The position numbers were made by a program, and so were the translations under genes. Positions 1-61,687 of a stretch of DNA of 61,687 bases are shown here, piece by piece. Under the pieces are notes generated by a model that was not told where the DNA came from, ran no database searches, and saw only the letters and a program-made list of their open reading frames with translations. Source of the stretch: Promethearchaeota archaeon (lineage in GTDB: Archaea > Asgardarchaeota > Lokiarchaeia > Sigyniarchaeales > SOKP01); NCBI GenBank assembly GCA_016839745.1, contig JAEOTS010000028.1, positions 1 through 61,687 on the forward strand, given 5' to 3'. The first letter of the stretch is position 1, and each line of letters opens with the position of its first letter.

Positions 1-273
1 AGCGGGATATCTTATAAGCTCGTGAATTGTAGGAATTGCTTGTTTACGAATTGGGTCGTATGGATCGTGGGGATCGATTAAGGATAAGTAATAAGGGGTG
101 ATAGCCATTCTCATCTTTTCCATAATATTAGGATCATCTTCCTCTTTTGTTAAAGGAATGAATTCTTTTAGTTCTTCGAGAGTAATAATTCTATTTCTAA
201 ATTGCCATCTCCAGTTATTCCAATCCTCGTCAGATATTTTCCCAAATAACTCCTTTCGTCTATTTACTTTCAT
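1..273 (-). CDS. kamA: Lysine 2,3-aminomutase, N-terminal part (runs off window start)
   Basis: Hand translation from ATG 273: MKVNRRKELFGKISDEDWNNWRWQFRNRI...MAITPYYLSLIDPHDPYDPIRKQAIP, a typical KamA N-terminus. Not in the ORF track. Confidence 0.9.
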   Translation of the reverse strand, partial: MKVNRRKELFGKISDEDWNNWRWQFRNRIITLEELKEFIPLTKEEDDPNIMEKMRMAITPYYLSLIDPHDPYDPIRKQAIPTIHELIRYPA

Positions 274-446
274 GATAGTTACCAGAAATCATAATTTACT
301 ATTGTAACTAATTTTTTTTATTTGTTAAAGGTTAGGAGTTTGAATGAGAAATATTAAAAGATCCATGGTCGTCTCACAAATTTTAATTTAAACTAAAGTT
401 TAATACATTTAATATCTCTTACTAAAAAGTTCTTGATTTGATTGAC

Positions 447-1547
447 ATGGACGTACATGAGCGTATACTAAAATCACTAAAGCATGAAGAACCTGACCGT
501 GTTCCCACCTTAGCACAAGTCTTTGAATACCCGTTCACTAAAAAAGTAGCAAATCACATGGGGATTGATAAAAATTCAAAAAGTCCTCTTTCAAAGGATT
601 TTATGTATGAAGCAGCACTTCACATGGGATTTGATTCGATATGGTATCACTACGATCGAATAAGAACCCACTCTCATAAGAAACCCGAAGTTCCAGAGGA
701 AATTTTAAAGAAATATGACATTAAATCCTATACTGAATGGGCACAATATTACGACGGTGAGTGGTATCGAGATGGCGTTTTAAAGACACCAGAATTACTT
801 AAAGAATGGATCTCTTACATAAATACATGGGAACCCGCAGGTGAGATTCATTTTAAATCTTTTAAAAAAATATGGGAAAAATATCTTCAAAAAGGTCTAG
901 TTACAATTCCTACTGGAGGCTCTGTAGCGTTTGCGACTTGGGCAATGATAGGGATCAATCGATTTGCATACATGGTACGAAAACACTTCAATTTAGTTAA
1001 GGAACTTGCTAAAGCTTTAGGGAGAATTACAAAAGAATTACAGAACTGTCTTTTTGAAAAGGGAATTGATTTGGTCTTCATCTGCGACGACTGGGCACTA
1101 AAGGGAAGCACAATTTATAACCCTAAGCATTGGAATGAGATCATAACTCCAGTTTACACAGACCTGGCTAATAATGCTCATAAACACGATGCAAAATTAC
1201 TTATTCACTCCGATGGAGATGTTTCAGGAACTATACCATACCTAATTAATGCTGGAATAGATGGAATCGATCCTTTAGAATACGAGTCGGGTTTGAGGCT
1301 AAAACCACTCAAAGAAGAATTTGGGAAGGAAATTTGTTTAATTGGTAATATTTCCGCCACTTATGAATTAACGTACGGAACTACAAGATCAACAATAAAA
1401 GCGACTAAACAAGCTCTACAAGATGCTGCGGAAGGTGGAGGATACATTATAGGCGCCGGTTCAGATATTTTAGGCACTTGTAAATATGAAAATGTTAAGG
1501 CAATGATTGACACCGTTAAGAAATATGGATCATATCCTATTGGATGA
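447..1547 (+). CDS. Uroporphyrinogen decarboxylase-family (URO-D/MtaA-like) protein
   Basis: EPDRVP start, DDW, HSDG, GIDPLE and GGYIIG motifs; ATG 447 preferred over TTG 438. Confidence 0.8.
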   Translation: MDVHERILKSLKHEEPDRVPTLAQVFEYPFTKKVANHMGIDKNSKSPLSKDFMYEAALHMGFDSIWYHYDRIRTHSHKKPEVPEEILKKYDIKSYTEWAQYYDGEWYRDGVLKTPELLKEWISYINTWEPAGEIHFKSFKKIWEKYLQKGLVTIPTGGSVAFATWAMIGINRFAYMVRKHFNLVKELAKALGRITKELQNCLFEKGIDLVFICDDWALKGSTIYNPKHWNEIITPVYTDLANNAHKHDAKLLIHSDGDVSGTIPYLINAGIDGIDPLEYESGLRLKPLKEEFGKEICLIGNISATYELTYGTTRSTIKATKQALQDAAEGGGYIIGAGSDILGTCKYENVKAMIDTVKKYGSYPIG

Positions 1548-1602
1548 TTACCTGAAAAATAATTATTAAAAAAAAAACTGTTTATACTGCTATGTATCAC
1601 TA

Positions 1603-2112
1603 TTAAATTGGTTCAGCATCTATCAAGATTGCAGCTAAAAGAGCCGGTTTGGAGCCTTTATTTACCCATGCATGATTCGTACCGCGTTGAATTACAACAT
1701 CGAATGGTTTTAATTCCACTTCTTCCTCATCCAAAAATAGAGTAACTTCCCCTTTAAGTAAGATAATATAATCAACAGTTTTAGTTTTATGCATACCTGG
1801 GTGCTTAGAAGTATCTGGGCGACAATGGGAAGCATCCATTGCGGCAAATCCGGCGGCATATTCTTTTTCTACATCCTCAGCTGATTTAGAGGGATCTTCA
1901 GGATACACCACGAAGAAAGCAAATTTAGAACCATTTGCGGGGGGCTCAAGTCTTATCCCCAACTTCGCTGCATCATTACTATGCTTATTATCGGCTGGGG
2001 AATTATCAGTAGCCCACATGTACACTTCCTCATAAGGAGAACCATCATAAGCTACAACTGATTTGCCTTCTTCATTATGACCTGTGATTATTCTTCTTAA
2101 CTTTTTTTCCAA
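1603..2112 (-). CDS. Cupin-domain protein
   Basis: RRIITGH start, MHKTKTVDY and QRGTNHAW motifs; GGAGG upstream of TTG. Confidence 0.85.
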   Translation of the reverse strand: MEKKLRRIITGHNEEGKSVVAYDGSPYEEVYMWATDNSPADNKHSNDAAKLGIRLEPPANGSKFAFFVVYPEDPSKSAEDVEKEYAAGFAAMDASHCRPDTSKHPGMHKTKTVDYIILLKGEVTLFLDEEEVELKPFDVVIQRGTNHAWVNKGSKPALLAAILIDAEPI

Positions 2113-2228
2113 TCTATATCTAACCTCCTCCTAATATATATTCATTCAATTCTGAAATTTTTTAATTAGTTAATTTGAGTGTTTTTCCTCGAAAATTCTT
2201 CTAAGAGTATCAGATTCTCACAATAGAT

Positions 2229-2672
2229 CTAATGTAAATTATTCTTCATTTCTTTACTTTTTAACATTATTTTTTCTAAAATTTTGAAAAATATATTTAA
2301 CTCACTTTCCTCAAATTCCTTCATCATTAAATCAACACCCATTAATTTCCTTTGCAAGAAAGCTGAATGCAATTCCTTTCCTTCATCGCTTAAAGTTATC
2401 CTAATTAATCTACGATCATCATCCGAATTACTTCTTATTATTAGACCAAGTTTCTCAAGTTTATCAACTCTTCTTGTTGCTGTACTAGGAATGACATTAA
2501 GATACTGAATGATATCTTTCATAAAGCAATCTTCCCGTGACCCAATAAAACTAATAAGAAATATTCCCGATCCAACATCTTTTCCTTTGTAGGTAAAATT
2601 TTCGATTCCCTGGGTAAATTGTTGAATAAAACGTGAGAAAATTTCAATGAATCTTTCTTTATCTGTTCTCAT
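2229..2672 (-). CDS. MarR-family transcriptional regulator
   Basis: STATRRVDKLEKLGLIIR...DRRLIRITLS wHTH; start moved to ATG 2672. Confidence 0.85.
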   Translation of the reverse strand: MRTDKERFIEIFSRFIQQFTQGIENFTYKGKDVGSGIFLISFIGSREDCFMKDIIQYLNVIPSTATRRVDKLEKLGLIIRSNSDDDRRLIRITLSDEGKELHSAFLQRKLMGVDLMMKEFEESELNIFFKILEKIMLKSKEMKNNLH

Positions 2673-2714
2673 TAAATAGTAAATAATATTTCTAGTAGAT
2701 AAATCTTTCCCAAA

Positions 2715-2749
2715 TTGCAATACTTGCATATATGCAAACATTTTTATAA
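2715..2749. promoter_or_regulatory. Palindromic operator plus TATA-like box between divergent marR and rdh-like genes
   Basis: Perfect palindrome TTGCATATATGCAA (2724-2737), extra TTGCAA half-site (2715-2720), TTTTTATAA (2741-2749). Confidence 0.55.
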
Positions 2750-2793
2750 TCGTTTTAATTCAATAATATTAATTAAACCGATTTCTCAACAAA

Positions 2794-3879
2794 ATGAAAG
2801 CTAGTCAAAATAACGAAAATATAGATATTGAATCTGATGGCAGTGGATATAGGCTACAGGGAAAGGGAGAAAAAGAGTTTTTAAATAAGTGCAGGTCTTT
2901 TCCAGATCTAGTAATAACATCTCATCCAAATTCCCTTCAAGAGGGTTTTGAATACTTTTTTCAAAAATTAGGTGCAAAAAGTCCGATGCAAATGAGAGGA
3001 AGGTCTGGAAGTCTTCGGTTCGTTATTGTATTTGCAAAGTATGGGCGCAAGCTAATGAAGGGAAGGAAAAAATCATATAAAGATATTGAGCCTTATATTT
3101 TGGATTTAGAACAAAACGGAAAATATACTACTAAATCTGAGGGACCAGAACTACTGAAAACATATCCGAATAAAAATTTATGGTCAGAGCTTCTAGATTA
3201 TGCTAAAAATAAATGGAATATTATTAAAATTGGTTTTACGGAATTACCTTCAGAGCTGATTTTTAGAAATAAAATGGTTTTATTTCGGCATGCTCTCGTT
3301 TTTATGCAAGAAATGAAAAAGGATAAAATCGATAAAGCTCCAGGAAAGGAAGCAGGTGATGAAACGATGCGTATTTATGCCGAATTGGGAGAAGCTGTTG
3401 CAGATATTGCAGAATGGCTTCGATCGAAAGGTATAAGATCTCAAGCAGTAAATCCATTAGGGGGTTTAGTTTGTACACCGCCCCTCGCTGGAAAAGCGGG
3501 TATGGGGGGACAAGGAAAACAAGGATGTTTAATTACACCTGAGTTTGGTCCAAGGCAGCGTTTAGCACCGATCTTTATTGAAGAAAAACTATTTGAATAC
3601 ACAGATAATAATGAGCATGAATGGATCGAACAATATTGCAGAACATGCGGAAATTGCCAAAAAAATTGTCCCGCTAAAGCTATATATGATGAAAAAGTGA
3701 TATCTATTGAAAATTTGCCTGGAATTGGAGCAATGAGAACATGTATTGATAAGGATAAATGTTTTCCATATTTCGGAAAAACAATGGGATGTTCAATTTG
3801 CATTAAAGTATGTCCATTTTCAAATGGTCCAAAGACTTATGAAAAACTGAAAAATTTAATTACTCAAAAAGAAAACTAA
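2794..3879 (+). CDS. Reductive dehalogenase/QueG-like cobalamin 2x[4Fe-4S] protein
   Basis: AGMGGQGKQGCLITPEFGPRQRL motif; CxxCxxCxxxCP and C..CxxCxxxCP; no Tat signal seen. Confidence 0.7.
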   Translation: MKASQNNENIDIESDGSGYRLQGKGEKEFLNKCRSFPDLVITSHPNSLQEGFEYFFQKLGAKSPMQMRGRSGSLRFVIVFAKYGRKLMKGRKKSYKDIEPYILDLEQNGKYTTKSEGPELLKTYPNKNLWSELLDYAKNKWNIIKIGFTELPSELIFRNKMVLFRHALVFMQEMKKDKIDKAPGKEAGDETMRIYAELGEAVADIAEWLRSKGIRSQAVNPLGGLVCTPPLAGKAGMGGQGKQGCLITPEFGPRQRLAPIFIEEKLFEYTDNNEHEWIEQYCRTCGNCQKNCPAKAIYDEKVISIENLPGIGAMRTCIDKDKCFPYFGKTMGCSICIKVCPFSNGPKTYEKLKNLITQKEN

Positions 3880-4028
3880 TCCTCTTTTTTTTGCTTAAAT
3901 GGTGACTTTATTAGTAGTATGACTTTACCCCTCTAAAAAATTCTCTTAAATATATTTTTCTTCAAAGATTTTCCTTAATTCTTTTGATTCCCGCAATAAT
4001 AATATATTTATACACAAAAAAAAAAGGA

Positions 4029-7000
4029 TTATTTTGATTTTTTATAAAATCTATTATATTTTTTGATAAAGAGTATTATAAAAGCTGCAATTATACCAAT
4101 CATCACTAGTAGATTGAAACTTGGTATTCCAGGAGGGGGTGGAACTGAGGGGGCACTATCTTCGACTGTAATTTTTATTGTAGCAGAGCAGTAATTACCA
4201 TAGGGATCGTATGCTCGTAATTCTATCCAGTATTCACCTACTGATAATGGAACCACATTGATGATCAGGCCAGTGTTATCAATCTGAAAATTAGTCGTGT
4301 CATTTACCCAGAAATTGTCAATTAACGACAAATCTTCCGCGCCCACACCGTAAGCAAACTGGTCGCCATACTCTACAACTTGATCAGTTGGCGTTGAATA
4401 CCAAGTTGGAGGCGTTGTATCCTCAACCGTAGCTTTTATTGTGTAAGTACAGTAGTTATTATAAGGGTCGTAAGCTCTCACTTCTATCCCGTATTCACCT
4501 ACTGACAATGTAACTACGCTGTAAATATTGCCATTGCTTTCAATCTGAAAATTCGTCGTGTCATTTATCCAATAGTGGTCTATTCCCGAAAGATCTGACG
4601 CATCCACACCGCAAGCAACCGGGTCGCCACACTCTACTACCTGATCAGTTGGCGTAGAATCCCAGGTTGGATCTGTAGTATCCTCATTTACGATTTTGAT
4701 TGTAGCAGAGCAGTAGAAACTTCCTGGATTGTATGCTCGTATCTCTATCCAGTATTCACCTACTGACAACGAAACCACATTGGTGATCAAGCCATTACTA
4801 TCAATCTGAAAATTCGTTGTGTCATTTATCCAATAGTGGTCAATTCCAGAAGGATCCGATGCATTTACATCGTACGAGAACGGATCACCATACTCTATAA
4901 CATGATCAGTTGGTGCGAAATCCCAAGTTGGTGCAGTAGTATCCTCAACCGTGATTTTGATTGTAGCAGAGCAATAAAAATTTCCTGGATCGTATGCGCG
5001 TATCTCTATCCAGTATTCGCCTACTGACAACGAAACCGCATTGGTGATCAGACCATTACTATCAACTTGAAAGTTTGTCGTATCGTTTACCCAATAGTGG
5101 TCAATTCCAGAAAGATCTGAAGCATCCACATCGTACGAAAAGGGATCGCCGAGTTCTAAGACCTGATCGGTCGGTGTGGAATCCCAAGTTGGCGTCGTAG
5201 TGTCCTCAACCGTGACTTTGATTGTAGCAGAGCAATATAAACTTCCTGGATCGTATGCGCGGATTTCTATCCAATATTCACCTACTGACAGCGAAATTGC
5301 GTTAGTAATCAAGCCATTGCTATCGATCTGAAAATTAATCGTATCGTCCACCCAATAATGATCAATACCAGAAAGATCTGACGCGTCTACATCGTACGAA
5401 AACGGATCACCATACTCTACAACCTGATCAGTCGGTGTAGAATCCCAAGTTGGCGTCGTAGTGTCCTCAACCGTGACTTTGATTATAGCAGAGCAATACA
5501 AACTTCCTGGATCGTATGCGCGTATTTCTATCCAATATTCACCTATTGACAGCGAAATTGCGTTAGTAATCAAGCCATTACTATCGATCTGGAAATTTGT
5601 CGTGTCGTTTACCCAATAGTGATCAATTCCCGAAGAATCTGACGCGTCTACATCGTACGAAAACGGATCTCCAAACTCTACAACCTGATCGGTTGGTGTT
5701 GAATCCCAAGTAGGGGGATCTGAACCAATGGTTGTAAAAGACCAGGTGGGAGATATTGTATTCATCCAAGTGTCGTCGGCAATTGCGTACCAAGAATATA
5801 ATGTGCCCCCAAGTAAACCAGACCAAGTAATTGAAGCTGTTCCGCCACTGGAAACTCCTAAATCTGTTCCAATTAAATGATTATTTGAGGTATCATAAAA
5901 AGAAACATCCATTGGATCTCCGTCAACATCAACAACATCCACACTAAGCGTTGGATCTGGACTCACATTAGTATCGTCATTTACGGGATTAGGATTACTT
6001 GGGGCGTTTGGGGCGTTCCAAGTTCCAGATTGTCCTGGATTTAGAGAACCAATTGATCCAGAGGCACTAATAGCCCAATCTGAAGCTCTATCAGTATCGT
6101 AATCGTTAATCCTATAAGCGTAATCACTAGTCGTTAGTAATGGGGCATCTTGTATCCATCCAACGCTATATGGAGGTGTTAATACAAAATCACTTGTTTG
6201 AAACCAGTCTTGATTTGTTGTTTCCTTATTATATAATCCGACAGCAAATCTGAAATTTCCGAAATTTAAGTTTCCTCCTGTATATAAAGCAGTATCAGAA
6301 TTAGTACCAGTACTTTCATAAATTGTCGCTACATAGTTACTTCGAAATATCCAACCAAGAGGAAAGTAATATGTGCTATACAAATTTTCACCCGCATAAC
6401 ATTCGACATACCATCCAGTCATATCTCGATCTGGTCCAAAATTATATAACTCAATAGCATCAGGAGCGCCTGAATTGATTTCATTAATTATTATAGGAGA
6501 TCTTGAATATTCGCTATCAGCTCTAGTTGTAAAATCCCATACTGGAGATTGGAGGGTGTAAATTCCATCAGTAACATTAGCGTACCAGGTATAAGTTGTA
6601 TCCCTTGATAAACCAGACCAAAAAATGGATGAAGTTCTTCGGTTAGAAACATTATTAACAGTACCTATTAAACTGTCATCAAGAGCATTATAGAACGAAA
6701 CATTCATGATATCTCCATTAGGATCGAAAGCATCAACACTCAACTGCGCATTTGTACTTATTCCAGTAGATTCATCTGATGGTTTTGGATTGTATGGTTC
6801 AGATGGTGCATCAGATTCTATTAACGAAAGGTGTGGATCTCCAAAAATATGGAATAGTTCAAAGGTATTTTTAGTTTTTGCGGGATATAGTATAGATCCC
6901 CATGGGTAGACAGTGCCTTCAGAACCTACACCTCCCGTGAGAACATACTTATCAAACATAAACATTTTGCCGAAATTTAGAACAGTACCTAATTCGGAAG

Positions 7001-8774
7001 AATGTCCATATCTATTAGTGTAACTAGAAAAATAATCAGGCCATATTGCTGCAATTAATCCCCTATTTAATTCGTCATTGAATCCACTCCAACTACTCCG
7101 CGTAGCTCCAATATATGCAACTGCTCCTTTATTGTTGGCTTTAAGTATCGTTTCTGCTAAACTATCAGCAGTCTCATCAAAATGACCAGTTTGGCAATCA
7201 ACAGAAAACACTACAGGATAGTTATCTACATTACTTAACGAAGAAACATGAGAAGTGTAAAACTCTGGACGTTGCCAGCCATCAGCAATCCCGTGATCTC
7301 TATGATTAACGAAAAATGTACCCGCATTAATATAATTTATAATATCTGTTGTGTCTTGAGCAACAGGAGCACCATCTGGAGCATAAACAGTATTGCAAGT
7401 ATAACCTTCCCCCTCTAAAAATGTTCTGATCGATTCACTTGTATCTACAAAATAACGACCTGCTTGATCATAGGCTGAGAGTAATATTTTCTGGCGCCAT
7501 GCATCTGCTGGATTAAAATTATTAACCCAATTCAGGTTTTTAGCAATAACACTATCTAATTCAACGTCAGTTCGGACGGGAAGCCTCCCGTATAAGAGAT
7601 CTGGAAAAAAATCTTCCCCATCAACTGTTGCATAGTATAGATCAGTAGGTAGTGTACCAGCCTCATTATAAGGTGAATATTTTGTTGGTAGTAGATTTGA
7701 ATCACCTACTAATAGTAAATATGTTGGAGGAATATCCCATGTATCATATGCATTCTGTATATAAGTTTCAATTCCCGACACCGTTGACCCCGTTTCGGTA
7801 AAATTTGCTACTTTCGTTGTTAATCCTTGGTTTTCTTTACTATTTACAAATGGAATTAAGTTATCGCAAAACTGCTCTGGAGTAATTATAAGATAGTCTG
7901 CACCGTTACTGTTAGAATCAGTATCCTCTAATGTATTAATTGGATATTCATAATTTAAATATAAATTACCAAAAAAAGATTGAAAAGAGGAGGAATCAAG
8001 CCTATTGCTTAATCTTTGTTTTTCATTGTTATCTATATCTAGAGATTCAGAATTTGGATAATTTAATTCAATAATAATCTTTGTATAAACTCGGATTTTC
8101 TGAAGTAGGGGATTAAATTGTACCGGGCGTATTATTATAAGCCCAGTGTGATGACCCCGTATTATTCCAATGTCATGAATGCTAACCACATCTGAGGGAA
8201 AATAAGTATTTAATTGATAAACAGTAAGATTTTTTGAAAACTTTAGATTTGCATCATTATCCTGTATATCTAAAGGAATTTCTTGAGCAGGAAAGATATT
8301 ATATCCACATTCTTCATAAAAAACTGACTCTGTTATTTGTAATTCAGGTTGAACCCCAGATGGTAGTTCTAAATATATCCCTTTCGTAGGAAGTTCCGGG
8401 TGACCAATATCAGAGATATGACCACCATCAGTAATACTCATTTTCTGATAAGTTTCGCCATCATCTGCTACCAGATTTTCAACAAATATATCAGATATAC
8501 ATACTTCTATTTTAATTCCGTTCTCATTTGATTCTAATAAGTTTACATCATTTTCGATGGGAGAAGTTTGATCATCCAATACGCAAAGATCTTCCTTAGT
8601 ATAATCACTAAAATGATTTGTCTTAGTCAATACGACATCATCTTGGTTTAAATGGGATAGATTATTAGTAGAAATACATATCGAAGTTAGGCATAGTGTA
8701 AACAAAAACAGTGTCAAAACAGTATTTACTCTAAAAAAATGATTCTTCTTTATTTGTATTCGTGTAAACCTCAT
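4029..8774 (-). CDS. Cell-surface C25 (gingipain-like) cysteine peptidase with propeptide, Ig-like and lamin-tail-like domains, 6 cadherin-like repeats and C-terminal sorting/TM tail
   Basis: YLIIT, YLLLVGD, GRLP, NHRDHG (catalytic His), SVDCQTG (catalytic Cys), FGDP; IIINEIN...DAIELYN; PGIPSFNLLVMIGII...KK tail. Confidence 0.85.
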   Translation of the reverse strand: MRFTRIQIKKNHFFRVNTVLTLFLFTLCLTSICISTNNLSHLNQDDVVLTKTNHFSDYTKEDLCVLDDQTSPIENDVNLLESNENGIKIEVCISDIFVENLVADDGETYQKMSITDGGHISDIGHPELPTKGIYLELPSGVQPELQITESVFYEECGYNIFPAQEIPLDIQDNDANLKFSKNLTVYQLNTYFPSDVVSIHDIGIIRGHHTGLIIIRPVQFNPLLQKIRVYTKIIIELNYPNSESLDIDNNEKQRLSNRLDSSSFQSFFGNLYLNYEYPINTLEDTDSNSNGADYLIITPEQFCDNLIPFVNSKENQGLTTKVANFTETGSTVSGIETYIQNAYDTWDIPPTYLLLVGDSNLLPTKYSPYNEAGTLPTDLYYATVDGEDFFPDLLYGRLPVRTDVELDSVIAKNLNWVNNFNPADAWRQKILLSAYDQAGRYFVDTSESIRTFLEGEGYTCNTVYAPDGAPVAQDTTDIINYINAGTFFVNHRDHGIADGWQRPEFYTSHVSSLSNVDNYPVVFSVDCQTGHFDETADSLAETILKANNKGAVAYIGATRSSWSGFNDELNRGLIAAIWPDYFSSYTNRYGHSSELGTVLNFGKMFMFDKYVLTGGVGSEGTVYPWGSILYPAKTKNTFELFHIFGDPHLSLIESDAPSEPYNPKPSDESTGISTNAQLSVDAFDPNGDIMNVSFYNALDDSLIGTVNNVSNRRTSSIFWSGLSRDTTYTWYANVTDGIYTLQSPVWDFTTRADSEYSRSPIIINEINSGAPDAIELYNFGPDRDMTGWYVECYAGENLYSTYYFPLGWIFRSNYVATIYESTGTNSDTALYTGGNLNFGNFRFAVGLYNKETTNQDWFQTSDFVLTPPYSVGWIQDAPLLTTSDYAYRINDYDTDRASDWAISASGSIGSLNPGQSGTWNAPNAPSNPNPVNDDTNVSPDPTLSVDVVDVDGDPMDVSFYDTSNNHLIGTDLGVSSGGTASITWSGLLGGTLYSWYAIADDTWMNTISPTWSFTTIGSDPPTWDSTPTDQVVEFGDPFSYDVDASDSSGIDHYWVNDTTNFQIDSNGLITNAISLSIGEYWIEIRAYDPGSLYCSAIIKVTVEDTTTPTWDSTPTDQVVEYGDPFSYDVDASDLSGIDHYWVDDTINFQIDSNGLITNAISLSVGEYWIEIRAYDPGSLYCSATIKVTVEDTTTPTWDSTPTDQVLELGDPFSYDVDASDLSGIDHYWVNDTTNFQVDSNGLITNAVSLSVGEYWIEIRAYDPGNFYCSATIKITVEDTTAPTWDFAPTDHVIEYGDPFSYDVNASDPSGIDHYWINDTTNFQIDSNGLITNVVSLSVGEYWIEIRAYNPGSFYCSATIKIVNEDTTDPTWDSTPTDQVVECGDPVACGVDASDLSGIDHYWINDTTNFQIESNGNIYSVVTLSVGEYGIEVRAYDPYNNYCTYTIKATVEDTTPPTWYSTPTDQVVEYGDQFAYGVGAEDLSLIDNFWVNDTTNFQIDNTGLIINVVPLSVGEYWIELRAYDPYGNYCSATIKITVEDSAPSVPPPPGIPSFNLLVMIGIIAAFIILFIKKYNRFYKKSK
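4160..5720 (-). repeat. Six tandem ~261-nt (87-aa) intragenic repeats
   Basis: PTWDSTPTDQVVE.GDPFSYDVDASD.SGIDHYW... recurs six times at ~261-nt period. Confidence 0.9.
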
Positions 8775-8980
8775 TTAATATCAACACATTGTTATTAGAT
8801 TTTTTATTAGATTTCTCAAAAGAATAAAAAACTAGTATTATATTATGCTGTAATTATATTTAAGCATATCGACAAATATGTGAGATTAGAGTTATTTAAT
8901 TGCCAAAATTGTCAAGAAATTAAATCATAGTATTGCTAAATATAACCAATTATTGTAGGTCATTGTAATCTTGTTAGTTA

Positions 8981-10021
8981 TTATTTTACATACTTTTTTT
9001 CAAATATTTTCTTTAAAATATCAGATTCTCGAAGTAGATTTAGGGTAATCTGGTCATGATTTTTAGTATAACCATTTCCAATTATCATCGTGCAATCTTT
9101 TCCTACACCCTCAGCACCTAAAGCTGCTTTTGTAAAACTTGTGGCCATAGAGAAGAAATATACTATACCTTCATCTCTCACGGGAAGAATTGAAGATAAT
9201 TCCGAATTTGGGATACTTAGGCAATTAATTACAACATCCACTTCATTTCCATCATTAGCTTTGAGTGTTTCTTCTAAAACATTTGTAGGATTTAATACAT
9301 TGGCGATAATCGTTTTGTGGCAAAATTCAGTATCTCTAAGAAATTCAGCTCGAGTCTCGTTTCTAGCTTGCCCTATGACTTTTCCGCTTTCCCCAACCAT
9401 TTTTTTTGCCATATACGAACACATAAGTCCTGATTTGCCTGTTGCACCTAGAATTAATACTCTATCGCCTTCTTTCACTAGTTTCTTTACTTGCGCTGGA
9501 GCTCCAGCAACATCGAGTGCTGCTAACGCTAGAGTTGCTTCCATATCATCAGGCAATTTTGCGTAAATCCCGCTTTCAAAAAGGATAGCTTTTCCTTCAA
9601 TCTCAACACGATCGATATCTGGATTGATTTCTAAAATTTTTTCAATTTTGAGAGGAGTTAACGAAAGAGAAACTAACGAGGCAATTTTATCTCCTACATT
9701 TAATTCAATTTTATCGCGTAAGTCATTACCTATCTTTTCTACTTTACCTATCAGCATCCCGCCAGAACCTGTGACTGGATTTTGCATTTTTCCCCGTTCT
9801 TGAACAATTTCCAAAATTTTAGTTTTTATTTTCTCGACATCTCCTCCCGCTTCTTCCTTTAATTGAGTAAAACTTGCGGAATCGATGTTCAAATAATCTA
9901 CATCTATTAATATTTCGTTGTCGAATATGGTCGTATCATTCGATATCTTAAACGCGGGCTGAGGAAGAGTCCCTTTTGGCTCAATAACTCTGTGATTACC
10001 ATATTTTTTTCCTTTTACCAT
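8981..10021 (-). CDS. kdd: L-erythro-3,5-diaminohexanoate dehydrogenase
   Basis: YGNHRVIEPKGTLPQPA, NIDSASF, RGKMQNPVTGSGGMLIG, LDVAGAPAQ, FFSMATSFTKAALGAEG. Confidence 0.92.
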   Translation of the reverse strand: MVKGKKYGNHRVIEPKGTLPQPAFKISNDTTIFDNEILIDVDYLNIDSASFTQLKEEAGGDVEKIKTKILEIVQERGKMQNPVTGSGGMLIGKVEKIGNDLRDKIELNVGDKIASLVSLSLTPLKIEKILEINPDIDRVEIEGKAILFESGIYAKLPDDMEATLALAALDVAGAPAQVKKLVKEGDRVLILGATGKSGLMCSYMAKKMVGESGKVIGQARNETRAEFLRDTEFCHKTIIANVLNPTNVLEETLKANDGNEVDVVINCLSIPNSELSSILPVRDEGIVYFFSMATSFTKAALGAEGVGKDCTMIIGNGYTKNHDQITLNLLRESDILKKIFEKKYVK

Positions 10022-10207
10022 ATGACTTTCTCCATCTATTTCTTAGAGATATAATATTATAGTGACTAGTCTTACTTAAGAATCGTTAGATAAATAAATT
10101 TTTCAAAACAATTAAAAAGAATCGTAAAATGAAAACTAAAATTTATAACTCCACAAGAATAAAGAATACCTATAGATTAATAGAAATTATTTATTGAAAG
10201 GGCTTTT

Positions 10208-11401
10208 ATGTTAAATTTTGAAATTAATATCGGAAAAATCAAATCAAATTATAAAAACCAAGTAAAAAACGATGAGAATTTTATTATTAATTATGCAAGA
10301 AGAATAAGTTATTTTGGTAACATAGTATTGAGTAATTGTACTTCTAATAGCCTCATAAAAGAGATTTGTAACATTGCTGAATGTCATCTAATGATGAGCT
10401 CCCCAAAATTTGAAACAATAAAATCAGTTTTACAGATGGGCGTGAAAAAAGTTATCATTCCTGAGAAAGATATAAAATTTATCAGTCAAAAATTTTCAAA
10501 AAACGTAATTATAGCAAGAATTACGCTCCAAAAAGAATTACTTCTCAATAATGAATTAATAGATCTTAAAGAGCACCTAAAAGTTATATTTGACAGAGTG
10601 GATCCTTATTGTTCAGAATTTTTAATTGATTACGATAAAGATTTAGATATTGATGAAAGTACCGTTCTCACAGTATTAGACTTTCTATCCGACACTGGAA
10701 AATTACCATTAATTTTTCTTGATTCTGATAATAAGTTTACTAAAATACTAGAAAAAAGGGGTGTAGATCCACTAATCAGTTCACAAGATATATATGAAGA
10801 AAAGGAATTGATAAGAATCTTTATGTCTCTAATCGATTTTCAGAAACAGGAAGGCTTAGTGCCTACAATAGTACAAGACGAACATAATCAAATTTTAATG
10901 CTCGCTTTTTCTTCTCAAGATTCTTTAACGCAAGCTTTAATTCAGAAAAAAGGGATATATTACAGTCGTTCTAGAAAATCAATTTGGATTAAAGGAGAGA
11001 CTTCGGGAAATCATCAAACACTGAATCAAGTAAAGTACGATTGCGATCAAGATGCCTTGCTCTTTATTGTTCATCAAGAGGGGGTTGCTTGTCATTTACA
11101 ACGATATTCCTGTTTTGGCAATAAAGAGTTTAAATTATCAGATTTATATGATATCCTTCAGGATAGAATTATAAATCCTGCTTCCAATTCATATACCAGC
11201 AAGATTTCCAAAAATGAGAGTTTAATAATCGAAAAAATAAAGGAGGAAAGTAATGAGGTTATTAATTACACTAACGATGAAAATCTTGTTTGGGAAATTG
11301 CAGATTTATTGTATTTTATTATGGTTTTAATGGCTAAAAAAGATATTAAACTACAAGACATTTTAAACGAATTATGGAGTAGAAGAAATTATGACAACTA
11401 A
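10208..11401 (+). CDS. hisIE: Bifunctional HisI/HisE with ~200-aa N-terminal extension
   Basis: YYSRSR..IWIKGETSGN, DCDQD, ACH (HisI); KIKEE, WEIADLLYF (HisE). Confidence 0.9.
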   Translation: MLNFEINIGKIKSNYKNQVKNDENFIINYARRISYFGNIVLSNCTSNSLIKEICNIAECHLMMSSPKFETIKSVLQMGVKKVIIPEKDIKFISQKFSKNVIIARITLQKELLLNNELIDLKEHLKVIFDRVDPYCSEFLIDYDKDLDIDESTVLTVLDFLSDTGKLPLIFLDSDNKFTKILEKRGVDPLISSQDIYEEKELIRIFMSLIDFQKQEGLVPTIVQDEHNQILMLAFSSQDSLTQALIQKKGIYYSRSRKSIWIKGETSGNHQTLNQVKYDCDQDALLFIVHQEGVACHLQRYSCFGNKEFKLSDLYDILQDRIINPASNSYTSKISKNESLIIEKIKEESNEVINYTNDENLVWEIADLLYFIMVLMAKKDIKLQDILNELWSRRNYDN

Positions 11402-12401
11402 AAACGAGAGAGAAAATTCAAATTCGCAATTAATCCGAATAGGAATTCCCTCAAAAGGTCGTATGGAATCTGAAACCCAAGAATTTCTTAATTCGTGTGG
11501 TTTCAAAATCAGGAGAAATAGGCAACAATATATCGGATGGTTAGAGGGATTCCCAAATATACAAATAGTATTTCAACGGCAAAAGGACATCATTAATGGT
11601 GTGCTTGAAGGGAATTTAGCATTTGGAATTGTAGGTTTAGATATATTAACTGAGTTGACTTTAGAAGATCCTAATAAAATTGTAATTATTCACAATGATT
11701 TAGGATTTGGAAAATGTACCTTAGAAGTTTCAATACCTGAAAATTGGAAAGAAACTACGATGAAAGATTTGAAGCTACGCAACCAAAATTTACGAATTGC
11801 CTCTAAGTTCCCATTATTAACAAAGGAGTTTTTTAATAGACACGAACTTGATTTTGAATTAATTAAAGCAGAAGGAACTGTAGAGGTTGCTCCTACATTA
11901 GGATATTCTGATATAATTGTGGAGTTAGTCTCCACAGGACAAACGCTCAAAGATAATCGATTAAGGAGATTACAAGATGGTTGTATTCTCCAATCCCAAG
12001 CGTGCTTTATAGCTAATCGGAAAATCTTAAAACGAAATCAGATTGTTTTGGATATATCTCGAACTTTTCTTGAATACTTCGAAGCAACTATAAGAGCAAA
12101 AGACTATGTTTCAGTATTTATAAACATGCGGGGAAAAGATCCTGAAGATATCGCTAAAAAAATGTTTACTAAGGAAAGTCTAAAAGGACTCCAAGGCCCA
12201 ACGATCTCGTCAGTAATTTCTTCAGAAGGGGGATCATGGTTTGCTATTCATATAATCGTTGAAAAAAAGAAACTAACGGAAACTATAAGAGCATTAAGAG
12301 AAATTGGTGGCAGTGGAGTGGTTGTCAGTCCAACTCTATTTATTTTTGAAGAAGAACCAAAGCGTTATAAAGATTTGCTAAAGAATCTGGAGGATAATTA
12401 A
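11391..12401 (+). CDS. hisG: ATP phosphoribosyltransferase, long form
   Basis: IPSKGR, GIVGLD, IASKFP, GTVEVAP, ELVSTGQTLKDN, C-terminal regulatory domain. Confidence 0.95.
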   Translation: MTTKNERENSNSQLIRIGIPSKGRMESETQEFLNSCGFKIRRNRQQYIGWLEGFPNIQIVFQRQKDIINGVLEGNLAFGIVGLDILTELTLEDPNKIVIIHNDLGFGKCTLEVSIPENWKETTMKDLKLRNQNLRIASKFPLLTKEFFNRHELDFELIKAEGTVEVAPTLGYSDIIVELVSTGQTLKDNRLRRLQDGCILQSQACFIANRKILKRNQIVLDISRTFLEYFEATIRAKDYVSVFINMRGKDPEDIAKKMFTKESLKGLQGPTISSVISSEGGSWFAIHIIVEKKKLTETIRALREIGGSGVVVSPTLFIFEEEPKRYKDLLKNLEDN

Positions 12402-13723
12402 TGATTCCAATTTATTCTTTAGAGGATGCAAAAAAATCTATATTAATACGAAAATCAATCGTTAATACCTCAGTTTCGCCACAAATTAACGATCAGATCG
12501 TTAATATTTTTGGTAAGTCTTTAACGCCACAAGAAGTTGTTAAGCGAATTATTAGCGATGTAAATAAAAAAGGTGATGTCGCTCTAATTGAATGGACTAA
12601 GAAACTAGATAATACCGATATTTCTAATTCAATTGAAGTCAAAGTAGACCAAATGGAAACGGCATTAAACTCTATCGACGCGAAGATTAAAGAAGTTCTA
12701 GTTAAAACTAGAGATAGAATATTAGCATTTCACAGGAAACAACCTATATCTTCCTGGACTACTAATGATTTAGGAGGAAGTTTAGGACAAATAATAACTC
12801 CAATCCAAAGAGTAGGTTTTTACGTGCCTGGAGGCTCTGCTCCGCTTCCATCGACGGTTATTCATAGCGTTTGTCCTGCAATTATAGCAGGCGTTGAAGA
12901 AATAATAATAGTAAGCCCACCTCCAATTTCCCCCATAATATTAGCTACTTGTAATTTAATGCGTGAGTTTAACATAAAACTTAGAGTGTTTCAGATAGGA
13001 GGAGTTCAAGCAATTGCAGCTCTTGCGTTTGGTACAGAATCAGTCCCAAAAGTCAATAAAATTGTTGGTCCCGGTAATATTTTTGTTACTTTAGCTAAGC
13101 GAGAAGTATATGGGATGGTAGGAATTGATGGTATCACAGGTCCGACTGAAGCGGTTATTTTAGCTGATGGAACAGCAGACTCTGGATTAATTGCGGCTGA
13201 TTTACTCGCGCAAGCCGAGCATGATTTTTTATCAATTCCAATTTTAATAACAACAAGTCCGGACCTAGCAAATATGGTCAAAGATTCAATTGAAGAACAA
13301 ATACCAAAATTATCTCGTGCTGAAAAGGCACAGTATGCGATTGAAAATAATGGTGGAATAATTTTAGTTACTAGTTTTAAGGAAGCTATATCAATAATTA
13401 ACAATTTTGCCCCAGAACACTTATCTATTATCACTAAGGACCCAGAAGAGATTCTATCGCAAATAAAAAATGCTGGAGGTGTTTTTTTGGGCGAATCTTC
13501 TTGTGAAGTGATGGGCGATTATGTTGCTGGTCCCAGTCATGTAATGCCAACAGGTGGTGCGGCAAAATTTTCTTCGCCATTATCGGTATTAGACTTTATC
13601 AAAATTACCAGTCTTGTTGCTTTAGATACGAAAACAGTTAAATCTATAGCGCCATTAGCTGAAATATTAGCTCTTAGTGAAAAACTTACAGCTCATTCAG
13701 AAGCTGCTAGGAGGAGAATCTAA
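12401..13723 (+). CDS. hisD: Histidinol dehydrogenase
   Basis: GFYVPGG, GPGNIFV, DLLAQAEHD, APEHL, DYVAGPSHVMPT; TAATG overlap with hisG. Confidence 0.96.
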   Translation: MIPIYSLEDAKKSILIRKSIVNTSVSPQINDQIVNIFGKSLTPQEVVKRIISDVNKKGDVALIEWTKKLDNTDISNSIEVKVDQMETALNSIDAKIKEVLVKTRDRILAFHRKQPISSWTTNDLGGSLGQIITPIQRVGFYVPGGSAPLPSTVIHSVCPAIIAGVEEIIIVSPPPISPIILATCNLMREFNIKLRVFQIGGVQAIAALAFGTESVPKVNKIVGPGNIFVTLAKREVYGMVGIDGITGPTEAVILADGTADSGLIAADLLAQAEHDFLSIPILITTSPDLANMVKDSIEEQIPKLSRAEKAQYAIENNGGIILVTSFKEAISIINNFAPEHLSIITKDPEEILSQIKNAGGVFLGESSCEVMGDYVAGPSHVMPTGGAAKFSSPLSVLDFIKITSLVALDTKTVKSIAPLAEILALSEKLTAHSEAARRRI

Positions 13724-14847
13724 TGACTAAAATTAAAACCGTAGATCATCTCGTTTCAATAAAGTCTTATAATGGAGTTAAACCTTTAGAGGTCATTGCA
13801 GAAGAACTAAATATTCCTGTTACAAAAATAATTAAACTCGATGGCAACGAAAATCCTTACGATCCACTTCCGGAAGTTCTAGCAGCATTAAGCTCTCTTA
13901 AAAATATTAGCAACTATCCAGATATGATGTGCTCAAATTTAATACAGGATTTAGCGAAAAAAGAAAATTTGGATGCTAATAATTTTATCATTAGCGCAGG
14001 ATCTGACGAGTTAATTGAATTACTTATAAAAGCTTACGCGAATCCTTCCGATACAGTACTCTCCGTTTCTCCTACATTTGGTATGATTTCATTTTTAGCT
14101 CAAGTACATGGGATTAAACACGTAGCAGTATCTCAACAACTTGTTAAAAAAGAGTCATTTGCTCATTATGTACTCGACGAGAATCAATTTTTTGATGTTG
14201 CGAAACAGTCAAAAATTGTATTTATCGCTCGTCCAAATAATCCCGATGGATATGTTGTTTCAGAAAAGTTTATTGAACGCTTAGTGGCTCTCCCTGTTTT
14301 AGTGATCATCGATGAAGCTTACATAGAATTCTCAGATTCTCAAAGTCTTGCTAAATGGATTCCTCAATACGATAATCTTGTTATTCTTCGAACATTTAGC
14401 AAAGCTTATGGTTTAGGAGGACTGCGAGTTGGATACGGTATTATGCCAAACGATATCCGAAACATCTTAGTATCAATAAAGCAACCATATAATGTTAATA
14501 TTGCGGGACAAAAAGCTGCTTTTGCTGCATTATCTAGCCCACTAGTGGATCAGAGAATAGTAAAAATGAAAAAAACAAGAGAATGGTTCATAAATCAACT
14601 CAAATTACTTCAAGATCAATATAAGACCTTTTGGATTCACCCAAGCGAAGCCTGTTATGTACTACTCACCTTTGAGTCACCAGAGGTTCCAAAAAACCTT
14701 TATGAACATCTTTATTCAAAAGGAATTCTTGTGCGATATTATTCCTCATCTGATATGATTAACAACCTTAGGATAAGTATCGGACTCCAAGAAAATATGG
14801 TAAAAGTTATTGAGGAACTCAAATTATTTTTAAAAGGAGGAATTTAA
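13723..14847 (+). CDS. hisC: Histidinol-phosphate aminotransferase
   Basis: KLDGNENP, PNNPDG, DEAYIEF, RTFSKAYGLGGLRVGY. Confidence 0.94.
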   Translation: MTKIKTVDHLVSIKSYNGVKPLEVIAEELNIPVTKIIKLDGNENPYDPLPEVLAALSSLKNISNYPDMMCSNLIQDLAKKENLDANNFIISAGSDELIELLIKAYANPSDTVLSVSPTFGMISFLAQVHGIKHVAVSQQLVKKESFAHYVLDENQFFDVAKQSKIVFIARPNNPDGYVVSEKFIERLVALPVLVIIDEAYIEFSDSQSLAKWIPQYDNLVILRTFSKAYGLGGLRVGYGIMPNDIRNILVSIKQPYNVNIAGQKAAFAALSSPLVDQRIVKMKKTREWFINQLKLLQDQYKTFWIHPSEACYVLLTFESPEVPKNLYEHLYSKGILVRYYSSSDMINNLRISIGLQENMVKVIEELKLFLKGGI

Positions 14848-14848
14848 A

Positions 14849-15454
14849 ATGAATCGTAAATCAGAACAAGAAAGAAAAACAAAGGAATCCACTGTTAATG
14901 TTTCAATTAACTTGGATGGCTCTGGAATTGCTAAAATAGATACAGGTATAGGATTTTTCGATCACATGTTAAATCACATCGCAGTTCATGGAGTCTTTGA
15001 CATTGAACTTAAAGCTAGTGGTGATTTACATGTCGATACCCATCACACCATTGAAGATGTAGGGATAGTGTTAGGGAACGCTTTTAAGCAAGCAATTGGA
15101 GATAAATTGGGAATAAGACGAATTGGATATTCTTATGTTCCTATGGATGAGGCCTTAACATTAGTAGTGGTTGATTTTTCTAATCGCCCTTATTCAATTA
15201 TTGATATCCCCTGGACAGGTAAATACTTTGGAAAAAATCAAGACGAATTGATTCCTCTTACGTTAATAGAGCACTTTTTACAAACTTTTGCTATTAATGC
15301 TAGTATAACACTACACGTGAAAGTGCTTTCTGGAAAAGACGATCATCACATTGCAGAGTCAGTTTTTAAGGCTCTTGGATACTCACTTGATAAAGCATCT
15401 CGATTTGATCCTAAACGAAAAGGCATTGTCCCATCGACTAAGGGAATACTTTGA
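14849..15454 (+). CDS. hisB: Imidazoleglycerol-phosphate dehydratase
   Basis: FFDHML, DTHHTIED, PMDEAL, DHHIAE, PSTKG. Confidence 0.96.
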   Translation: MNRKSEQERKTKESTVNVSINLDGSGIAKIDTGIGFFDHMLNHIAVHGVFDIELKASGDLHVDTHHTIEDVGIVLGNAFKQAIGDKLGIRRIGYSYVPMDEALTLVVVDFSNRPYSIIDIPWTGKYFGKNQDELIPLTLIEHFLQTFAINASITLHVKVLSGKDDHHIAESVFKALGYSLDKASRFDPKRKGIVPSTKGIL

Positions 15455-15494
15455 GAAAACTACATAGATAGGCTAATTATTTGAGGAACTACTT

Positions 15495-16103
15495 ATGATT
15501 ACAATAATTGACTATGGAGTTGGAAATTTAAGGTCAGTTCAACGAGCAATTCAAAGGTATTATTTGGATGTAATAATATCTAACGAAGAAGAACAAATAA
15601 AAAGAGCAATAGGCATTGTTTTGCCCGGTGTAGGAGCGTTTGGAGATGCTGTTGAAGAATTAAAACGAAATGGGTTATTTAACTTACTGAAACAGATCAT
15701 ACCAACTAAACCAACTTTAGGAATATGCTTAGGAATGCAATTATTACTTAATGAATCGGAAGAAAGCCCGGGAATTGAGGGATTTGGTATCATTCCCGGA
15801 CAAGTTAAGAAGCTAGAAGTCACTAAATCAATTCGAGTTCCGCATACGGGATGGAATCGTGTAATTAGTATCAAAGAACCATATTTTTCCGGTTTTGCTT
15901 ATTTCAACCATACATATTACTGTGATGTAGTAGACAAACATATTGTAACAGCATTTACTTTACATGGCATAAGATTTGGCGTCATTTTTAATTACGGAAC
16001 AATATTAGCAATACAATTTCATCCAGAAAAAAGTAAAGCTATTGGAGAAAATATATTGAAATATTGGGTTAATACATTAGAAAAACGGGTGAATTCAACA
16101 TAA
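15495..16103 (+). CDS. hisH: IGP synthase glutaminase subunit
   Basis: [28 protein letters not shown]. Confidence 0.95.
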
Positions 16104-17602
16104 AAACAGTCATTCCTGCAATTGATATTCGAGAAGGAAAGGTTATTAGACTCACTCAAGGGGATTTTTCTAAACAAATTACGTATTCTAACGCCCCTGT
16201 AGCCGTTCTAAGACAATTCATAGAAGCGGGTGCTTTATGGATTCATGTGGTTAATTTAGATGGAGCCTTAACAGGCAACTTTCGGGAAAATCTTAGCTAT
16301 CCCGCTATTTTGGATCTCATTACTCTATCAAAACAAGCTGGAATTAAAATTCAAATTGGTGGGGGGATACGAAGCATTGAAATCATTGAGGAATTAATAA
16401 ACAGGGGAACTGACCGAATAATCTTAGGTACCATTGCGTTAGATGATAACAAGCTTTTAGAAATTTTATCCAAACAATATAGAAACAAAATTGCGATCGC
16501 ATTAGATTCCTCTAATAGAACTCTCCGTACTAAGGGATGGCAGTTTGAAACGGATTTAGATCTGTTTAAAGTCCTATCTAAATTGGAGAATAAGGGAATC
16601 CGCGATTTTATTGTAACAGATATAATGAAAGACGGCACTTCGACTGGTCAAGACGCGAATCTTTTCTTAGAATTAAAGGAGAAAAAAAAGGTAAACAGCA
16701 GAATAATTGCCTCAGGTGGAATTTCAAGCATAAGTGATGTAGAAAAAGCATTATCGTACGCTGATGGGGTTATTGTTGGAAAAGCTTTATACGATGGAAG
16801 TATTCCTCCCAAAGTTTTAGGCTCTTTCCTTGATAATCTTCATAATTCTAGATTGGTAAAAAGAATAATCCCCTGTCTGGATGTAAAAAATGGAAGAGTA
16901 GTAAAAGGGGTAAAATTTAAAAATTTACGAGATAGTGGAGATCCCGTTGAATTAGCACGATTTTATAACGAAAATGGGGCAGATGAATTAGTCTTCTTAG
17001 ACATTTCGGCAACCCTAGAAGGACGAAAAAGCATACTTAACACAATTCGATCAGTAGCAGAAGAAATATTTATTCCATTAACCGTTGGTGGTGGAATAAA
17101 AACAATTGAGGATATGACTGCAATTATCAAAGCAGGAGCAGAGAAAGTTAGTATAAATTCAGCAGCTATAAAGGATCCAAACTTAATTACTAAAGGTGCG
17201 AAGAAATTCGGCTCTCAATGCATTGTTGTAGCCATTGATGCTAAAAAAAAAGGGAAATCATGGGAAGTTTATTCGCATAGCGGCACAAAACCTACTGGAC
17301 TCGATGTATTAGAGTGGGTAAAAACAGTCGTAGATAAGGGAGCAGGAGAACTATTAGTTACAAGCATGGATAGAGATGGTACTAACTTGGGATACGATCT
17401 TGATTTAATCCGAGCTATTACTGACATTGTGCCTGTACCTGTGATCGCGTCGGGGGGAGCTGGAAATAAAAAACATTTTATTGAGGCAATCAATAACGGA
17501 GCTGAAGCTGTATTAGCTGCTTCCTTATTTCATTTTAACCTTTTGAGAATCCAGGATTTAAAAGAATTTTTAAATAACAATGGTGTTATGGTAAGAAAAT
17601 AA
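16100..17602 (+). CDS. hisA-hisF: HisA-HisF fusion, probable ATA start overlapping the hisH stop
   Basis: Frame open upstream of 16247: [22 protein letters not shown] (HisA N-terminus); reads without a stop into [11 protein letters not shown] (HisF, from ~16853); in-frame TAA at 16070 and no ATG/GTG/TTG before the HisA motif. Confidence 0.88.
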
Positions 17603-17667
17603 TTTACCTTATCATGAGATCAAGAAAAATTTTAAAGTTTTGAAATAAATAATAGAAATGAAGTATA

Positions 17668-18498
17668 ATGTCGGGATTAGATTTAAGCGTAGTTGGGAAA
17701 AAAAATCCAGAAAAAATTTTCGAGTATAATAGTAAAGATGTAATTCTTTATGCATTAGGGATAGGAGCTCAAATTTCTGAACTCCAATTTATTTACGAGG
17801 GAGTTTCAGGAGGATTAAAAGTATTTCCTAGTTTTGCAACAATTCCTAGGCGCGTAGCATTCCCTAAATTAGGTAAAATTAGTTTTCCTAGATTGATCCA
17901 CGGAGAAGAATTAGTAAGGATATATAAACCTTTTCCACCACAAGGAAAAATAATTTGTTTTAGTGAGGTAACAAACATATTTGATAAAGGTAAAGCAGCA
18001 GTAATAAATGTTACAACTACAGGACTTACAAAAGATAGAACTCCTCTATTTGAAATTGAAACTTCATTCTTCTATTTAGGAGGAGGAGGATTTGGAGGCG
18101 AACGAGGTCCTAAGACAGAACCACTAAAACCGCCAGAAGGTATTCCGCCAGATTTTAGCGTTACATATAAAACTACTGAGAACCAAGCGGCTTTGTATCG
18201 CCTTAACGGAGACTTAAATCCTCTCCATATTGATCTTGAAGCTGCTCGTTTTGGAGGTCAAGAAAAACCGATTTTACACGGATTATGCACTTATGGTTTT
18301 GCAGCAAGAGCAATATTATATAGTCTATGCGACGGAGATGTTTCACGCTTTAAAGAATTTAAAGTACGATTTAGTAACATCGTATACCCTGGAGAATCAT
18401 TAACAACAGAAGGGTGGAAAGAGAATGGTCGTTATTTGATACAAGTTAAAACCGAGAGAGCTGTTGTTTTAAGTAATGCTTATGTTATTATAGATTGA
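17668..18498 (+). CDS. MaoC-like double hot-dog (R)-enoyl-CoA hydratase
   Basis: LYALGIG, IHGE, LYRLNGDLNPLHID, PILHGLCTYG. Confidence 0.9.
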   Translation: MSGLDLSVVGKKNPEKIFEYNSKDVILYALGIGAQISELQFIYEGVSGGLKVFPSFATIPRRVAFPKLGKISFPRLIHGEELVRIYKPFPPQGKIICFSEVTNIFDKGKAAVINVTTTGLTKDRTPLFEIETSFFYLGGGGFGGERGPKTEPLKPPEGIPPDFSVTYKTTENQAALYRLNGDLNPLHIDLEAARFGGQEKPILHGLCTYGFAARAILYSLCDGDVSRFKEFKVRFSNIVYPGESLTTEGWKENGRYLIQVKTERAVVLSNAYVIID

Positions 18499-18531
18499 AA
18501 TACTTAAAGCAAATCATATGTCGTAAAATAA

Positions 18532-18655
18532 TTAGAACTCGCTAAGTAAATTTTGTGCAAACATTTTAGCATTTTCTATATCGTTTTCATTTGGGTGTTT
18601 TATTACTTCTTCTAACAATTCTAACCATTCTTCATCATCTTTTATAAACTGTAAA
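18532..18655 (-). pseudogene. Possible C-terminal remnant of a flavodoxin-like gene
   Basis: KHPNENDIENAKMFAQNLL resembles flavodoxin-domain C-terminal helices; no plausible N-terminus. Confidence 0.4.
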
Positions 18656-18721
18656 ACACATTGAAGAGATATTAAATGCAAAAAGAGTAATTTTATTAAC
18701 AATAGAACTAAATTGATAAAT

Positions 18722-19555
18722 ATGAAAAATGAGCCTAAAATTTTATTGTCGGGTCTTGAGTTCCCTGAAGGACCTAGATGGCGGAACGGAAAGTTGTTCT
18801 TCTCAGATGCTGCTGGAAGAAAGGTCATAGCCGTTGATGAATTAGGTAAATCAGAAATTATCGTAGAAATGCAAGATTTTCCATCGGGATTAGGTTTCTT
18901 AAATGACGGGAGGATGCTTATAGTTTCAATGCAAAATCGCTGTCTAATGCGTTTAGATCCAGAAGGATTGAAGATTCACGCGGATTTAGGCAAATTTACA
19001 GAATTCAACTGCAATGACTCCGTAACTGATACCCATGGACGAACTTACATAGGAAATTGGGGTATTAAATCCCTTAAATCCCCAGCTGAACCCACATGCA
19101 TCATCTTGGTAACTAAAGATGGGGAAGCAAGAATAGTTGCAGAAAATCTTCTTTTTCCCAATGGATGTATTGTGACTCCCGATTGCAAAACTTTTATTGT
19201 AGCAGAAACTTTTGGAAGGAGGTTGACTGCCTTTGATATTGAAAATTCAGGGAATCTAATAAATCGAAGAATTTGGGCGGAAATTAAAGATTTTACACCA
19301 GATGGTATATGTCTTGATGAAGAAGGCGCCATCTGGGTCGCAAATCCAACCAAAGCAGAAGTATTACGTGTTTTGGAAGGAGGTGAAATCACTTCTACTA
19401 TTAAAGTAAAAGATACAAATGTTTACGCGTGCTGTTTAGGTGGAGATGATGGAAGAACTCTTTTTCTTTGCACCAGTCAATCACTCGAGGGTAAAAGATC
19501 AAGTGGGAGAATTGAATTTTTAAAGGTTGAAGTCCCGGGTGTTGAGATTCCCTAA
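18722..19555 (+). CDS. SMP-30/gluconolactonase family protein
   Basis: FPEGPRW, CND, FPNG, PDGICLD. Confidence 0.9.
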   Translation: MKNEPKILLSGLEFPEGPRWRNGKLFFSDAAGRKVIAVDELGKSEIIVEMQDFPSGLGFLNDGRMLIVSMQNRCLMRLDPEGLKIHADLGKFTEFNCNDSVTDTHGRTYIGNWGIKSLKSPAEPTCIILVTKDGEARIVAENLLFPNGCIVTPDCKTFIVAETFGRRLTAFDIENSGNLINRRIWAEIKDFTPDGICLDEEGAIWVANPTKAEVLRVLEGGEITSTIKVKDTNVYACCLGGDDGRTLFLCTSQSLEGKRSSGRIEFLKVEVPGVEIP

Positions 19556-19601
19556 GGGAAGAAGAATAATTTTGATAAAGAACATATCAAACTCATATTT
19601 A

Positions 19602-20309
19602 TTACAATTTTACTCCGATAAACAAACCTCTCTCTTTCATCAATCCGTCTTTTAGAAATTCGGATTTAAAATTAGCTTTTTCCATATATTCGAGAGTTTT
19701 GTCAATTTCAAACAAACCTAATTCATGTATATCGACAAAATGTTTGATATCCTCATTTCTTTCAGCAATTAAGTAATGCATCTCCATTACTGATAAATCT
19801 CCTTCTATTTTTGTGGTATTAAGTCTTGCGATTTTAACGTCTTCTCCATTGTAAGTAGTCATACCAGGCACTCCAACCCAGTAAGTGGATTTAGTAAACC
19901 ATGGTTCAACTATTAGAACGCCCCCCTTTTTCAAATGACTCGCGAAGTTCATTATAGTTTTTTCTAAGTTATCGTACGATTTAACATAGCCTATTGAACT
20001 AAATAAACACAAAATTACATCAAATTCGGTTTTAAGATTAAAATCTATCATATCACCTTGTTCGAAGTTCACATCCGCTACTTTACTTTTAGCAACTTCT
20101 ACCATTTCTTTGTTGATATCAATACCCGTACAGGAAAAATCGTGTTTAAAATATTTTAGATGCATTCCTGTCCCACATCCTACATCGAGTAAATTTTCTC
20201 CACCAGACTTCTTATATTTCTTAATTAAGTCTTTAATCGTACTAGATTCTACCTTATAATCCTTCCAATGATAAATTAAGTCGTAATATTGAGCCAATTC
20301 TTTATACAT
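19602..20309 (-). CDS. Class I SAM-dependent methyltransferase (TylM1/DesVI-like)
   Basis: LLDVGCGTG, CLFSSIGY, VEPW. Confidence 0.85.
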   Translation of the reverse strand: MYKELAQYYDLIYHWKDYKVESSTIKDLIKKYKKSGGENLLDVGCGTGMHLKYFKHDFSCTGIDINKEMVEVAKSKVADVNFEQGDMIDFNLKTEFDVILCLFSSIGYVKSYDNLEKTIMNFASHLKKGGVLIVEPWFTKSTYWVGVPGMTTYNGEDVKIARLNTTKIEGDLSVMEMHYLIAERNEDIKHFVDIHELGLFEIDKTLEYMEKANFKSEFLKDGLMKERGLFIGVKL

Positions 20310-20335
20310 AATATATAACCAATCTGTTTATTTCT

Positions 20336-21163
20336 TTATTTTCTTAAACCTAACATCAATCTGGCTTCATAGGGGGAAGCAATGTCTCTCCCTAATTCTT
20401 TTGAAATTCCAACCACTTTTTCTACTAATTCACTGTTAGATTTAGCTAAGACTCCCTTTGAAATGTATATATTATCCTCTAATCCTACTCGAACATGTCC
20501 TCCTAGAACTATTGACATCGTAACCATAGGAAACTCATGTCTTCCAACAGCACCTACACAAAATGTTGATCCCTTAGGAATGCTGTTTATTAAATAGAGT
20601 AAATCTCGTGGAGTTGCAGAAATTCCACCGATAATTCCCAATATGAAATTAAAATGCATTGGTTCTTTAATATGTCCTTTCTTATGAAGTCTTAACGCCA
20701 TATCGATCATTCCTTTATCAAAGCATTCGAGTTCTGGTTTAATTCCGCGGGAATTCATTTCCTCTACAAAATTAATGATTGTATTTTCTGTATTAACGAA
20801 AATTTTATCACCTCCAAAATTCATTGTGCCCATATCTAGGGTAACTATTTCGGGTTGTGGTTTCATGAAAATAGGTTGTAGTCTTTCTTCATTACTCATA
20901 CCTATGGCGCCCCCAGTAGATGGTAGCACAATGACATCTGGACTTCTTTTTTTGATTTCATCGACACACGCTTGAAATCGTTTTAGATCTTGAGTAGGGG
21001 TGCCATCATCTTCTCTTACATGTAAATGAATAATGCTAGCACCGGCTAAGAACGCTTTTTCTGCTTCGATACCTATTTCTCTAACAGTATAAGGAACATT
21101 CGGATTCTGTTCTTTTGTTACTTCAGCTCCACATATAGCGGCTGTTATAATTAATTTTTTCAT
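20336..21163 (-). CDS. kce: 3-keto-5-aminohexanoate cleavage enzyme
   Basis: LIITAAICGAE, IIHLHVR, STGG, PELECFD, RVGLEDN. Confidence 0.92.
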   Translation of the reverse strand: MKKLIITAAICGAEVTKEQNPNVPYTVREIGIEAEKAFLAGASIIHLHVREDDGTPTQDLKRFQACVDEIKKRSPDVIVLPSTGGAIGMSNEERLQPIFMKPQPEIVTLDMGTMNFGGDKIFVNTENTIINFVEEMNSRGIKPELECFDKGMIDMALRLHKKGHIKEPMHFNFILGIIGGISATPRDLLYLINSIPKGSTFCVGAVGRHEFPMVTMSIVLGGHVRVGLEDNIYISKGVLAKSNSELVEKVVGISKELGRDIASPYEARLMLGLRK

Positions 21164-21214
21164 TAGTAAATTTTACTACTTTGTGTTGTTCAATTTCAAA
21201 TAAAGTTATCTTTC

Positions 21215-22459
21215 TTACATTAACTTTCTACATTCTCTTAGTGATTCACTAATCATGTTTACTGCGTTATCTAAATCTTCTTCCGTGTGTCTATAACAAA
21301 TATAACCGTGATGATACGGTTGAAGGAAAATTCTTCGTCTAATCAATTGTCTGTAAAACTCTTCCCTTAGTTCGCGATAAAAATGGTTTGGGTCAGAGTT
21401 AAAAGTTATATACGGCATCCATGGTCCTCCGGAAAATGTACACGGAACACCGCTATCTTCAATGATCTCAGTGATATTTTTAGCAAACTTATCACCTTTT
21501 TGGAGTATACTGCCTAAAACATCATCCCGTTCCATAATTTCTATGGTTTTAAGTGCAGCTACTTGAGGTAAACTATTTGGAAAGAAGGTCGAACTCAGAA
21601 ATACTTCTTCAATTAAAGTATTCATTATCTCTTTTTTGCCCCCGAGAAAGCTAACGGGATACCCATTTGCCATAGCCTTACCGAAAGCTCCGAGATCGGG
21701 TATTACACCTAACTCTTTCTGAGCACCTCCCAGATTGACTCTAAAACCCGTGCGAATCTCATCAAATATTAAAACAGAGCCATAAGTATCTGCTAATTCA
21801 CGGATTCCTTCTAAAAATCCAGGTTTTGGTATTTCTACTTCGTGGGCTCCTGGATGGTTAATAGGAGTAAGAATTATAGCAGCTACTTCGTTGCCAAATT
21901 CTTGCATCATTTTAGTTACTTTGGTAAGGTCATTATATTCAAATTCATAGACATCTTCGTAGAGTTTTTCGGGAATTCCACCTTTATCTTCGACACACCA
22001 TGAATGCCAACCATGGTAACCACATCGTAAAACTTTTAATCGTTTTGTATAGCCACGAGCAACTCGAACTCCAATAGTAGTAGCATCAGATCCAGTTTTT
22101 ACAAATACCATCTTCTCACAGCAGGGAATCAACTCTCTTAATTTCTTAGCTAGCTTGTTTTGTATCTGTTGGGTTAAGGACATACAGAATCCTTTATTTT
22201 TAATTTGATCGATGACAGCGTTGTCGATTTCTTCTTCCCTATGCCCTATAATAATAGGTCCATAGGCGCAAAGCATATCTAAATATTCGTTTCCATCAAC
22301 ATCGATTACTTTTCCCCCTTTAGCGGTCTCAAAAAATATAGGATACTCACCTTCCACAAAGTTATAAGGGCGTCGAATTCCTAAAATAGCTCCAGGGATT
22401 AAATCTAAAGCTTCTTCATATAACCTATTGGAATTATCTAAATTTAATTTGTTTACCAT
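21215..22459 (-). CDS. kat: 3-aminobutyryl-CoA aminotransferase (class III PLP)
   Basis: GIRRPYNFVEGEYPIFF, KTGSDATT, GYHGWH, FDEIRTGFR, GKAMANG, SSTFFPNS, QPYHHGYICYRHT, recalled as matching Cloacamonas Kat; directly upstream of kce; ATG 22459 follows GGAG. Confidence 0.8.
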   Translation of the reverse strand: MVNKLNLDNSNRLYEEALDLIPGAILGIRRPYNFVEGEYPIFFETAKGGKVIDVDGNEYLDMLCAYGPIIIGHREEEIDNAVIDQIKNKGFCMSLTQQIQNKLAKKLRELIPCCEKMVFVKTGSDATTIGVRVARGYTKRLKVLRCGYHGWHSWCVEDKGGIPEKLYEDVYEFEYNDLTKVTKMMQEFGNEVAAIILTPINHPGAHEVEIPKPGFLEGIRELADTYGSVLIFDEIRTGFRVNLGGAQKELGVIPDLGAFGKAMANGYPVSFLGGKKEIMNTLIEEVFLSSTFFPNSLPQVAALKTIEIMERDDVLGSILQKGDKFAKNITEIIEDSGVPCTFSGGPWMPYITFNSDPNHFYRELREEFYRQLIRRRIFLQPYHHGYICYRHTEEDLDNAVNMISESLRECRKLM

Positions 22460-22676
22460 AATTAATCTCCATTTATTTCTGAAATGCAAATAAGTAAGAT
22501 TCATAATTGTTGAAAATTTTTAAATGAAATTCAATAATTGACATCGTTCTAATAATTCACAAACCTTCAAGAACGGAAACTTTATTTTTAAAAAAAAGAA
22601 TTGGTAGATCTTTATATTAAATAAAGAAAGCTTTTTTCTATTCAAATTCTCATCTTTAAGTAAAGAAATATTTGAA

Positions 22677-22865
22677 TTGGAGTTGATAATAATATCAAAG
22701 CTAAAATGTGAAATATGTGGAAATGAAACAGATGTGCCAGTGTGTTGCGAGCAATCAATGATGGTAAAGGATAACTATATGTTATGTTGCTGTAAGTCAG
22801 AAGAGTGTGGTTATCAACCAATTCCAGAGTGTTGCGGTCAAAAAATGAATTACATGGGATCTTGA
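22677..22865 (+). CDS. Small Cys-rich (zinc-binding?) protein
   Basis: 10 Cys in ~60 aa with duplicated P.CC.Q.M motif; start uncertain. Confidence 0.65.
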   Translation: MELIIISKLKCEICGNETDVPVCCEQSMMVKDNYMLCCCKSEECGYQPIPECCGQKMNYMGS

Positions 22866-22976
22866 ACTATAAAACATAAAAAATAAAGTAAAAAAATTAA
22901 TTTTTATATTATCTTATAAATTTAATATCAATAGAGTTCAAATCTTAAACTAAACCTCAAAAAAAAGAAGATAGTA

Positions 22977-24035
22977 ATGGAAATATCTACTCAAGTCCTA
23001 TTCAAATGTGGTCAGCTGAATTATCATACCTTCCGAATTCCTTCTCTCATTTCACTTCCAAATAATATTTTAATTGCTTTTGTTGAAGGAAGGAAAAACG
23101 ACCAAGAAGATCATGGAGACATCCAGCTAATTATGCGCAAGAGTATTGACGGCGGACTAAATTGGGAGCCTCCGGTTATTTTACTCCATTATGAAGCACA
23201 GCTTTTGTTAAGGAATCCCATTTCAAAGGAATTTGAAGCTATCTCTAAATACGGAGAAATTACATGTGGTAATCCTTGTTCAGTTTATGATAAAACAACT
23301 CAAAGACTGTGGTTATCTTATACATTGGATAATTCATCAATGTGGTTAGTTTACAGTGATAATTTCGGTGTTTCTTGGAGTAAACCTAAAGATGTAACAG
23401 AAGAAGTATTTGGCATAGATTATAAAGTTTGGAGTCATATCGCATCGGGACCAGGACACGGAATTCAATTGAAGAACGGTCGATTAATTATACCATGTGA
23501 CTATCATTTATTTGAGAAAAGTCGTGGTTACTTTTCAATGTTGGTTGTTAGTGATGATCATGGAAAGACTTGGGAAATGGGAACAGTTTCTGATGCTCGT
23601 CTTGATGAATGTGAAGTCTGCGAATTGAAAAATGGAGATATTTATTGGAACATACGTAGTTATCGTAAAAAATACTGTCGAGTTTTTGCGTACTCCAAAA
23701 ATCATGGAGATGATTTTGAAGAATTTAATGATGATCTTGAATTAATTGAACCAGTATGCCAAGCGTCAATCTTAAGATATGATTACAAACAGTATGAAGA
23801 TCAAGACATAGTTTTATTTTCAAATCCAGCGAGTAAAACTCGGGACCATATGACAATCAGAGTAAGCTATAATGGAGCAAGAAAATGGGAAAAGTCAATC
23901 TTATTATATGAAGGCCCCTCTGCGTATTCAGATTTAGCCTATAATCATAAGGGTGAAGTTTGCATATTGTATGAACGAGGAGAGAATAACCCGTATGAGT
24001 CTATCGTTTTTTCTACTTTAAAAATATTTGATTAA
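22977..24035 (+). CDS. Exo-alpha-sialidase (GH33-like)
   Basis: FRIP motif, Asp-boxes SIDGGLNW/SDNFGVSW/SDDHGKTW, SAYSDL, LYE. Confidence 0.88.
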   Translation: MEISTQVLFKCGQLNYHTFRIPSLISLPNNILIAFVEGRKNDQEDHGDIQLIMRKSIDGGLNWEPPVILLHYEAQLLLRNPISKEFEAISKYGEITCGNPCSVYDKTTQRLWLSYTLDNSSMWLVYSDNFGVSWSKPKDVTEEVFGIDYKVWSHIASGPGHGIQLKNGRLIIPCDYHLFEKSRGYFSMLVVSDDHGKTWEMGTVSDARLDECEVCELKNGDIYWNIRSYRKKYCRVFAYSKNHGDDFEEFNDDLELIEPVCQASILRYDYKQYEDQDIVLFSNPASKTRDHMTIRVSYNGARKWEKSILLYEGPSAYSDLAYNHKGEVCILYERGENNPYESIVFSTLKIFD

Positions 24036-24077
24036 TTAAAAAAAAAATTAAAAAACTTAGAAATTTTGTTATTTTTC

Positions 24078-25658
24078 TTACCATACCAAATTGTAGATTA
24101 TCTCTTTATCTCTTTCGGCTTCCTTTTTACCTAGAACTTTTCTAATACGCAAGTCATTGATTGATTCTTCAAGCTTAGTGTCTAAGTTTTTAATTTCCAT
24201 TAAATTACCCGTTTCTCCACCTTTCTCAACCAAGTTTATCATAGCATTGTCTTTATTCATTAAATCCCTTAACTTAGTTCTAAAGGAATCAGTTACTTTT
24301 GTCCTATGAATTCTACCACCCTCAATTAAAATTGGGAAAACGGGAGCTCTTTCAGTTGTTCTGCGAGTGTTTGGGTCTATGAAGTAGAAAATGAACATAG
24401 GTACTCCTACGACAACATCCTTGGTTTTGATTTCAACAGAATAAGTTTTAAAGAAGTCTTGTACGCCAGTCATCTCAACATCTTTAATTCTTTCGATATT
24501 ATCTAAGCAAGATTGTTTTTCCTGTTTGATTCTTGCTACCGTATCTTCAGCTGAGGTAAGATCGCTGCTAAGATCACTATGTTTTGCTTGGATTTTACTC
24601 TCAACTTCAGACTTCTTCCTCTCGAGGTCTCTTATTTTCTGTTGTTTAGTTTTTTCTAAATCGGTCAGTTCCCGTTGCACATTCTTTCTTATTTGAGCTA
24701 ATTCAGTCTGATATCTACTAATAGTATTCCCTAAATCTTTGTATTTAATATTCACATCATTTAATGCTCCTTCCGCTTCAAATAAATCGTTCTTATTAAC
24801 CGCGCTTTTTAATCTGTCAACAGAGTTTTTTGTAGTGCTGAGGTTATTATATAGATCACCTGTCTTATCGCTCATTTTATACTTTCCACTCTTAACTAAT
24901 TCTTCAGGAGACTCTTCTATTGTTCGCGCCTTTTCCGTTTCTAACTCTCTTGTGATCTGACCAAGTTGTTTTTCCTCTTCACTGGTATCGACTTTTCGAT
25001 TTCTCAATTTGTCAGTTTCTTGAGTGCCTTTTTGGATAAATCTATCACACAGTTTTATTATCGTTTGTCCAAAACTATCCAATATCCCGACTTCTCTTTG
25101 AGAGATAAACTCAAACACTTCGGGGACTATTTTCGCTTGGTTAATGCTTTTTGGGATAGGTCCTCCTTCTAAAAGAAAATACGGCTCATTAAATGAACCA
25201 ATATTATATTGATTCAAGAAGAAGTTTTTGAAGTAATCGACCTCACTTGCGCTAAAAAGAGCTTCCTGAATAACTGTGCCTCTTTTATAATTTTTAGATT
25301 TTTTTAGGTAGGTACTATTATAAGACGCTAAAGAATTTAGGAAAGAAACAGGGTCAGCACCTTGAATAACATTATCTGGATTGGGAGGTGGTTGCGAAAA
25401 TTTTCCTACATTTAATTTCTCTTGTTTATTCAGCAAATAACTACAAACACAAGCACGAGTCTCACTTAAAGGAACTAAACGTACGGGCCAAAAACACATA
25501 GAAATTCTATTAACTTTGCCTAGTTTCTTGATAGTCTTTCCATAAATATTTATGCACTCATTTAGTGCCATCGCCATCTCATCTAATAAAGTTGCCTTTG
25601 AGCGTGCTGGAATTACATCCCCTAAATTGATTAGAAAGGGGATAATCTTGTCTACCAT
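24078..25658 (-). CDS. Coiled-coil hypothetical protein
   Basis: Long ORF with central K/E/Q-rich heptad region; ATG 25658 follows AAGTGA. Confidence 0.75.
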   Translation of the reverse strand: MVDKIIPFLINLGDVIPARSKATLLDEMAMALNECINIYGKTIKKLGKVNRISMCFWPVRLVPLSETRACVCSYLLNKQEKLNVGKFSQPPPNPDNVIQGADPVSFLNSLASYNSTYLKKSKNYKRGTVIQEALFSASEVDYFKNFFLNQYNIGSFNEPYFLLEGGPIPKSINQAKIVPEVFEFISQREVGILDSFGQTIIKLCDRFIQKGTQETDKLRNRKVDTSEEEKQLGQITRELETEKARTIEESPEELVKSGKYKMSDKTGDLYNNLSTTKNSVDRLKSAVNKNDLFEAEGALNDVNIKYKDLGNTISRYQTELAQIRKNVQRELTDLEKTKQQKIRDLERKKSEVESKIQAKHSDLSSDLTSAEDTVARIKQEKQSCLDNIERIKDVEMTGVQDFFKTYSVEIKTKDVVVGVPMFIFYFIDPNTRRTTERAPVFPILIEGGRIHRTKVTDSFRTKLRDLMNKDNAMINLVEKGGETGNLMEIKNLDTKLEESINDLRIRKVLGKKEAERDKEIIYNLVW

Positions 25659-25833
25659 TTTATTAATCACTTGAGTTGTCTATATTAAATCTTAAAATGA
25701 GCTATATAAATAAATATTTGCTTCTAGTTTTTTTCTAATTAGTGAGTTTTATAATTCAACATATTTTTGTTAGATTCAAAAGATTCCGTGAAAAATAAAC
25801 TCCTTATGCCTGCAGGGGCGACAGCATGATTTA

Positions 25834-26619
25834 TCATTTTATAGGATTTAACTTCCAAATTTTATATGATTCAATAACGAAAATAATTATACCAGCGATC
25901 AATAATAGTAGTAAAAATAGGTTTAGGGGATTCGTTACAAATTCATACCCGCTAATAATAGCAAGGAACAAAAATACCGTAAATCCTAAAATATAGATAA
26001 TTAGGTATAGAGAAATTCGAGGTACCATTCGATTCCCTATTCGAATAAAAAACCTCAGTACTCCCAATTTAACTTCTTTGTTTATCGAATATTTTCCTTC
26101 TATTTCATCTTTCGTTATTATGCCTACCTTCAATAACTTGGTTACTTGATAAGATACCGTTCCAGAAGAGGTAAAATTCAATGCTTTCTGAATTTCTCTT
26201 ATTCCTGCATGATTGTGTGTAAAGATATACCAATATACTTGGAGGGTTTTTCCTTGTAATAAATCGTTAACTACTTCTGGTTGGATCTTCATTATCTGCT
26301 TTATAGATTCTCTGGATTCTTCAGAAATCGCTTTAATATAAGATTTCTGGAGTAAATGAATTGTATATGTAATCGAACCATAAACAATAAACACAATAAG
26401 AGAGAAATATAGATAAAATTCAGTTATTTCGTACCGATTAGCTACTGGAAAAAAAAGAAGCAAAAATAAGATTGTCATTACCCCATGTAAGATAGTTAGG
26501 TAATAAAAAATCCTCTTAAGAATATAAATTACCAGATGTTTCCTTTCATAACCACTGTGTTCGGATTCCGGAGGACCCTTTAGTTCTTTATCTTGATAAT
26601 TTGATTTTTTGAATATCAT
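25834..26619 (-). CDS. Membrane-anchored winged-helix protein
   Basis: 2 TM + GIREIQKALNFTSSGTVSYQVTKL HTH + 2 TM. Confidence 0.75.
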   Translation of the reverse strand: MIFKKSNYQDKELKGPPESEHSGYERKHLVIYILKRIFYYLTILHGVMTILFLLLFFPVANRYEITEFYLYFSLIVFIVYGSITYTIHLLQKSYIKAISEESRESIKQIMKIQPEVVNDLLQGKTLQVYWYIFTHNHAGIREIQKALNFTSSGTVSYQVTKLLKVGIITKDEIEGKYSINKEVKLGVLRFFIRIGNRMVPRISLYLIIYILGFTVFLFLAIISGYEFVTNPLNLFLLLLLIAGIIIFVIESYKIWKLNPIK

Positions 26620-26819
26620 CGTGAGTTATAATTACCCTAATATTGATGATCCATATTCAATTATTAAATATTTTTAAAAAAAAGGAAAATCGTTGAAATT
26701 TCGAGGTGTTCAGAAGTTTGAACAAAATAATGTTTTTAAGTATCAAATTGATCCTTTCTTATGATGATTTTCCAGTGCAATATTTTTTTAAAAATCTTAA
26801 AAATTAAGTGGTTAACCAA

Positions 26820-27317
26820 ATGAATCAAAAAAATATTATACAAAATGAAGATAGGTATCTTGACAATTATCAAAAGAAAATCAGACGGATTAAAACTGGT
26901 GTTATCATAGTAATTATTATTGTAAGCATAATTATAGCCGCTGAAGCTATAAGCGATATCCATTTTAGCGGGATTGATCTTGTCATTCAAGAATACTACA
27001 AAAGATATCAAGAAGGTGCAATTAATTCTGATACTTATTATTCAATAAAACGAAACTTAGAATTTGAACAAGATTTTTTCCGTTGGATAAATTTAATTGT
27101 GACCAATGCTGCAAAGGTTGCTATGAATATTGGTTTTCTTTTCATAATACTTGGTTTCTTATCTATTACTATAGATAGATCTTTTAATAAGAAAATGCGA
27201 AGGATAAGTCTAATTCTTACAGGTATCATATTTATATTTATGATGTATTTGATATTTGAATTCGTGCTACCTAATGCTGACATTATAATATATTATTATC
27301 CAGGATTCATCTACTAA
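26820..27317 (+). CDS. Hypothetical membrane protein
   Basis: Three hydrophobic segments. Confidence 0.65.
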   Translation: MNQKNIIQNEDRYLDNYQKKIRRIKTGVIIVIIIVSIIIAAEAISDIHFSGIDLVIQEYYKRYQEGAINSDTYYSIKRNLEFEQDFFRWINLIVTNAAKVAMNIGFLFIILGFLSITIDRSFNKKMRRISLILTGIIFIFMMYLIFEFVLPNADIIIYYYPGFIY

Positions 27318-27546
27318 GTAGTATTAGTGTTAAAAAAGAAAGATTTGATAAATGATTCTAGATTAAAAAGGCGTTCTTAATTAGAACTACATTCATGGGT
27401 TATCAAATATCACTATATTATATTAGGAAAACTAATTTTGATTTTTATTTTCCTCTTTTTTTAATATTCACTACTAGAATTAAAGATTTAAATGATTTAT
27501 CAACAAATAAATCATATAAGATAGTTAATATCAAAGATGAAAAGAT

Positions 27547-28359
27547 ATGGAAGGTAAATTTTTAGAAGGAAAAGGAGCTATAATTACAGGCGGTGCTTCT
27601 GGATTTGGAAAGGGTGTAGCACATGCTTTTGCTGAACGAGGAGCAGATTTAGCTTTAGTAGATATAAATAAAGAGCTTCTAGAAGAGACATCTAAAGGTA
27701 TCGAAAAACAAACTAGCAAAAAGGTAATACCAATAATATGTGATGTTTCAAAATCAGATCAAGTAGAAGCGATGGCAAAACAAGCCTTTCAAGAATTAGA
27801 TAATGTTTTTGTATTATTTAATAACGCTGGTGTCGGATATCCGTATGGAGCTGATTTGTTAAGAACAAAAGAAAACGATTGGGATAGAATTTTAAACATA
27901 AATCTTAAGGGGCAATGGCTAGTGTCCAAATCAGCGTCAAAAAAAATGAAAAAACAAACTTTTAAACCTATAGCAGGAAAAATCATTCATACAGCATCAA
28001 TAGCGGGAATGAAAGTTGATAATAAAACTCCAGTTTATACTATTAGTAAGGTTGGAATCATTGCTATGGTTCAGATGTTGGCTCAAAGTCTTGCTCCAAA
28101 AATTACAGTTAATTCGATATCTCCAGGATACCATATAACTGGTATTTATGATAATAGGGAAGATGCTATCAAAATGATAATGGATGATGGACACGTCAAA
28201 ACTCTTTTAAACCGATTAGGAACAGTTGAGGATGTAGTGAATGTTCTCCTATTTCTAGCTTCCAATTTATCGGATTTTATAACAGGACATAATTTCCCTA
28301 TTGATGGAGGAATAGCTGAAGTTGGAGTTCCAGCATATTATTTTAAATCAGATATCTAA
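27547..28359 (+). CDS. SDR-family oxidoreductase
   Basis: TGGASGFG, NNAG, YTISK. Confidence 0.92.
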   Translation: MEGKFLEGKGAIITGGASGFGKGVAHAFAERGADLALVDINKELLEETSKGIEKQTSKKVIPIICDVSKSDQVEAMAKQAFQELDNVFVLFNNAGVGYPYGADLLRTKENDWDRILNINLKGQWLVSKSASKKMKKQTFKPIAGKIIHTASIAGMKVDNKTPVYTISKVGIIAMVQMLAQSLAPKITVNSISPGYHITGIYDNREDAIKMIMDDGHVKTLLNRLGTVEDVVNVLLFLASNLSDFITGHNFPIDGGIAEVGVPAYYFKSDI

Positions 28360-28383
28360 TATAATAATAAGAGGTGAAAAAAA

Positions 28384-28779
28384 ATGATAGAAATTATACT
28401 TGCATTATTTCAAATAATTGGAGCCATCGGTATTGGAGGATTCTGGATATACTTTTTCTTAGTCGAGAATAAAAATCCTGAAAATACTGAAGTTTTTCTT
28501 GCTTTTGAAAGATCCTTTCCAATTCCAGACATACTTTGGGCGACACCTGCTCTATTACTGGCAGCAATCGGCCTATTGACTGGTGAAAGGTATGGCGTCT
28601 TTTTTTCCATAGCTGCAGGAAGTGCTATATTATTTCTAGGGCTATTAGACATATCTTTTAACGTTCAAAATGGTGGATATAAGAAGAGTACGTCTGATAC
28701 AATAATGAACTTAGTGATTAACTTATACTGCGTCATTTTTGGGATAATATATATGGTATACGGTTTTATAAATTTTTAA
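28384..28779 (+). CDS. Hypothetical 4-TM membrane protein
   Basis: GAGGTGA RBS; FERSFPIPD motif. Confidence 0.75.
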   Translation: MIEIILALFQIIGAIGIGGFWIYFFLVENKNPENTEVFLAFERSFPIPDILWATPALLLAAIGLLTGERYGVFFSIAAGSAILFLGLLDISFNVQNGGYKKSTSDTIMNLVINLYCVIFGIIYMVYGFINF

Positions 28780-28817
28780 TAAAACTAAAAATGAATAAGA
28801 TTTAAAAAGTGATTCAA

Positions 28818-29672
28818 ATGGTAAAAAAGAAACTAATATTAAGACAGCCGTTTAAAGGAAAATGGGCAATAATTAGTGGTGGTTCAAAAGGGATTGGGAA
28901 AGCCACAGCAAAAATATTCGTGCAACTAGGCGGGAATGTTTGTATAGTAGCAAGGACTTTAGAAACATTAAACATTGCCGCTGAAGAGATTAAAAGCTTG
29001 AGAGTAGATGAGAATCAATTGGTGGAAGTGATTTCCTGCGATATGTCTAATATGGAACAAGTTGAACGGTTATTTAAAGGGTACATTAAAGAGATTGGCG
29101 TTCCAGATTATTCTTTTAACTTCGTAGGTATCTCTTATCCGAATTATACAGATAGATTGACTATCGAAGATTATAAATTTCATATGGATACAAATTTTTT
29201 TGGTCAATTAAATTCAATTTTAACCATATTACCCTATTATATGGAACGAAAAGAGGGTTATTTTATTAACATGTCTTCTCTTGCAGGATATATTGGTGTA
29301 ATGGGGTACGCCGCGTATACACCTACTAAATTTGCAATCGTAGGTCTAAGTGAGGTCTTGAGAAATGAATATAAGGCATATAACATTAAAGTTTCTATAG
29401 TTTACCCTCCTGACACTGATACTTTCGGACTTCACGAAGAAGCAAAGACAAGACCTGAGGAGTTAAACATCATAGCTGAAAAAGCAGGACTTATGCAACC
29501 CGATGAAGTAGCTGAAATTATAATCAAGGGTGTATTGAAAGAGAAACTTTACATTCATGCAGGATCGTCTAAAGTATACTGGAGAATAATGAGATTATTT
29601 CCTAAGCTCGTACATAAATTCACTGATGGCGATCTTAAAAAAGCTCGAAAGAAATTGGGTAAAATTATTTAA
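28818..29672 (+). CDS. SDR oxidoreductase, 3-ketodihydrosphingosine reductase-like subfamily
   Basis: SGGSKGIG, YAAYTPTKFA, YPPDTDT. Confidence 0.8.
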   Translation: MVKKKLILRQPFKGKWAIISGGSKGIGKATAKIFVQLGGNVCIVARTLETLNIAAEEIKSLRVDENQLVEVISCDMSNMEQVERLFKGYIKEIGVPDYSFNFVGISYPNYTDRLTIEDYKFHMDTNFFGQLNSILTILPYYMERKEGYFINMSSLAGYIGVMGYAAYTPTKFAIVGLSEVLRNEYKAYNIKVSIVYPPDTDTFGLHEEAKTRPEELNIIAEKAGLMQPDEVAEIIIKGVLKEKLYIHAGSSKVYWRIMRLFPKLVHKFTDGDLKKARKKLGKII

Positions 29673-29729
29673 TTTTTTTTTTATTTATTATAGAAGAATA
29701 TCCATTATAATCCATTAGAGGTGAGATGA

Positions 29730-30086
29730 GTCAAAAAACTAAAATTTAAAATATCAATTCCAATAAAAAGTTTGCAAAGCGGAAAGGACTACGAACTTGA
29801 GATTAAGGACGATGCAAATTTTATTGAAGCATTAGCCTTAGTTGATAAAATAGAGAGAGAAAGTTCAGAGAACAAAATTTTTCCTCTCTATGACGGGTAT
29901 ATCCACAATTATTTACAATTATTCGTAAATTTGGAAGACGAGACAATTTATGATGATGTTGGTTTATCCCCTTACGCTCCCGATGAACATGGTCTTTATA
30001 GAAAGTTCAATCCTATAAGAGAGGATATTAAATTCAATTTATTTCCTGACACGATTATTGAATTACAACAAGATGTTGGATGTTGA
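29730..30086 (+). CDS. MoaD/ThiS/ubiquitin-like protein ending Gly-Cys-UGA (possible Sec read-through to 30206)
   Basis: Frame open from 29730; beta-grasp-like pattern (YELEIK..NFIEAL..LQLFVN..TIIELQQDVGC); start codon unresolved. Confidence 0.6.
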   Translation, partial: VKKLKFKISIPIKSLQSGKDYELEIKDDANFIEALALVDKIERESSENKIFPLYDGYIHNYLQLFVNLEDETIYDDVGLSPYAPDEHGLYRKFNPIREDIKFNLFPDTIIELQQDVGC

Positions 30087-30190
30087 TGAGAAAAAGTGAA
30101 AAATAGATTGGATATAGGAACTTTTAAAAGGACGCTTATGGAGAAATACGGAAAAGAGAACGAAATATTTACTCACTATTTTAAATTAAA

Positions 30191-30275
30191 AAGGAATAAA
30201 TCTTAAAAAAGAATGAGATCTTCCAGAAAATGATAGTGGAAGATTAACAATAGGATAGTGTCCTTTATATTCCTT
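30191..30275 (+). promoter_or_regulatory. SECIS-like structured element
   Basis: ATGA-GATCTTCCA-GAAAATGATAG-TGGAAGATT-AACAA, side hairpin AGGAT/GTCCT, outer stem AAGGAATA/TATTCCTT; same layout as the element at 40674-40739. Confidence 0.5.
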
Positions 30276-30369
30276 AATATTTTGAAGATTTTGAAATTAA
30301 TAAATTCTTTTAACTAAATGAAAGAGAGAGAGGAACTTATGGAGAGATATAATACTCTCTAAGACTAAT

Positions 30370-30996
30370 TTATTTCTTTTGGGCAAAAATATATCTTAGG
30401 ATATGCGAATGTAGACCTAATTCTCCATGATTCTCTGCATCTTCTATTATTCCCGTTTCTATTACTGAATAGTCTTTAAAGTGCTCTTTTAAGTCGTTTT
30501 CTGTGAAATAATGAACCGGCCTCCAAGGTTTACTTTCGTAAGTATTTTTTTCGATCTGTTTTCCCTTTCCAAAACTTCTCTCCATATCAGAAAACACTAC
30601 AAAAAAAGCAAAACCCTTAGTCTTCAATTGCTTATAACATTTCTTCAAGAATGAAATTCGATCGTCCTTTAGAAATAAATGTAATACGTTAAAGCTGTAG
30701 ATACCATCGTATTTTTCATCATTAAAGGGCATATCTAATACTGAACCTTGAAAGAATTGAGTTTTGGGGTTGAAACTTTTTGCGATATCAATGGCAGATT
30801 CAGAAAATTCAATTCCGGCAACTTCTAAATTAGCATCTGTAAACAGTTTCGTATTTCGACCATAACCGGCCCCTGGAACCAATATACTGTTAAGCTCATG
30901 CTTTTTAAAAAGCTTTAGAGCGTAAATGGCGGTCGCACTCGGTTTTTCGCCCCAAATTTTACCACCATCTAAGAAACGCTTTTCCCAATATTCCAT
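30370..30996 (-). CDS. Class I SAM-dependent methyltransferase
   Basis: LVPGAGYGRN, GSVLDMPF. Confidence 0.87.
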   Translation of the reverse strand: MEYWEKRFLDGGKIWGEKPSATAIYALKLFKKHELNSILVPGAGYGRNTKLFTDANLEVAGIEFSESAIDIAKSFNPKTQFFQGSVLDMPFNDEKYDGIYSFNVLHLFLKDDRISFLKKCYKQLKTKGFAFFVVFSDMERSFGKGKQIEKNTYESKPWRPVHYFTENDLKEHFKDYSVIETGIIEDAENHGELGLHSHILRYIFAQKK

Positions 30997-31066
30997 AGAA
31001 AGAGTAATTTTCCTTGCTAAATATGTTTTTTTTGATTTAAAAATTCTATACTGGCTAATGTCATAA

Positions 31067-31870
31067 TTATTCTTCTTTCAATTTTCGTCGATAAATCTCA
31101 ACTAAGGCTTTTATTGGCAAGATTGCATTGATATAAGTATATTCTCTATCTTTAACATCAGGATCGCTATTTTGAACTGCCAATAATTCCATAAGCTTTT
31201 GTACATGTTCAGTAAATCCCTCTGTCAGTTGATCGTAATATTTTCCACTAAAATAGGCATATGAAAACCAAGGCTCTAATTTGGAAAAATTAAAGTATTT
31301 GTCATATATTTCTTTAGCGGCATCAACATCGTCAAGGTGATCCTCAAAATCATCTAATAGCGGATTTAGTAAATCAAGTAAGAGTTTATACCTATATATA
31401 GTTGCTCGATAGGTTTGAATTTGTTTTTTATAGAATTCAATTAATTCTGAAGGATCGTCGGGGGGTGCTATATTTATGGGGCTATTCTCGACTACCTGCA
31501 GTAACTTACGGTTTTTACTAAATAATTTTGGAGGTATTTTTCCTTGTTGAGTTTTATCGCTTTTCCTTGATAAAATAAGACCATCCTTTTCCATCAACTT
31601 GAGATGTCTGGCTACCGTCGATTTACTTTGTTCTACCATGTTGCTTATTTGAGTTATATTAGCTTCATTATATATTTGTAAAATATTCCAAATGTCGAAT
31701 CTTAAATTATGTTTAGCAAATAAAAGAAACCAATTTTCTACAGTATAAATCTCTCTATCATTGAGATCGACTTTAATCTCTTCCCCACCCCGTAAACTTA
31801 TAGTATATCGCTTTTTATCGTCTACTTTTAATTTATCAGGTCTGACTCTTCGATCTTTTTCTTCAGACAA
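31067..31870 (-). CDS. ArsR-type winged-helix regulator
   Basis: ANITQISNMVEQSKSTVARHLKLMEKDGLI. Confidence 0.82.
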   Translation of the reverse strand: MSEEKDRRVRPDKLKVDDKKRYTISLRGGEEIKVDLNDREIYTVENWFLLFAKHNLRFDIWNILQIYNEANITQISNMVEQSKSTVARHLKLMEKDGLILSRKSDKTQQGKIPPKLFSKNRKLLQVVENSPINIAPPDDPSELIEFYKKQIQTYRATIYRYKLLLDLLNPLLDDFEDHLDDVDAAKEIYDKYFNFSKLEPWFSYAYFSGKYYDQLTEGFTEHVQKLMELLAVQNSDPDVKDREYTYINAILPIKALVEIYRRKLKEE

Positions 31871-32083
31871 CCTAATTTACAGCTCAAAATTTCTATAAAA
31901 TAATAATGGAAATATTAAATATCTCTTTTTCTATTTATAAATAACCGTCTCAAATATTTAAACTTATTTCTTCTAAAACGGTTTTTCAATATTCTTAAAA
32001 GCTGATTTTAAAAAGATATAAAACGAAATTATTAGTGTTAATCAAAATAGAAATATTTATATATGAACCGTCCCATAAATATA

Positions 32084-32170
32084 AATTGTAGACTCTTTGA
32101 TCAGAGATTAATTGTGTTATATAAATATTGAAGAAAAAGCACACAAAGAGGGGGTCAAGGAGTCTAAATT
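32084..32170 (+). promoter_or_regulatory. Long hairpin in putative 5' leader
   Basis: TAGACTCTTTGATC pairs with GGTCAAGGAGTCTA (14 bp, 2 G-U); TATA-like TTTATATA ~30 nt upstream. Confidence 0.45.
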
Positions 32171-32207
32171 AAAAAAAAAAATTAATTAAATAGAGGTTGA
32201 TATTAAA

Positions 32208-32585
32208 ATGGATATTGAGAAATTGACCAAATATTGGTTCCTGTTTTCATTTGTTTTACAACTGTTCTTTGGATTAACATTTATTTTTCTTTTAGAAGTA
32301 TTTTTGGATATGATGTTTTGGCCATATGCTGATCTGGGGATTCCTCGACTTTTTGGAGCATCTCTTCTAGGATTCTCTTTCCTTAACTTACTAGCGTACA
32401 GGAAAAAGGAATGGGAATGTGTGAAAATGGTTGTTTTAACAATGATTGTATGGATTATAATAGAAATAGCAGCTATGTTGTATATTCACTTTGGGCTTCC
32501 CACTCATCCAATTGTTTGGATGAACACAATTATATGGATTGTACAAGTAATAGTTTTTATTTACATATACATTCAACGGAGATAA
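32208..32585 (+). CDS. Hypothetical 4-TM membrane protein
   Basis: GAGGTTGA RBS; four hydrophobic segments. Confidence 0.75.
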   Translation: MDIEKLTKYWFLFSFVLQLFFGLTFIFLLEVFLDMMFWPYADLGIPRLFGASLLGFSFLNLLAYRKKEWECVKMVVLTMIVWIIIEIAAMLYIHFGLPTHPIVWMNTIIWIVQVIVFIYIYIQRR

Positions 32586-32770
32586 TGGCTAGACCGGTTT
32601 CTTGGGTAATAAGAAAATGAGGGTAGAACGCTTTTAAAAAATCAAATTTATTTTTTTTTACTACTTTTTATGATATACTAAATTCTTAGTTAATTTCATA
32701 AACTTCTTTGATTATTAAATAAATAATGGACGCAAAGAACTATAATCATATATAAAGGTATATTAAGAAT

Positions 32771-33877
32771 ATGAAGAAAATTGGTTTTATAGCAAATCCA
32801 ATAGCAGGGATGGGTGGTAGTGTAGGACTAAAAGGAACAGATGGAGAGATAATTAAAGATGCTATTAAATTGGGAGCCAAACCAGTCGTTCCTAAAAGAG
32901 TGGATATGTTTTTAAGCCATATTGAATCGAAAGATGAAATTTTTTTGTTGGTTGCCCCCGGAAAAATGGGAGAAGAATTGGTAAGCGGTAAAGGGCTTAG
33001 ATATGAAGTTGTTGGACGGGTTGATCAACGTACGACTGCAGAGGATACAAAAAGAATTGCAAAGCTAATGGTGGAAGAACAAGTTGAGTTGCTTATTTTT
33101 TGTGGAGGTGATGGAACGGCTAGAGACATATTTGACGCAATCGAATTAAAAATCCCCGTGGTTGCGATTCCATCGGGAGTAAAAATGTTTAGCTCTGTGT
33201 TCGCGTTAAATCCTAAAGCTGCTGCTCAAATTGTAGATAAATTCATAGAAGAAGCGATAGATACGGAAGAAAAAGAAGTTCTGGATATCGACGAGGATGC
33301 GTTTAGAGATAATCGATTAGTTTCGAAATTATATGGGTATCTAGTTGTTCCAAAAATTCAAAACCTTATACAGAACGCGAAAGATAGTTCTAAGGTTGGA
33401 AGGACCATTGACGAAAACAAATTCGAAATAGCTCAGCAGATCATTGAAATAATGGAAAACGATACAATATATTTCTTAGGGCCTGGCACGACAGTTAAAT
33501 CGATTACAGACCAATTAAAGCTAGCTAAATCATTACTTGGCGTTGATGCTATTTACAGCAAATCTCTTGTTGGTGAAGATTTAAATGAGAGCGGTATAAT
33601 TGATCTGTTGGATAAATATCAAAATGGGAAAATCATCGTAAGTCCTATAGGAGGTCAAGGATTCGTATTTGGGAGAGGCAACATACAGTTCACCCCTAAA
33701 ATCTTAAAGCGATTAGGTAAAAAGAATATTATATTCATTGGCACAGAAGAAAAAATAAAAAGTCTAAAATGTTTAATGGTAGATACTGGCGATATTAAGA
33801 CCGACGAAATGTTTAAAGGACTTGCAAAAGTGATAATCGGATACAAGGAGGAACTAATAATAGAAATTGTATGTTAA
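32771..33877 (+). CDS. ATP-NAD kinase-like family protein
   Basis: NPIAGMGGSVGLKGTDG, GGDGTARD, GGQGFVFGRGN. Confidence 0.88.
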   Translation: MKKIGFIANPIAGMGGSVGLKGTDGEIIKDAIKLGAKPVVPKRVDMFLSHIESKDEIFLLVAPGKMGEELVSGKGLRYEVVGRVDQRTTAEDTKRIAKLMVEEQVELLIFCGGDGTARDIFDAIELKIPVVAIPSGVKMFSSVFALNPKAAAQIVDKFIEEAIDTEEKEVLDIDEDAFRDNRLVSKLYGYLVVPKIQNLIQNAKDSSKVGRTIDENKFEIAQQIIEIMENDTIYFLGPGTTVKSITDQLKLAKSLLGVDAIYSKSLVGEDLNESGIIDLLDKYQNGKIIVSPIGGQGFVFGRGNIQFTPKILKRLGKKNIIFIGTEEKIKSLKCLMVDTGDIKTDEMFKGLAKVIIGYKEELIIEIVC

Positions 33878-34084
33878 GGACACCCCCTTCTTTTTAATAA
33901 TTAATCCCAGATACCAAAAATTAACATTTATTTAAGATTTTGAATTGGAAAAAAATATTAAAAAAACATTAAAAAATTCACTATTTTTCCAATTTTTCTT
34001 TTTAAATACTTATTTTGCATATATATTTTTAAGGTCTAATTAATTAAGAAACAAAATTGAATTTAAATTGAAAGAAGTGATGAT

Positions 34085-34687
34085 ATGAGCAAAAAAGTAA
34101 AATTTGCACTAATAGCATTTACTCCCCTAATTGCAATCTTAATTGCTATCATTGTATTCATTTTGTTAAATATTTTCAACTTGTTTCTCTTCGCTTTATT
34201 AATCATAATAATTTTTCCCTATTGTATTGCATATTATTCAGAATATTCTTTAAAAGCAGATTATGAAAGAGATGATCTTTCTGCATATGAGTTAAATTTG
34301 ATCCAAGAGAATAAAAATATTATCAAAACTATAGAAGTAATTATCATAAGCTTTTCTCTCCTTTTTGGTCTTTTTACCGCCATAGAATTTGATTTACAAA
34401 TAGCGGGGGTGTCATCCTCTATGTTTAGTCTTCTTGGTCCACCCATCGGAGTAGATTTTTTTATGTCCACATTTGTTTTTATTCAAGTTCAAGTTCTTGG
34501 AAAAGATGCTTATCTAACAGACGCAGAAATCGAAAATTTGACAATTGGTAGTCAGAAAACCGATAAAATCAGGAACCTGATTTCAAAACTTCGCTTAGCT
34601 AACTTTGCCAGAAAAGGTTGTTACTATTCATTATTTATTCAAATATGTCTAATCTATCCATCAGTAAGTTTTACTATTAGTTTTTAG
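34085..34687 (+). CDS. Hypothetical membrane protein
   Basis: Multiple hydrophobic segments. Confidence 0.65.
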   Translation: MSKKVKFALIAFTPLIAILIAIIVFILLNIFNLFLFALLIIIIFPYCIAYYSEYSLKADYERDDLSAYELNLIQENKNIIKTIEVIIISFSLLFGLFTAIEFDLQIAGVSSSMFSLLGPPIGVDFFMSTFVFIQVQVLGKDAYLTDAEIENLTIGSQKTDKIRNLISKLRLANFARKGCYYSLFIQICLIYPSVSFTISF

Positions 34688-34838
34688 CTTTTGTATCGTT
34701 AATTTTATAATCAAGTAGTAAAACTTATTTTCTTTTTAGAGATCATTCTTTTTTTAAAATTTTAACGGATTCTGAACTTTTTATTAATCTCTAGCTTAAA
34801 AATGTGTTATAGAGATGGTGCTCCATTTTATTTGAATA

Positions 34839-36080
34839 TTATTCAGAAAATCTCCCACATTTCTTTAAAATTAAGCTGTGGAGTTCCAGCACATTCCTAT
34901 CGAGATCATAAAAATCAAACTCCACTCCTAATCGTGATTTCAGCAATGTCGGGATATGATCAACATCATAGAACACTGGGATGATTGGCAAACCGACTGC
35001 TTCAGCCGCCGTCCATTCTTTTTTCACAGGAATAGATTCAAGCGCAGCTTTGGAGCAGAAGAGTATCATGGCATGGCATCTTCCAAGGTTGTCGTTCATA
35101 TATTCGATTATATTATCTCCCATATCTTCTTGCCAATAGAGCACATCCTGAATATCGGTCGATTTTGTTAATTTTTCTGCGATTTCTTTCACTTTGAAGA
35201 AATCCGCATCCTTTGTCGCGTAGCTCATAAAAATTAAAATCTCTTGATTTATTTTGCTCGCTGGAAAAATTTCTCCTTCCAAAGATAAATTTTCTCCTGA
35301 TTTTTTCGATAAATATGAGGCAAATTTTAATTGCATTTTGCTGGGTATTCTTTTCTTCTTAGGACTTTTCTCTCTTACAGGGGTCATTCCGTAAATAAAA
35401 GCAACCCAAATAAATGAAAGAGATACTACAAAATATAAAGCGTAAAGAAATCCTACATTTTGGGAAAATAATTGTGAATACACGAAAATACCCCCAATAA
35501 TATAACCTAAAGCTATGGTTATGTATTTTTTACGAATTTTCCCCCTCATTTTAAGAATCTTCAAAAATATACCTAATCCAACCATAACGAAAACCACGCC
35601 ATAAGGAATTAGGAGATAAAACAAAATGGAATTAAATTTTATATAAATTTTTATAAGATTCTCGCCAAGAAAAGGAGGATATTCTATGACAACGCCGGCA
35701 TTCGGTATAAATGTAGTTGCAATCTGGAAAAATAGCACATATATTGCCAATATTAATAGAAAGATTTTTCTCCTTTCTGATAGAGTCAAGTTAATCCCTA
35801 AGTAAAGAAAGGTTAAAGCACATATTTGAAAGAGGCTAGAAATAATGAAAATATTGAAATCAGATATTAGGATATTCGTACCCGTTAATAAAATATGGAA
35901 AAAATCATATATATAAAAAACATGAGCGATTGCTACTGAAAACATACCTATTGCGGGGAAATATAGCAGTTTAAAATTATTTTTCTTACCTTTAAATATA
36001 ACATATAAGAAGAATATGGTATCAACAACGATTTTAAAAATATAGACAATAGCAACCGACCAGCCATCAAAACTTAGCAT
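34839..36080 (-). CDS. 7-TM membrane protein with C-terminal TIR domain
   Basis: Seven hydrophobic helices then IFMSYATKD...ILFCSKAALESIPVKKEW...IIPVFY. Confidence 0.82.
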   Translation of the reverse strand: MLSFDGWSVAIVYIFKIVVDTIFFLYVIFKGKKNNFKLLYFPAIGMFSVAIAHVFYIYDFFHILLTGTNILISDFNIFIISSLFQICALTFLYLGINLTLSERRKIFLLILAIYVLFFQIATTFIPNAGVVIEYPPFLGENLIKIYIKFNSILFYLLIPYGVVFVMVGLGIFLKILKMRGKIRKKYITIALGYIIGGIFVYSQLFSQNVGFLYALYFVVSLSFIWVAFIYGMTPVREKSPKKKRIPSKMQLKFASYLSKKSGENLSLEGEIFPASKINQEILIFMSYATKDADFFKVKEIAEKLTKSTDIQDVLYWQEDMGDNIIEYMNDNLGRCHAMILFCSKAALESIPVKKEWTAAEAVGLPIIPVFYDVDHIPTLLKSRLGVEFDFYDLDRNVLELHSLILKKCGRFSE

Positions 36081-36398
36081 TTTAGGATTTCACACTGAGT
36101 TCAGTATTGAACATCTAAGTATATTTTAATATTATTTCATAAGAATTTAAACCTTAATATCAATTTAGACAATGATGCTAATAAGATTTTTTTTTGATTA
36201 AGTCTTAATTTGAATCCCATTTAGGCTTCTTTACAGAAGCGTCGTCATCTTCGGTGTGAATTTTTAGAGATCCAATTTTACTCCCTATTTTTTGTCTAGA
36301 AACACCCTCTGATGTATCGAGAACTTTTTCCTCTATTAAATCATAAATAGCATGTTTAAGAGTTACTAAAGGGATTTTTTGAGTTTATTTTTTCGATT

Positions 36399-38276
36399 TT
36401 AATAAATGTTAAGTTCTTCGAGTTTTTCTTTTGATGGCCATCCAGTCTCCCAATCCCATCCACGAATTTTATAGTACGATTCTAAGCTCCCTTCCATGTC
36501 TAATTTTACACCCTCAGTTTTACCAGTTTTTAATTCTGCCAGAACGTGATTAGGCAATCTATCGTCTTCTCTAGTAGTTCCGAGTTTACAACTTATAAGC
36601 CTTTTAAGAGTATTTATTCGTTCTCCTACGAGCATCAAAGATTTTTTGTTATAATCGAAGTTTGTGGATGCGTTTATGTACTTTATAATGTGTTCGAGTG
36701 GGGGATTTATGAAATTACAATTAGTAGCAGAATCATCGATAGCCCTTAGATCTTGTAAAGAGATAACGCCCTTCTCTCGACCCTTTATGGTGACCCTATC
36801 ACCTGGTTTTACTCGAATTTTGGGAAATTTAAAAAGCATTAACTCAGCACCAAACCAATCGCACTTTTCGTGATTCGCTCCCATATAGCATGTCATATAA
36901 CTCAACGCTTGTCCAGCAAACGCTCTTGGGTCGTGCATCGGTATTTCCAATCCCTTTACATGGGCGGCTAATTCAGGATCAACTTTGAATTCCTTTGCCA
37001 TTGCTCTTACACCATCAGCGAGAATATTACCTATACCATCTCTGATAGCTATTTTATCGAGTAATTTTAACACAACTTCTCCATTTCCCCATTTTATGTC
37101 TCCAATGTCAATATCGCCTAAGTATTGCTTAATGTTCTCAATCCCTAAGTTATTTTCTACTAAATATATTAGAAATGCGATAGATACTCCACTCGAAATG
37201 GTATCAAAACCATATACATTGCACATGTGATTGGAAAGAATCACAATCTTAGAATCAAACACGCCGCATAAAGGCCCAAATGCAGTAACTGATTCGTATT
37301 CTGGACCGTCTACACTTATCTCTTTGCCCTCGTGCTCTATGATAGTAATTTTACCGCACTTCATAGTACAACCCGCACAACCGTAATCTAAAACGGGATA
37401 TTCTTCTCGTAACGTTTTTCCTGTGAGTTTGTCGGCAAAAAATTCGTTTCTAGTGAAATAATATCCTGGAGTGTCACCCAATGCCATTCCCATATCCAGA
37501 TAACAATTAGTGCCATATAGCGTGAAAAGAAAGGGCACTAATGTTTTGAGCAGGTCATTGCGTTTAATATCTTCTTCCTTCTTTAATAATTCTTTGCCAA
37601 TTGTAGTATCAGCGATTTTAACTCTTTTAGTTCCATGAACTACTAGAGCTTTTAAGTTTTTTGAGCCCATAATGGCACCCATACCTGAACGACCTATAGC
37701 ACGTCCTTCATCGTTAATAATGCCTGCATAATTGACGAGATTTTCACCGGCAATACCGATTGTAGCGATCCGAACTTTATCGTTGTTTAGTTCATTTTTC
37801 AAATATGTCTGGCTTTCGTAGGTATCTTTTCCCCAAAGATTATCAGCGTCATTAAATTCAATGGATTCGTCATGAATGTAGAGATAAGTAGGTTTTTTAG
37901 ATTTTCCGGTAATTATAATCGCATCAAAACCACTATTTCGTAATGAAATAGGAAAGTATCCTCCAGAAGTGCCCTCTCCCCAAATTCCAGTGAGAGGTGA
38001 AATTGCGGTCACTGAATATCTTCCTGAGGATGGTCTGTTCGTTCCTGTTACAGGACCAGTAGCAAATATCAGAGGATTTATCTCAGAATAAGGATCTTTT
38101 TTTAAAGTTTCGTAATCGTTCTCTGACAAAAGATCGTACGTTAATTTAGCGCTTAGTCCCGTACCTCCAAGATAATCTTTCGCGATTTGAAGATTTAACT
38201 CCTTCACATCTACTGTTTCATCAGTTAAGTTAACATATGCAATTTTTCCATTATAACCAATTAAATTTTCACTCAT
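36399..38276 (-). CDS. aor: Aldehyde:ferredoxin oxidoreductase (W-pterin family)
   Basis: GYNGK, SPLTG, GRSGMGAIMGSKNLKA, CAGCTMKC, GPEYES, DTISSG, HDPR. Confidence 0.92.
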   Translation of the reverse strand: MSENLIGYNGKIAYVNLTDETVDVKELNLQIAKDYLGGTGLSAKLTYDLLSENDYETLKKDPYSEINPLIFATGPVTGTNRPSSGRYSVTAISPLTGIWGEGTSGGYFPISLRNSGFDAIIITGKSKKPTYLYIHDESIEFNDADNLWGKDTYESQTYLKNELNNDKVRIATIGIAGENLVNYAGIINDEGRAIGRSGMGAIMGSKNLKALVVHGTKRVKIADTTIGKELLKKEEDIKRNDLLKTLVPFLFTLYGTNCYLDMGMALGDTPGYYFTRNEFFADKLTGKTLREEYPVLDYGCAGCTMKCGKITIIEHEGKEISVDGPEYESVTAFGPLCGVFDSKIVILSNHMCNVYGFDTISSGVSIAFLIYLVENNLGIENIKQYLGDIDIGDIKWGNGEVVLKLLDKIAIRDGIGNILADGVRAMAKEFKVDPELAAHVKGLEIPMHDPRAFAGQALSYMTCYMGANHEKCDWFGAELMLFKFPKIRVKPGDRVTIKGREKGVISLQDLRAIDDSATNCNFINPPLEHIIKYINASTNFDYNKKSLMLVGERINTLKRLISCKLGTTREDDRLPNHVLAELKTGKTEGVKLDMEGSLESYYKIRGWDWETGWPSKEKLEELNIY

Positions 38277-38300
38277 TTTTTTCCCTCGTACAATATTAAT

Positions 38301-39593
38301 TTAAAAATCTATATCTCGCCCATCCCAGGCATATTCAAAAATGGTCCGAAACAATTTTTCGCTCATCGTTCGAAAAGAGGTCAAAGCCACAGCATCATCA
38401 GCGGCATATTCAGTCAACAAGTCAAGTTTGTCAAAGTAATCTTCTTTACTAATTACAGGATTCTTCATGTCTTTTACGCATACTGGTGCATCAAGAGATA
38501 CAATAAAATCTCTTATGGTTTGAAGAAATTCATTAAATAAATCTTTTCTACTCTTATTTTCTTCTTGAATATTGAAAATAGGAAGTAATAATTTCCACCT
38601 GTCAGTAACTTTTGCTTGGAAGGCAATAGAATAAACCAGGAATAATCCTACGCTAAGTCCGTGATGAACATTGAAAATTTTCCCAAAACTGTGCCCTAAC
38701 GAATGATCTATTCCTGGGGTTGTATTACCAAATCCTATTCCCGCCATTAACGAAGCCATTTGCATATGTTCTCTCGCTTCTATATCTTTCGCACCGTATT
38801 TATATGCTCGTGGTAAAAATTTTAGTATTTCTTTTATCGCGGTTGAATTCATCGCGTCAACGTAGGGGCTACCCCAATTCGATACAAAACTCCCAATGGC
38901 ATGAGAAAAAGCATCCAAACCAGTAGCCATAGTCAGAAATGGAGGTAGATCCTTCACAAAATCCGTAAATAAAATAGTGATATCAGCACATAACTCATCG
39001 CTTAGCACTTCAAGCTTTTTTGGAGGATCTCGATCAGTGTCAGTAATTACAGCAACTTGAGTTACTTCAGAACCAGTCCCAGATGTTGTAGGGATTGCTA
39101 TAAAATATTTAAATTTCTTTCGCAATCCTACACACCCAAAATACGGTAGAATCATGAAAAGATTTACATCCGGTTTTTCATACTTAACCATCATCATTTT
39201 TGTAGTATCCATTACACTACCACCCCCTATCGCAATTAACACTTGTGGTTTAAATTCCTCGCAGATCTTAGCACCTTCATAGATACTTGGTATTGGTACC
39301 TCTGGTTCTACACCAGGCCATATTTTATATTCCATTTCAATTAAATCAAGATATTCTGTTATATATTTAGCGAACTTTTGAGTAAACGAATCCGTTATGA
39401 TTAACGCTCGTCTATCTTCTTTATCTATCGTTGCCTCTAATAAATTAGCTACTCGAAGTAATGACGCTTTTCCTTGATAAACTTTAGATGAAATATAGGT
39501 TGACATACCTCCTCTTAGAGCTCTGCCACCCATTAAGCCCATCATATCCTTAATAATGGTCGCTTCATACCAAGCTAGTTTTTTTTCCACCAT
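38301..39593 (-). CDS. Iron-containing alcohol dehydrogenase
   Basis: GGGSVMD, PTTSGTGSE, DAFSH, HSLGH, HG. Confidence 0.9.
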   Translation of the reverse strand: MVEKKLAWYEATIIKDMMGLMGGRALRGGMSTYISSKVYQGKASLLRVANLLEATIDKEDRRALIITDSFTQKFAKYITEYLDLIEMEYKIWPGVEPEVPIPSIYEGAKICEEFKPQVLIAIGGGSVMDTTKMMMVKYEKPDVNLFMILPYFGCVGLRKKFKYFIAIPTTSGTGSEVTQVAVITDTDRDPPKKLEVLSDELCADITILFTDFVKDLPPFLTMATGLDAFSHAIGSFVSNWGSPYVDAMNSTAIKEILKFLPRAYKYGAKDIEAREHMQMASLMAGIGFGNTTPGIDHSLGHSFGKIFNVHHGLSVGLFLVYSIAFQAKVTDRWKLLLPIFNIQEENKSRKDLFNEFLQTIRDFIVSLDAPVCVKDMKNPVISKEDYFDKLDLLTEYAADDAVALTSFRTMSEKLFRTIFEYAWDGRDIDF

Positions 39594-39829
39594 TTTAATC
39601 TAAACTCCTTAAAGAGTCCTTTTTTCTATAAAACTTTTAATTATAATTTATTGGATATGACCTTGAATAAATACTTATTGAGCAATCAGAGTAATTAGAC
39701 ATAATTGTAGATACTTTCAGATCAAAAATCGAAAAAAAATTTGTCTAAATCAAATATGAGTTTAATTAAATTATTATGCGATCTCGTTCAAAATTAAATT
39801 ATCAAAACCAATTTAAATAATGATTATCG

Positions 39830-40642
39830 ATGAGTGAAGATATAAAAATTATTTCCATAATAGGTGTTGGTTATTTAGGTAAACAAATAGCGGAGAAAAC
39901 GGTATTAAAAGAATATACAATCCGTCTATATGATAAAAATGTAGGAGATTTAGAAATATTCTCCAGCAATTTGAAGGGTAAAGAAGAAACTCTAGGAAAA
40001 GTAACGTCACATGAAACAATTGAAGACGCTGTAAAAGACGCAGACTTAATTATCGAAGCAATTCCAGAAATATTAGAATTGAAGCGAGAGATCTTTAAGA
40101 TAATTGATAAAACAGCTCAACCAAAAGCCATTATTGCTACTAATAGTTCATCAATCCCGGTCTCTAAGTTAGAGGATGATGTAGAGCGAAAAGATAAATT
40201 GTTAAACATCCATTTTTACGACCTTTTTGCTATGCCAATGGCAGATATCATGAGAGGAACAAAAACTAGTGATGAAACTTTTGAAAAAGGCAAAAAATGG
40301 GTTGAGAGTATTGAAATAACTCCTTTAATTGTCAAAAAGGAGTGCTATGGGTTTGTATTTAATAGGGTATGGCGCGCGATTAAGAAAGAATGTTTGAAAA
40401 TCTGGGCAGGAGGATATGCTGATTTAGAAGAAGTGGATAAAGCGTGGAGAATATTCCAGAATATGGGAACAGCTCCCTTCGAATTTATGGATAAAATCGG
40501 GTTGGATGTGATTTATGACATTGAAATGTCCTACTTTAAAAACAGTGGCTTAGAAGATGACAAACCTCCTCAAGCTTTAAAAGATATAGTTGATAATGGT
40601 AATCTGGGCCAAAAATCAGGGAAAGGATTTTACACCTATTAA
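39830..40642 (+). CDS. 3-hydroxyacyl-CoA dehydrogenase family
   Basis: GVGYLG, EAIPE, ATNSSS, GFVFNR, GQKSGKGFY. Confidence 0.9.
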   Translation: MSEDIKIISIIGVGYLGKQIAEKTVLKEYTIRLYDKNVGDLEIFSSNLKGKEETLGKVTSHETIEDAVKDADLIIEAIPEILELKREIFKIIDKTAQPKAIIATNSSSIPVSKLEDDVERKDKLLNIHFYDLFAMPMADIMRGTKTSDETFEKGKKWVESIEITPLIVKKECYGFVFNRVWRAIKKECLKIWAGGYADLEEVDKAWRIFQNMGTAPFEFMDKIGLDVIYDIEMSYFKNSGLEDDKPPQALKDIVDNGNLGQKSGKGFYTY

Positions 40643-40673
40643 TTAATTCTTATCTTTTTTTAAAAAATAAAAC

Positions 40674-40739
40674 ACCCCAACCTTAGCAAGGTTGTCCTTA
40701 TGTATCAACTATTTTTATACATAAGTCATCCAAAGGGGT
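40674..40739 (-). promoter_or_regulatory. SECIS element (eukaryote-like)
   Basis: ACCCC..ATGA-CTTATGTAT-AAAAATAGTTG-ATACATAAG-GA..GGGGT; AUGA begins 10 nt after the stop of a UGA-containing gene. Confidence 0.82.
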
Positions 40740-41252
40740 TTATAACTTTTCATCGATTATGGAAGTCATCATTTCTATAGAAGGCCTATCGGTCTTATCT
40801 TTACCAATATAAGTCCATACGATTTTTCTATCCTTGTTTATCAGAAACTTACTTGGTACCGCTTGTTTAATGTTCAATGTTCCTCCTCCGCCAGGAGCAA
40901 ACCAGTAAACATCGTAATCTTTTGCAATTTTTGCTCCACGATCAGAGATTATATCGACAGTAAAATTATTTTCTTCCTTAAAGTTCTTTAGGAGTCTTTC
41001 GCTGTCGCTTGCGATCGATATTAACTTAATATTTCTTTTCTCAAATTCATTGATATTTTCCGTTAGTAGATATAAATGTTTCTTGCAGTGACTTCACCAA
41101 TTTCCCCGAAAAAAATCGATTAAAACTCCATTGTACTCTTTAAGTAAGTTATCTAAATTTATTTCCTTTCCGTAGATATCTTTTGTATCAAATGCAGGTG
41201 CTATAGAATTCTCTGGTAAACCGCTAGGCCTTGGCGGTTCTTCATTGTTCAT
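40740..41252 (-). CDS. Peroxiredoxin-like (AhpC/TSA) selenoprotein, 170 aa, Sec53
   Basis: APAF...LIDFFRGNW-UGA-SHC...VPSKFLINKD..IVW; TGA at 41094-41096; absent from the ORF track. Confidence 0.88.
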
Positions 41253-41375
41253 ATATTTAATAAAATAATCATAAATTTAAAGTGAATGGCTAAAAAATAT
41301 TAACATTTCAAGAAAGAACATGCTTTGATGAGATAATACTATTTTAATAAAAAAAGAAAAAGAAAAATTAAGATA

Positions 41376-42332
41376 TTAGATTAAGTGGGTCCATGGGACA
41401 TTAACTGTTATATTCAAATTAATGAGTATTGCAGCGTAAAGCGTAGCAAATGAGATTTTCAGCGCTAAAGTTGCATCTGTAGTAGCTAATCCTACGATAT
41501 AAGTTGGATCCATTACAATCGTTATGTTATTATTGGTATTATTCGTGAAGGAATGAAACGTACTAAAATAGTTATTTAATGATTCTCCTACTTTAACTCC
41601 CTCAGGAAGTTGTGGCGGATTTGAAGAAGTAACTGTATAAAATTCTGCGTCGATTAAAATATCATAAATAGCGTAGAATCCTTGGTTGTTGAGATCAAAA
41701 GTAACGGTAACATTAATAGTATCGTCACTCGGATTCATAAGTGTACCACCGTCATCCCACCCCAAGACAAATGTATCGCGAAATTGAAACCCAAGATTCA
41801 TTCCACTATATACAATGCTGCCAAGATAGCCAAATATAATAAGACTAAATATCGTGCCTACTACTTTAAAGATTGTACTAAGTTTAAATTTTACGCGATA
41901 TTCTTTACTTTTTCGTAATTCTATCGCTTCGATTAAGTATTGCATTGCTCTAACTCCAGATGAGCCTAATAACAACCAAGCAAATATTTGCAAACCTAAA
42001 AGTACCTGAATAGTAGGTAAACTTATTGAATATGTTCCTAGTGATACTCCTGCTGTAAAACCCCCGAAAAGATAGAACATATATATACCGGAGTATATTG
42101 TAGAGCCAAATGCTATAAGGCGATTTGCTGAGGTATCTTTAGGATAAGCATGCCGTGCCATGGCAAAAACGGTACCGATAATTCCAATAATGATTATGGA
42201 TGTTTTGAATTCTTGGGTAAATGTCATTAGTCCCATTATTGAGACTACTTCAAAGAGAATTAACGGTAAAGCAATGTACATTATCGCATTGAGAATCCCA
42301 TGAAAGATCATTTTAGTTATTTGAATAGCCAT
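41376..42332 (-). CDS. Hypothetical membrane protein with extracellular C-terminal domain
   Basis: Five TM segments then a beta-rich domain with several N-x-S/T sequons. Confidence 0.75.
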   Translation of the reverse strand: MAIQITKMIFHGILNAIMYIALPLILFEVVSIMGLMTFTQEFKTSIIIIGIIGTVFAMARHAYPKDTSANRLIAFGSTIYSGIYMFYLFGGFTAGVSLGTYSISLPTIQVLLGLQIFAWLLLGSSGVRAMQYLIEAIELRKSKEYRVKFKLSTIFKVVGTIFSLIIFGYLGSIVYSGMNLGFQFRDTFVLGWDDGGTLMNPSDDTINVTVTFDLNNQGFYAIYDILIDAEFYTVTSSNPPQLPEGVKVGESLNNYFSTFHSFTNNTNNNITIVMDPTYIVGLATTDATLALKISFATLYAAILINLNITVNVPWTHLI

Positions 42333-42642
42333 AAATTTCGACCTGTTTTTAATAGTAAAAATTGTTATGATAAATTTACTTTAAAGATTTCATAACATTT
42401 CTACTACTTAAATTTCTCTTATTGTAATTATTATACCATTTTTCATTAATAAAATGCAGTTTGTTATTTTAATAGTATAATAAGGGAATGATTTTCCGTT
42501 ATGTAATCTCATTTCTTCTTTTGATCAGATCACATGTCCTTTTAGTGATTTTTTATGTTTATCTTCTCGATTTTTAGAGATCTATATATTCTAAATCTGA
42601 ATATTTATAAAATTAGAACTAAAAAAAAATAATTGATTGATA

Positions 42643-43611
42643 ATGGAAGTATTACTTACGGGAGCTTTTGGAAACATAGGAGAAAGCACGATAATGGCGC
42701 TTTTAGAACGAAATCACAAGATACTGTGTTTTGATTTAAAAACAAAAGAAAACAAGAGAGTGAGAAAAAGACTATTGAAACTTGGAAATTTTGAAACGGT
42801 TTGGGGAGATATCTTAAATAAAAACCCATTAATAGAAATTGTAAAGGGGAGGGAATGCATTATTCATCTAGCAGCAATTATTCCACCTACAAGTGAAAAG
42901 TTTCCTGATCTTTCACGCAGAGTTAATATTGAAGGAACGCGAAATATTGTAGATGCTGCTTTGAAAATGGAAAAAAGACCTAAATTCATATTTATAAGCT
43001 CGATTTCGGCACACGGACCTCGAATGCACGAGCCTCCTCCTCGAAAAGCTAACGGAAAACTGAATCCTACGGATAATTACACTCATTCTAAGGTTGAGGG
43101 TGAGGCAATGGTAAAAGAGAGCGATCTACTCTGGACAATATTAAGGTTGGCAGTGGCTCTTCCGTTAAAAATAAGCTTAGATATTGACGCTTATGTATTC
43201 AACATACCCTTGGATCAAAGGTTTGAGTTTGTACATACTAGAGATGTAGGAGTGGCGATCGCAAATTCTGTAACGACCAACACAGATAACAAGGTGTTAT
43301 TAATTGGGGGAGGAAAAGAGTGCCAGATGTTAAGTCGTGAATATTTAACAAAGATATTTGAAGCCATTGGCATAGGCATGCTTCCAGAGTCTGCATTTAA
43401 AGTGCCTAAAAACAACCTGGATTGGTACTATACTGATTGGATGGATACAAGCGAGGCACAAGAGTTACTACAATTCCAAAACTTAACTTTCGAAGATTAT
43501 ATTGAAGATTTTAAAAAAAACCTTGGTATCATGGGTAAGTTGGCAAAAATGTTTAGATCTTACACTCGAAAAATCCTATTAAAAAATTCACCATATTACA
43601 ACAATTCATAA
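42643..43611 (+). CDS. NAD-dependent epimerase/dehydratase (extended SDR)
   Basis: TGAFGNIG, IHLAA, YTHSK. Confidence 0.88.
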   Translation: MEVLLTGAFGNIGESTIMALLERNHKILCFDLKTKENKRVRKRLLKLGNFETVWGDILNKNPLIEIVKGRECIIHLAAIIPPTSEKFPDLSRRVNIEGTRNIVDAALKMEKRPKFIFISSISAHGPRMHEPPPRKANGKLNPTDNYTHSKVEGEAMVKESDLLWTILRLAVALPLKISLDIDAYVFNIPLDQRFEFVHTRDVGVAIANSVTTNTDNKVLLIGGGKECQMLSREYLTKIFEAIGIGMLPESAFKVPKNNLDWYYTDWMDTSEAQELLQFQNLTFEDYIEDFKKNLGIMGKLAKMFRSYTRKILLKNSPYYNNS

Positions 43612-43616
43612 TAAGT

Positions 43617-43638
43617 TCGTGAAAGCTGAGTTTCACGA
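43617..43638. terminator. Hairpin between convergent genes
   Basis: TCGTGAAA-GCTGAG-TTTCACGA perfect 8-bp stem just after the stop. Confidence 0.4.
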
Positions 43639-43699
43639 TTAAATATATGCTCTAACATATTATCTTCATATTATTGAGATATCATGAAAAATATCTATA

Positions 43700-43900
43700 C
43701 TATTTTTTAATTAATAAAATTGCTGCTATGATGATTGGAATAAAAAAAGGGAGTGTCACCGTAAATGCTAAAATCATATATGAAATGTCATTTTGGGCTT
43801 GAGCTACTCCTAAAGCATCTAATAATACAGTTAGATAAAATAAAATAAGCACAATTATCGGGATAAACCTAATTTTCTTTCTATTATTATTTTTTTCCAT
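43700..43900 (-). CDS. Small 2-TM protein
   Basis: AAGTGA RBS before ATG; two hydrophobic segments. Confidence 0.55.
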   Translation of the reverse strand: MEKNNNRKKIRFIPIIVLILFYLTVLLDALGVAQAQNDISYMILAFTVTLPFFIPIIIAAILLIKK

Positions 43901-43919
43901 TTTAAATCACTTTATTTTG

Positions 43920-44789
43920 TTATGCTAAACCGATTGGTATTAAATTTATTCCTTTAAGAAGAAGATCAATAGTAAGCTGTGAGACAAATATAAATCCAAT
44001 ACATATGGCTAAAGTAATTGGAATTAGATAGAAAAATATTCCAGCAGATTTTTTAATCCCTTTCTCTTCAATTTTTTTATTGCGAAAAACAAATCCATAC
44101 AAGATTGCAAATAATGCTATAACCATACACCATCCAAAGAAGTTTGAAAATGGTATCGAAAAGATTGAAAACCTATCGCTAATATCGGTTAACCAAACCC
44201 ATAAACCAAGTGAATCAGAAAAAACTGAACTAGAACCTCGATTTATCATTACAGGATCGATAAACATATCAAGAGAAGTCGCCATTATTCCTGCAATTAT
44301 TGCGTGAAATATGTAATTTCGATTACGAAAGACTATTTGGGCAACATTTACACAAGACCATGCCAATATATACCACCCTAGACAAGTATAAAGAGGTATT
44401 TCTAAAAACCATAACCCCCCTCTAGTAAAATAATAAGATTCTTGAGGAAATACACCAAACCTACCAGTTAAAATCCAAAAACATTCTTGGAGTCCCGTGA
44501 ATATTATTGAACCATATAAAAAGCAAGTACTCTTAATCAAACCCACAGTTTTAAGGCTATGATAAAAAACTAGTGCCGAAAGTGATAAGGTCATCACATC
44601 TGCTATAATTAATTCAAATAGAATATTATTGGAAGAGTAAGGACCGCGAGTATTGGGAACATTCAATACATCAGGAAATATGTGGTGTAATATTGTTGTA
44701 AAGATTATAAAAATAACCATTAATATCGTTGTAAATGTAAAAAATTTATGCTTGTATTCCAATTTAGTAGCAACTCGGTTGGATTTCAT
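43920..44789 (-). CDS. CruF/DUF422-like (carotenoid hydratase family) membrane protein
   Basis: E..G...Y.F, IPLY..LGW, DMFIDP, IPFSNFFGW. Confidence 0.72.
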   Translation of the reverse strand: MKSNRVATKLEYKHKFFTFTTILMVIFIIFTTILHHIFPDVLNVPNTRGPYSSNNILFELIIADVMTLSLSALVFYHSLKTVGLIKSTCFLYGSIIFTGLQECFWILTGRFGVFPQESYYFTRGGLWFLEIPLYTCLGWYILAWSCVNVAQIVFRNRNYIFHAIIAGIMATSLDMFIDPVMINRGSSSVFSDSLGLWVWLTDISDRFSIFSIPFSNFFGWCMVIALFAILYGFVFRNKKIEEKGIKKSAGIFFYLIPITLAICIGFIFVSQLTIDLLLKGINLIPIGLA

Positions 44790-44860
44790 TAATTCGATAT
44801 ATTATAATTATATTCAACTTATATTTAAATAATTAATTAGAGCGGGATAGATTATTTATT

Positions 44861-45067
44861 TTATTCTTCTGAGAGCTGGTTTTTTCCCTTCAGAAATGGT
44901 TTTACAAATGCCCATCGCCATAAGATAAATATAAGTGAGAAAACGATTGCTGAAAGAAGAGGGAGTATTTGGGGAGGGAAATATTTTAGGATTAATCACC
45001 CAAGTATAGGTGTTACTATCTGAGCGATACTATGAAGCGAATTATTTACACCTAATAAACTCCCAGT
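44861..45067 (-). pseudogene. 3' remnant of MFS transporter paralogue
   Basis: TGSLLGVNNSLHSIAQIVTPILG*LILKY...LWRWAFVKPF matches C-termini of the MFS genes at 49-52 kb; TGA replaces Gly at 44996-44998; no 5' part. Confidence 0.82.
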
Positions 45068-45233
45068 TTATTAGTATAGTCTCATATTATTGTTTATCAT
45101 TCGTTAATAAATTATTAAATTGGATTTAAAAATGCTTTCTTTTCTTGGATGGCTAAACGGACTATTAGCAATTGGAATTTTAGCTTTTGTATATCTCCTC
45201 AAAACTTTTTAAAAATGATCATTTTAGAAATAC

Positions 45234-48110
45234 ATGAGGAAATTATTTTACAAACTTGGAAAAACTTCGAGAACTTTAATAATAATTATATCACTTATAA
45301 TAATCCCTTTTATAATTTCAAGTTTTAACCTTGAATCATGCATTAGGAATGGAAAGGAAGGCAAGTACCCAGAGACCAGCGAACCTGAGCCGGTCTTATT
45401 TTTTGAGCCTCCCACGCCCGCCAATAATACTAATTTAATAAATAAAAATTGGGCCGGAATAAATGTCTCGATTTCAGAAGAAAATCTTTCTACATTTAGA
45501 TTCGGTTGGAATGAAGAAGACTATGATATTTATGGAGATAATTTAGTGCTTGGCATGAATTTAGATGAAAATACTAATTTAGGTGAGAATTCTACATTTG
45601 CACATGATTTTTCAAAAAACCAAAATCATGGAACACTACTTAGTGGCGCACAGTGGAGCACGGGTAAATATGGAAAGGGTCTTAGCTTTGATGGATCGGA
45701 CGCTTACATGGATTGTGGGACGAAGGATAGTTTCATATCCACACGGGGAACGATTCAGTTTTGGTTTAAAGCTACTACGTTTTATGAGCGCTTAGATATA
45801 ATTAATATTTATGAAAATGATTATCAGGATTTCTTACTTATATGTAGAACTGTGGAAAATAGAATTTGTTTACGCATCGAAGATGATGATATTGGAGTTA
45901 CTGAAGTTAAAACTATTAGAACAATTAGCGACACAGATTTTCATCATGTCATAGTTACTCAAGACGGATCTGGTATTAGGATTTTTATCGATGGTAAAGT
46001 GGAAGAACTTGAAATATATGCAAATTCGGGATACTGGACCAATCATCTAACCTCCGCACGTTGTTGGATTGGTAAGGGTCATTGGACTCATTTTAAAGGC
46101 ATGATCGATGAGGTAATGATTTATTCAGAGGCTATTGAGTTTTTAAATAGCATAGATGAAAAGAATTATGATGGCTATGGAGCGGATGTAAATCCTACAG
46201 GAAATCCAATTGGTGGAGGAACTGGTTATAAAGATATTATAAATTCAGCTGATGCTGATCATTTTGTAACAAATAAAGCAGAATTACTTGCAGCCTTAGC
46301 AATTGCGACCTCTGGAGAAATAGTATATATAGATGATAGTGCAGAAATTAACATGACAGGCACGGAAGATACTGTCATACCTGTGGGTGTCACTTTAGCT
46401 AGCGGGCGTGGTAATAGTGGTTCAGAGGGCGCCTTACTTCACTATGATACGAAGAACTTATGGGCGCCTTACTTCACTTATGGGTATTGTCAACCATCAG
46501 ATAATGTCCGAATTACAGGGCTTCGTATACAAGGTCCACATAATGGAACCGATGAATCAGACGACTCATGTGCTATTTATACCCATGATGTCTCTAATGT
46601 TGAGATTGATAACTGTGAATTATATGCTTGGGGTTATACTCCCGCTTATTTCTTGAGAACATCAGGAGGTCATGTTCATCACAATTATATACATCATAAT
46701 CAGCGTTCAGGATTAGGTTACGGAGTTATCATGGGTCAGGATGCTTATACTCTAATTGAAGCAAATCTTATGGATTTTTGCCGCCATCATATTGCAGGTT
46801 CAGGAAATCCTGGCTGCGGTTATGAAGCACGTTATAATGTCGTGCTTGAAAACGATGGAGAGAGTCATTGTTTTGACATGCATGGTGCCCGTGATTTTGA
46901 GAAGAGATACCGCGTGTCTCATTGGCGTTTTGATGAAGGAAGCGGGCCCAGCGCAGCAGATAGTGCGATAAGTATATACAATAATGCAAATGATGGAACG
47001 CTCACAAATATGGATGCTGACACTTGCTGGGTCAATGGAAAGATTAAAAATGGACTTCGATTTGATGGAATAAATGATCATGTTAATTGTAATGATGACA
47101 CAACATTAGGTATTACAGCGGAAATAACAATTGAAGCATGGATAAAAACTAGCGTGAATCCGGAAGATAACAATCAAGTTATTCTTAGCAAGGGTACCTT
47201 TTCAAGCTCGCAAGCCTACTCCTTGTATTTAAATGGCGATGATGATAAAATCTATTTCTGCATCGATGATGGCGTGAATGTTTCCTGGGCAATGCCCGCG
47301 GGGCTTCAGGATAATTGGCATCATGTATTGGGAACGTTTGATGGAAATAAAATAAGATTATATTATGACGGGGTACAAAAAGCTAGCAAAGAACACGCGG
47401 GCAGTATTGGCACGAATTCACGGGATCTATGCATCGGCGCAACATCAAGCGGGACGTTACCTTTCAATGGAATCATCGATGAGGTTCTTGTTTATGACAG
47501 GGCTTTAGATAATGACACGATTTACCTCCATCATGAAGGTTTTACGGATATAGCAGGAGATTCAATAAAAATTCATCATAACACCTTTAAAGTAAACACT
47601 GAAAAATCTGTTCAAATTAGAGGAATATCTCATTATACAAGTGAGATATATAGGAATGTATTTTATCACGATAATCCTGAACAGGCTGTAGCACAAACAA
47701 ATGCTTTCGGGAACTTGGATATTTACGACAACTATTATTTTAGACAAAGAAATCATCTTAAAGACATTAGGTTCAAGAAACATGACTCAACTCGATGGGG
47801 TTTTTTCTTTAATGCAACAGATCTTTCAGCAGGTATTTATACTTACTATGGATGGGCAAATGATACGGATGGAAACGAGGGTTATACTCATGGTAGTATT
47901 GATGGATATTGCTATGACTCAGTAAATCCTCGATATCTTATCATTGTTTCAGAGGAAATCCCCGATTCAAAGGATTTACAAATCATTCTCCTCATAATAA
48001 TAAGCATTGCATTTATTGGAATAATTGCATCTATTAAGAAGATGAAAACAACTAAAAAATTAGAAAAAGTCCGCGTGAAAAAAAATAAAAAAGCAAATCA
48101 AGAAATTTAA
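45234..48110 (+). CDS. Membrane-anchored protein with two LamG-like domains and a right-handed beta-helix
   Basis: GKYGKGLSFDG..FKGMIDEV and GLRFDG..FNGIIDEV; VHHNYIHHN..GLGYG, HCFDMHG; N- and C-terminal TM. Confidence 0.85.
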   Translation: MRKLFYKLGKTSRTLIIIISLIIIPFIISSFNLESCIRNGKEGKYPETSEPEPVLFFEPPTPANNTNLINKNWAGINVSISEENLSTFRFGWNEEDYDIYGDNLVLGMNLDENTNLGENSTFAHDFSKNQNHGTLLSGAQWSTGKYGKGLSFDGSDAYMDCGTKDSFISTRGTIQFWFKATTFYERLDIINIYENDYQDFLLICRTVENRICLRIEDDDIGVTEVKTIRTISDTDFHHVIVTQDGSGIRIFIDGKVEELEIYANSGYWTNHLTSARCWIGKGHWTHFKGMIDEVMIYSEAIEFLNSIDEKNYDGYGADVNPTGNPIGGGTGYKDIINSADADHFVTNKAELLAALAIATSGEIVYIDDSAEINMTGTEDTVIPVGVTLASGRGNSGSEGALLHYDTKNLWAPYFTYGYCQPSDNVRITGLRIQGPHNGTDESDDSCAIYTHDVSNVEIDNCELYAWGYTPAYFLRTSGGHVHHNYIHHNQRSGLGYGVIMGQDAYTLIEANLMDFCRHHIAGSGNPGCGYEARYNVVLENDGESHCFDMHGARDFEKRYRVSHWRFDEGSGPSAADSAISIYNNANDGTLTNMDADTCWVNGKIKNGLRFDGINDHVNCNDDTTLGITAEITIEAWIKTSVNPEDNNQVILSKGTFSSSQAYSLYLNGDDDKIYFCIDDGVNVSWAMPAGLQDNWHHVLGTFDGNKIRLYYDGVQKASKEHAGSIGTNSRDLCIGATSSGTLPFNGIIDEVLVYDRALDNDTIYLHHEGFTDIAGDSIKIHHNTFKVNTEKSVQIRGISHYTSEIYRNVFYHDNPEQAVAQTNAFGNLDIYDNYYFRQRNHLKDIRFKKHDSTRWGFFFNATDLSAGIYTYYGWANDTDGNEGYTHGSIDGYCYDSVNPRYLIIVSEEIPDSKDLQIILLIIISIAFIGIIASIKKMKTTKKLEKVRVKKNKKANQEI

Positions 48111-48158
48111 TAGTCTAATTAAAAAGTGTCGTGAATTAAATCAATAATAATAATTCAA

Positions 48159-48290
48159 TTAAAAATTAGAATCTAGTCCCTTTGACTCTTTTGGTTGCTG
48201 TTTTTCACTTTGAAAAGGCTTAACAAATGCCCATTGCCATAAGATACATATAAGCGAGAATACGATTGCTGACAAGAGAGGGAGTATTTG
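48159..48290 (-). pseudogene. Second 3' remnant of MFS transporter paralogue
   Basis: QILPLLSAIVFSLICILWQWAFVKPFQ matches the last TM of the 50606-51841 protein; upstream is AT-rich non-coding sequence. Confidence 0.75.
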
Positions 48291-48447
48291 CCCTCCCTCA
48301 TTATATATAATATATATATTATATAATATATCCTTATTTTTTTTTTGTATAGTATAATTCATTATTACATCACTTCTAGGCTTAATACATTAGAAATTCA
48401 TAGGAAGTTATAAAAGGGAGTAAATACATTATATCTATAAGAATAAC

Positions 48448-48606
48448 ATGACCGTGAAGAAAAAAACCCGATCTCCGATCTATGTAACTCTTTCAGATAT
48501 AGAAAGGGCGTATAAAAAAGTAGAAGAATTTCAACGCTTAATTGAGCGAGGAAAAACCAAAGAACAGATCTTTAAAGATTTACTCAAGTTGATTCAAGTT
48601 GAATAG
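48448..48606 (+). CDS. 52-aa basic helical protein (putative antitoxin/partner)
   Basis: MTVKKKTRSPIYVTLSDIERAYKKVEEFQRLIERGKTKEQIFKDLLKLIQVE; stop overlaps the next start. Confidence 0.6.
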   Translation: MTVKKKTRSPIYVTLSDIERAYKKVEEFQRLIERGKTKEQIFKDLLKLIQVE

Positions 48607-49195
48607 TGATCTTCTTCAAATAATTTTAAAAACAGCAGCTTCTTGCAACATACCTACCGTAATTATAGGGGGTTTGGCACTTCCAGCTTATAATATAGCG
48701 AGATCAACCTTAGATCTCGATATTTGTATCTATATTAAAAATCAAGAGGAATTAGATGAATTCATTAACATATTAAAAAAAAAAGAGATTTCAACTATTC
48801 AAACACCTAAAATAAATCACAATTTGTTTACTGTATTCGGAAAGGGTGGAGAAGCAGAAATCTGGCTACAACCTTGTGACATATTTCATTGGGATGAAAA
48901 AATGGTAAGTAGTATCCAAAATTTCTATTCTAATGTTTATGTGTTAGCCGTTGAGGATTTTATCTTAACAAAACTAGGGAGATCTGATCGTAGTTCAACA
49001 GATATAAACGATATCTTACAAATTTTAATAGCTAATACGAATACAATAGATTGGGAATATCTTATTTATCGATTAAAATGGGTTGATTTAGAAAAAGAAT
49101 TCAGCGAGGTTTTAAAAGGATTTAAATCAGATTTTACCAATAACATGCGAAATATCTCAAAAGACATTTGGGAGAAGTTTAAAAATAAAGCTTAA
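48599..49195 (+). CDS. Nucleotidyltransferase-superfamily protein (AbiEii/DUF6036-like)
   Basis: IIGGLAL..Y...RSTLDLD; EDFILTKL..R..D..DI. Confidence 0.78.
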   Translation: MNSDLLQIILKTAASCNIPTVIIGGLALPAYNIARSTLDLDICIYIKNQEELDEFINILKKKEISTIQTPKINHNLFTVFGKGGEAEIWLQPCDIFHWDEKMVSSIQNFYSNVYVLAVEDFILTKLGRSDRSSTDINDILQILIANTNTIDWEYLIYRLKWVDLEKEFSEVLKGFKSDFTNNMRNISKDIWEKFKNKA

Positions 49196-49220
49196 ATAAT
49201 TTAAAGGTAAAAAAGTGAAT

Positions 49221-50474
49221 CTATTCTAAATTAATAACTTGTTCTTTCGTCTCTATTAATTGCTCTTTATCTTCTTTGCCAGACTTAATAATCAACCATC
49301 TCCATAGGGCAATTATAAGGACAAAAATTATTGCTGAAATGGTTGGAAGTGTTTGTGCGGGTAGAAATTGTAAGATCAATCCACCGAGAATTGGTGATAT
49401 TATTTGACCAATACTGGTTAACGAGTTATTAACACCTAATAAGCTACCAGTTTCCTCCTTTTTAACAGCTTTAGTCAATTTGCTTGTAAGAATAGGACGA
49501 ACAACTCCAGTTCCAAATGCTAAAAAGAAAAAAGGAATATAGGCTATCCAATAGCTAGTAGAAAAAATAAAAAACACCATCGCAAAAATCATCGCAAAAA
49601 CACCTATTCCTAAAGTTTTGTTTTCACTTACTTTTTTCAATAAAGGATTGATGAGAACACTTTGGAAAATGACCCTAAGCACGCCAAGCCAAGCCATATA
49701 AAATGCAACTTCTTGCGGAGTAGCGTGAATTTGTTTTTCAGCAAATAAGGCAGATGTATGAATAAAGAGAAAAAAACCGAAATTATAGATGAAAAAAACA
49801 AAAATTACTCCCCGAATCTTAGCAGATTTAAAGAAATGTTTGGCTTCTTTGATGGGAATTATATCTCCAAACTTAAAGGCCAATTTATCTTCTTTTTTAT
49901 TTAGTGATTCGGGTAAGAATATTATTACTAATATTATAGAAAGAAGGCTAATTCCCGCAGCAAAAAAAAAAGGAGCTGAAAAGTTAATTGATAATAATAA
50001 CCCTCCAATCACTGGTCCAAAAATTAATCCAGCACCAAAAACCGCGCTTGAATAACCATAAACTTTAGTTCGAGACTTGGGATCTGTCATATCGCTAATA
50101 ACCGCTTGACTAACTGTCATATTACTCCCTAATAGTCCGTCTACAAGACGAGCTGCTATCAATATCCAGACATTAGAAGCCATTCCAAGAAGTAAAAATC
50201 CTATCAAAGTACTCGTTTGACTGAATAGAAGTAATGGTTTTCTTCCGAACCTATCGCTTAGTTTACCGGTAATTGGACTAGCGAAAAGTTGACATAAGCT
50301 AAAAATACTAAGAACTAGTCCAACTTGAAATGCGTTTAAACCTAAAGATAACCCTAAAAATGGAATGATTGGCATCACACTGCTAAATCCTAAGACTTCC
50401 GTAAATTGAATCAGAAAAACGATTAATAGGCGTTTATCAAATTTTATTTCTTGAGCTGTCAGTTTCGAACTAAT
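49221..50474 (-). CDS. MFS transporter (DHA1/TetA-like), probable ATT start
   Basis: GKLSDRFGRKP, GLIFGP; frame extends 32 codons upstream of GTG 50378 to include TM1. Confidence 0.88.
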   Translation of the reverse strand: MSSKLTAQEIKFDKRLLIVFLIQFTEVLGFSSVMPIIPFLGLSLGLNAFQVGLVLSIFSLCQLFASPITGKLSDRFGRKPLLLFSQTSTLIGFLLLGMASNVWILIAARLVDGLLGSNMTVSQAVISDMTDPKSRTKVYGYSSAVFGAGLIFGPVIGGLLLSINFSAPFFFAAGISLLSIILVIIFLPESLNKKEDKLAFKFGDIIPIKEAKHFFKSAKIRGVIFVFFIYNFGFFLFIHTSALFAEKQIHATPQEVAFYMAWLGVLRVIFQSVLINPLLKKVSENKTLGIGVFAMIFAMVFFIFSTSYWIAYIPFFFLAFGTGVVRPILTSKLTKAVKKEETGSLLGVNNSLTSIGQIISPILGGLILQFLPAQTLPTISAIIFVLIIALWRWLIIKSGKEDKEQLIETKEQVINLE

Positions 50475-50605
50475 GAATCTTCACTTTATCAAATGCTAAT
50501 TGTTAAATATACCTTTCATTTAAGAGAGATGAAAATCATATAAGCTTTATTTCTATATATTATAAAACTTATGTCTAAAATAAAAAGTATCACGATTAAA
50601 TAAAT

Positions 50606-51841
50606 CTACTCTTCTGATTTTATTAACAGACTTTTATTTTCTTGAAAAGGCTTAATAAATGCCCAACGCCATAAAAGAAAAATAAGTGTGAAAACGATTG
50701 CTGATAAGAGAGGGAGTATTTGCGGAGGTAAATATTTTAAGATTAATCCACCAAGAATTGGGGTTATAATCTGAGCAATACTATATAATGAAGTATTTAC
50801 TCCGAGTATACTACCAGTTTCTTCTCTTTTAACCACTTTCGTTAACTTACTTGTGAGAATGGGGCGAGTTACGCCTGTTCCAAAAGCCAAAAAGGAAATA
50901 GGAATAAACGCGATCCAAAAGTTAGTGGTGAATATAAGAAATACCATAGCCAAAACCAGCGCAAAAATACCTAATTTCAGAGTCGTATTTTCGCCCACTT
51001 TCTTCATTATTGGGTTGATTAGAAAGCTTTGAAATAAAACTCTAAAAATGCCTAACCAAGCCATATAAATAGTGAGTTGTTGGGCTGACACAAGCATATA
51101 GATTGTGGAATATAGAGGAAAGGTTGAAATAAAAATATAAAATCCGAAACTATAAAGGAAGAATTCTATTAGAATACCTCGAGTTTCTCCGGATTTGAAG
51201 AAATGTTTAGTTTCCTTAATAGGTATTATCTCTCCAAACTTTAAGCGAAACTTGTTCTTTTTTTCTGTTATTGATTCAGGTAGAAAAATTACTACTAAAA
51301 CAATTGAAACAAGGCTAATGCCAGCTGCGAAGAAAAAGGGAGCTGAAAAACTAACTAATAATAGGACACCTCCAATCATAGGACCAAAAATTAATCCCGC
51401 ACCAAAAACTGCGCTTGAATAACCGTATGTTTTAGTTCTTTGCTTATGAGTTGTTACGTCACTAATATATGCTTGAGTAACTGTCATATTACTTCCTAGA
51501 AGACCATCTACTAGACGTGCAGCAACTAGTATCCAAACATTACTTGATATTCCAAGGAGAAGAAATCCTACAAGAGTGCTCGTTTGACTAAATAATAACA
51601 ATGGTTTTCTTCCAAACCTGTCGCTAAGCTTCCCTGTAATTGGACTGGCGAAAAGTTGACATAAGCTAAAAATACTTAGAATTAATCCTACTTGTAACTC
51701 ATCCAAACCTAATTCTATTCCTAAAATGGGAATCAAGGGCAGCACGCTACTGAATCCCAAAACTTCTGTAAACTGGATCATAAAAATAATAAGAAGGCGT
51801 TTGTTGAATTTTTCCTTTTGAGCTGTAGGTATCGAACTAAT
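50606..51841 (-). CDS. MFS transporter (DHA1/TetA-like) paralogue, probable ATT start
   Basis: Same motifs; frame extends 20 codons upstream of ATG 51781. Confidence 0.88.
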   Translation of the reverse strand: MSSIPTAQKEKFNKRLLIIFMIQFTEVLGFSSVLPLIPILGIELGLDELQVGLILSIFSLCQLFASPITGKLSDRFGRKPLLLFSQTSTLVGFLLLGISSNVWILVAARLVDGLLGSNMTVTQAYISDVTTHKQRTKTYGYSSAVFGAGLIFGPMIGGVLLLVSFSAPFFFAAGISLVSIVLVVIFLPESITEKKNKFRLKFGEIIPIKETKHFFKSGETRGILIEFFLYSFGFYIFISTFPLYSTIYMLVSAQQLTIYMAWLGIFRVLFQSFLINPIMKKVGENTTLKLGIFALVLAMVFLIFTTNFWIAFIPISFLAFGTGVTRPILTSKLTKVVKREETGSILGVNTSLYSIAQIITPILGGLILKYLPPQILPLLSAIVFTLIFLLWRWAFIKPFQENKSLLIKSEE

Positions 51842-51970
51842 AATGTGTCACATCAATAATTAAAATCTAAAATTAGCTTTTATAGGAAAGAGATGTAAAT
51901 AAATTAAGGTTTATGTCTAGATATTTTCAATTTTATAGCCGTTATATAAATAAAAAAAGAATTAAGTATT

Positions 51971-52900
51971 TTATTTTGATTTAGCTTTTTGAGTCTTTTT
52001 TTCTTCTTTTGCTCTTTTTTCTTCTTCAGTTAGACCTGTGAGAGTTTGTTCGCCGTATAGTTTCACAAGAATTATCGCGATTCCCCAAGTAATTAAAGCT
52101 ACGATAACTCCTCCCATACTATCTATCACACCACCCATTATGACTTGGGGTATAAAATTCATTAAACCATGGAAGAGAATAGCCATGAAAACACTCTTTG
52201 TATTGTTGTAAACCCAACTAAATAAAATTGACCCTCCAACAGTGCTGGCTGTAAATCCTATTATCGCTAACGCGCTTAAAAACGCACCAGTACCCAATTG
52301 AACAAAATTGAGGTAAACTAGAAATGGATAATGCCATATTGCCCATACTATCCCTAAAATTATACTCGATTTATTTGCAGTGTAATTTTCTTGCAATTTT
52401 GGTAATGCATAACCTCTCCAACCAGGTTCTTCTAAACCACTCGTTAAAGTATTGTTTATAAACATTAGTAAAACTAATAGTGGAGCCATTCCGGGATTAA
52501 ATAAATTTGTAAGATCTGTCCCATATAAAAGGCTAATACCAGCAGAGGCTAACGTAATAACTAAAGGAAGTAGAATTATCGCCCCATACCATTTCAGTTT
52601 CACATTTACTTTACCCATGCTTTTTAAAAGTTCTACAACCCCTACCTTTTTTCTAGTAATTGCCAAGACTATAAAAGCAGCAATCATTGGGCCGTAAACT
52701 CCAAGTTGATTTATAACAAAGACGAGTACGTGAAAGTTGTCAACAAAACCTTCAGAGATTAGAACATTGAAGGTTAGAATACTTGGCACAAAATAATTAT
52801 TGATAGAAGAAATGATTAGAGTAGGAATCCAAAGTAGCCATGTAATACTAATTGCTAAGATAAAATAGAGAATTAATGGTTTGTCAATATTAAGTTTCAT
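51971..52900 (-). CDS. CPBP (type II CAAX) intramembrane metalloprotease
   Basis: EEPGWRG, WAIWH, HGLMN. Confidence 0.9.
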   Translation of the reverse strand: MKLNIDKPLILYFILAISITWLLWIPTLIISSINNYFVPSILTFNVLISEGFVDNFHVLVFVINQLGVYGPMIAAFIVLAITRKKVGVVELLKSMGKVNVKLKWYGAIILLPLVITLASAGISLLYGTDLTNLFNPGMAPLLVLLMFINNTLTSGLEEPGWRGYALPKLQENYTANKSSIILGIVWAIWHYPFLVYLNFVQLGTGAFLSALAIIGFTASTVGGSILFSWVYNNTKSVFMAILFHGLMNFIPQVIMGGVIDSMGGVIVALITWGIAIILVKLYGEQTLTGLTEEEKRAKEEKKTQKAKSK

Positions 52901-52978
52901 TATAATATTTTGAAATAATAAAAAATAATGAAACTTTAGTTTATGAATTATAAAATATTTCTGGTTAAAAACTTATAT

Positions 52979-53356
52979 TTATCCTTTCGTGACATTTCCC
53001 TTAAAAGATGAAAATTGATTAAAAATTTTTGCATCTCCTTCAATTTTGGCAAAGATGTTCACTGGTGACGCTGCTTTTGGTTTTTCATCCTTACTCGCAG
53101 GAGTAGGACCAAAAAAAATGCAGAAACCATTCCCATCAGGCCAATAGCCAATATCTCCGACTTCACAATCAATTTGGGCATTTTCCTTACCTATAGCAAC
53201 GGGTATTTCTCCATAGAGCTCCTCGCCCCATCTTGCTAGGTTTAGATCGAAAGGTATATTATCCCAGATGGCTTTACATGTTTCAGGGTTTCTATCAGGA
53301 AGCAATCTGGCTTTGATTTGACCTATTTGCTCATTTTCAATAATAATATAATTCAA
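52979..53356 (-). CDS. Cyclophilin-like fold protein (DUF369-like)
   Basis: RWGEELY, GDIGYWPDGNGFCIFFGPTP. Confidence 0.82.
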   Translation of the reverse strand: MNYIIIENEQIGQIKARLLPDRNPETCKAIWDNIPFDLNLARWGEELYGEIPVAIGKENAQIDCEVGDIGYWPDGNGFCIFFGPTPASKDEKPKAASPVNIFAKIEGDAKIFNQFSSFKGNVTKG

Positions 53357-53488
53357 AGAATAATCACTAATTTAAGATAAATCAAATTAGATAATTTTCA
53401 TTCATATTTAAACAGAGTTTTAATAAACAATAACACTATTAAACATAATAAAAAGAAGATAATAAGCGAATTTTAAGTATATTTATAG

Positions 53489-54190
53489 TTAAAATAAAAG
53501 CTCTTCGCCTACTTTAATTTCATGATATTTTTCAGGATATTTTACCCTTAATATATCATTATATTTAGTACAATGGCAAGCTCCAATAAATTTCAATGAA
53601 TCTAAACTCGAAAAGACTCTGATATTGTGAAGCCCTCCTATAATTGCTTCAATATTACCTCGATTTGAAAAAGCATTGAAAATTTCATTCAAGCCAGGAT
53701 GGCAACAACCAACAAGTAGGATTCCCTTTTCTTCGCGTGTTTTTAAGAGCATTGCTTGTTCCTTTAAATAATTTCCCAATTGACCAGTTAAATAGACATT
53801 CTTCTCAATCTCAGTTTGTTCACTAACGCCGAAAACCTTAGACAATGGATATTTTCTATTGTACGTAATTTGATTTTCTATAGGAACATAGATTTCTAAA
53901 TCATTATTTTTATTATAAATACTTTCTAAACCTTTAGTATGCTCTGGGTGATTATGTGAAATAACTACTTTTGAGATTTCAGTAACATCAATACCTAGTT
54001 GGCTTAGGTTATGAAGTAAAATATCTCCATCACTACCTGTATCAAAAAGAATATAACTACCTGTTTCTACATTATAAATTAAGGCAGCAAATCCGTAAGA
54101 GGAGATAAATCCTTCAAGACTTTCACCCTGATTGAAGAGAATGTTAACATAAAAATTTTCTAAATCTAAGAATTTTTTAGTGATCTGCAT
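53489..54190 (-). CDS. MBL-fold metallo-hydrolase
   Basis: ILFDTG, ISHNHPEH, GCCHPG, IGGLH, CHCT; start uncertain (54190 or 54217). Confidence 0.82.
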   Translation of the reverse strand: MQITKKFLDLENFYVNILFNQGESLEGFISSYGFAALIYNVETGSYILFDTGSDGDILLHNLSQLGIDVTEISKVVISHNHPEHTKGLESIYNKNNDLEIYVPIENQITYNRKYPLSKVFGVSEQTEIEKNVYLTGQLGNYLKEQAMLLKTREEKGILLVGCCHPGLNEIFNAFSNRGNIEAIIGGLHNIRVFSSLDSLKFIGACHCTKYNDILRVKYPEKYHEIKVGEELLF

Positions 54191-54353
54191 TATAATTATA
54201 ATTTTGAAAAAATCCATTAGTAGTTTTTTAATACGAACTGTAAATGGAATCTTAGACTTTTATCGAATTTTATATTCATCTTCTTGTTTTCTAATACTTT
54301 TAAAAAATTTTTAATTAGAAGCTTTAAGTATATGTATAACGGTCGATAAGATA

Positions 54354-54797
54354 ATGGTTCAAAAAAAATCACAAAAATTACCGAGTAACCCAATAGAAGC
54401 TCAAGGCTTACTGATAAAAGAATTTTACAAAAAATTCGGAGAGGAAGCACTTCCTATTATAAAAAAAGTTTGTGGAAAACAAGGTCGTGCTTTAGGCTTT
54501 AAAATAATGAAAAAGTTACCAAATAAAAAATTGACTACAGTAGCACGGGCCTTCTCAAAGAGTTATAATCCTGATTTTGTTAAGATAATTTCTATTTCAG
54601 ATGAAAAGTTTCACATTCAAGGTACCATGTGCCCTTTTGGTCTTGAGAATACATCTAGATCATTATGTGAAGCTGTTATGGCAATCGATCGTGAGTATTT
54701 TCGCGAAGCAGTGAGCGATAAGATCGAACTTAAGATTCTTAAAACTGTTGCGGCAGGAGATTTACATTGTGATACAGTTTACACTCTTAAAGAATAA
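54354..54797 (+). CDS. L-2-amino-thiazoline-4-carboxylate hydrolase-like (V4R-type) protein
   Basis: CPFG..LC..D..KTVAAGDLHC. Confidence 0.7.
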   Translation: MVQKKSQKLPSNPIEAQGLLIKEFYKKFGEEALPIIKKVCGKQGRALGFKIMKKLPNKKLTTVARAFSKSYNPDFVKIISISDEKFHIQGTMCPFGLENTSRSLCEAVMAIDREYFREAVSDKIELKILKTVAAGDLHCDTVYTLKE

Positions 54798-54843
54798 CTT
54801 ACACATAGAAGATTAAAAAATAAAAGGAATAATAAAAAAAATT

Positions 54844-54914
54844 TGTTTGGTGAGATGTGGCTAACCTTCTAAAAGTAAATATCATTTATATTTTCAATTT
54901 ACTTTTTCCAAACA
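54844..54914 (-). promoter_or_regulatory. 3' structured element, non-canonical SECIS candidate
   Basis: Outer stem TGTTTGG/CCAAACA, 10-bp stem AAAAGTAAAT/ATTTACTTTT, loop with GAAAA; lacks an AUGA core. Confidence 0.5.
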
Positions 54915-54923
54915 TATTATTTA

Positions 54924-55391
54924 TTATATTTTTTCTAATATTTCAAATAGAATTTCATTTTTAGGGATGTCTTGCATGCTATCTCCATAATAAGCGAATT
55001 GAATAATACCTTGCTTATCAATGATTAACATTCCAGGCATCCTTCCTCCTTTGGATAACTTTATCTCTTGATTCAACATTTTGGGAACCTTTTTCGAAGG
55101 ATCATAGTATATTGGATATTTTCGGGCGTATTTTTCTTCCAATTTTTTTGCGTTTTTTTCAGAATCTGCTAAGATTGGATAAAGTACGGTTTCCATCTGC
55201 TCAAACTTCTCGAAATCTTTTCTTAAATGTGCCGCGTGCCATCTACAGTAAGGTCAATTAATGTTTCGAAATAATATGACAACAACTTTTTTTTTACCTT
55301 CAAGAGCTCTTATATTTAGTACCCCGCCTCTCGAATCTGGGAGGGAAAATTCTTGAATTTTCGTACCAACGAGTTGAAATTTATCCTTCAT
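54924..55391 (-). CDS. Peroxiredoxin-like (AhpC/TSA) selenoprotein, 155 aa, Sec46
   Basis: FSLPD...VVVILFRNIN-UGA-PYC...PGMLIIDKQGIIQF; TGA at 55254-55256, in frame with the 90-aa ORF in the track. Confidence 0.85.
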
Positions 55392-55504
55392 CTTCTTCAC
55401 TTTTTTGTAGAATTCTATTATAATTTAATCAGAATTGAATAAATAGTTGCTTTTTATAGATTAAAAAAGAATAAATGTAAAAAAAGAAAAATTTTTAGTA
55501 AAGA

Positions 55505-57265
55505 TTATTGTTTCGCTCCATATTTAGCCTTCCACAAAGGATCTTCAATCTGTAATTGTCTTCTCTGAACTTTCCCTACCATAGATTTAGGAATTTCTTC
55601 TATTATTTCTATTTGTTTTGGGCATTTATAATGAGTTATATTTTCTTTACTCCATGCAATTAATTCTTCAGAAGTAATTTTACCTACTGAATCGTCTTGT
55701 AATTGGACCCAAGCTTTTACCATTTCTCCTGTTTCAGCATCAGGTAATCCAGCAACAGCTACTTCCATTACGGCAGGGTGCGATCCTAATAAGTCTTCTA
55801 CTTCCTTTGGAAAAACGGAATAACCTTTATATTTAATCATCTGTTTCTTTCGATCTCGAATAACCATTTGTCCGTGTTCGTCCATGTATCCAATATCTCC
55901 TGTAAGGCACCAAATACGCCCATCCCACTCCTTCAGAGTCTCTGCTGTAGCTTCAGGCCTATTCAAATAGCCTTTCATCACTTGTGGACCGCATACACAA
56001 ATCTCTCCAGTATTATCGATTCCATAACCTTGTAATGGTCCTTTACTAAAATCTTCTGAATCGAAAATTGCCCATTCAACACCTGGTAATGGTAAACCAA
56101 TAGTCCCGGGAGTATCAGTTCCGTCAAATGGGCCTACGCTTACTGCAGTTGTGCATTCCGTAAGTCCGTAGGCCTCAACAAGGGTTCCGTTACTGACTGC
56201 TTCAAACGCATCCTTTACAGGTTTGTGAAGGGGTCCCGCACCACTAACACATAAACGAAACATATTTTCTAATCTAGGCTCGGGATTTGCTTTTAAGTAT
56301 CGAGTTAGTCCAATAAAAAGATTTTCAACACCAGGAAGAATAACACCACCATCAGGACCAACCTCTATAATCATATCTACAACTTCTTTTAAGTCAAGTT
56401 CTCTCTTTGCGTAAAGGATGTTAAAGTCTCCTCCTTCTATTACCACATTCTGAACGATTGTCATTCCAAAAGCGTGGAACATAGGTAAGATACCGACACA
56501 CGCCATTGGATGTTGAGCATCAGGCATCCACATAACATTTTGTTTTGCATTAGTAACGGCGTTATAGTGAGTAATAATCGCAGGTTTTGGAACACCTGTA
56601 GTCCCCCCAGTCATCAAATAAACTGCCGTATCATTTAAAGGATCAATTTCGACTTCTGGAATATCAACTTCGCCCCGTTTTTGAGATACATCTAAAAACT
56701 CAATAGCCCCAGGAACTTCCCCTTTAGGAATTGTTCCGTCTGCAATTAATTGCTCTTTAACGGCAGGAGGAATAGCTGCTAAATCTACAATACACGTCGA
56801 AATAACAAATTCAAACTTATACTTCTCTTGTATAGGTTTAATTAATCCATACATGACATCCATGCATACAAGCCCTTTTGGTTTCACTTGCTGTAGTACA
56901 TGGAGAATTTCTAAAGGTTTATATGTAGGATTAATCGGAATTACTATTCCCCCTAATTTAACAGTCGCAAAATAAGTTATTGTATATTGAAAGCAATTTG
57001 GTAAAAGAATAGCGATAACATCTCCTTTCTTCACCCCTAGTCTAGATAATGATGTAGCAAGAGAATCCGTATGTTTTCGTAATACTCGATAATTCATGAA
57101 TGTTTTTGAGAAATATATAGCCTTATTCTTAGCAAATTCTTCGGTCTTTTGGTCAAACCAATCCCCTAAGCTTATCACCGGAAACTCTGGATGCTTAGGG
57201 ACGCCTTCTTGGTATTTTTTAAACCAAGGTTTACTATCATCAACATACCATTTAGGTACTGTCAC
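55505..57265 (-). CDS. Long-chain acyl-CoA ligase (AMP-binding)
   Basis: MTGGTTGVPK, EAYGLTE, TGDIG, PKSMVGK. Confidence 0.9.
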   Translation of the reverse strand: MTVPKWYVDDSKPWFKKYQEGVPKHPEFPVISLGDWFDQKTEEFAKNKAIYFSKTFMNYRVLRKHTDSLATSLSRLGVKKGDVIAILLPNCFQYTITYFATVKLGGIVIPINPTYKPLEILHVLQQVKPKGLVCMDVMYGLIKPIQEKYKFEFVISTCIVDLAAIPPAVKEQLIADGTIPKGEVPGAIEFLDVSQKRGEVDIPEVEIDPLNDTAVYLMTGGTTGVPKPAIITHYNAVTNAKQNVMWMPDAQHPMACVGILPMFHAFGMTIVQNVVIEGGDFNILYAKRELDLKEVVDMIIEVGPDGGVILPGVENLFIGLTRYLKANPEPRLENMFRLCVSGAGPLHKPVKDAFEAVSNGTLVEAYGLTECTTAVSVGPFDGTDTPGTIGLPLPGVEWAIFDSEDFSKGPLQGYGIDNTGEICVCGPQVMKGYLNRPEATAETLKEWDGRIWCLTGDIGYMDEHGQMVIRDRKKQMIKYKGYSVFPKEVEDLLGSHPAVMEVAVAGLPDAETGEMVKAWVQLQDDSVGKITSEELIAWSKENITHYKCPKQIEIIEEIPKSMVGKVQRRQLQIEDPLWKAKYGAKQ

Positions 57266-57402
57266 TTTTAATAACCTCTTTTTAACAATTGAATTACTAT
57301 TGATGTGAATATATTTGATTTCGAGATATATAAATCTATTTTTAAAACCAAAAAAAGAATTGAAATAACTAATTTAAGTTATTTTAATGTTACCTTGTAT
57401 TT

Positions 57403-58827
57403 TTATATAATTTGCTTACTATAATAGGAATCTTTGGAGAGTTTTATTCTCTTTACAAATACAAATGCGATGAGATAAAAGACACCTAAAGATATGAATA
57501 AAAAGATAATTACATATGGATTTTCTTCGTTTGGACCAGAAAGAATGCTTCCTACCAACAATGAAGCAAATGCAGGGCCCATTGATCGTACGAATGATTC
57601 TAAACCGTAATAGGATCCAGATATTTTCGCCATTGACTCATCGATATTAGACACTTTATCATTTTCAGCTGCTTCATGAACAAGTGAAGCCATTATTGGA
57701 ATAGAAAACAGAGGATATGCGTACATAGACCCAAGAACTGTGCTCCATGATACTATATATAATACTAATTTTATCCCATATGGAAGACCACTAAGTAAGT
57801 AAAATATATCTATAAAGGAAGTTATAACAGCTAAAAGTATACAAATCGAGTAGGAATTAACAATATTATTCCTCTTGAGAATCTTTTTCCATATAAAAAA
57901 CCATCCAAATTTCCCAAAAATGGAGATTAGAATATAAATGAAAAACTCTGACGATTGAAATTGCAATAAATAAGTTTGGAAAGGGAACACTAACAATGCT
58001 ACAATTTTACCACTGACCCAAATGAAGAATCCTGCTAAGATTAGTTTAAGGAAATTTCTATCTTTAGCAGGAATTGACATACGCTTAAATGTTTCTGTTA
58101 TCTTAGTTTTCTGGTATTTTAAATTTGAGTCTGTATTATGGAAGCTTTCGTCTACTGAAATATAGATTATAATTACAGTAATTAATCCAAAAGCAGTAAA
58201 GATTATTCCTACCAAAGGAATATATAGTAGCATTATTTCTCCAGATGGTTCCCACCATTTAACATTTGAAGGATCACTTAATAAACTATGAACAAATAAG
58301 GGAAGAAACATAGCTATGACTGAAGCGAGAATAGAAAAAGCGGATCGAAGCGAGGCAACTTTTTCTCGATTCTTTAGTGTCTGTGACTGTTCAGGAAGCA
58401 TAGAATTATAAACGTTTAATATAAGTGCTCGAAAGATTGACCTAACCATCATCATACCCCAGAAAAAAAAGGCAGTGGGTAAATAGAGAGAATTATCTTG
58501 GGGACAAAGAGGTGGAAACCATATCACAATCGTTGTAATACACCATACCGGCAAACTAAGTAACAAAAATGGGCGCCTTTTTCCCAATTTTCCCGGCTTT
58601 TTATTATCGATAATAACACCAAAAATAATTGCAGCGATAGCACCGAAAAGTAATTGCGCTGTGACACCAATTGATACCAAAAGAGCATTTAAATTAATAG
58701 TATAGACATAATATTGGAAAATAAATACCTCTGTAAACATATTAGGAAGAGTAAATCCTAGATCTCCAAGAGAATATCCAAATAATCGTTTTCCATGCAA
58801 CTCACGGGGAGTTGTGTTTGTACTCAT
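57403..58827 (-). CDS. MFS transporter, GPH (sugar:cation symporter) type
   Basis: GVIID..GKRRPF, SMLPE..R; multi-TM. Confidence 0.82.
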   Translation of the reverse strand: MSTNTTPRELHGKRLFGYSLGDLGFTLPNMFTEVFIFQYYVYTINLNALLVSIGVTAQLLFGAIAAIIFGVIIDNKKPGKLGKRRPFLLLSLPVWCITTIVIWFPPLCPQDNSLYLPTAFFFWGMMMVRSIFRALILNVYNSMLPEQSQTLKNREKVASLRSAFSILASVIAMFLPLFVHSLLSDPSNVKWWEPSGEIMLLYIPLVGIIFTAFGLITVIIIYISVDESFHNTDSNLKYQKTKITETFKRMSIPAKDRNFLKLILAGFFIWVSGKIVALLVFPFQTYLLQFQSSEFFIYILISIFGKFGWFFIWKKILKRNNIVNSYSICILLAVITSFIDIFYLLSGLPYGIKLVLYIVSWSTVLGSMYAYPLFSIPIMASLVHEAAENDKVSNIDESMAKISGSYYGLESFVRSMGPAFASLLVGSILSGPNEENPYVIIFLFISLGVFYLIAFVFVKRIKLSKDSYYSKQII

Positions 58828-58935
58828 TATAAAAATGATTGTGATGTTTGGTATCAAAAAAGTGTATAACTGAAATAGTTTGCGTTAAGAACTTATTTTA
58901 TGTTATTAGAACGATAATAATATCAATTATTAAAT

Positions 58936-60156
58936 TCAATTACTTAGGAGAAAACCGCAACAATTTTTGAATTTCTTCCCACTACCGCAAGGGCATAATT
59001 CATTTCTCCCAAATTTGGGAAATTTAAATAGATAAGGCTCAGTCAGACTATTCTCCTTTTTAAACTTATCAGCAATGGATTTAAAACGAGGTAATGTTTT
59101 TGTGTAAAACATTTTCCAGCCTTGACATAAATTACTTAATCTATTAGGAGAGGTTGGTGCTCCATAACGAAATTTTTGGCAATCACCATGACAGAGCCTA
59201 AGATATGGGCATAAATTGCATTCTTCGTTCCAATTTGATTTTTGTATTCCAAAGGATTGGTAAATTTTAGAATTAAATAGTTCTTCCCATGAATTATTAT
59301 TAATGTTTCCTAAGAGAAGGTTATCTTGGACAAAAAAATCACACGGATAAACCCCTCCATCATGTTCTACAACAAAATATTGGACACAGTTATCTTGCAT
59401 ATAACAGACATTATAACGACCGTATACTAAATACTCCATAATAGAATCAAACAATCTAATGGATACCTTGTTAACATCTTGTTTTATCCATTCGTTAAAT
59501 AATTCCGTTAGAAATATTCCCCAATCTTTTCCTGTGATCGAATATGGCTTAAGTTGGCCACTTTTATCAAATTCAACGCACGGGATATACTGATGGAATA
59601 AAAAACCATTATCGCGATGATAGTGGTAGATTTCTTTCGCTTTTTTTACCGTTTTGTTGTTAATTAAAGATAGTATATTAAATTCTATGCCATTTTGCTT
59701 AAGATGTTCAATTCCGCGCATAACTAACGCATGAGTTGGTTTTTGACCAAGAGTTTTTCTATAATAATCGTGAAGATATTCTGGTCCGTCAAGACTTACT
59801 CCAACAAGAAATTTGTATTCTCCAAAAAACTTAGCTATTTCTTCTGTAATTAATGTTGCGTTAGTTTGAATTCCATTACTAATTGATGAACCCGGTTGAG
59901 CATATTTCAGCTGGAATTCTACGACTTTCTTAAAGAAATCTAAACCCATTAAAGTTGGTTCTCCACCTTGCCATCCGAAAGCATATTGTTTGTTTTGATC
60001 TGTTTTCATATATTTTTTTATCATAACTTCTAATGTCTCATCAGTCATTCGAGGTTTATCATTTCCATTTTCAAGATGATCTATGTAAAAACAGTATTCA
60101 CATCTTAGGTTACAATCTGCCGAAGCGGGTTTGATTAATAAGGAAAAAGGTTTCAT
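58936..60156 (-). CDS. Anaerobic sulfatase maturase (radical SAM/SPASM) with SEC-C motif
   Basis: CNLRCEYC, WQGGEP, YPCD, SPASM cysteines, GRNELCPCGSGKKFKNCC. Confidence 0.9.
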   Translation of the reverse strand: MKPFSLLIKPASADCNLRCEYCFYIDHLENGNDKPRMTDETLEVMIKKYMKTDQNKQYAFGWQGGEPTLMGLDFFKKVVEFQLKYAQPGSSISNGIQTNATLITEEIAKFFGEYKFLVGVSLDGPEYLHDYYRKTLGQKPTHALVMRGIEHLKQNGIEFNILSLINNKTVKKAKEIYHYHRDNGFLFHQYIPCVEFDKSGQLKPYSITGKDWGIFLTELFNEWIKQDVNKVSIRLFDSIMEYLVYGRYNVCYMQDNCVQYFVVEHDGGVYPCDFFVQDNLLLGNINNNSWEELFNSKIYQSFGIQKSNWNEECNLCPYLRLCHGDCQKFRYGAPTSPNRLSNLCQGWKMFYTKTLPRFKSIADKFKKENSLTEPYLFKFPKFGRNELCPCGSGKKFKNCCGFLLSN

Positions 60157-60232
60157 GAGATCTTTCTAATAAAATATATTATTGCTGATTAAGAATTTTA
60201 TCCTTAAAATCTTTAAATGTCCATTAAAAAAG

Positions 60233-61687
60233 TTAAGTATATTTTCTTCCCGGAACCGGTTTAAATAATTCTTTAATAGTTGCTTTTAGTTTATTAAAAG
60301 GTCTTAAGTTTCCAGAAAAGGGGGTGTCTATTCCATGGTATAAAATAGGCTCTAATTGAGCTTCAACCTTATCTATCTTCTGTAAATTTCCTTCTGATAT
60401 GCAAGAAAGGAAATAGTCATTTTTATATTTTTTAAAAGTTAAGAAACGATATTTTTGAAATCCTAATTTAACAGCTATCCAACGAGGGTAAGCTCCTGTA
60501 TTTCCTAAAGTATTTGCCGCAATCGCTTCCACTTGCGCTGTCAGACGCGATTCTTTCATTTCCGCTTCTTCAGCTGGATCCTCAAATTCTCCGGGTACTT
60601 TAATATTCAATTGATTTTCGTCATCGAGTAAAATTGATATCACACCAATTGACATAGAAGATAAACCAATATAATCTAATCTAATCCAATCCTCTACATA
60701 AGGAATCTCTTGATCTGTAAATACATCTTCTAATTGCATGTATTCTTTAAAAATAAAAAGAAGATGCCCTTTAAACTTCTTCTCAATATCAAATTTATCT
60801 ATTTTGCTTAATTTGTTCACATCTTTTCCACCAACTAATTCTGAGAAATAATTCGCCATTTGCTCGAGAACCCATTTACCTTTTTTGTCTGGAAATCTTC
60901 CGTAAAGGATGTAAATTATATTATTCTTTTCAAGGAATTGACAGTTCTCTATTTCTTCGTTTTCAGATTTGAGGAGCATTTTGTCAAGGTCTCCACCTAA
61001 AATACTCGTGGCTATGAAATCTAAATTATTGGTTAATTCCAATAAATAAAGGAGTCTTTTGTTGCTTGCAAATAATGGAGTTCTATCAACTGAGGTTATT
61101 CCACAAAATTTTACGTACTCATTTCCTCCTTTTAGATCGATTTTATCAGCATCTAATGAAATAGCGGTCGTCCTCCCTTTTTTTCGTACACCTTGTATTT
61201 TTGAAGAAGCCGTTATGATTTTGGGTTTAAATGATTTAGGTTCGAGTTTTTTTGATTCAACATATGTGTAATCAACATATTGGAAAAGATTAGGTAAAAA
61301 TTTATTACATTTTGGGCAAAGCTGGTCTTTTGGATAAGGTTTTACGATCGTATATCCACAATTTACACATGCAACTTGATCTCCCATAATCGAGAATATT
61401 GGATTTAATCGGGTTGATCCCCGATCGAATTTCGGTTCAGCTTTAATTCTTTTCACTTTATTAGAGATAATAGGAATAGCGGTTTTTTCTTCAAGTGCGA
61501 CAGATTTATGGATTTCTGTTAGTTCACTTTCTTGATTTTTTAGTATTTTATTGCCACATTTGCTACAGTACAGATAATCATAAGAGAATATTGCTCCACA
61601 TACATTACAAACAAGTAAATCATTAGAAGTTGAAGTTTGTTCATCGGATAAAAATTTAATAACCGAATCTGGTTTCGTAAGATAATC
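60233..61687 (-). CDS. Zinc-ribbon plus longin/roadblock-like domain protein (5' part beyond window end)
   Basis: Frame stays open to the window edge, adding CNVC...CSKC to CVNC...CPKC; C-terminal half has two alpha/beta longin-like patterns. Confidence 0.65.
   Translation of the reverse strand, partial: DYLTKPDSVIKFLSDEQTSTSNDLLVCNVCGAIFSYDYLYCSKCGNKILKNQESELTEIHKSVALEEKTAIPIISNKVKRIKAEPKFDRGSTRLNPIFSIMGDQVACVNCGYTIVKPYPKDQLCPKCNKFLPNLFQYVDYTYVESKKLEPKSFKPKIITASSKIQGVRKKGRTTAISLDADKIDLKGGNEYVKFCGITSVDRTPLFASNKRLLYLLELTNNLDFIATSILGGDLDKMLLKSENEEIENCQFLEKNNIIYILYGRFPDKKGKWVLEQMANYFSELVGGKDVNKLSKIDKFDIEKKFKGHLLFIFKEYMQLEDVFTDQEIPYVEDWIRLDYIGLSSMSIGVISILLDDENQLNIKVPGEFEDPAEEAEMKESRLTAQVEAIAANTLGNTGAYPRWIAVKLGFQKYRFLTFKKYKNDYFLSCISEGNLQKIDKVEAQLEPILYHGIDTPFSGNLRPFNKLKATIKELFKPVPGRKYT

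Follow-up and report, generated by a model that had tools for sequence, protein, structure and literature searches.

Thioredoxin reductase carries a C-terminal Gly-Cys-Sec-Gly redox tail, and the arsenic metallochaperone ArsD, which has a thioredoxin fold, uses cysteines only, namely the vicinal pair Cys12-Cys13 plus Cys18. A case has been made that the CU motifs in selenoproteins of the HgcA, SaoL, SaoB, and MerT type bind heavy metals (bioRxiv 10.1101/2022.07.06.499078). The known selenoproteins of Asgard archaea are SelD, FrhA/VhuU, HdrA, FrhD/MvhD, and the Prx-like, AhpF-N-like, and DsbA-like proteins (Huang et al. 2024), and a review from 2026 puts the number of archaeal selenoprotein families at only 11. 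Here, we describe a locus on contig JAEOTS010000028.1 of a Promethearchaeota archaeon that is very probably the gene of a true selenoprotein from a new family, with about 158 to 161 residues; this high confidence covers its identity as a selenoprotein alone and not its function. The whole 61,687-nucleotide stretch of DNA that was analyzed is referred to as the window. The family was found in approximately 87% of the genomes of the window's family and in most Lokiarchaeia. It does not appear in the selenoproteome surveys of 2016, 2024, and 2026, and excerpts from the 2026 review's table of prokaryotic selenoproteins show no motif with an invariant, adjacent Sec-Sec pair. All Asgard surveys so far sought homologues of known families or Cys homologues, two approaches to which the family is invisible.

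Direct reading of the sequence showed one frame on the plus strand (positions 29730 to 30203) that runs to Gly-Cys-TGA-TGA, continues for 38 sense codons, and meets TAA at 30204 to 30206, which confirmed the description of this ending in an earlier note made from the sequence. The frame starts with a beta-grasp core of 118 codons (29730 to 30083, plus strand) that ends in Asp-Val-Gly-Cys and is supported by 84 Asgard homologues, an AlphaFold2 model, and structural matches; its last two codons, GGA TGT, occupy 30078 to 30083. The tandem UGA (30084 to 30089, plus strand), which consists of TGA at 30084 to 30086 and TGA at 30087 to 30089 and is invariant in the orthologues, is predicted to be read as Sec-Sec. 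The C-terminal tail and its TAA stop extend from 30090 to 30206 on the plus strand, with the sense codons at 30090 to 30203. Upstream of the gene, a Shine-Dalgarno-like GAGGTGA motif is located at 29719 to 29725 (plus strand). The earlier note had placed the start at 29718, a coordinate that falls at this motif; the Gly-Cys-TGA-TGA frame that it described stood. In most orthologues, the spacing between a GGTGA motif and the conserved N-terminal strand is constant while the reading frame of the motif varies, and the motif is thus interpreted as a ribosome-binding site rather than as coding sequence. The triplets GTG AGA TGA (29721 to 29729, plus strand) offer a possible GTG start codon with an extra in-frame UGA at codon 3 (29727 to 29729). 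An extra TGA near the start was also present in loci L002 and L003 and in the code-4 gene calls P0004, P0005, P0008, and P0010, where it reads 'MRW', and Leu took its place in L001 (TTA), P0001, and P0003. At the codon aligned with 29730, the apparent start was ATT in most other orthologues and ATG in three. A start at the ATG at 29726 with a +1 shift on the A-run was rejected, since the equivalent frame of L003 stops after two codons.

The tandem UGA was conserved without exception in the family. Cys-TGA-TGA was present in all 58 loci that reached that point, comprising the window and 57 related loci. The earlier note had asked whether TGA or Cys always follows Gly-Cys in Asgard homologues; the codon was always TGA in the 58 loci and never Cys. 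Among the 47 aligned orthologues, all contained TGA TGA, the preceding Gly and Cys codons varied synonymously, and neither UGA was ever replaced by TAA, TAG, or a sense codon. No homologue ended in GC-TAA or GC-TAG, an ending that the earlier note had regarded as incompatible with its proposal. Cys-TGA-TGA was found in all 150 matches listed, which came from at least 137 of 400 Asgard genomes, and every match listed (137 genomes) contained two to three in-frame TGA codons. It was also found in distant relatives from closed genomes, which matched the profile far more weakly (E 1e-11 to 1e-20); in these members the Gly before the Cys was replaced by Gln or Met, and Cys-Sec-Sec was kept. Closed genomes with such distant members, each a single contig, belong to the same order, and experiments may be possible if these genomes are from cultured strains. 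Among 84 plus 37 database matches, none had Cys in place of Sec, which is unusual for selenoproteins. Two non-Sec relatives had Val-Ser and Ile-Thr at the Sec pair, and the former (P0106) lacked a SECIS. The window's genome contains SepSecS (322.6 bits), an EFSec-like gene (228.6 bits) on the same contig as SepSecS, and several known selenoprotein genes; tRNA-Sec was not among the tRNAs, only 11 in number, that ARAGORN detected in the assembly.

Next, we examined the hairpin behind the gene, a predicted SECIS of the Asgard eukaryote-like type (30209 to 30270, plus strand) with AUGA, a 9-bp helix, an 11-nucleotide A-rich loop, an AA-C 3' core, and a side hairpin. AUGA (30213 to 30216) lies six nucleotides 3' of TAA and is followed by the 9-bp stem, in which 30217 to 30225 pair with 30237 to 30245 and the first pair is G-U. 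The loop, GAAAAUGAUAG, occupies 30226 to 30236; AACAAU follows at 30246 to 30251, and the side hairpin AGGA-UAGUG-UCCU at 30252 to 30264. These parts agreed with the hairpin drawn in the earlier note, except that the 8-bp closing stem included there is not conserved, as RNAalifold yielded no consensus outer helix. Also as that note had observed, the layout is identical to that of the minus-strand SECIS at 40678 to 40733, which has an unrelated stem sequence, and the 3' core is AA instead of GA. Most orthologues have GA there, and the AA core was present in three other SECIS-like hairpins of this genome, two of which sit behind known selenoprotein genes. The single-sequence folding energy was unremarkable (z = -1.33), and the significance of the element therefore rests on covariance models and covariation. 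A first model, R1, built from the orthologous elements with the window left out, scored the window SECIS at 71 bits (E 3e-13) and also recognized the SECIS of the HdrA-MvhD, MvhD, Prx, and FrhA genes. A second model, R2, was built solely from seven SECIS that belong to known selenoprotein genes (HdrA-MvhD, MvhD, Prx, and FrhA) in other parts of this genome. On the window, R2 gave 37.7 bits for the held-out Prx-like SECIS and 35.9 bits (E 1.9e-6) for this SECIS, with the next, non-SECIS match at 12 bits; the element thus stood clear of the background at which, according to the earlier note, a spurious hairpin would score against a Lokiarchaeial SECIS model. Compensatory changes were present in 9 of the 14 SECIS pairs, and none of 500 shuffles reached the observed covariation. 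Every locus that extended far enough contained a high-scoring SECIS at a fixed distance, with 129 nucleotides from the first UGA to AUGA in the window and a range of 115 to 142 across loci. On this evidence, the element is a genuine and conserved SECIS. Rfam at gathering thresholds found nothing in the window and likewise missed the accepted Prx SECIS, so its silence is uninformative. On the distant contig L082, R2 did not reach significance at E 0.05 and an element was seen by eye only, 33 nucleotides past the stop, in the order AUGA, 8-bp helix, GA, side hairpin, and 8-bp closing stem.

The gene neighborhoods were examined in the 58 loci. Within 3 kb, 48 of them contained at least one gene for ACR3, ArsR, ArsC, an HgcA-like protein, an HgcB-like protein, DGC, or the CxC protein, and 38 contained ACR3, ArsR, or ArsC. 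The order of the neighboring genes differed between clades. Loci other than the window's typically had as neighbors ACR3, ArsR, and ArsC, together with a corrinoid methyltransferase resembling HgcA, a ferredoxin resembling HgcB, and a protein of thioredoxin fold whose helix 1 has CxC at its N-terminus. The last was the most constant neighbor (42/58 loci); it had no sequence match in the PDB, and its top Foldseek matches were thioredoxins, not ArsD. The ars and HgcA-like neighbors were absent at the window's locus and its three closest relatives. There, SDR genes lie upstream, and the convergent genes encode a methyltransferase of the TehB/TPMT/MduS-like kind and a regulator of the ArsR family. 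A search of the window's genome, with a completeness of 89%, found no CxC partner. Because most relatives sit among arsenic-resistance and mercury-methylation-like genes, the protein probably handles toxic metal(loid)s. We consider it an even question whether As(III), Sb(III), Hg(II), or another soft metal(loid) is bound by the S/Se/Se triad and exchanged with proteins encoded by neighboring genes. More tentatively, and short of an even chance, the Cys-Sec-Sec beta-grasp protein could be a Lokiarchaeial selenium-based shuttle that captures As(III) or Hg(II) and feeds an HgcA-like methyltransferase or ACR3, a reading that needs efficient back-to-back Sec insertion directed by a single SECIS. 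With the same reserve, such a shuttle could fill in trans the role thought to be played by the Cys-Sec N-terminal motif of bacterial HgcA.

The same selenoprotein could instead be a redox center, with a selenenylsulfide or diselenide that relays electrons with the CxC protein to ArsC or to the HgcA-like and HgcB-like proteins, and no metalloid would be carried. The constancy of the thioredoxin-fold CxC neighbor is consistent with such a relay, as are the resemblance of Gly-Cys-Sec to the thioredoxin reductase tail and the pI258-type, thioredoxin-dependent ArsC that follows the selenoprotein gene in 13 loci. However, ArsC is found in only a minority of loci, and a two-electron couple needs less than two adjacent Sec and a Cys. 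In addition, redox selenoproteins normally have Cys homologues, whereas here none was found and the non-Sec relatives have Val-Ser or Ile-Thr. We regard the redox relay as possible but less likely than metal(loid) binding.

The fold of the protein raises a different question, namely whether it is a sulfur or selenium carrier. In the AlphaFold2 model (pLDDT 87.3, pTM 0.85), the body of the protein is a beta-grasp. The best structural matches over model residues 1 to 118 were SAMP1 (Z 7.3), CysO (Z 7.0), and MoaD (Z 6.0), the matching entries being 4hro_A (Z 7.3, rmsd 2.8, 83/87 residues), 4n6e_B (Z 7.0), and 1v8c, 1vjk, and 6jc0 (Z 6.0); values of 6 to 7, below 8, indicate a common fold and not proven homology, and this range can reflect the fold alone. 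The matches span the whole carrier protein, and the ubiquitin/MoaD-like fold that the earlier note had called by eye was borne out at this level. Other searches were silent or weak: Foldseek against the PDB gave no match below E 1e-3, and many of its weak matches were ubiquitin-like domains or other beta-grasps; the family matched no Pfam or NCBIfam model, and a PDB sequence-profile search found no match for it. In the model, Cys-Sec-Sec sits where the last strand ends, the position of Gly-Gly in the carriers, and a helical tail follows. A MoaD/ThiS/SAMP-type carrier that delivers activated S or Se from Cys-Sec-Sec would fit this position and the identity of the best fold matches. However, the free C-terminal Gly-Gly of the MoaD, ThiS, SAMP, and Urm1 carriers is absent, and at the equivalent position the family has Gly-Cys-Sec-Sec followed by 38 conserved residues. 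Pfam gave no ThiS/MoaD match for the family, no E1-like adenylating enzyme was present among the recurrent neighbor clusters of the 58 loci, and the neighbors are metal(loid) genes. A carrier of this type is improbable. The role of selenium carrier suggested in the earlier note found no support, since the motif is not C-terminal and no E1-like partner is nearby; it was set aside, and the neighborhoods point to arsenic- or mercury-type metal(loid) handling or an associated redox relay.

We also considered whether the locus holds two separate genes, with the beta-grasp protein ending in Gly-Cys at the double stop, an independent small protein made from the tail, and an unrelated or vestigial SECIS. 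Most gene callers do stop at Gly-Cys (74 database entries). The tail, however, evolved like the core. Its entropies at the three codon positions were 0.59/0.43/1.09, compared with 0.72/0.41/1.27 in the core, and synonymous changes made up a fraction of 0.449 of the codon differences in the tail and 0.423 in the core. Both other frames of the tail were closed in 47/47 orthologues. The tail, which forms two helices in the model, is 31 to 41 residues long across orthologues, with K122, R126, F147, H149, and Y150 invariant. By this coding pattern, the tail is under in-frame protein-coding selection. A start within it is suggested by the third tail codon, six nucleotides past the tandem stops, which is GTG in 41 of the 47 orthologues; but it is GTA in five and TTT in one, and the two codons before it change synonymously while Glu-Lys is kept. 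In three orthologues, the first 12 tail codons include no ATG, GTG, or TTG, so re-initiation cannot account for the tail, and an independent small ORF was rejected on these start-codon grounds. Furthermore, TAA is the usual stop, yet TGA is found at both positions without exception, and the high-scoring SECIS is kept at its fixed distance. Two separate genes are thus very improbable. The related proposal in the earlier note, an orphan SECIS with the remnant of a deleted gene, is excluded because the read-through tail is conserved in at least 137 genomes, while the essentials of its other reading held: a new selenoprotein with a beta-grasp body, Gly-Cys-Sec-Sec, and a functional-looking SECIS. 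Just as implausible is decoding of UGA by near-cognate Trp, Cys, or Arg insertion or by a lineage-specific code change, by which some metagenome pipelines using code 4 obtained an open frame with Trp-Trp, since TGA terminates ordinary long frames in this genome (TGA 160 and TAA 1057 among 1469 long open frames) and ends the tail right beside the SECIS in ten orthologues, and the SECIS is of the same class as those of the HdrA, MvhD, FrhA, and Prx genes, with Sec machinery present.

Under the preferred reading of a new selenoprotein, the ribosome would translate the beta-grasp domain and then meet UGA-UGA at 30084 to 30089, where the 3' UTR SECIS would direct the archaeal Sec machinery to insert selenocysteine twice running. 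Translation would proceed through the conserved 38-residue helical tail to UAA, and the product would display the invariant Cys-Sec-Sec where MoaD/SAMP-type carriers end in Gly-Gly. Depending on how efficiently the tandem UGA is decoded, a shorter protein that stops at Gly-Cys may be produced as well. The triad would pass a metal(loid) to, or take it from, the CxC protein, the HgcA-like and HgcB-like proteins, ArsC, or the ACR3 efflux pump, and the selenoprotein would work within an ars/organometal operon as a metallochaperone or substrate carrier based on selenium. The invariant Sec-Sec raises the question of processive UGA recoding in the Asgard system, which is thought to be ancestral to the eukaryotic one, and the neighborhoods connect selenium in Lokiarchaeia with the detoxification of arsenic and with HgcA-like organometal chemistry. 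The 74 database entries truncated at Gly-Cys need correction.

Finally, we compared the family with known systems. SAMP1, CysO, MoaD, and ThiS share the beta-grasp fold with the family and likewise have the reactive motif at the end of the last strand, but there is no sequence similarity, and in the family the motif is Cys-Sec-Sec, is internal, is followed by a conserved two-helix tail, and has no E1-like partner nearby. Thioredoxin reductase has Gly-Cys-Sec in common, able to form a vicinal selenenylsulfide, but there the motif is the penultimate pair of a large flavoenzyme, whereas the family has a second Sec, no flavin domain, and 38 residues after the motif. With ArsD, the family would share the proposed principle of three soft ligands, two of them adjacent, with As(III) handed to a partner of the ars operon; ArsD has a thioredoxin fold, in contrast to the beta-grasp of the family, which has no homology to it. 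The decoding system and the SECIS class (3' UTR, AUGA ... [G/A]A) are those of the known Asgard selenoproteins (Huang et al. 2024), from which the family is absent and differs in its obligate tandem Sec-Sec and lack of Cys homologues, lying beyond the homology-based searches used there. The CU-motif selenoproteins, which include HgcA with its N-terminal PCUGP, SaoL, SaoB, SaoC, and MerT variants (Haft and Gwadz 2022 preprint), likewise combine adjacent Cys-Sec with a heavy-metal or organometal gene context. Those proteins are bacterial and have unrelated folds, an in-frame bacterial SECIS, and a single Sec, whereas the family described here is a separate archaeal beta-grasp with two adjacent Sec and a SECIS in the 3' UTR.

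The candidate selenoprotein gene (Cys-Sec-Sec gene) and its downstream element lie on the forward strand of the window. In frame 0, GTG AGA TGA (29721-29729) precedes a 118-codon open stretch (29730-30083) ending in Asp-Val-Gly-Cys, which is followed by the TGA TGA pair (30084-30089) and a tail of 38 sense codons closed by TAA (30204-30206). Six nucleotides past the TAA come AUGA (30213), a 9-bp helix (30217-30225 with 30237-30245) enclosing an 11-nt loop, GAAAAUGAUAG, and then AACAAU and a 4-bp side hairpin (30252-30264). Direct reading of the window showed that an earlier note had described the UGA pair, tail, AUGA, helix, loop and side hairpin accurately. The closing stem of its SECIS-like layout was not retained, as no conserved closing helix was found among the orthologues.

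A protein search returned 84 homologues, and the named ones were nearly all from Asgard archaea (Loki-, Hod-, Hermod- and Promethearchaeota). Seventy-four entries ended exactly at Gly-Cys; in eight others, translated under genetic code 4, Gly-Cys-Trp-Trp leads into the same tail. Among 61 loci from species-representative genomes, Cys-TGA-TGA with a tail of 31-41 codons was present in all 57 that reach this point, as in the window; homologues ending Gly-Cys-TAA or Gly-Cys-TAG without a conserved hairpin, which the earlier note had named as a refutation, were looked for and not found. Invariant tail residues included Lys, Arg, Phe, His and Tyr. Codon alignment of 47 sequences showed TGA at both positions in every one, while the preceding Gly (GGA, GGG or GGT) and Cys (TGT or TGC) codons varied. 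Nucleotide entropies by codon position were 0.59/0.43/1.09 in the tail versus 0.72/0.41/1.27 in the core, synonymous changes made up 44.9% versus 42.3% of differing codon pairs, and both alternative tail frames contained stops in all 47 sequences. By these sequence measures, conservation of the UGA pair and the tail is that of coding sequence.

Independent initiation of the tail was ruled out. At tail codon 3, 41 sequences have GTG, five GTA and one TTT; three loci lack any ATG, GTG or TTG among tail codons 1-12, and initiation there therefore cannot explain the tail. A genuine double stop would not remain TGA-TGA everywhere, and TAA is the main stop in the window's genome (32% GC), ending 1057 of 1469 long open frames, with TGA ending 160. 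In ten orthologues (loci L002, L004, L005, L006, L026, L027, L034, L038, L054 and L056), the tail itself stops at a TGA that lies in the SECIS 5' flank or no more than about 15 nt from it; therefore, on the same mRNA, UGA is apparently read as Sec 110-130 nt upstream and as a stop beside the element. Another locus, L024, carries a third in-frame TGA at tail codon 10 (~3395), at a conserved Gly (Arg-Leu-Asp-Ile-U-Asn-Phe-Lys), pointing either to an additional Sec that is tolerated or to a broken copy.

An element of the same architecture was located 115-142 nt downstream of the first UGA in the orthologues, and in four loci it stood behind an intercalated second selenoprotein gene. In an alignment of 41 sequences excluding the window, compensatory changes occurred at 9 of 14 base pairs and 93.9% of cells paired; none of 500 shuffles matched the observed covariation, and pairing fell to ~50% in slid registers. 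The single-sequence thermodynamic stability of the window hairpin was ordinary (z -1.33). A covariance model built from the orthologous elements (R1) gave 71 bits (E 3e-13) for the copy in the window and also detected the SECIS of four HdrA-MvhD operons, one MvhD, one Prx-like gene and FrhA in the window's genome (12.6-31.9 bits). In the converse, independent test, a model (R2) for which these seven SECIS were the sole input, all from known selenoprotein genes, was run over both strands of the 61.7-kb window and gave exactly two strong matches: the held-out Prx-like SECIS (40678-40733, 37.7 bits) and the candidate (30209-30270, 35.9 bits, E 1.9e-6). The next match scored 12 bits, which places the candidate far above background, so that a background-level score, the other refutation named in the earlier note, was not seen; 54844-54914 on the reverse strand gave no R2 match at E up to 10. 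In the 3' core, AA also replaces GA in the window's close relatives and in three further SECIS-like hairpins that the scan of the window's genome picked up, of which two follow known selenoprotein genes; the variant fits the published Asgard motif [A/G]UGA_[G/A]A (PMC11227280). As a negative control, no SECIS was found behind a homologue with Val-Ser at the Sec site. Judged by covariation and model scores, the hairpin at 30209-30270 is a SECIS. SepSecS and an EFSec-like gene are found together on another contig of this genome. In a relative, R2 gave a second strong match (42.5 bits; L002:623-679), ~2.4 kb upstream of the Cys-Sec-Sec gene.

Most orthologues have a stop codon 0-2 codons before ATT AAA AAA and GGTGA 6-9 nt upstream, with no canonical start ahead of the conserved N-terminal strand (window 29719-29740 against L001-L057). 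ATG replaces the ATT in three orthologues (L022, L030 and L033). Because of this stop, the upstream GGTGA and the ATG replacements, the alignment suggests AUU initiation in most orthologues. The window's clade has GTC at the aligned codon (GTG AGA TGA GTC in the window), and the sole in-frame canonical start is GTG (29721), with UGA as codon 3 (Leu in L001).

A profile search of 400 Asgard genomes gave matches in 137, comprising 117 of the 134 genomes of the window's own taxonomic family plus some from six related families in its class; the remaining families gave none. All 150 matches listed contained two or three in-frame TGAs. Five further genomes, of which four are single-contig assemblies, contain weakly matching members (E 1e-11 to 1e-20) that kept Cys-Sec-Sec, with Gln or Met replacing the preceding Gly. 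A tandem paralogue reads His-Ala-Asp-Sec-Sec instead of Gly-Cys-Sec-Sec (L042:3460-4000, L044 and L051; proteins P0089, P0093, P0094, P0100 and P0101), and the pair has one SECIS, ~600 nt past the first gene's UGAs. Another subfamily apparently reads Ala-Sec-Gly-Sec-Sec (P0088, P0090 and three-TGA matches of the profile search).

AlphaFold2, given a 44-sequence alignment, returned a confident single-domain model (pLDDT 87.3, pTM 0.85), in which a two-stranded hairpin leads into one helix and three further strands, and the tail adds two short helices. Foldseek found nothing below E 1e-3, and many of its weak matches were ubiquitin-like or other beta-grasp domains. Exhaustive structural alignment ranked Haloferax SAMP1 first (Z 7.3, rmsd 2.8 Å, 83/87 residues), followed by CysO (Z 7.0) and several MoaD proteins (Z 6.0). 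All of these align with model residues 1 to about 118, and Gly-Cys-Sec-Sec (117-120) therefore falls at the place of the carriers' C-terminal Gly-Gly. For this predicted model, Z scores of 6.0-7.3 establish the fold class, not homology. The ubiquitin/MoaD-like call of the earlier note thus held for the fold only; Pfam, NCBIfam and PDB sequence searches were all negative, and MoaD/ThiS membership was rejected because the motif is internal, Gly-Gly is absent and no E1-like gene is nearby. A role as a sulfur or selenium carrier is very improbable.

Open reading frames within 3 kb were clustered and annotated at 58 loci. The commonest order was an ACR3 arsenite pump, a 550-residue fusion protein that joins a CpaM-like SAM methyltransferase to an HgcA-like corrinoid domain (NF043039, 1e-50; NF040863, 5e-49; both below equivalog cut-offs), an HgcB-like ferredoxin with a Cys-rich tail, a CxC protein of ~90 residues and no known family, the Cys-Sec-Sec gene, thioredoxin-type ArsC and YdjM. 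One other clade type had ArsR-ArsR-ACR3 upstream and DGC, CxC and ArsR downstream; a further one had ArsR-ACR3-CxC upstream and CDF and HD genes downstream. The CxC protein occurred at 42 loci, HgcB-like and ACR3 at 24 each, HgcA-like at 19, ArsR at 15 and ArsC at 13; 38 loci had any of ACR3, ArsR or ArsC, and 48 any of the neighbour set. The CxC protein, directly beside the Cys-Sec-Sec gene (L010:2698-2967 and 41 other loci), has an invariant CxC...W and no Pfam, NCBIfam or PDB sequence match; its predicted fold is thioredoxin/glutaredoxin-like, with CxC opening helix 1 (pLDDT 91.7, TM up to 0.70).

Three adjacent soft ligands (S, Se, Se) would suit trigonal As(III)/Sb(III) or Hg(II). Vicinal cysteines bind such metal(loid)s in ArsD, MerA and HgcB. 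Cys-Sec motifs of bacterial HgcA, SaoL, SaoB and MerT are proposed heavy-metal ligands (bioRxiv 10.1101/2022.07.06.499078). From the gene neighborhoods, this ligand match and these precedents, we favor a putative metal(loid)-binding carrier, at about an even chance, over the other roles. A purely redox role together with the CxC protein and ArsC is possible but rather unlikely. A caveat to the carrier reading is that the neighborhood differs in the window and its three nearest relatives, where an SDR, a membrane protein and another SDR precede the gene. In all four, a methyltransferase related to TehB, TPMT and the MduS methyltransferase domain converges on the gene, accompanied by an ArsR-family regulator. 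The window's methyltransferase (30370-30996, reverse strand) has the selenoprotein MduS domain as its best NCBIfam match (5e-24, far below cut-off), with weaker matches of TehB, TPMT and ArsM type. An ArsR-family HTH protein adjoins it (31067-31870, reverse strand), and an HgcA-like gene lies elsewhere in the genome, at a contig edge.

A zinc-ribbon-like small ORF (CPxCGH ... CQNC) may represent another new multi-Sec family. In the window's genome (contig C116, L076, minus strand), it lies just upstream of its own SECIS (187-245; 27 bits with R1, 35 with R2) and is followed by a pyridine-nucleotide-disulfide-reductase-like gene; in L025 (2170-2455), it lies between the Cys-Sec-Sec gene and a shared SECIS. 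Its four in-frame UGAs are at conserved positions (..U-LM.., G-U-N-U-V, VP-U). On contig C37 (245-494, L077) of the same genome, a SECIS (27 bits with R1) stands 7 nt past a short membrane ORF reading ...Gly-Gly-Gly-U-Pro-Lys-Pro-Cys.

Five selenoprotein families were reported in Asgard archaea by Mariotti et al. 2016 (PMC4989117) and seven by Huang et al. 2024 (PMC11227280), both detected by homology to known selenoproteins or Cys homologues. A 2026 review (PMC13188914) counts 11 archaeal families, and the motifs in the excerpts of its table (UxxC, CxxU, CU, UxxU and others) do not include adjacent Sec-Sec. The family is not represented by any model in NCBIfam release 20. Within the searchable literature and databases, the Cys-Sec-Sec family is undescribed, and it is a new selenoprotein family whose decoding mechanism is a known one. 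What sets it apart is the obligate tandem Sec-Sec, the lack of Cys homologues, a scaffold of beta-grasp instead of thioredoxin type, and the ars/HgcA-like context.

Follow-up and report, generated by a model that had tools for sequence, protein, structure and literature searches.

A conserved extra hairpin in the SECIS element of a Lokiarchaeal peroxiredoxin-like selenoprotein gene

The window analysed here, the whole 61,687 nt of contig JAEOTS010000028.1 from assembly GCA_016839745.1, carries on its minus strand what we take, with a probability of about 0.93, to be a Lokiarchaeal Prx-like (PrxL) selenoprotein gene in which an in-frame UGA would be read as selenocysteine (Sec) through a lokiSECIS, with an extra hairpin as an integral part of that element in a k-junction topology. 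The extra hairpin is real and conserved, and is general rather than peculiar to this gene.

Translation table 11 gives only two ORF fragments in the gap where the gene lies, of 52 aa and 45 aa, and automatic gene callers would leave PrxL unannotated, as would be anticipated if the TGA were a real stop in a pseudogene or between two small ORFs and the downstream frame and hairpins were relics or chance. When the TGA is read through, a single frame of 170 codons runs from 41252 to 40743 on the minus strand and is closed by a TAA stop (40742..40740); it contains just one in-frame TGA, at codon 53 (41096..41094), in the context FRGNW-U-SHC. The Pfam AhpC-TSA match to this frame (1.2e-23, aa 17-146) crosses the TGA, as does a Redoxin match (3e-18), which bears out the AhpC/TSA-like frame with UGA at the redox position proposed in the initial annotation and argues against a broken gene.

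Alignment with PDB relatives (Prx-like proteins and ResA) pairs U53 with the N-terminal Cys of the ResA CxxC, whereas C56, the sole Cys among the 170 aa, falls on the peroxidatic Cys of Prx, with U53 standing in place of the Thr of TxxC. As the T/S-x-x-C motif is absent and the Sec sits at the Thr position, identity as a canonical peroxiredoxin (Prx/BCP) was rejected, and the protein is classed as Prx-like, not Prx. The top NCBIfam matches are a SelL-related redox protein and ResA, and the features that define the PrxL family are all found: the AhpC/TSA thioredoxin fold, a U/C-x-x-C box (here U53-S-H-C56), no other Cys, a conserved Sec-UGA and an entry in a published catalogue. The product is thus a Lokiarchaeal Prx-like thiol:disulfide oxidoreductase by prediction.

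The gene directly upstream, on the same strand (41376-42332) and syntenic in 25 orthologous loci, encodes a multi-pass membrane protein of 318 aa with a C-terminal soluble domain; it is unlikely to be a thiol redox partner of PrxL, having neither a Cys nor a Pfam match. The loci of some relatives contain a further SECIS of this type (L026:2744-2832, L028:2733-2821 and L046:2699-2787), which implies a tandem PrxL paralogue with its own SECIS ~730 nt downstream of the first.

Evidence that the TGA is not a stop comes from 46 related loci in Promethearchaeota (Loki) MAGs, 45 of which cover the Sec site. The alignment of homologues at codon 53, which had been suggested as a check, has TGA at this position in all 45. 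In the 26 sequences that align without gaps (the window gene and 25 orthologues) TGA is likewise kept in 26/26, whereas the nearby second Cys codon drifts between TGT (14) and TGC (12). Furthermore, of the nucleotide differences downstream of the TGA in the gap-free set 63% are third-position changes, and the orthologues share more of their amino acids with the window protein downstream of the TGA than upstream, the reverse of the missing downstream conservation that had been put forward as grounds for doubt; the pattern indicates that the region beyond the TGA is under purifying selection. With conservation, a domain match that spans the TGA, a SECIS and the Sec machinery described below all present, a pseudogene or a pair of small ORFs is effectively refuted, and we regard it as very improbable.

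It would seem less probable still that TGA has been reassigned throughout the genome, for example to Trp or Gly, with no recoding specific to Sec. Several genes of the genome do contain an in-frame TGA, as such a reassignment would require, but each takes the place of a redox Cys in a known selenoprotein family and has a SECIS after it, and the genome has a dedicated tRNA-Sec, whose anticodon is UCA. Genome-wide reassignment is refuted by stop-codon usage, since TGA elsewhere serves as an ordinary stop, terminating 217/1862 long ORFs genome-wide and 4/36 on the window contig.

All the components of the Sec machinery that had been listed for checking were found in the genome, namely SelD, SepSecS, PSTK, EFsec and tRNA-Sec. 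SelD is encoded by two tandem genes (C158:16249-18900), each with one in-frame TGA of its own (G-U-N-C-K and G-U-S-C-K). SepSecS, which is cut by a contig end (C150:~5552-6768), reaches 411 bits where the cut-off is 225; on the same contig an EFsec candidate (C150:854-2287, minus strand) has selB as its top match at 228.7 bits, compared with 147 for EF-Tu, and PSTK is the top match of its ORF at 173 bits. The PSTK and EFsec scores lie below the NCBIfam cut-offs, though both are clear top matches.

The tRNA-Sec gene lies between EFsec and SepSecS (C150:~5449-5599, plus strand), and was located only by blastn with the intron-less tRNA-Sec of genomes from the same genus. Its acceptor stem is 9 bp long, the discriminator base is G and the CCA is encoded; two introns interrupt the gene, one of ~26 nt in the anticodon loop and one of ~30 nt in the T loop; a T-loop intron has been reported in the literature for Loki tRNA-Sec. 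Neither ARAGORN nor Rfam RF01852 recovered the gene from the genome, the latter returning a tRNA-Gly only, and Rfam found nothing on C150; a regex scan gave five candidates, all false. An intron-less tRNA-Sec that exceeds the Rfam cut-off is present in only 4/12 genomes of the genus. In intron mode ARAGORN also called a tRNA-Pyl in the genome (anticodon CUA, 5-nt intron), which may be a false call.

Given this gene set, Sec-tRNA(Sec) would be made by the archaeal/eukaryotic route, through SerRS, PSTK and SepSecS with selenophosphate from SelD, and would be delivered by EFsec; the Sec-specific genes of this route found here are PSTK, SepSecS, SelD and EFsec. The ribosome would then read the UGA at codon 53 as Sec through a lokiSECIS ~365 nt downstream of it.

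The gene, its Sec codon and the class of its SECIS are already known for this same assembly, because an identical entry and a description of the lokiSECIS have been published. Lokiarchaeota PrxL selenoproteins, with UxxC and UxxU boxes and no other Cys, were reported together with the lokiSECIS, an element near the stop made up of AUGA, a 9-bp stem, an 11-nt loop and GA, with the first five bases of the loop mostly A and the last G (Mariotti 2016, PMC4989117). Prx-like selenoproteins have since been recorded in 43% of Sec-using Asgard archaea, and the 170-aa sequence of the window is identical to Lokiarchaeia_GCA_016839745_U in the supplementary FASTA of that study, where the Sec position is written as X and the FFRGNW-X-SHC subfamily occurs 47 times (Huang 2024, PMC11227280).

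At the level of the gene, the likeness to Lokiarchaeota PrxL.2 with its lokiSECIS (PMC4989117) and to the catalogue entry (PMC11227280) is complete. The description of the gene as a "hidden" selenoprotein therefore does not hold, as the identical protein stands in the published Asgard selenoproteome catalogue, and both its family and its type of SECIS have been on record since 2016. With family, SECIS type and exact sequence all published, the PrxL gene itself adds nothing new; it does provide a useful positive control, being a recoded gene that is split by gene callers and was recovered from sequence alone.

The SECIS lies in the 3' UTR on the minus strand. Its lower stem, H1, is formed by a 5' arm ACCCC (40735..40739) and a 3' arm GGGGU (40674..40678), both supported by the MFE fold and by alignments. 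A 5' junction strand UUUGG (40730..40734) leads to the core AUGA (40726..40729), which starts 10 nt after the TAA and whose columns are invariant in the alignments; its GA is the 5' half of the tandem G.A pairs. Above the core, helix II and its apical loop occupy 40697..40725, with 9 bp (40725-40717 with 40705-40697, 8/9 pairs covarying in A2, the alignment of PrxL elements described below) and the 11-nt loop AAAAAUAGUUG (40716-40706), in agreement with the published lokiSECIS dimensions; the loop begins with AAAAA and ends in G, as is characteristic of a lokiSECIS. The 3' half of the G.A tandem is the GA at 40696-40695, also invariant, and is followed by a conserved C at position +1 (together 40694..40696). 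The extra hairpin, H3 (AACCUU-GCU-AAGGUU, 40679..40693), lies in the non-bulged strand and abuts the 3' arm of H1.

The AUGA 10 nt after the stop, the 9-bp stem, the AAAAA loop, the complementary stem and the GA were all as first described, and the assignment to the eukaryote-type, Lokiarchaeota-type 3'-UTR SECIS agrees exactly with the dimensions given for lokiSECIS (PMC4989117). The one departure from the usual lokiSECIS is a minor one, the penultimate base of the loop being U where A is usual. The MFE fold of the window element is a three-way junction, with a modest z of -2.0 for this single sequence against shuffles. When checked with covariance models, as had been advised, the element scored 65.6 bits with a model built from its orthologues (E about 1e-12 in the 3.5-Mb genome), whereas the Rfam SECIS families gave no match at E <= 10 in 40300-41400, where only chance snoRNA/sRNA matches were seen; the Rfam SECIS models likewise had no match for the Loki elements of Mariotti 2016 (PMC4989117).

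The initial annotation had remarked on the extra hairpin as unusual. The three-way junction with the ACCCC/GGGGU stem holds, but the hairpin is the norm in this genome and its relatives. In a pattern scan of the genome, 13 elements belonged to the 9-bp class; the loop is 11 nt long in 12 of them and 10 nt long in the other, on C20. They are located after two PrxL genes, four MvhD/FlpD genes (two U each), the C-terminus of HdrA and several small ORFs. In nearly all of these H3 follows 0-4 nt after the GA/AA and H1 encloses both, the spacing between H3 and the 3' arm of H1 usually being 0 nt. The sequences of H3 and H1 are unrelated between genes, H3 stems including ACCAU/AUGGU, AUGG/CCAU, ACUCA/UGAGU, CCCC/GGGG and AGGA/UCCU. 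The same layout is found in the type II elements of the two SelD genes, each of which has an apical ministem, an H3 hairpin and an H1 stem at a zero-nt linker, and in a type II-like element at C116:59232.

Comparison across genomes gives the same picture. A MAFFT alignment of all 57 elements (A1) put H1 and H3 out of register across subfamilies, and because of this loss of register two further alignments (A2 and A3) and constrained folding with shuffled flanks were used. RNAalifold on A2, a plain MAFFT alignment of 17 PrxL elements, returns the same three helices, with pair counts of 90% paired compared with 25-53% in slid registers. In A3, which comprises 63 elements, every pair of H1 (7/7) and of H3 (5/5) shows changes on both sides; A3 is a covariance-model alignment and is biased towards its model, and the sequences are kin, such that the covariation statistics overstate their independence. 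With helix II constrained, the MFE structure is a three-way junction in 45/57 elements, compared with 9.9% of 5700 flank-shuffled controls, the other 12/57 preferring another fold.

H1 and H3 also occur in the MvhD elements of two further GTDB families in the order, those of one family with a GUGA core and a 4-bp helix between core and junction. A PrxL-trained model (R1) has matches in 25/25 genomes of the same GTDB family and almost none elsewhere in the phylum, a restriction that reflects the sequence specificity of the model and not an absence of SECIS elsewhere.

A different role for the extra hairpin has to be weighed, in which the SECIS proper is only the AUGA-stem-loop-GA and the hairpin, together with a U-run, serves to terminate transcription or to stabilise the 3' end, possibly for the convergent gene as well. 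Directly after the element there is indeed a U-rich tract, UUUUAUUUUUU (40662..40672, minus strand), with a similar U-run in orthologues, and it is likely to be an archaeal oligo-U terminator. The gene for a 3-hydroxyacyl-CoA dehydrogenase, convergent with PrxL (39830-40642, plus strand) and syntenic in about 22 orthologous loci, ends only 97 nt away, and published models confine the key regions to the core, the upper stem and the loop.

Such a role sits poorly with the position of H3, which is inside the closing stem H1 and not after it, and with its recurrence 0-4 nt from the GA in the SECIS of unrelated genes, where H3 sequences are unrelated and the neighbours differ; H1 and H3 moreover both covary. 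It is also not needed for termination, since archaeal transcription termination requires oligo-T and not a hairpin. We therefore consider a terminator or stability element unlikely, and favour H3 as part of the SECIS itself.

One more covarying pair was seen near the core. The nucleotide at -2 from AUGA and the one that immediately follows GA, the (-2,+1) pair, form a standard pair in 57/57 elements (G-C in 54, and U-G, C-G and U-A in one each), and other registers do so in only 3-21/57; by inspection the pair is U-A and C-G in the two SelD elements. In the window this pair joins G40731 and C40694, the proposed -1b and -1n positions of a kink-turn. If the (-2,+1) pair is the closing -1b/-1n pair, followed by a 3-nt N-A-U loop and then the tandem G.A, what a canonical k-turn requires would be present, and the lokiSECIS would consist of a kink-turn core, AUGA/GA, with a helix of 9 bp and an A-rich loop of 11 nt above it.

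In a k-junction, as defined in TPP riboswitches (Wang, Daldrop, Huang, Lilley 2014, PMC4005666), the kink-turn forms part of a three-way junction, and the placing of H3 between the GA-C and the 3' arm of H1 agrees with the topology of that definition. As in the TPP riboswitch, the third and lower helices are joined by a zero-nt linker that would permit coaxial stacking. The likeness to the riboswitch (PMC4005666) is one of secondary structure and covariation only, the function is unrelated, and the 5' junction strand is longer here, extending some 3-4 nt past the k-turn loop.

Together, H1, H3 and helix II of the k-turn would thus form a three-way junction, which probably pre-organises or presents the kink. 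The wider proposal, that the lokiSECIS is a k-junction common to the type I and type II elements of every selenoprotein family in at least three GTDB families of the order, and that the junction is functionally required, is one we offer tentatively, with the odds somewhat against it.

Our reading as a k-junction is a modest refinement of what has been published. The text describing the lokiSECIS differs from the present account in that the 3' hairpin, the three-way junction and the covarying (-2,+1) pair are not described there. Neither a three-way junction nor a 3' hairpin is mentioned in the main text of Mariotti 2016, of Huang 2024 or of a 2026 review, and a full-text literature search for SECIS with "three-way junction" returned nothing relevant; the junction may already be drawn, without comment, in the figures of those papers or in the supplement of Mariotti 2016. 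The models of Huang 2024 cover only "core + upper stem + apical loop", and the k-junction paper is cited there only for GA_AA pairs (PMC11227280). What is possibly new is therefore the extra hairpin as a conserved part of such SECIS elements in the Lokiarchaeal lineage.

Elements from other lineages share some of these features. The eukaryotic type I SECIS, an AUGA/AA/GA kink-turn element bound by SBP2, likewise lies in the 3' UTR and acts at a distance on an upstream UGA, and has the AUGA...GA core, a lower helix beneath it and unpaired A's where the apical loop begins. It differs in that helix II is shorter here (9 bp) and a hairpin stands in for the 3' side of the internal loop, which creates the three-way junction; the lack of a match to the Rfam SECIS models, and of any SBP2 homologue reported in Lokiarchaeota (Mariotti 2016, PMC4989117), also set the Loki element apart.

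The SECIS of Methanococcales and Methanopyrus is similar in its 3'-UTR location and in being served by the archaeal PSTK/SepSecS Sec pathway, whilst its GAA_A bulge and GC-rich 3-bp upper stem are absent here, where the core is AUGA/GA. The protein, in turn, belongs to the same AhpC/TSA-fold subclass as the bacterial Prx-like UxxC selenoproteins and eukaryotic SelL (UxxU), in which a redox box replaces TxxC. In the bacterial UxxC genes the SECIS is inside the coding sequence just after the UGA and is read by SelB, unlike the 3'-UTR element described here.

The window and the rest of the genome contain further candidates. A second Prx-like selenoprotein gene in the window (54924-55400, minus strand; FRNIN-U-PYC; AhpC-TSA 1.9e-20) encodes a protein identical to the Huang 2024 entry GCA_016839745_U_2 (PMC11227280). 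Its 3' UTR (54800-54923) holds a 10-bp stem and a GAAAA-containing loop, and its SECIS is considered atypical because it has no AUGA core and was matched neither by the pattern scan for the 9-bp class nor by R1.

Elsewhere in the window (29721-30277, plus strand) an ORF without a Pfam match reads ...QQDVGC-UGA-UGA, beyond which the frame continues for another 38 codons before a TAA at 30206; six nt after this stop there is a full lokiSECIS (30213-30247; 32.7 bits with R1) with AUGA, 9 bp, the 11-nt loop GAAAAUGAUAG, AA, H3 and an 8-bp H1. Two readings of this ORF are considered, a new selenoprotein with a C-U-U motif and a MoaD-like protein whose last residues are GC; the seven families that Huang 2024 lists (PMC11227280) do not include it. 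Finally, lokiSECIS elements follow three small Pfam-less ORFs with an in-frame or terminal TGA (C37:245-478; C116:14506-14761, minus strand; C46:57070-57267, minus strand). Their products, a 63-aa TM protein with GGG-U-PKPC, a 58-aa zinc-ribbon-like protein with three U and a 40-aa CxxC...CxxC peptide that ends at TGA, belong to none of the Asgard families published so far and are candidates for small selenoproteins.

In the literature the Loki SECIS is regarded as the evolutionary bridge to the eukaryotic SECIS. Mariotti 2016 found no SBP2 in Lokiarchaeota, and no paper naming an Asgard SECIS reader was found in the later literature. A k-junction could either stabilise the kinked state without protein or form the docking surface of such a reader. 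If the junction is required, searches of Asgard genomes for selenoproteins should use a model that has H1, H3 and the -1b/-1n pair built in, and the picture of a "shorter eukaryotic SECIS" would need changing; the junction would also offer a concrete target that can be mutated in reporter assays and used in fishing for the binding partner.
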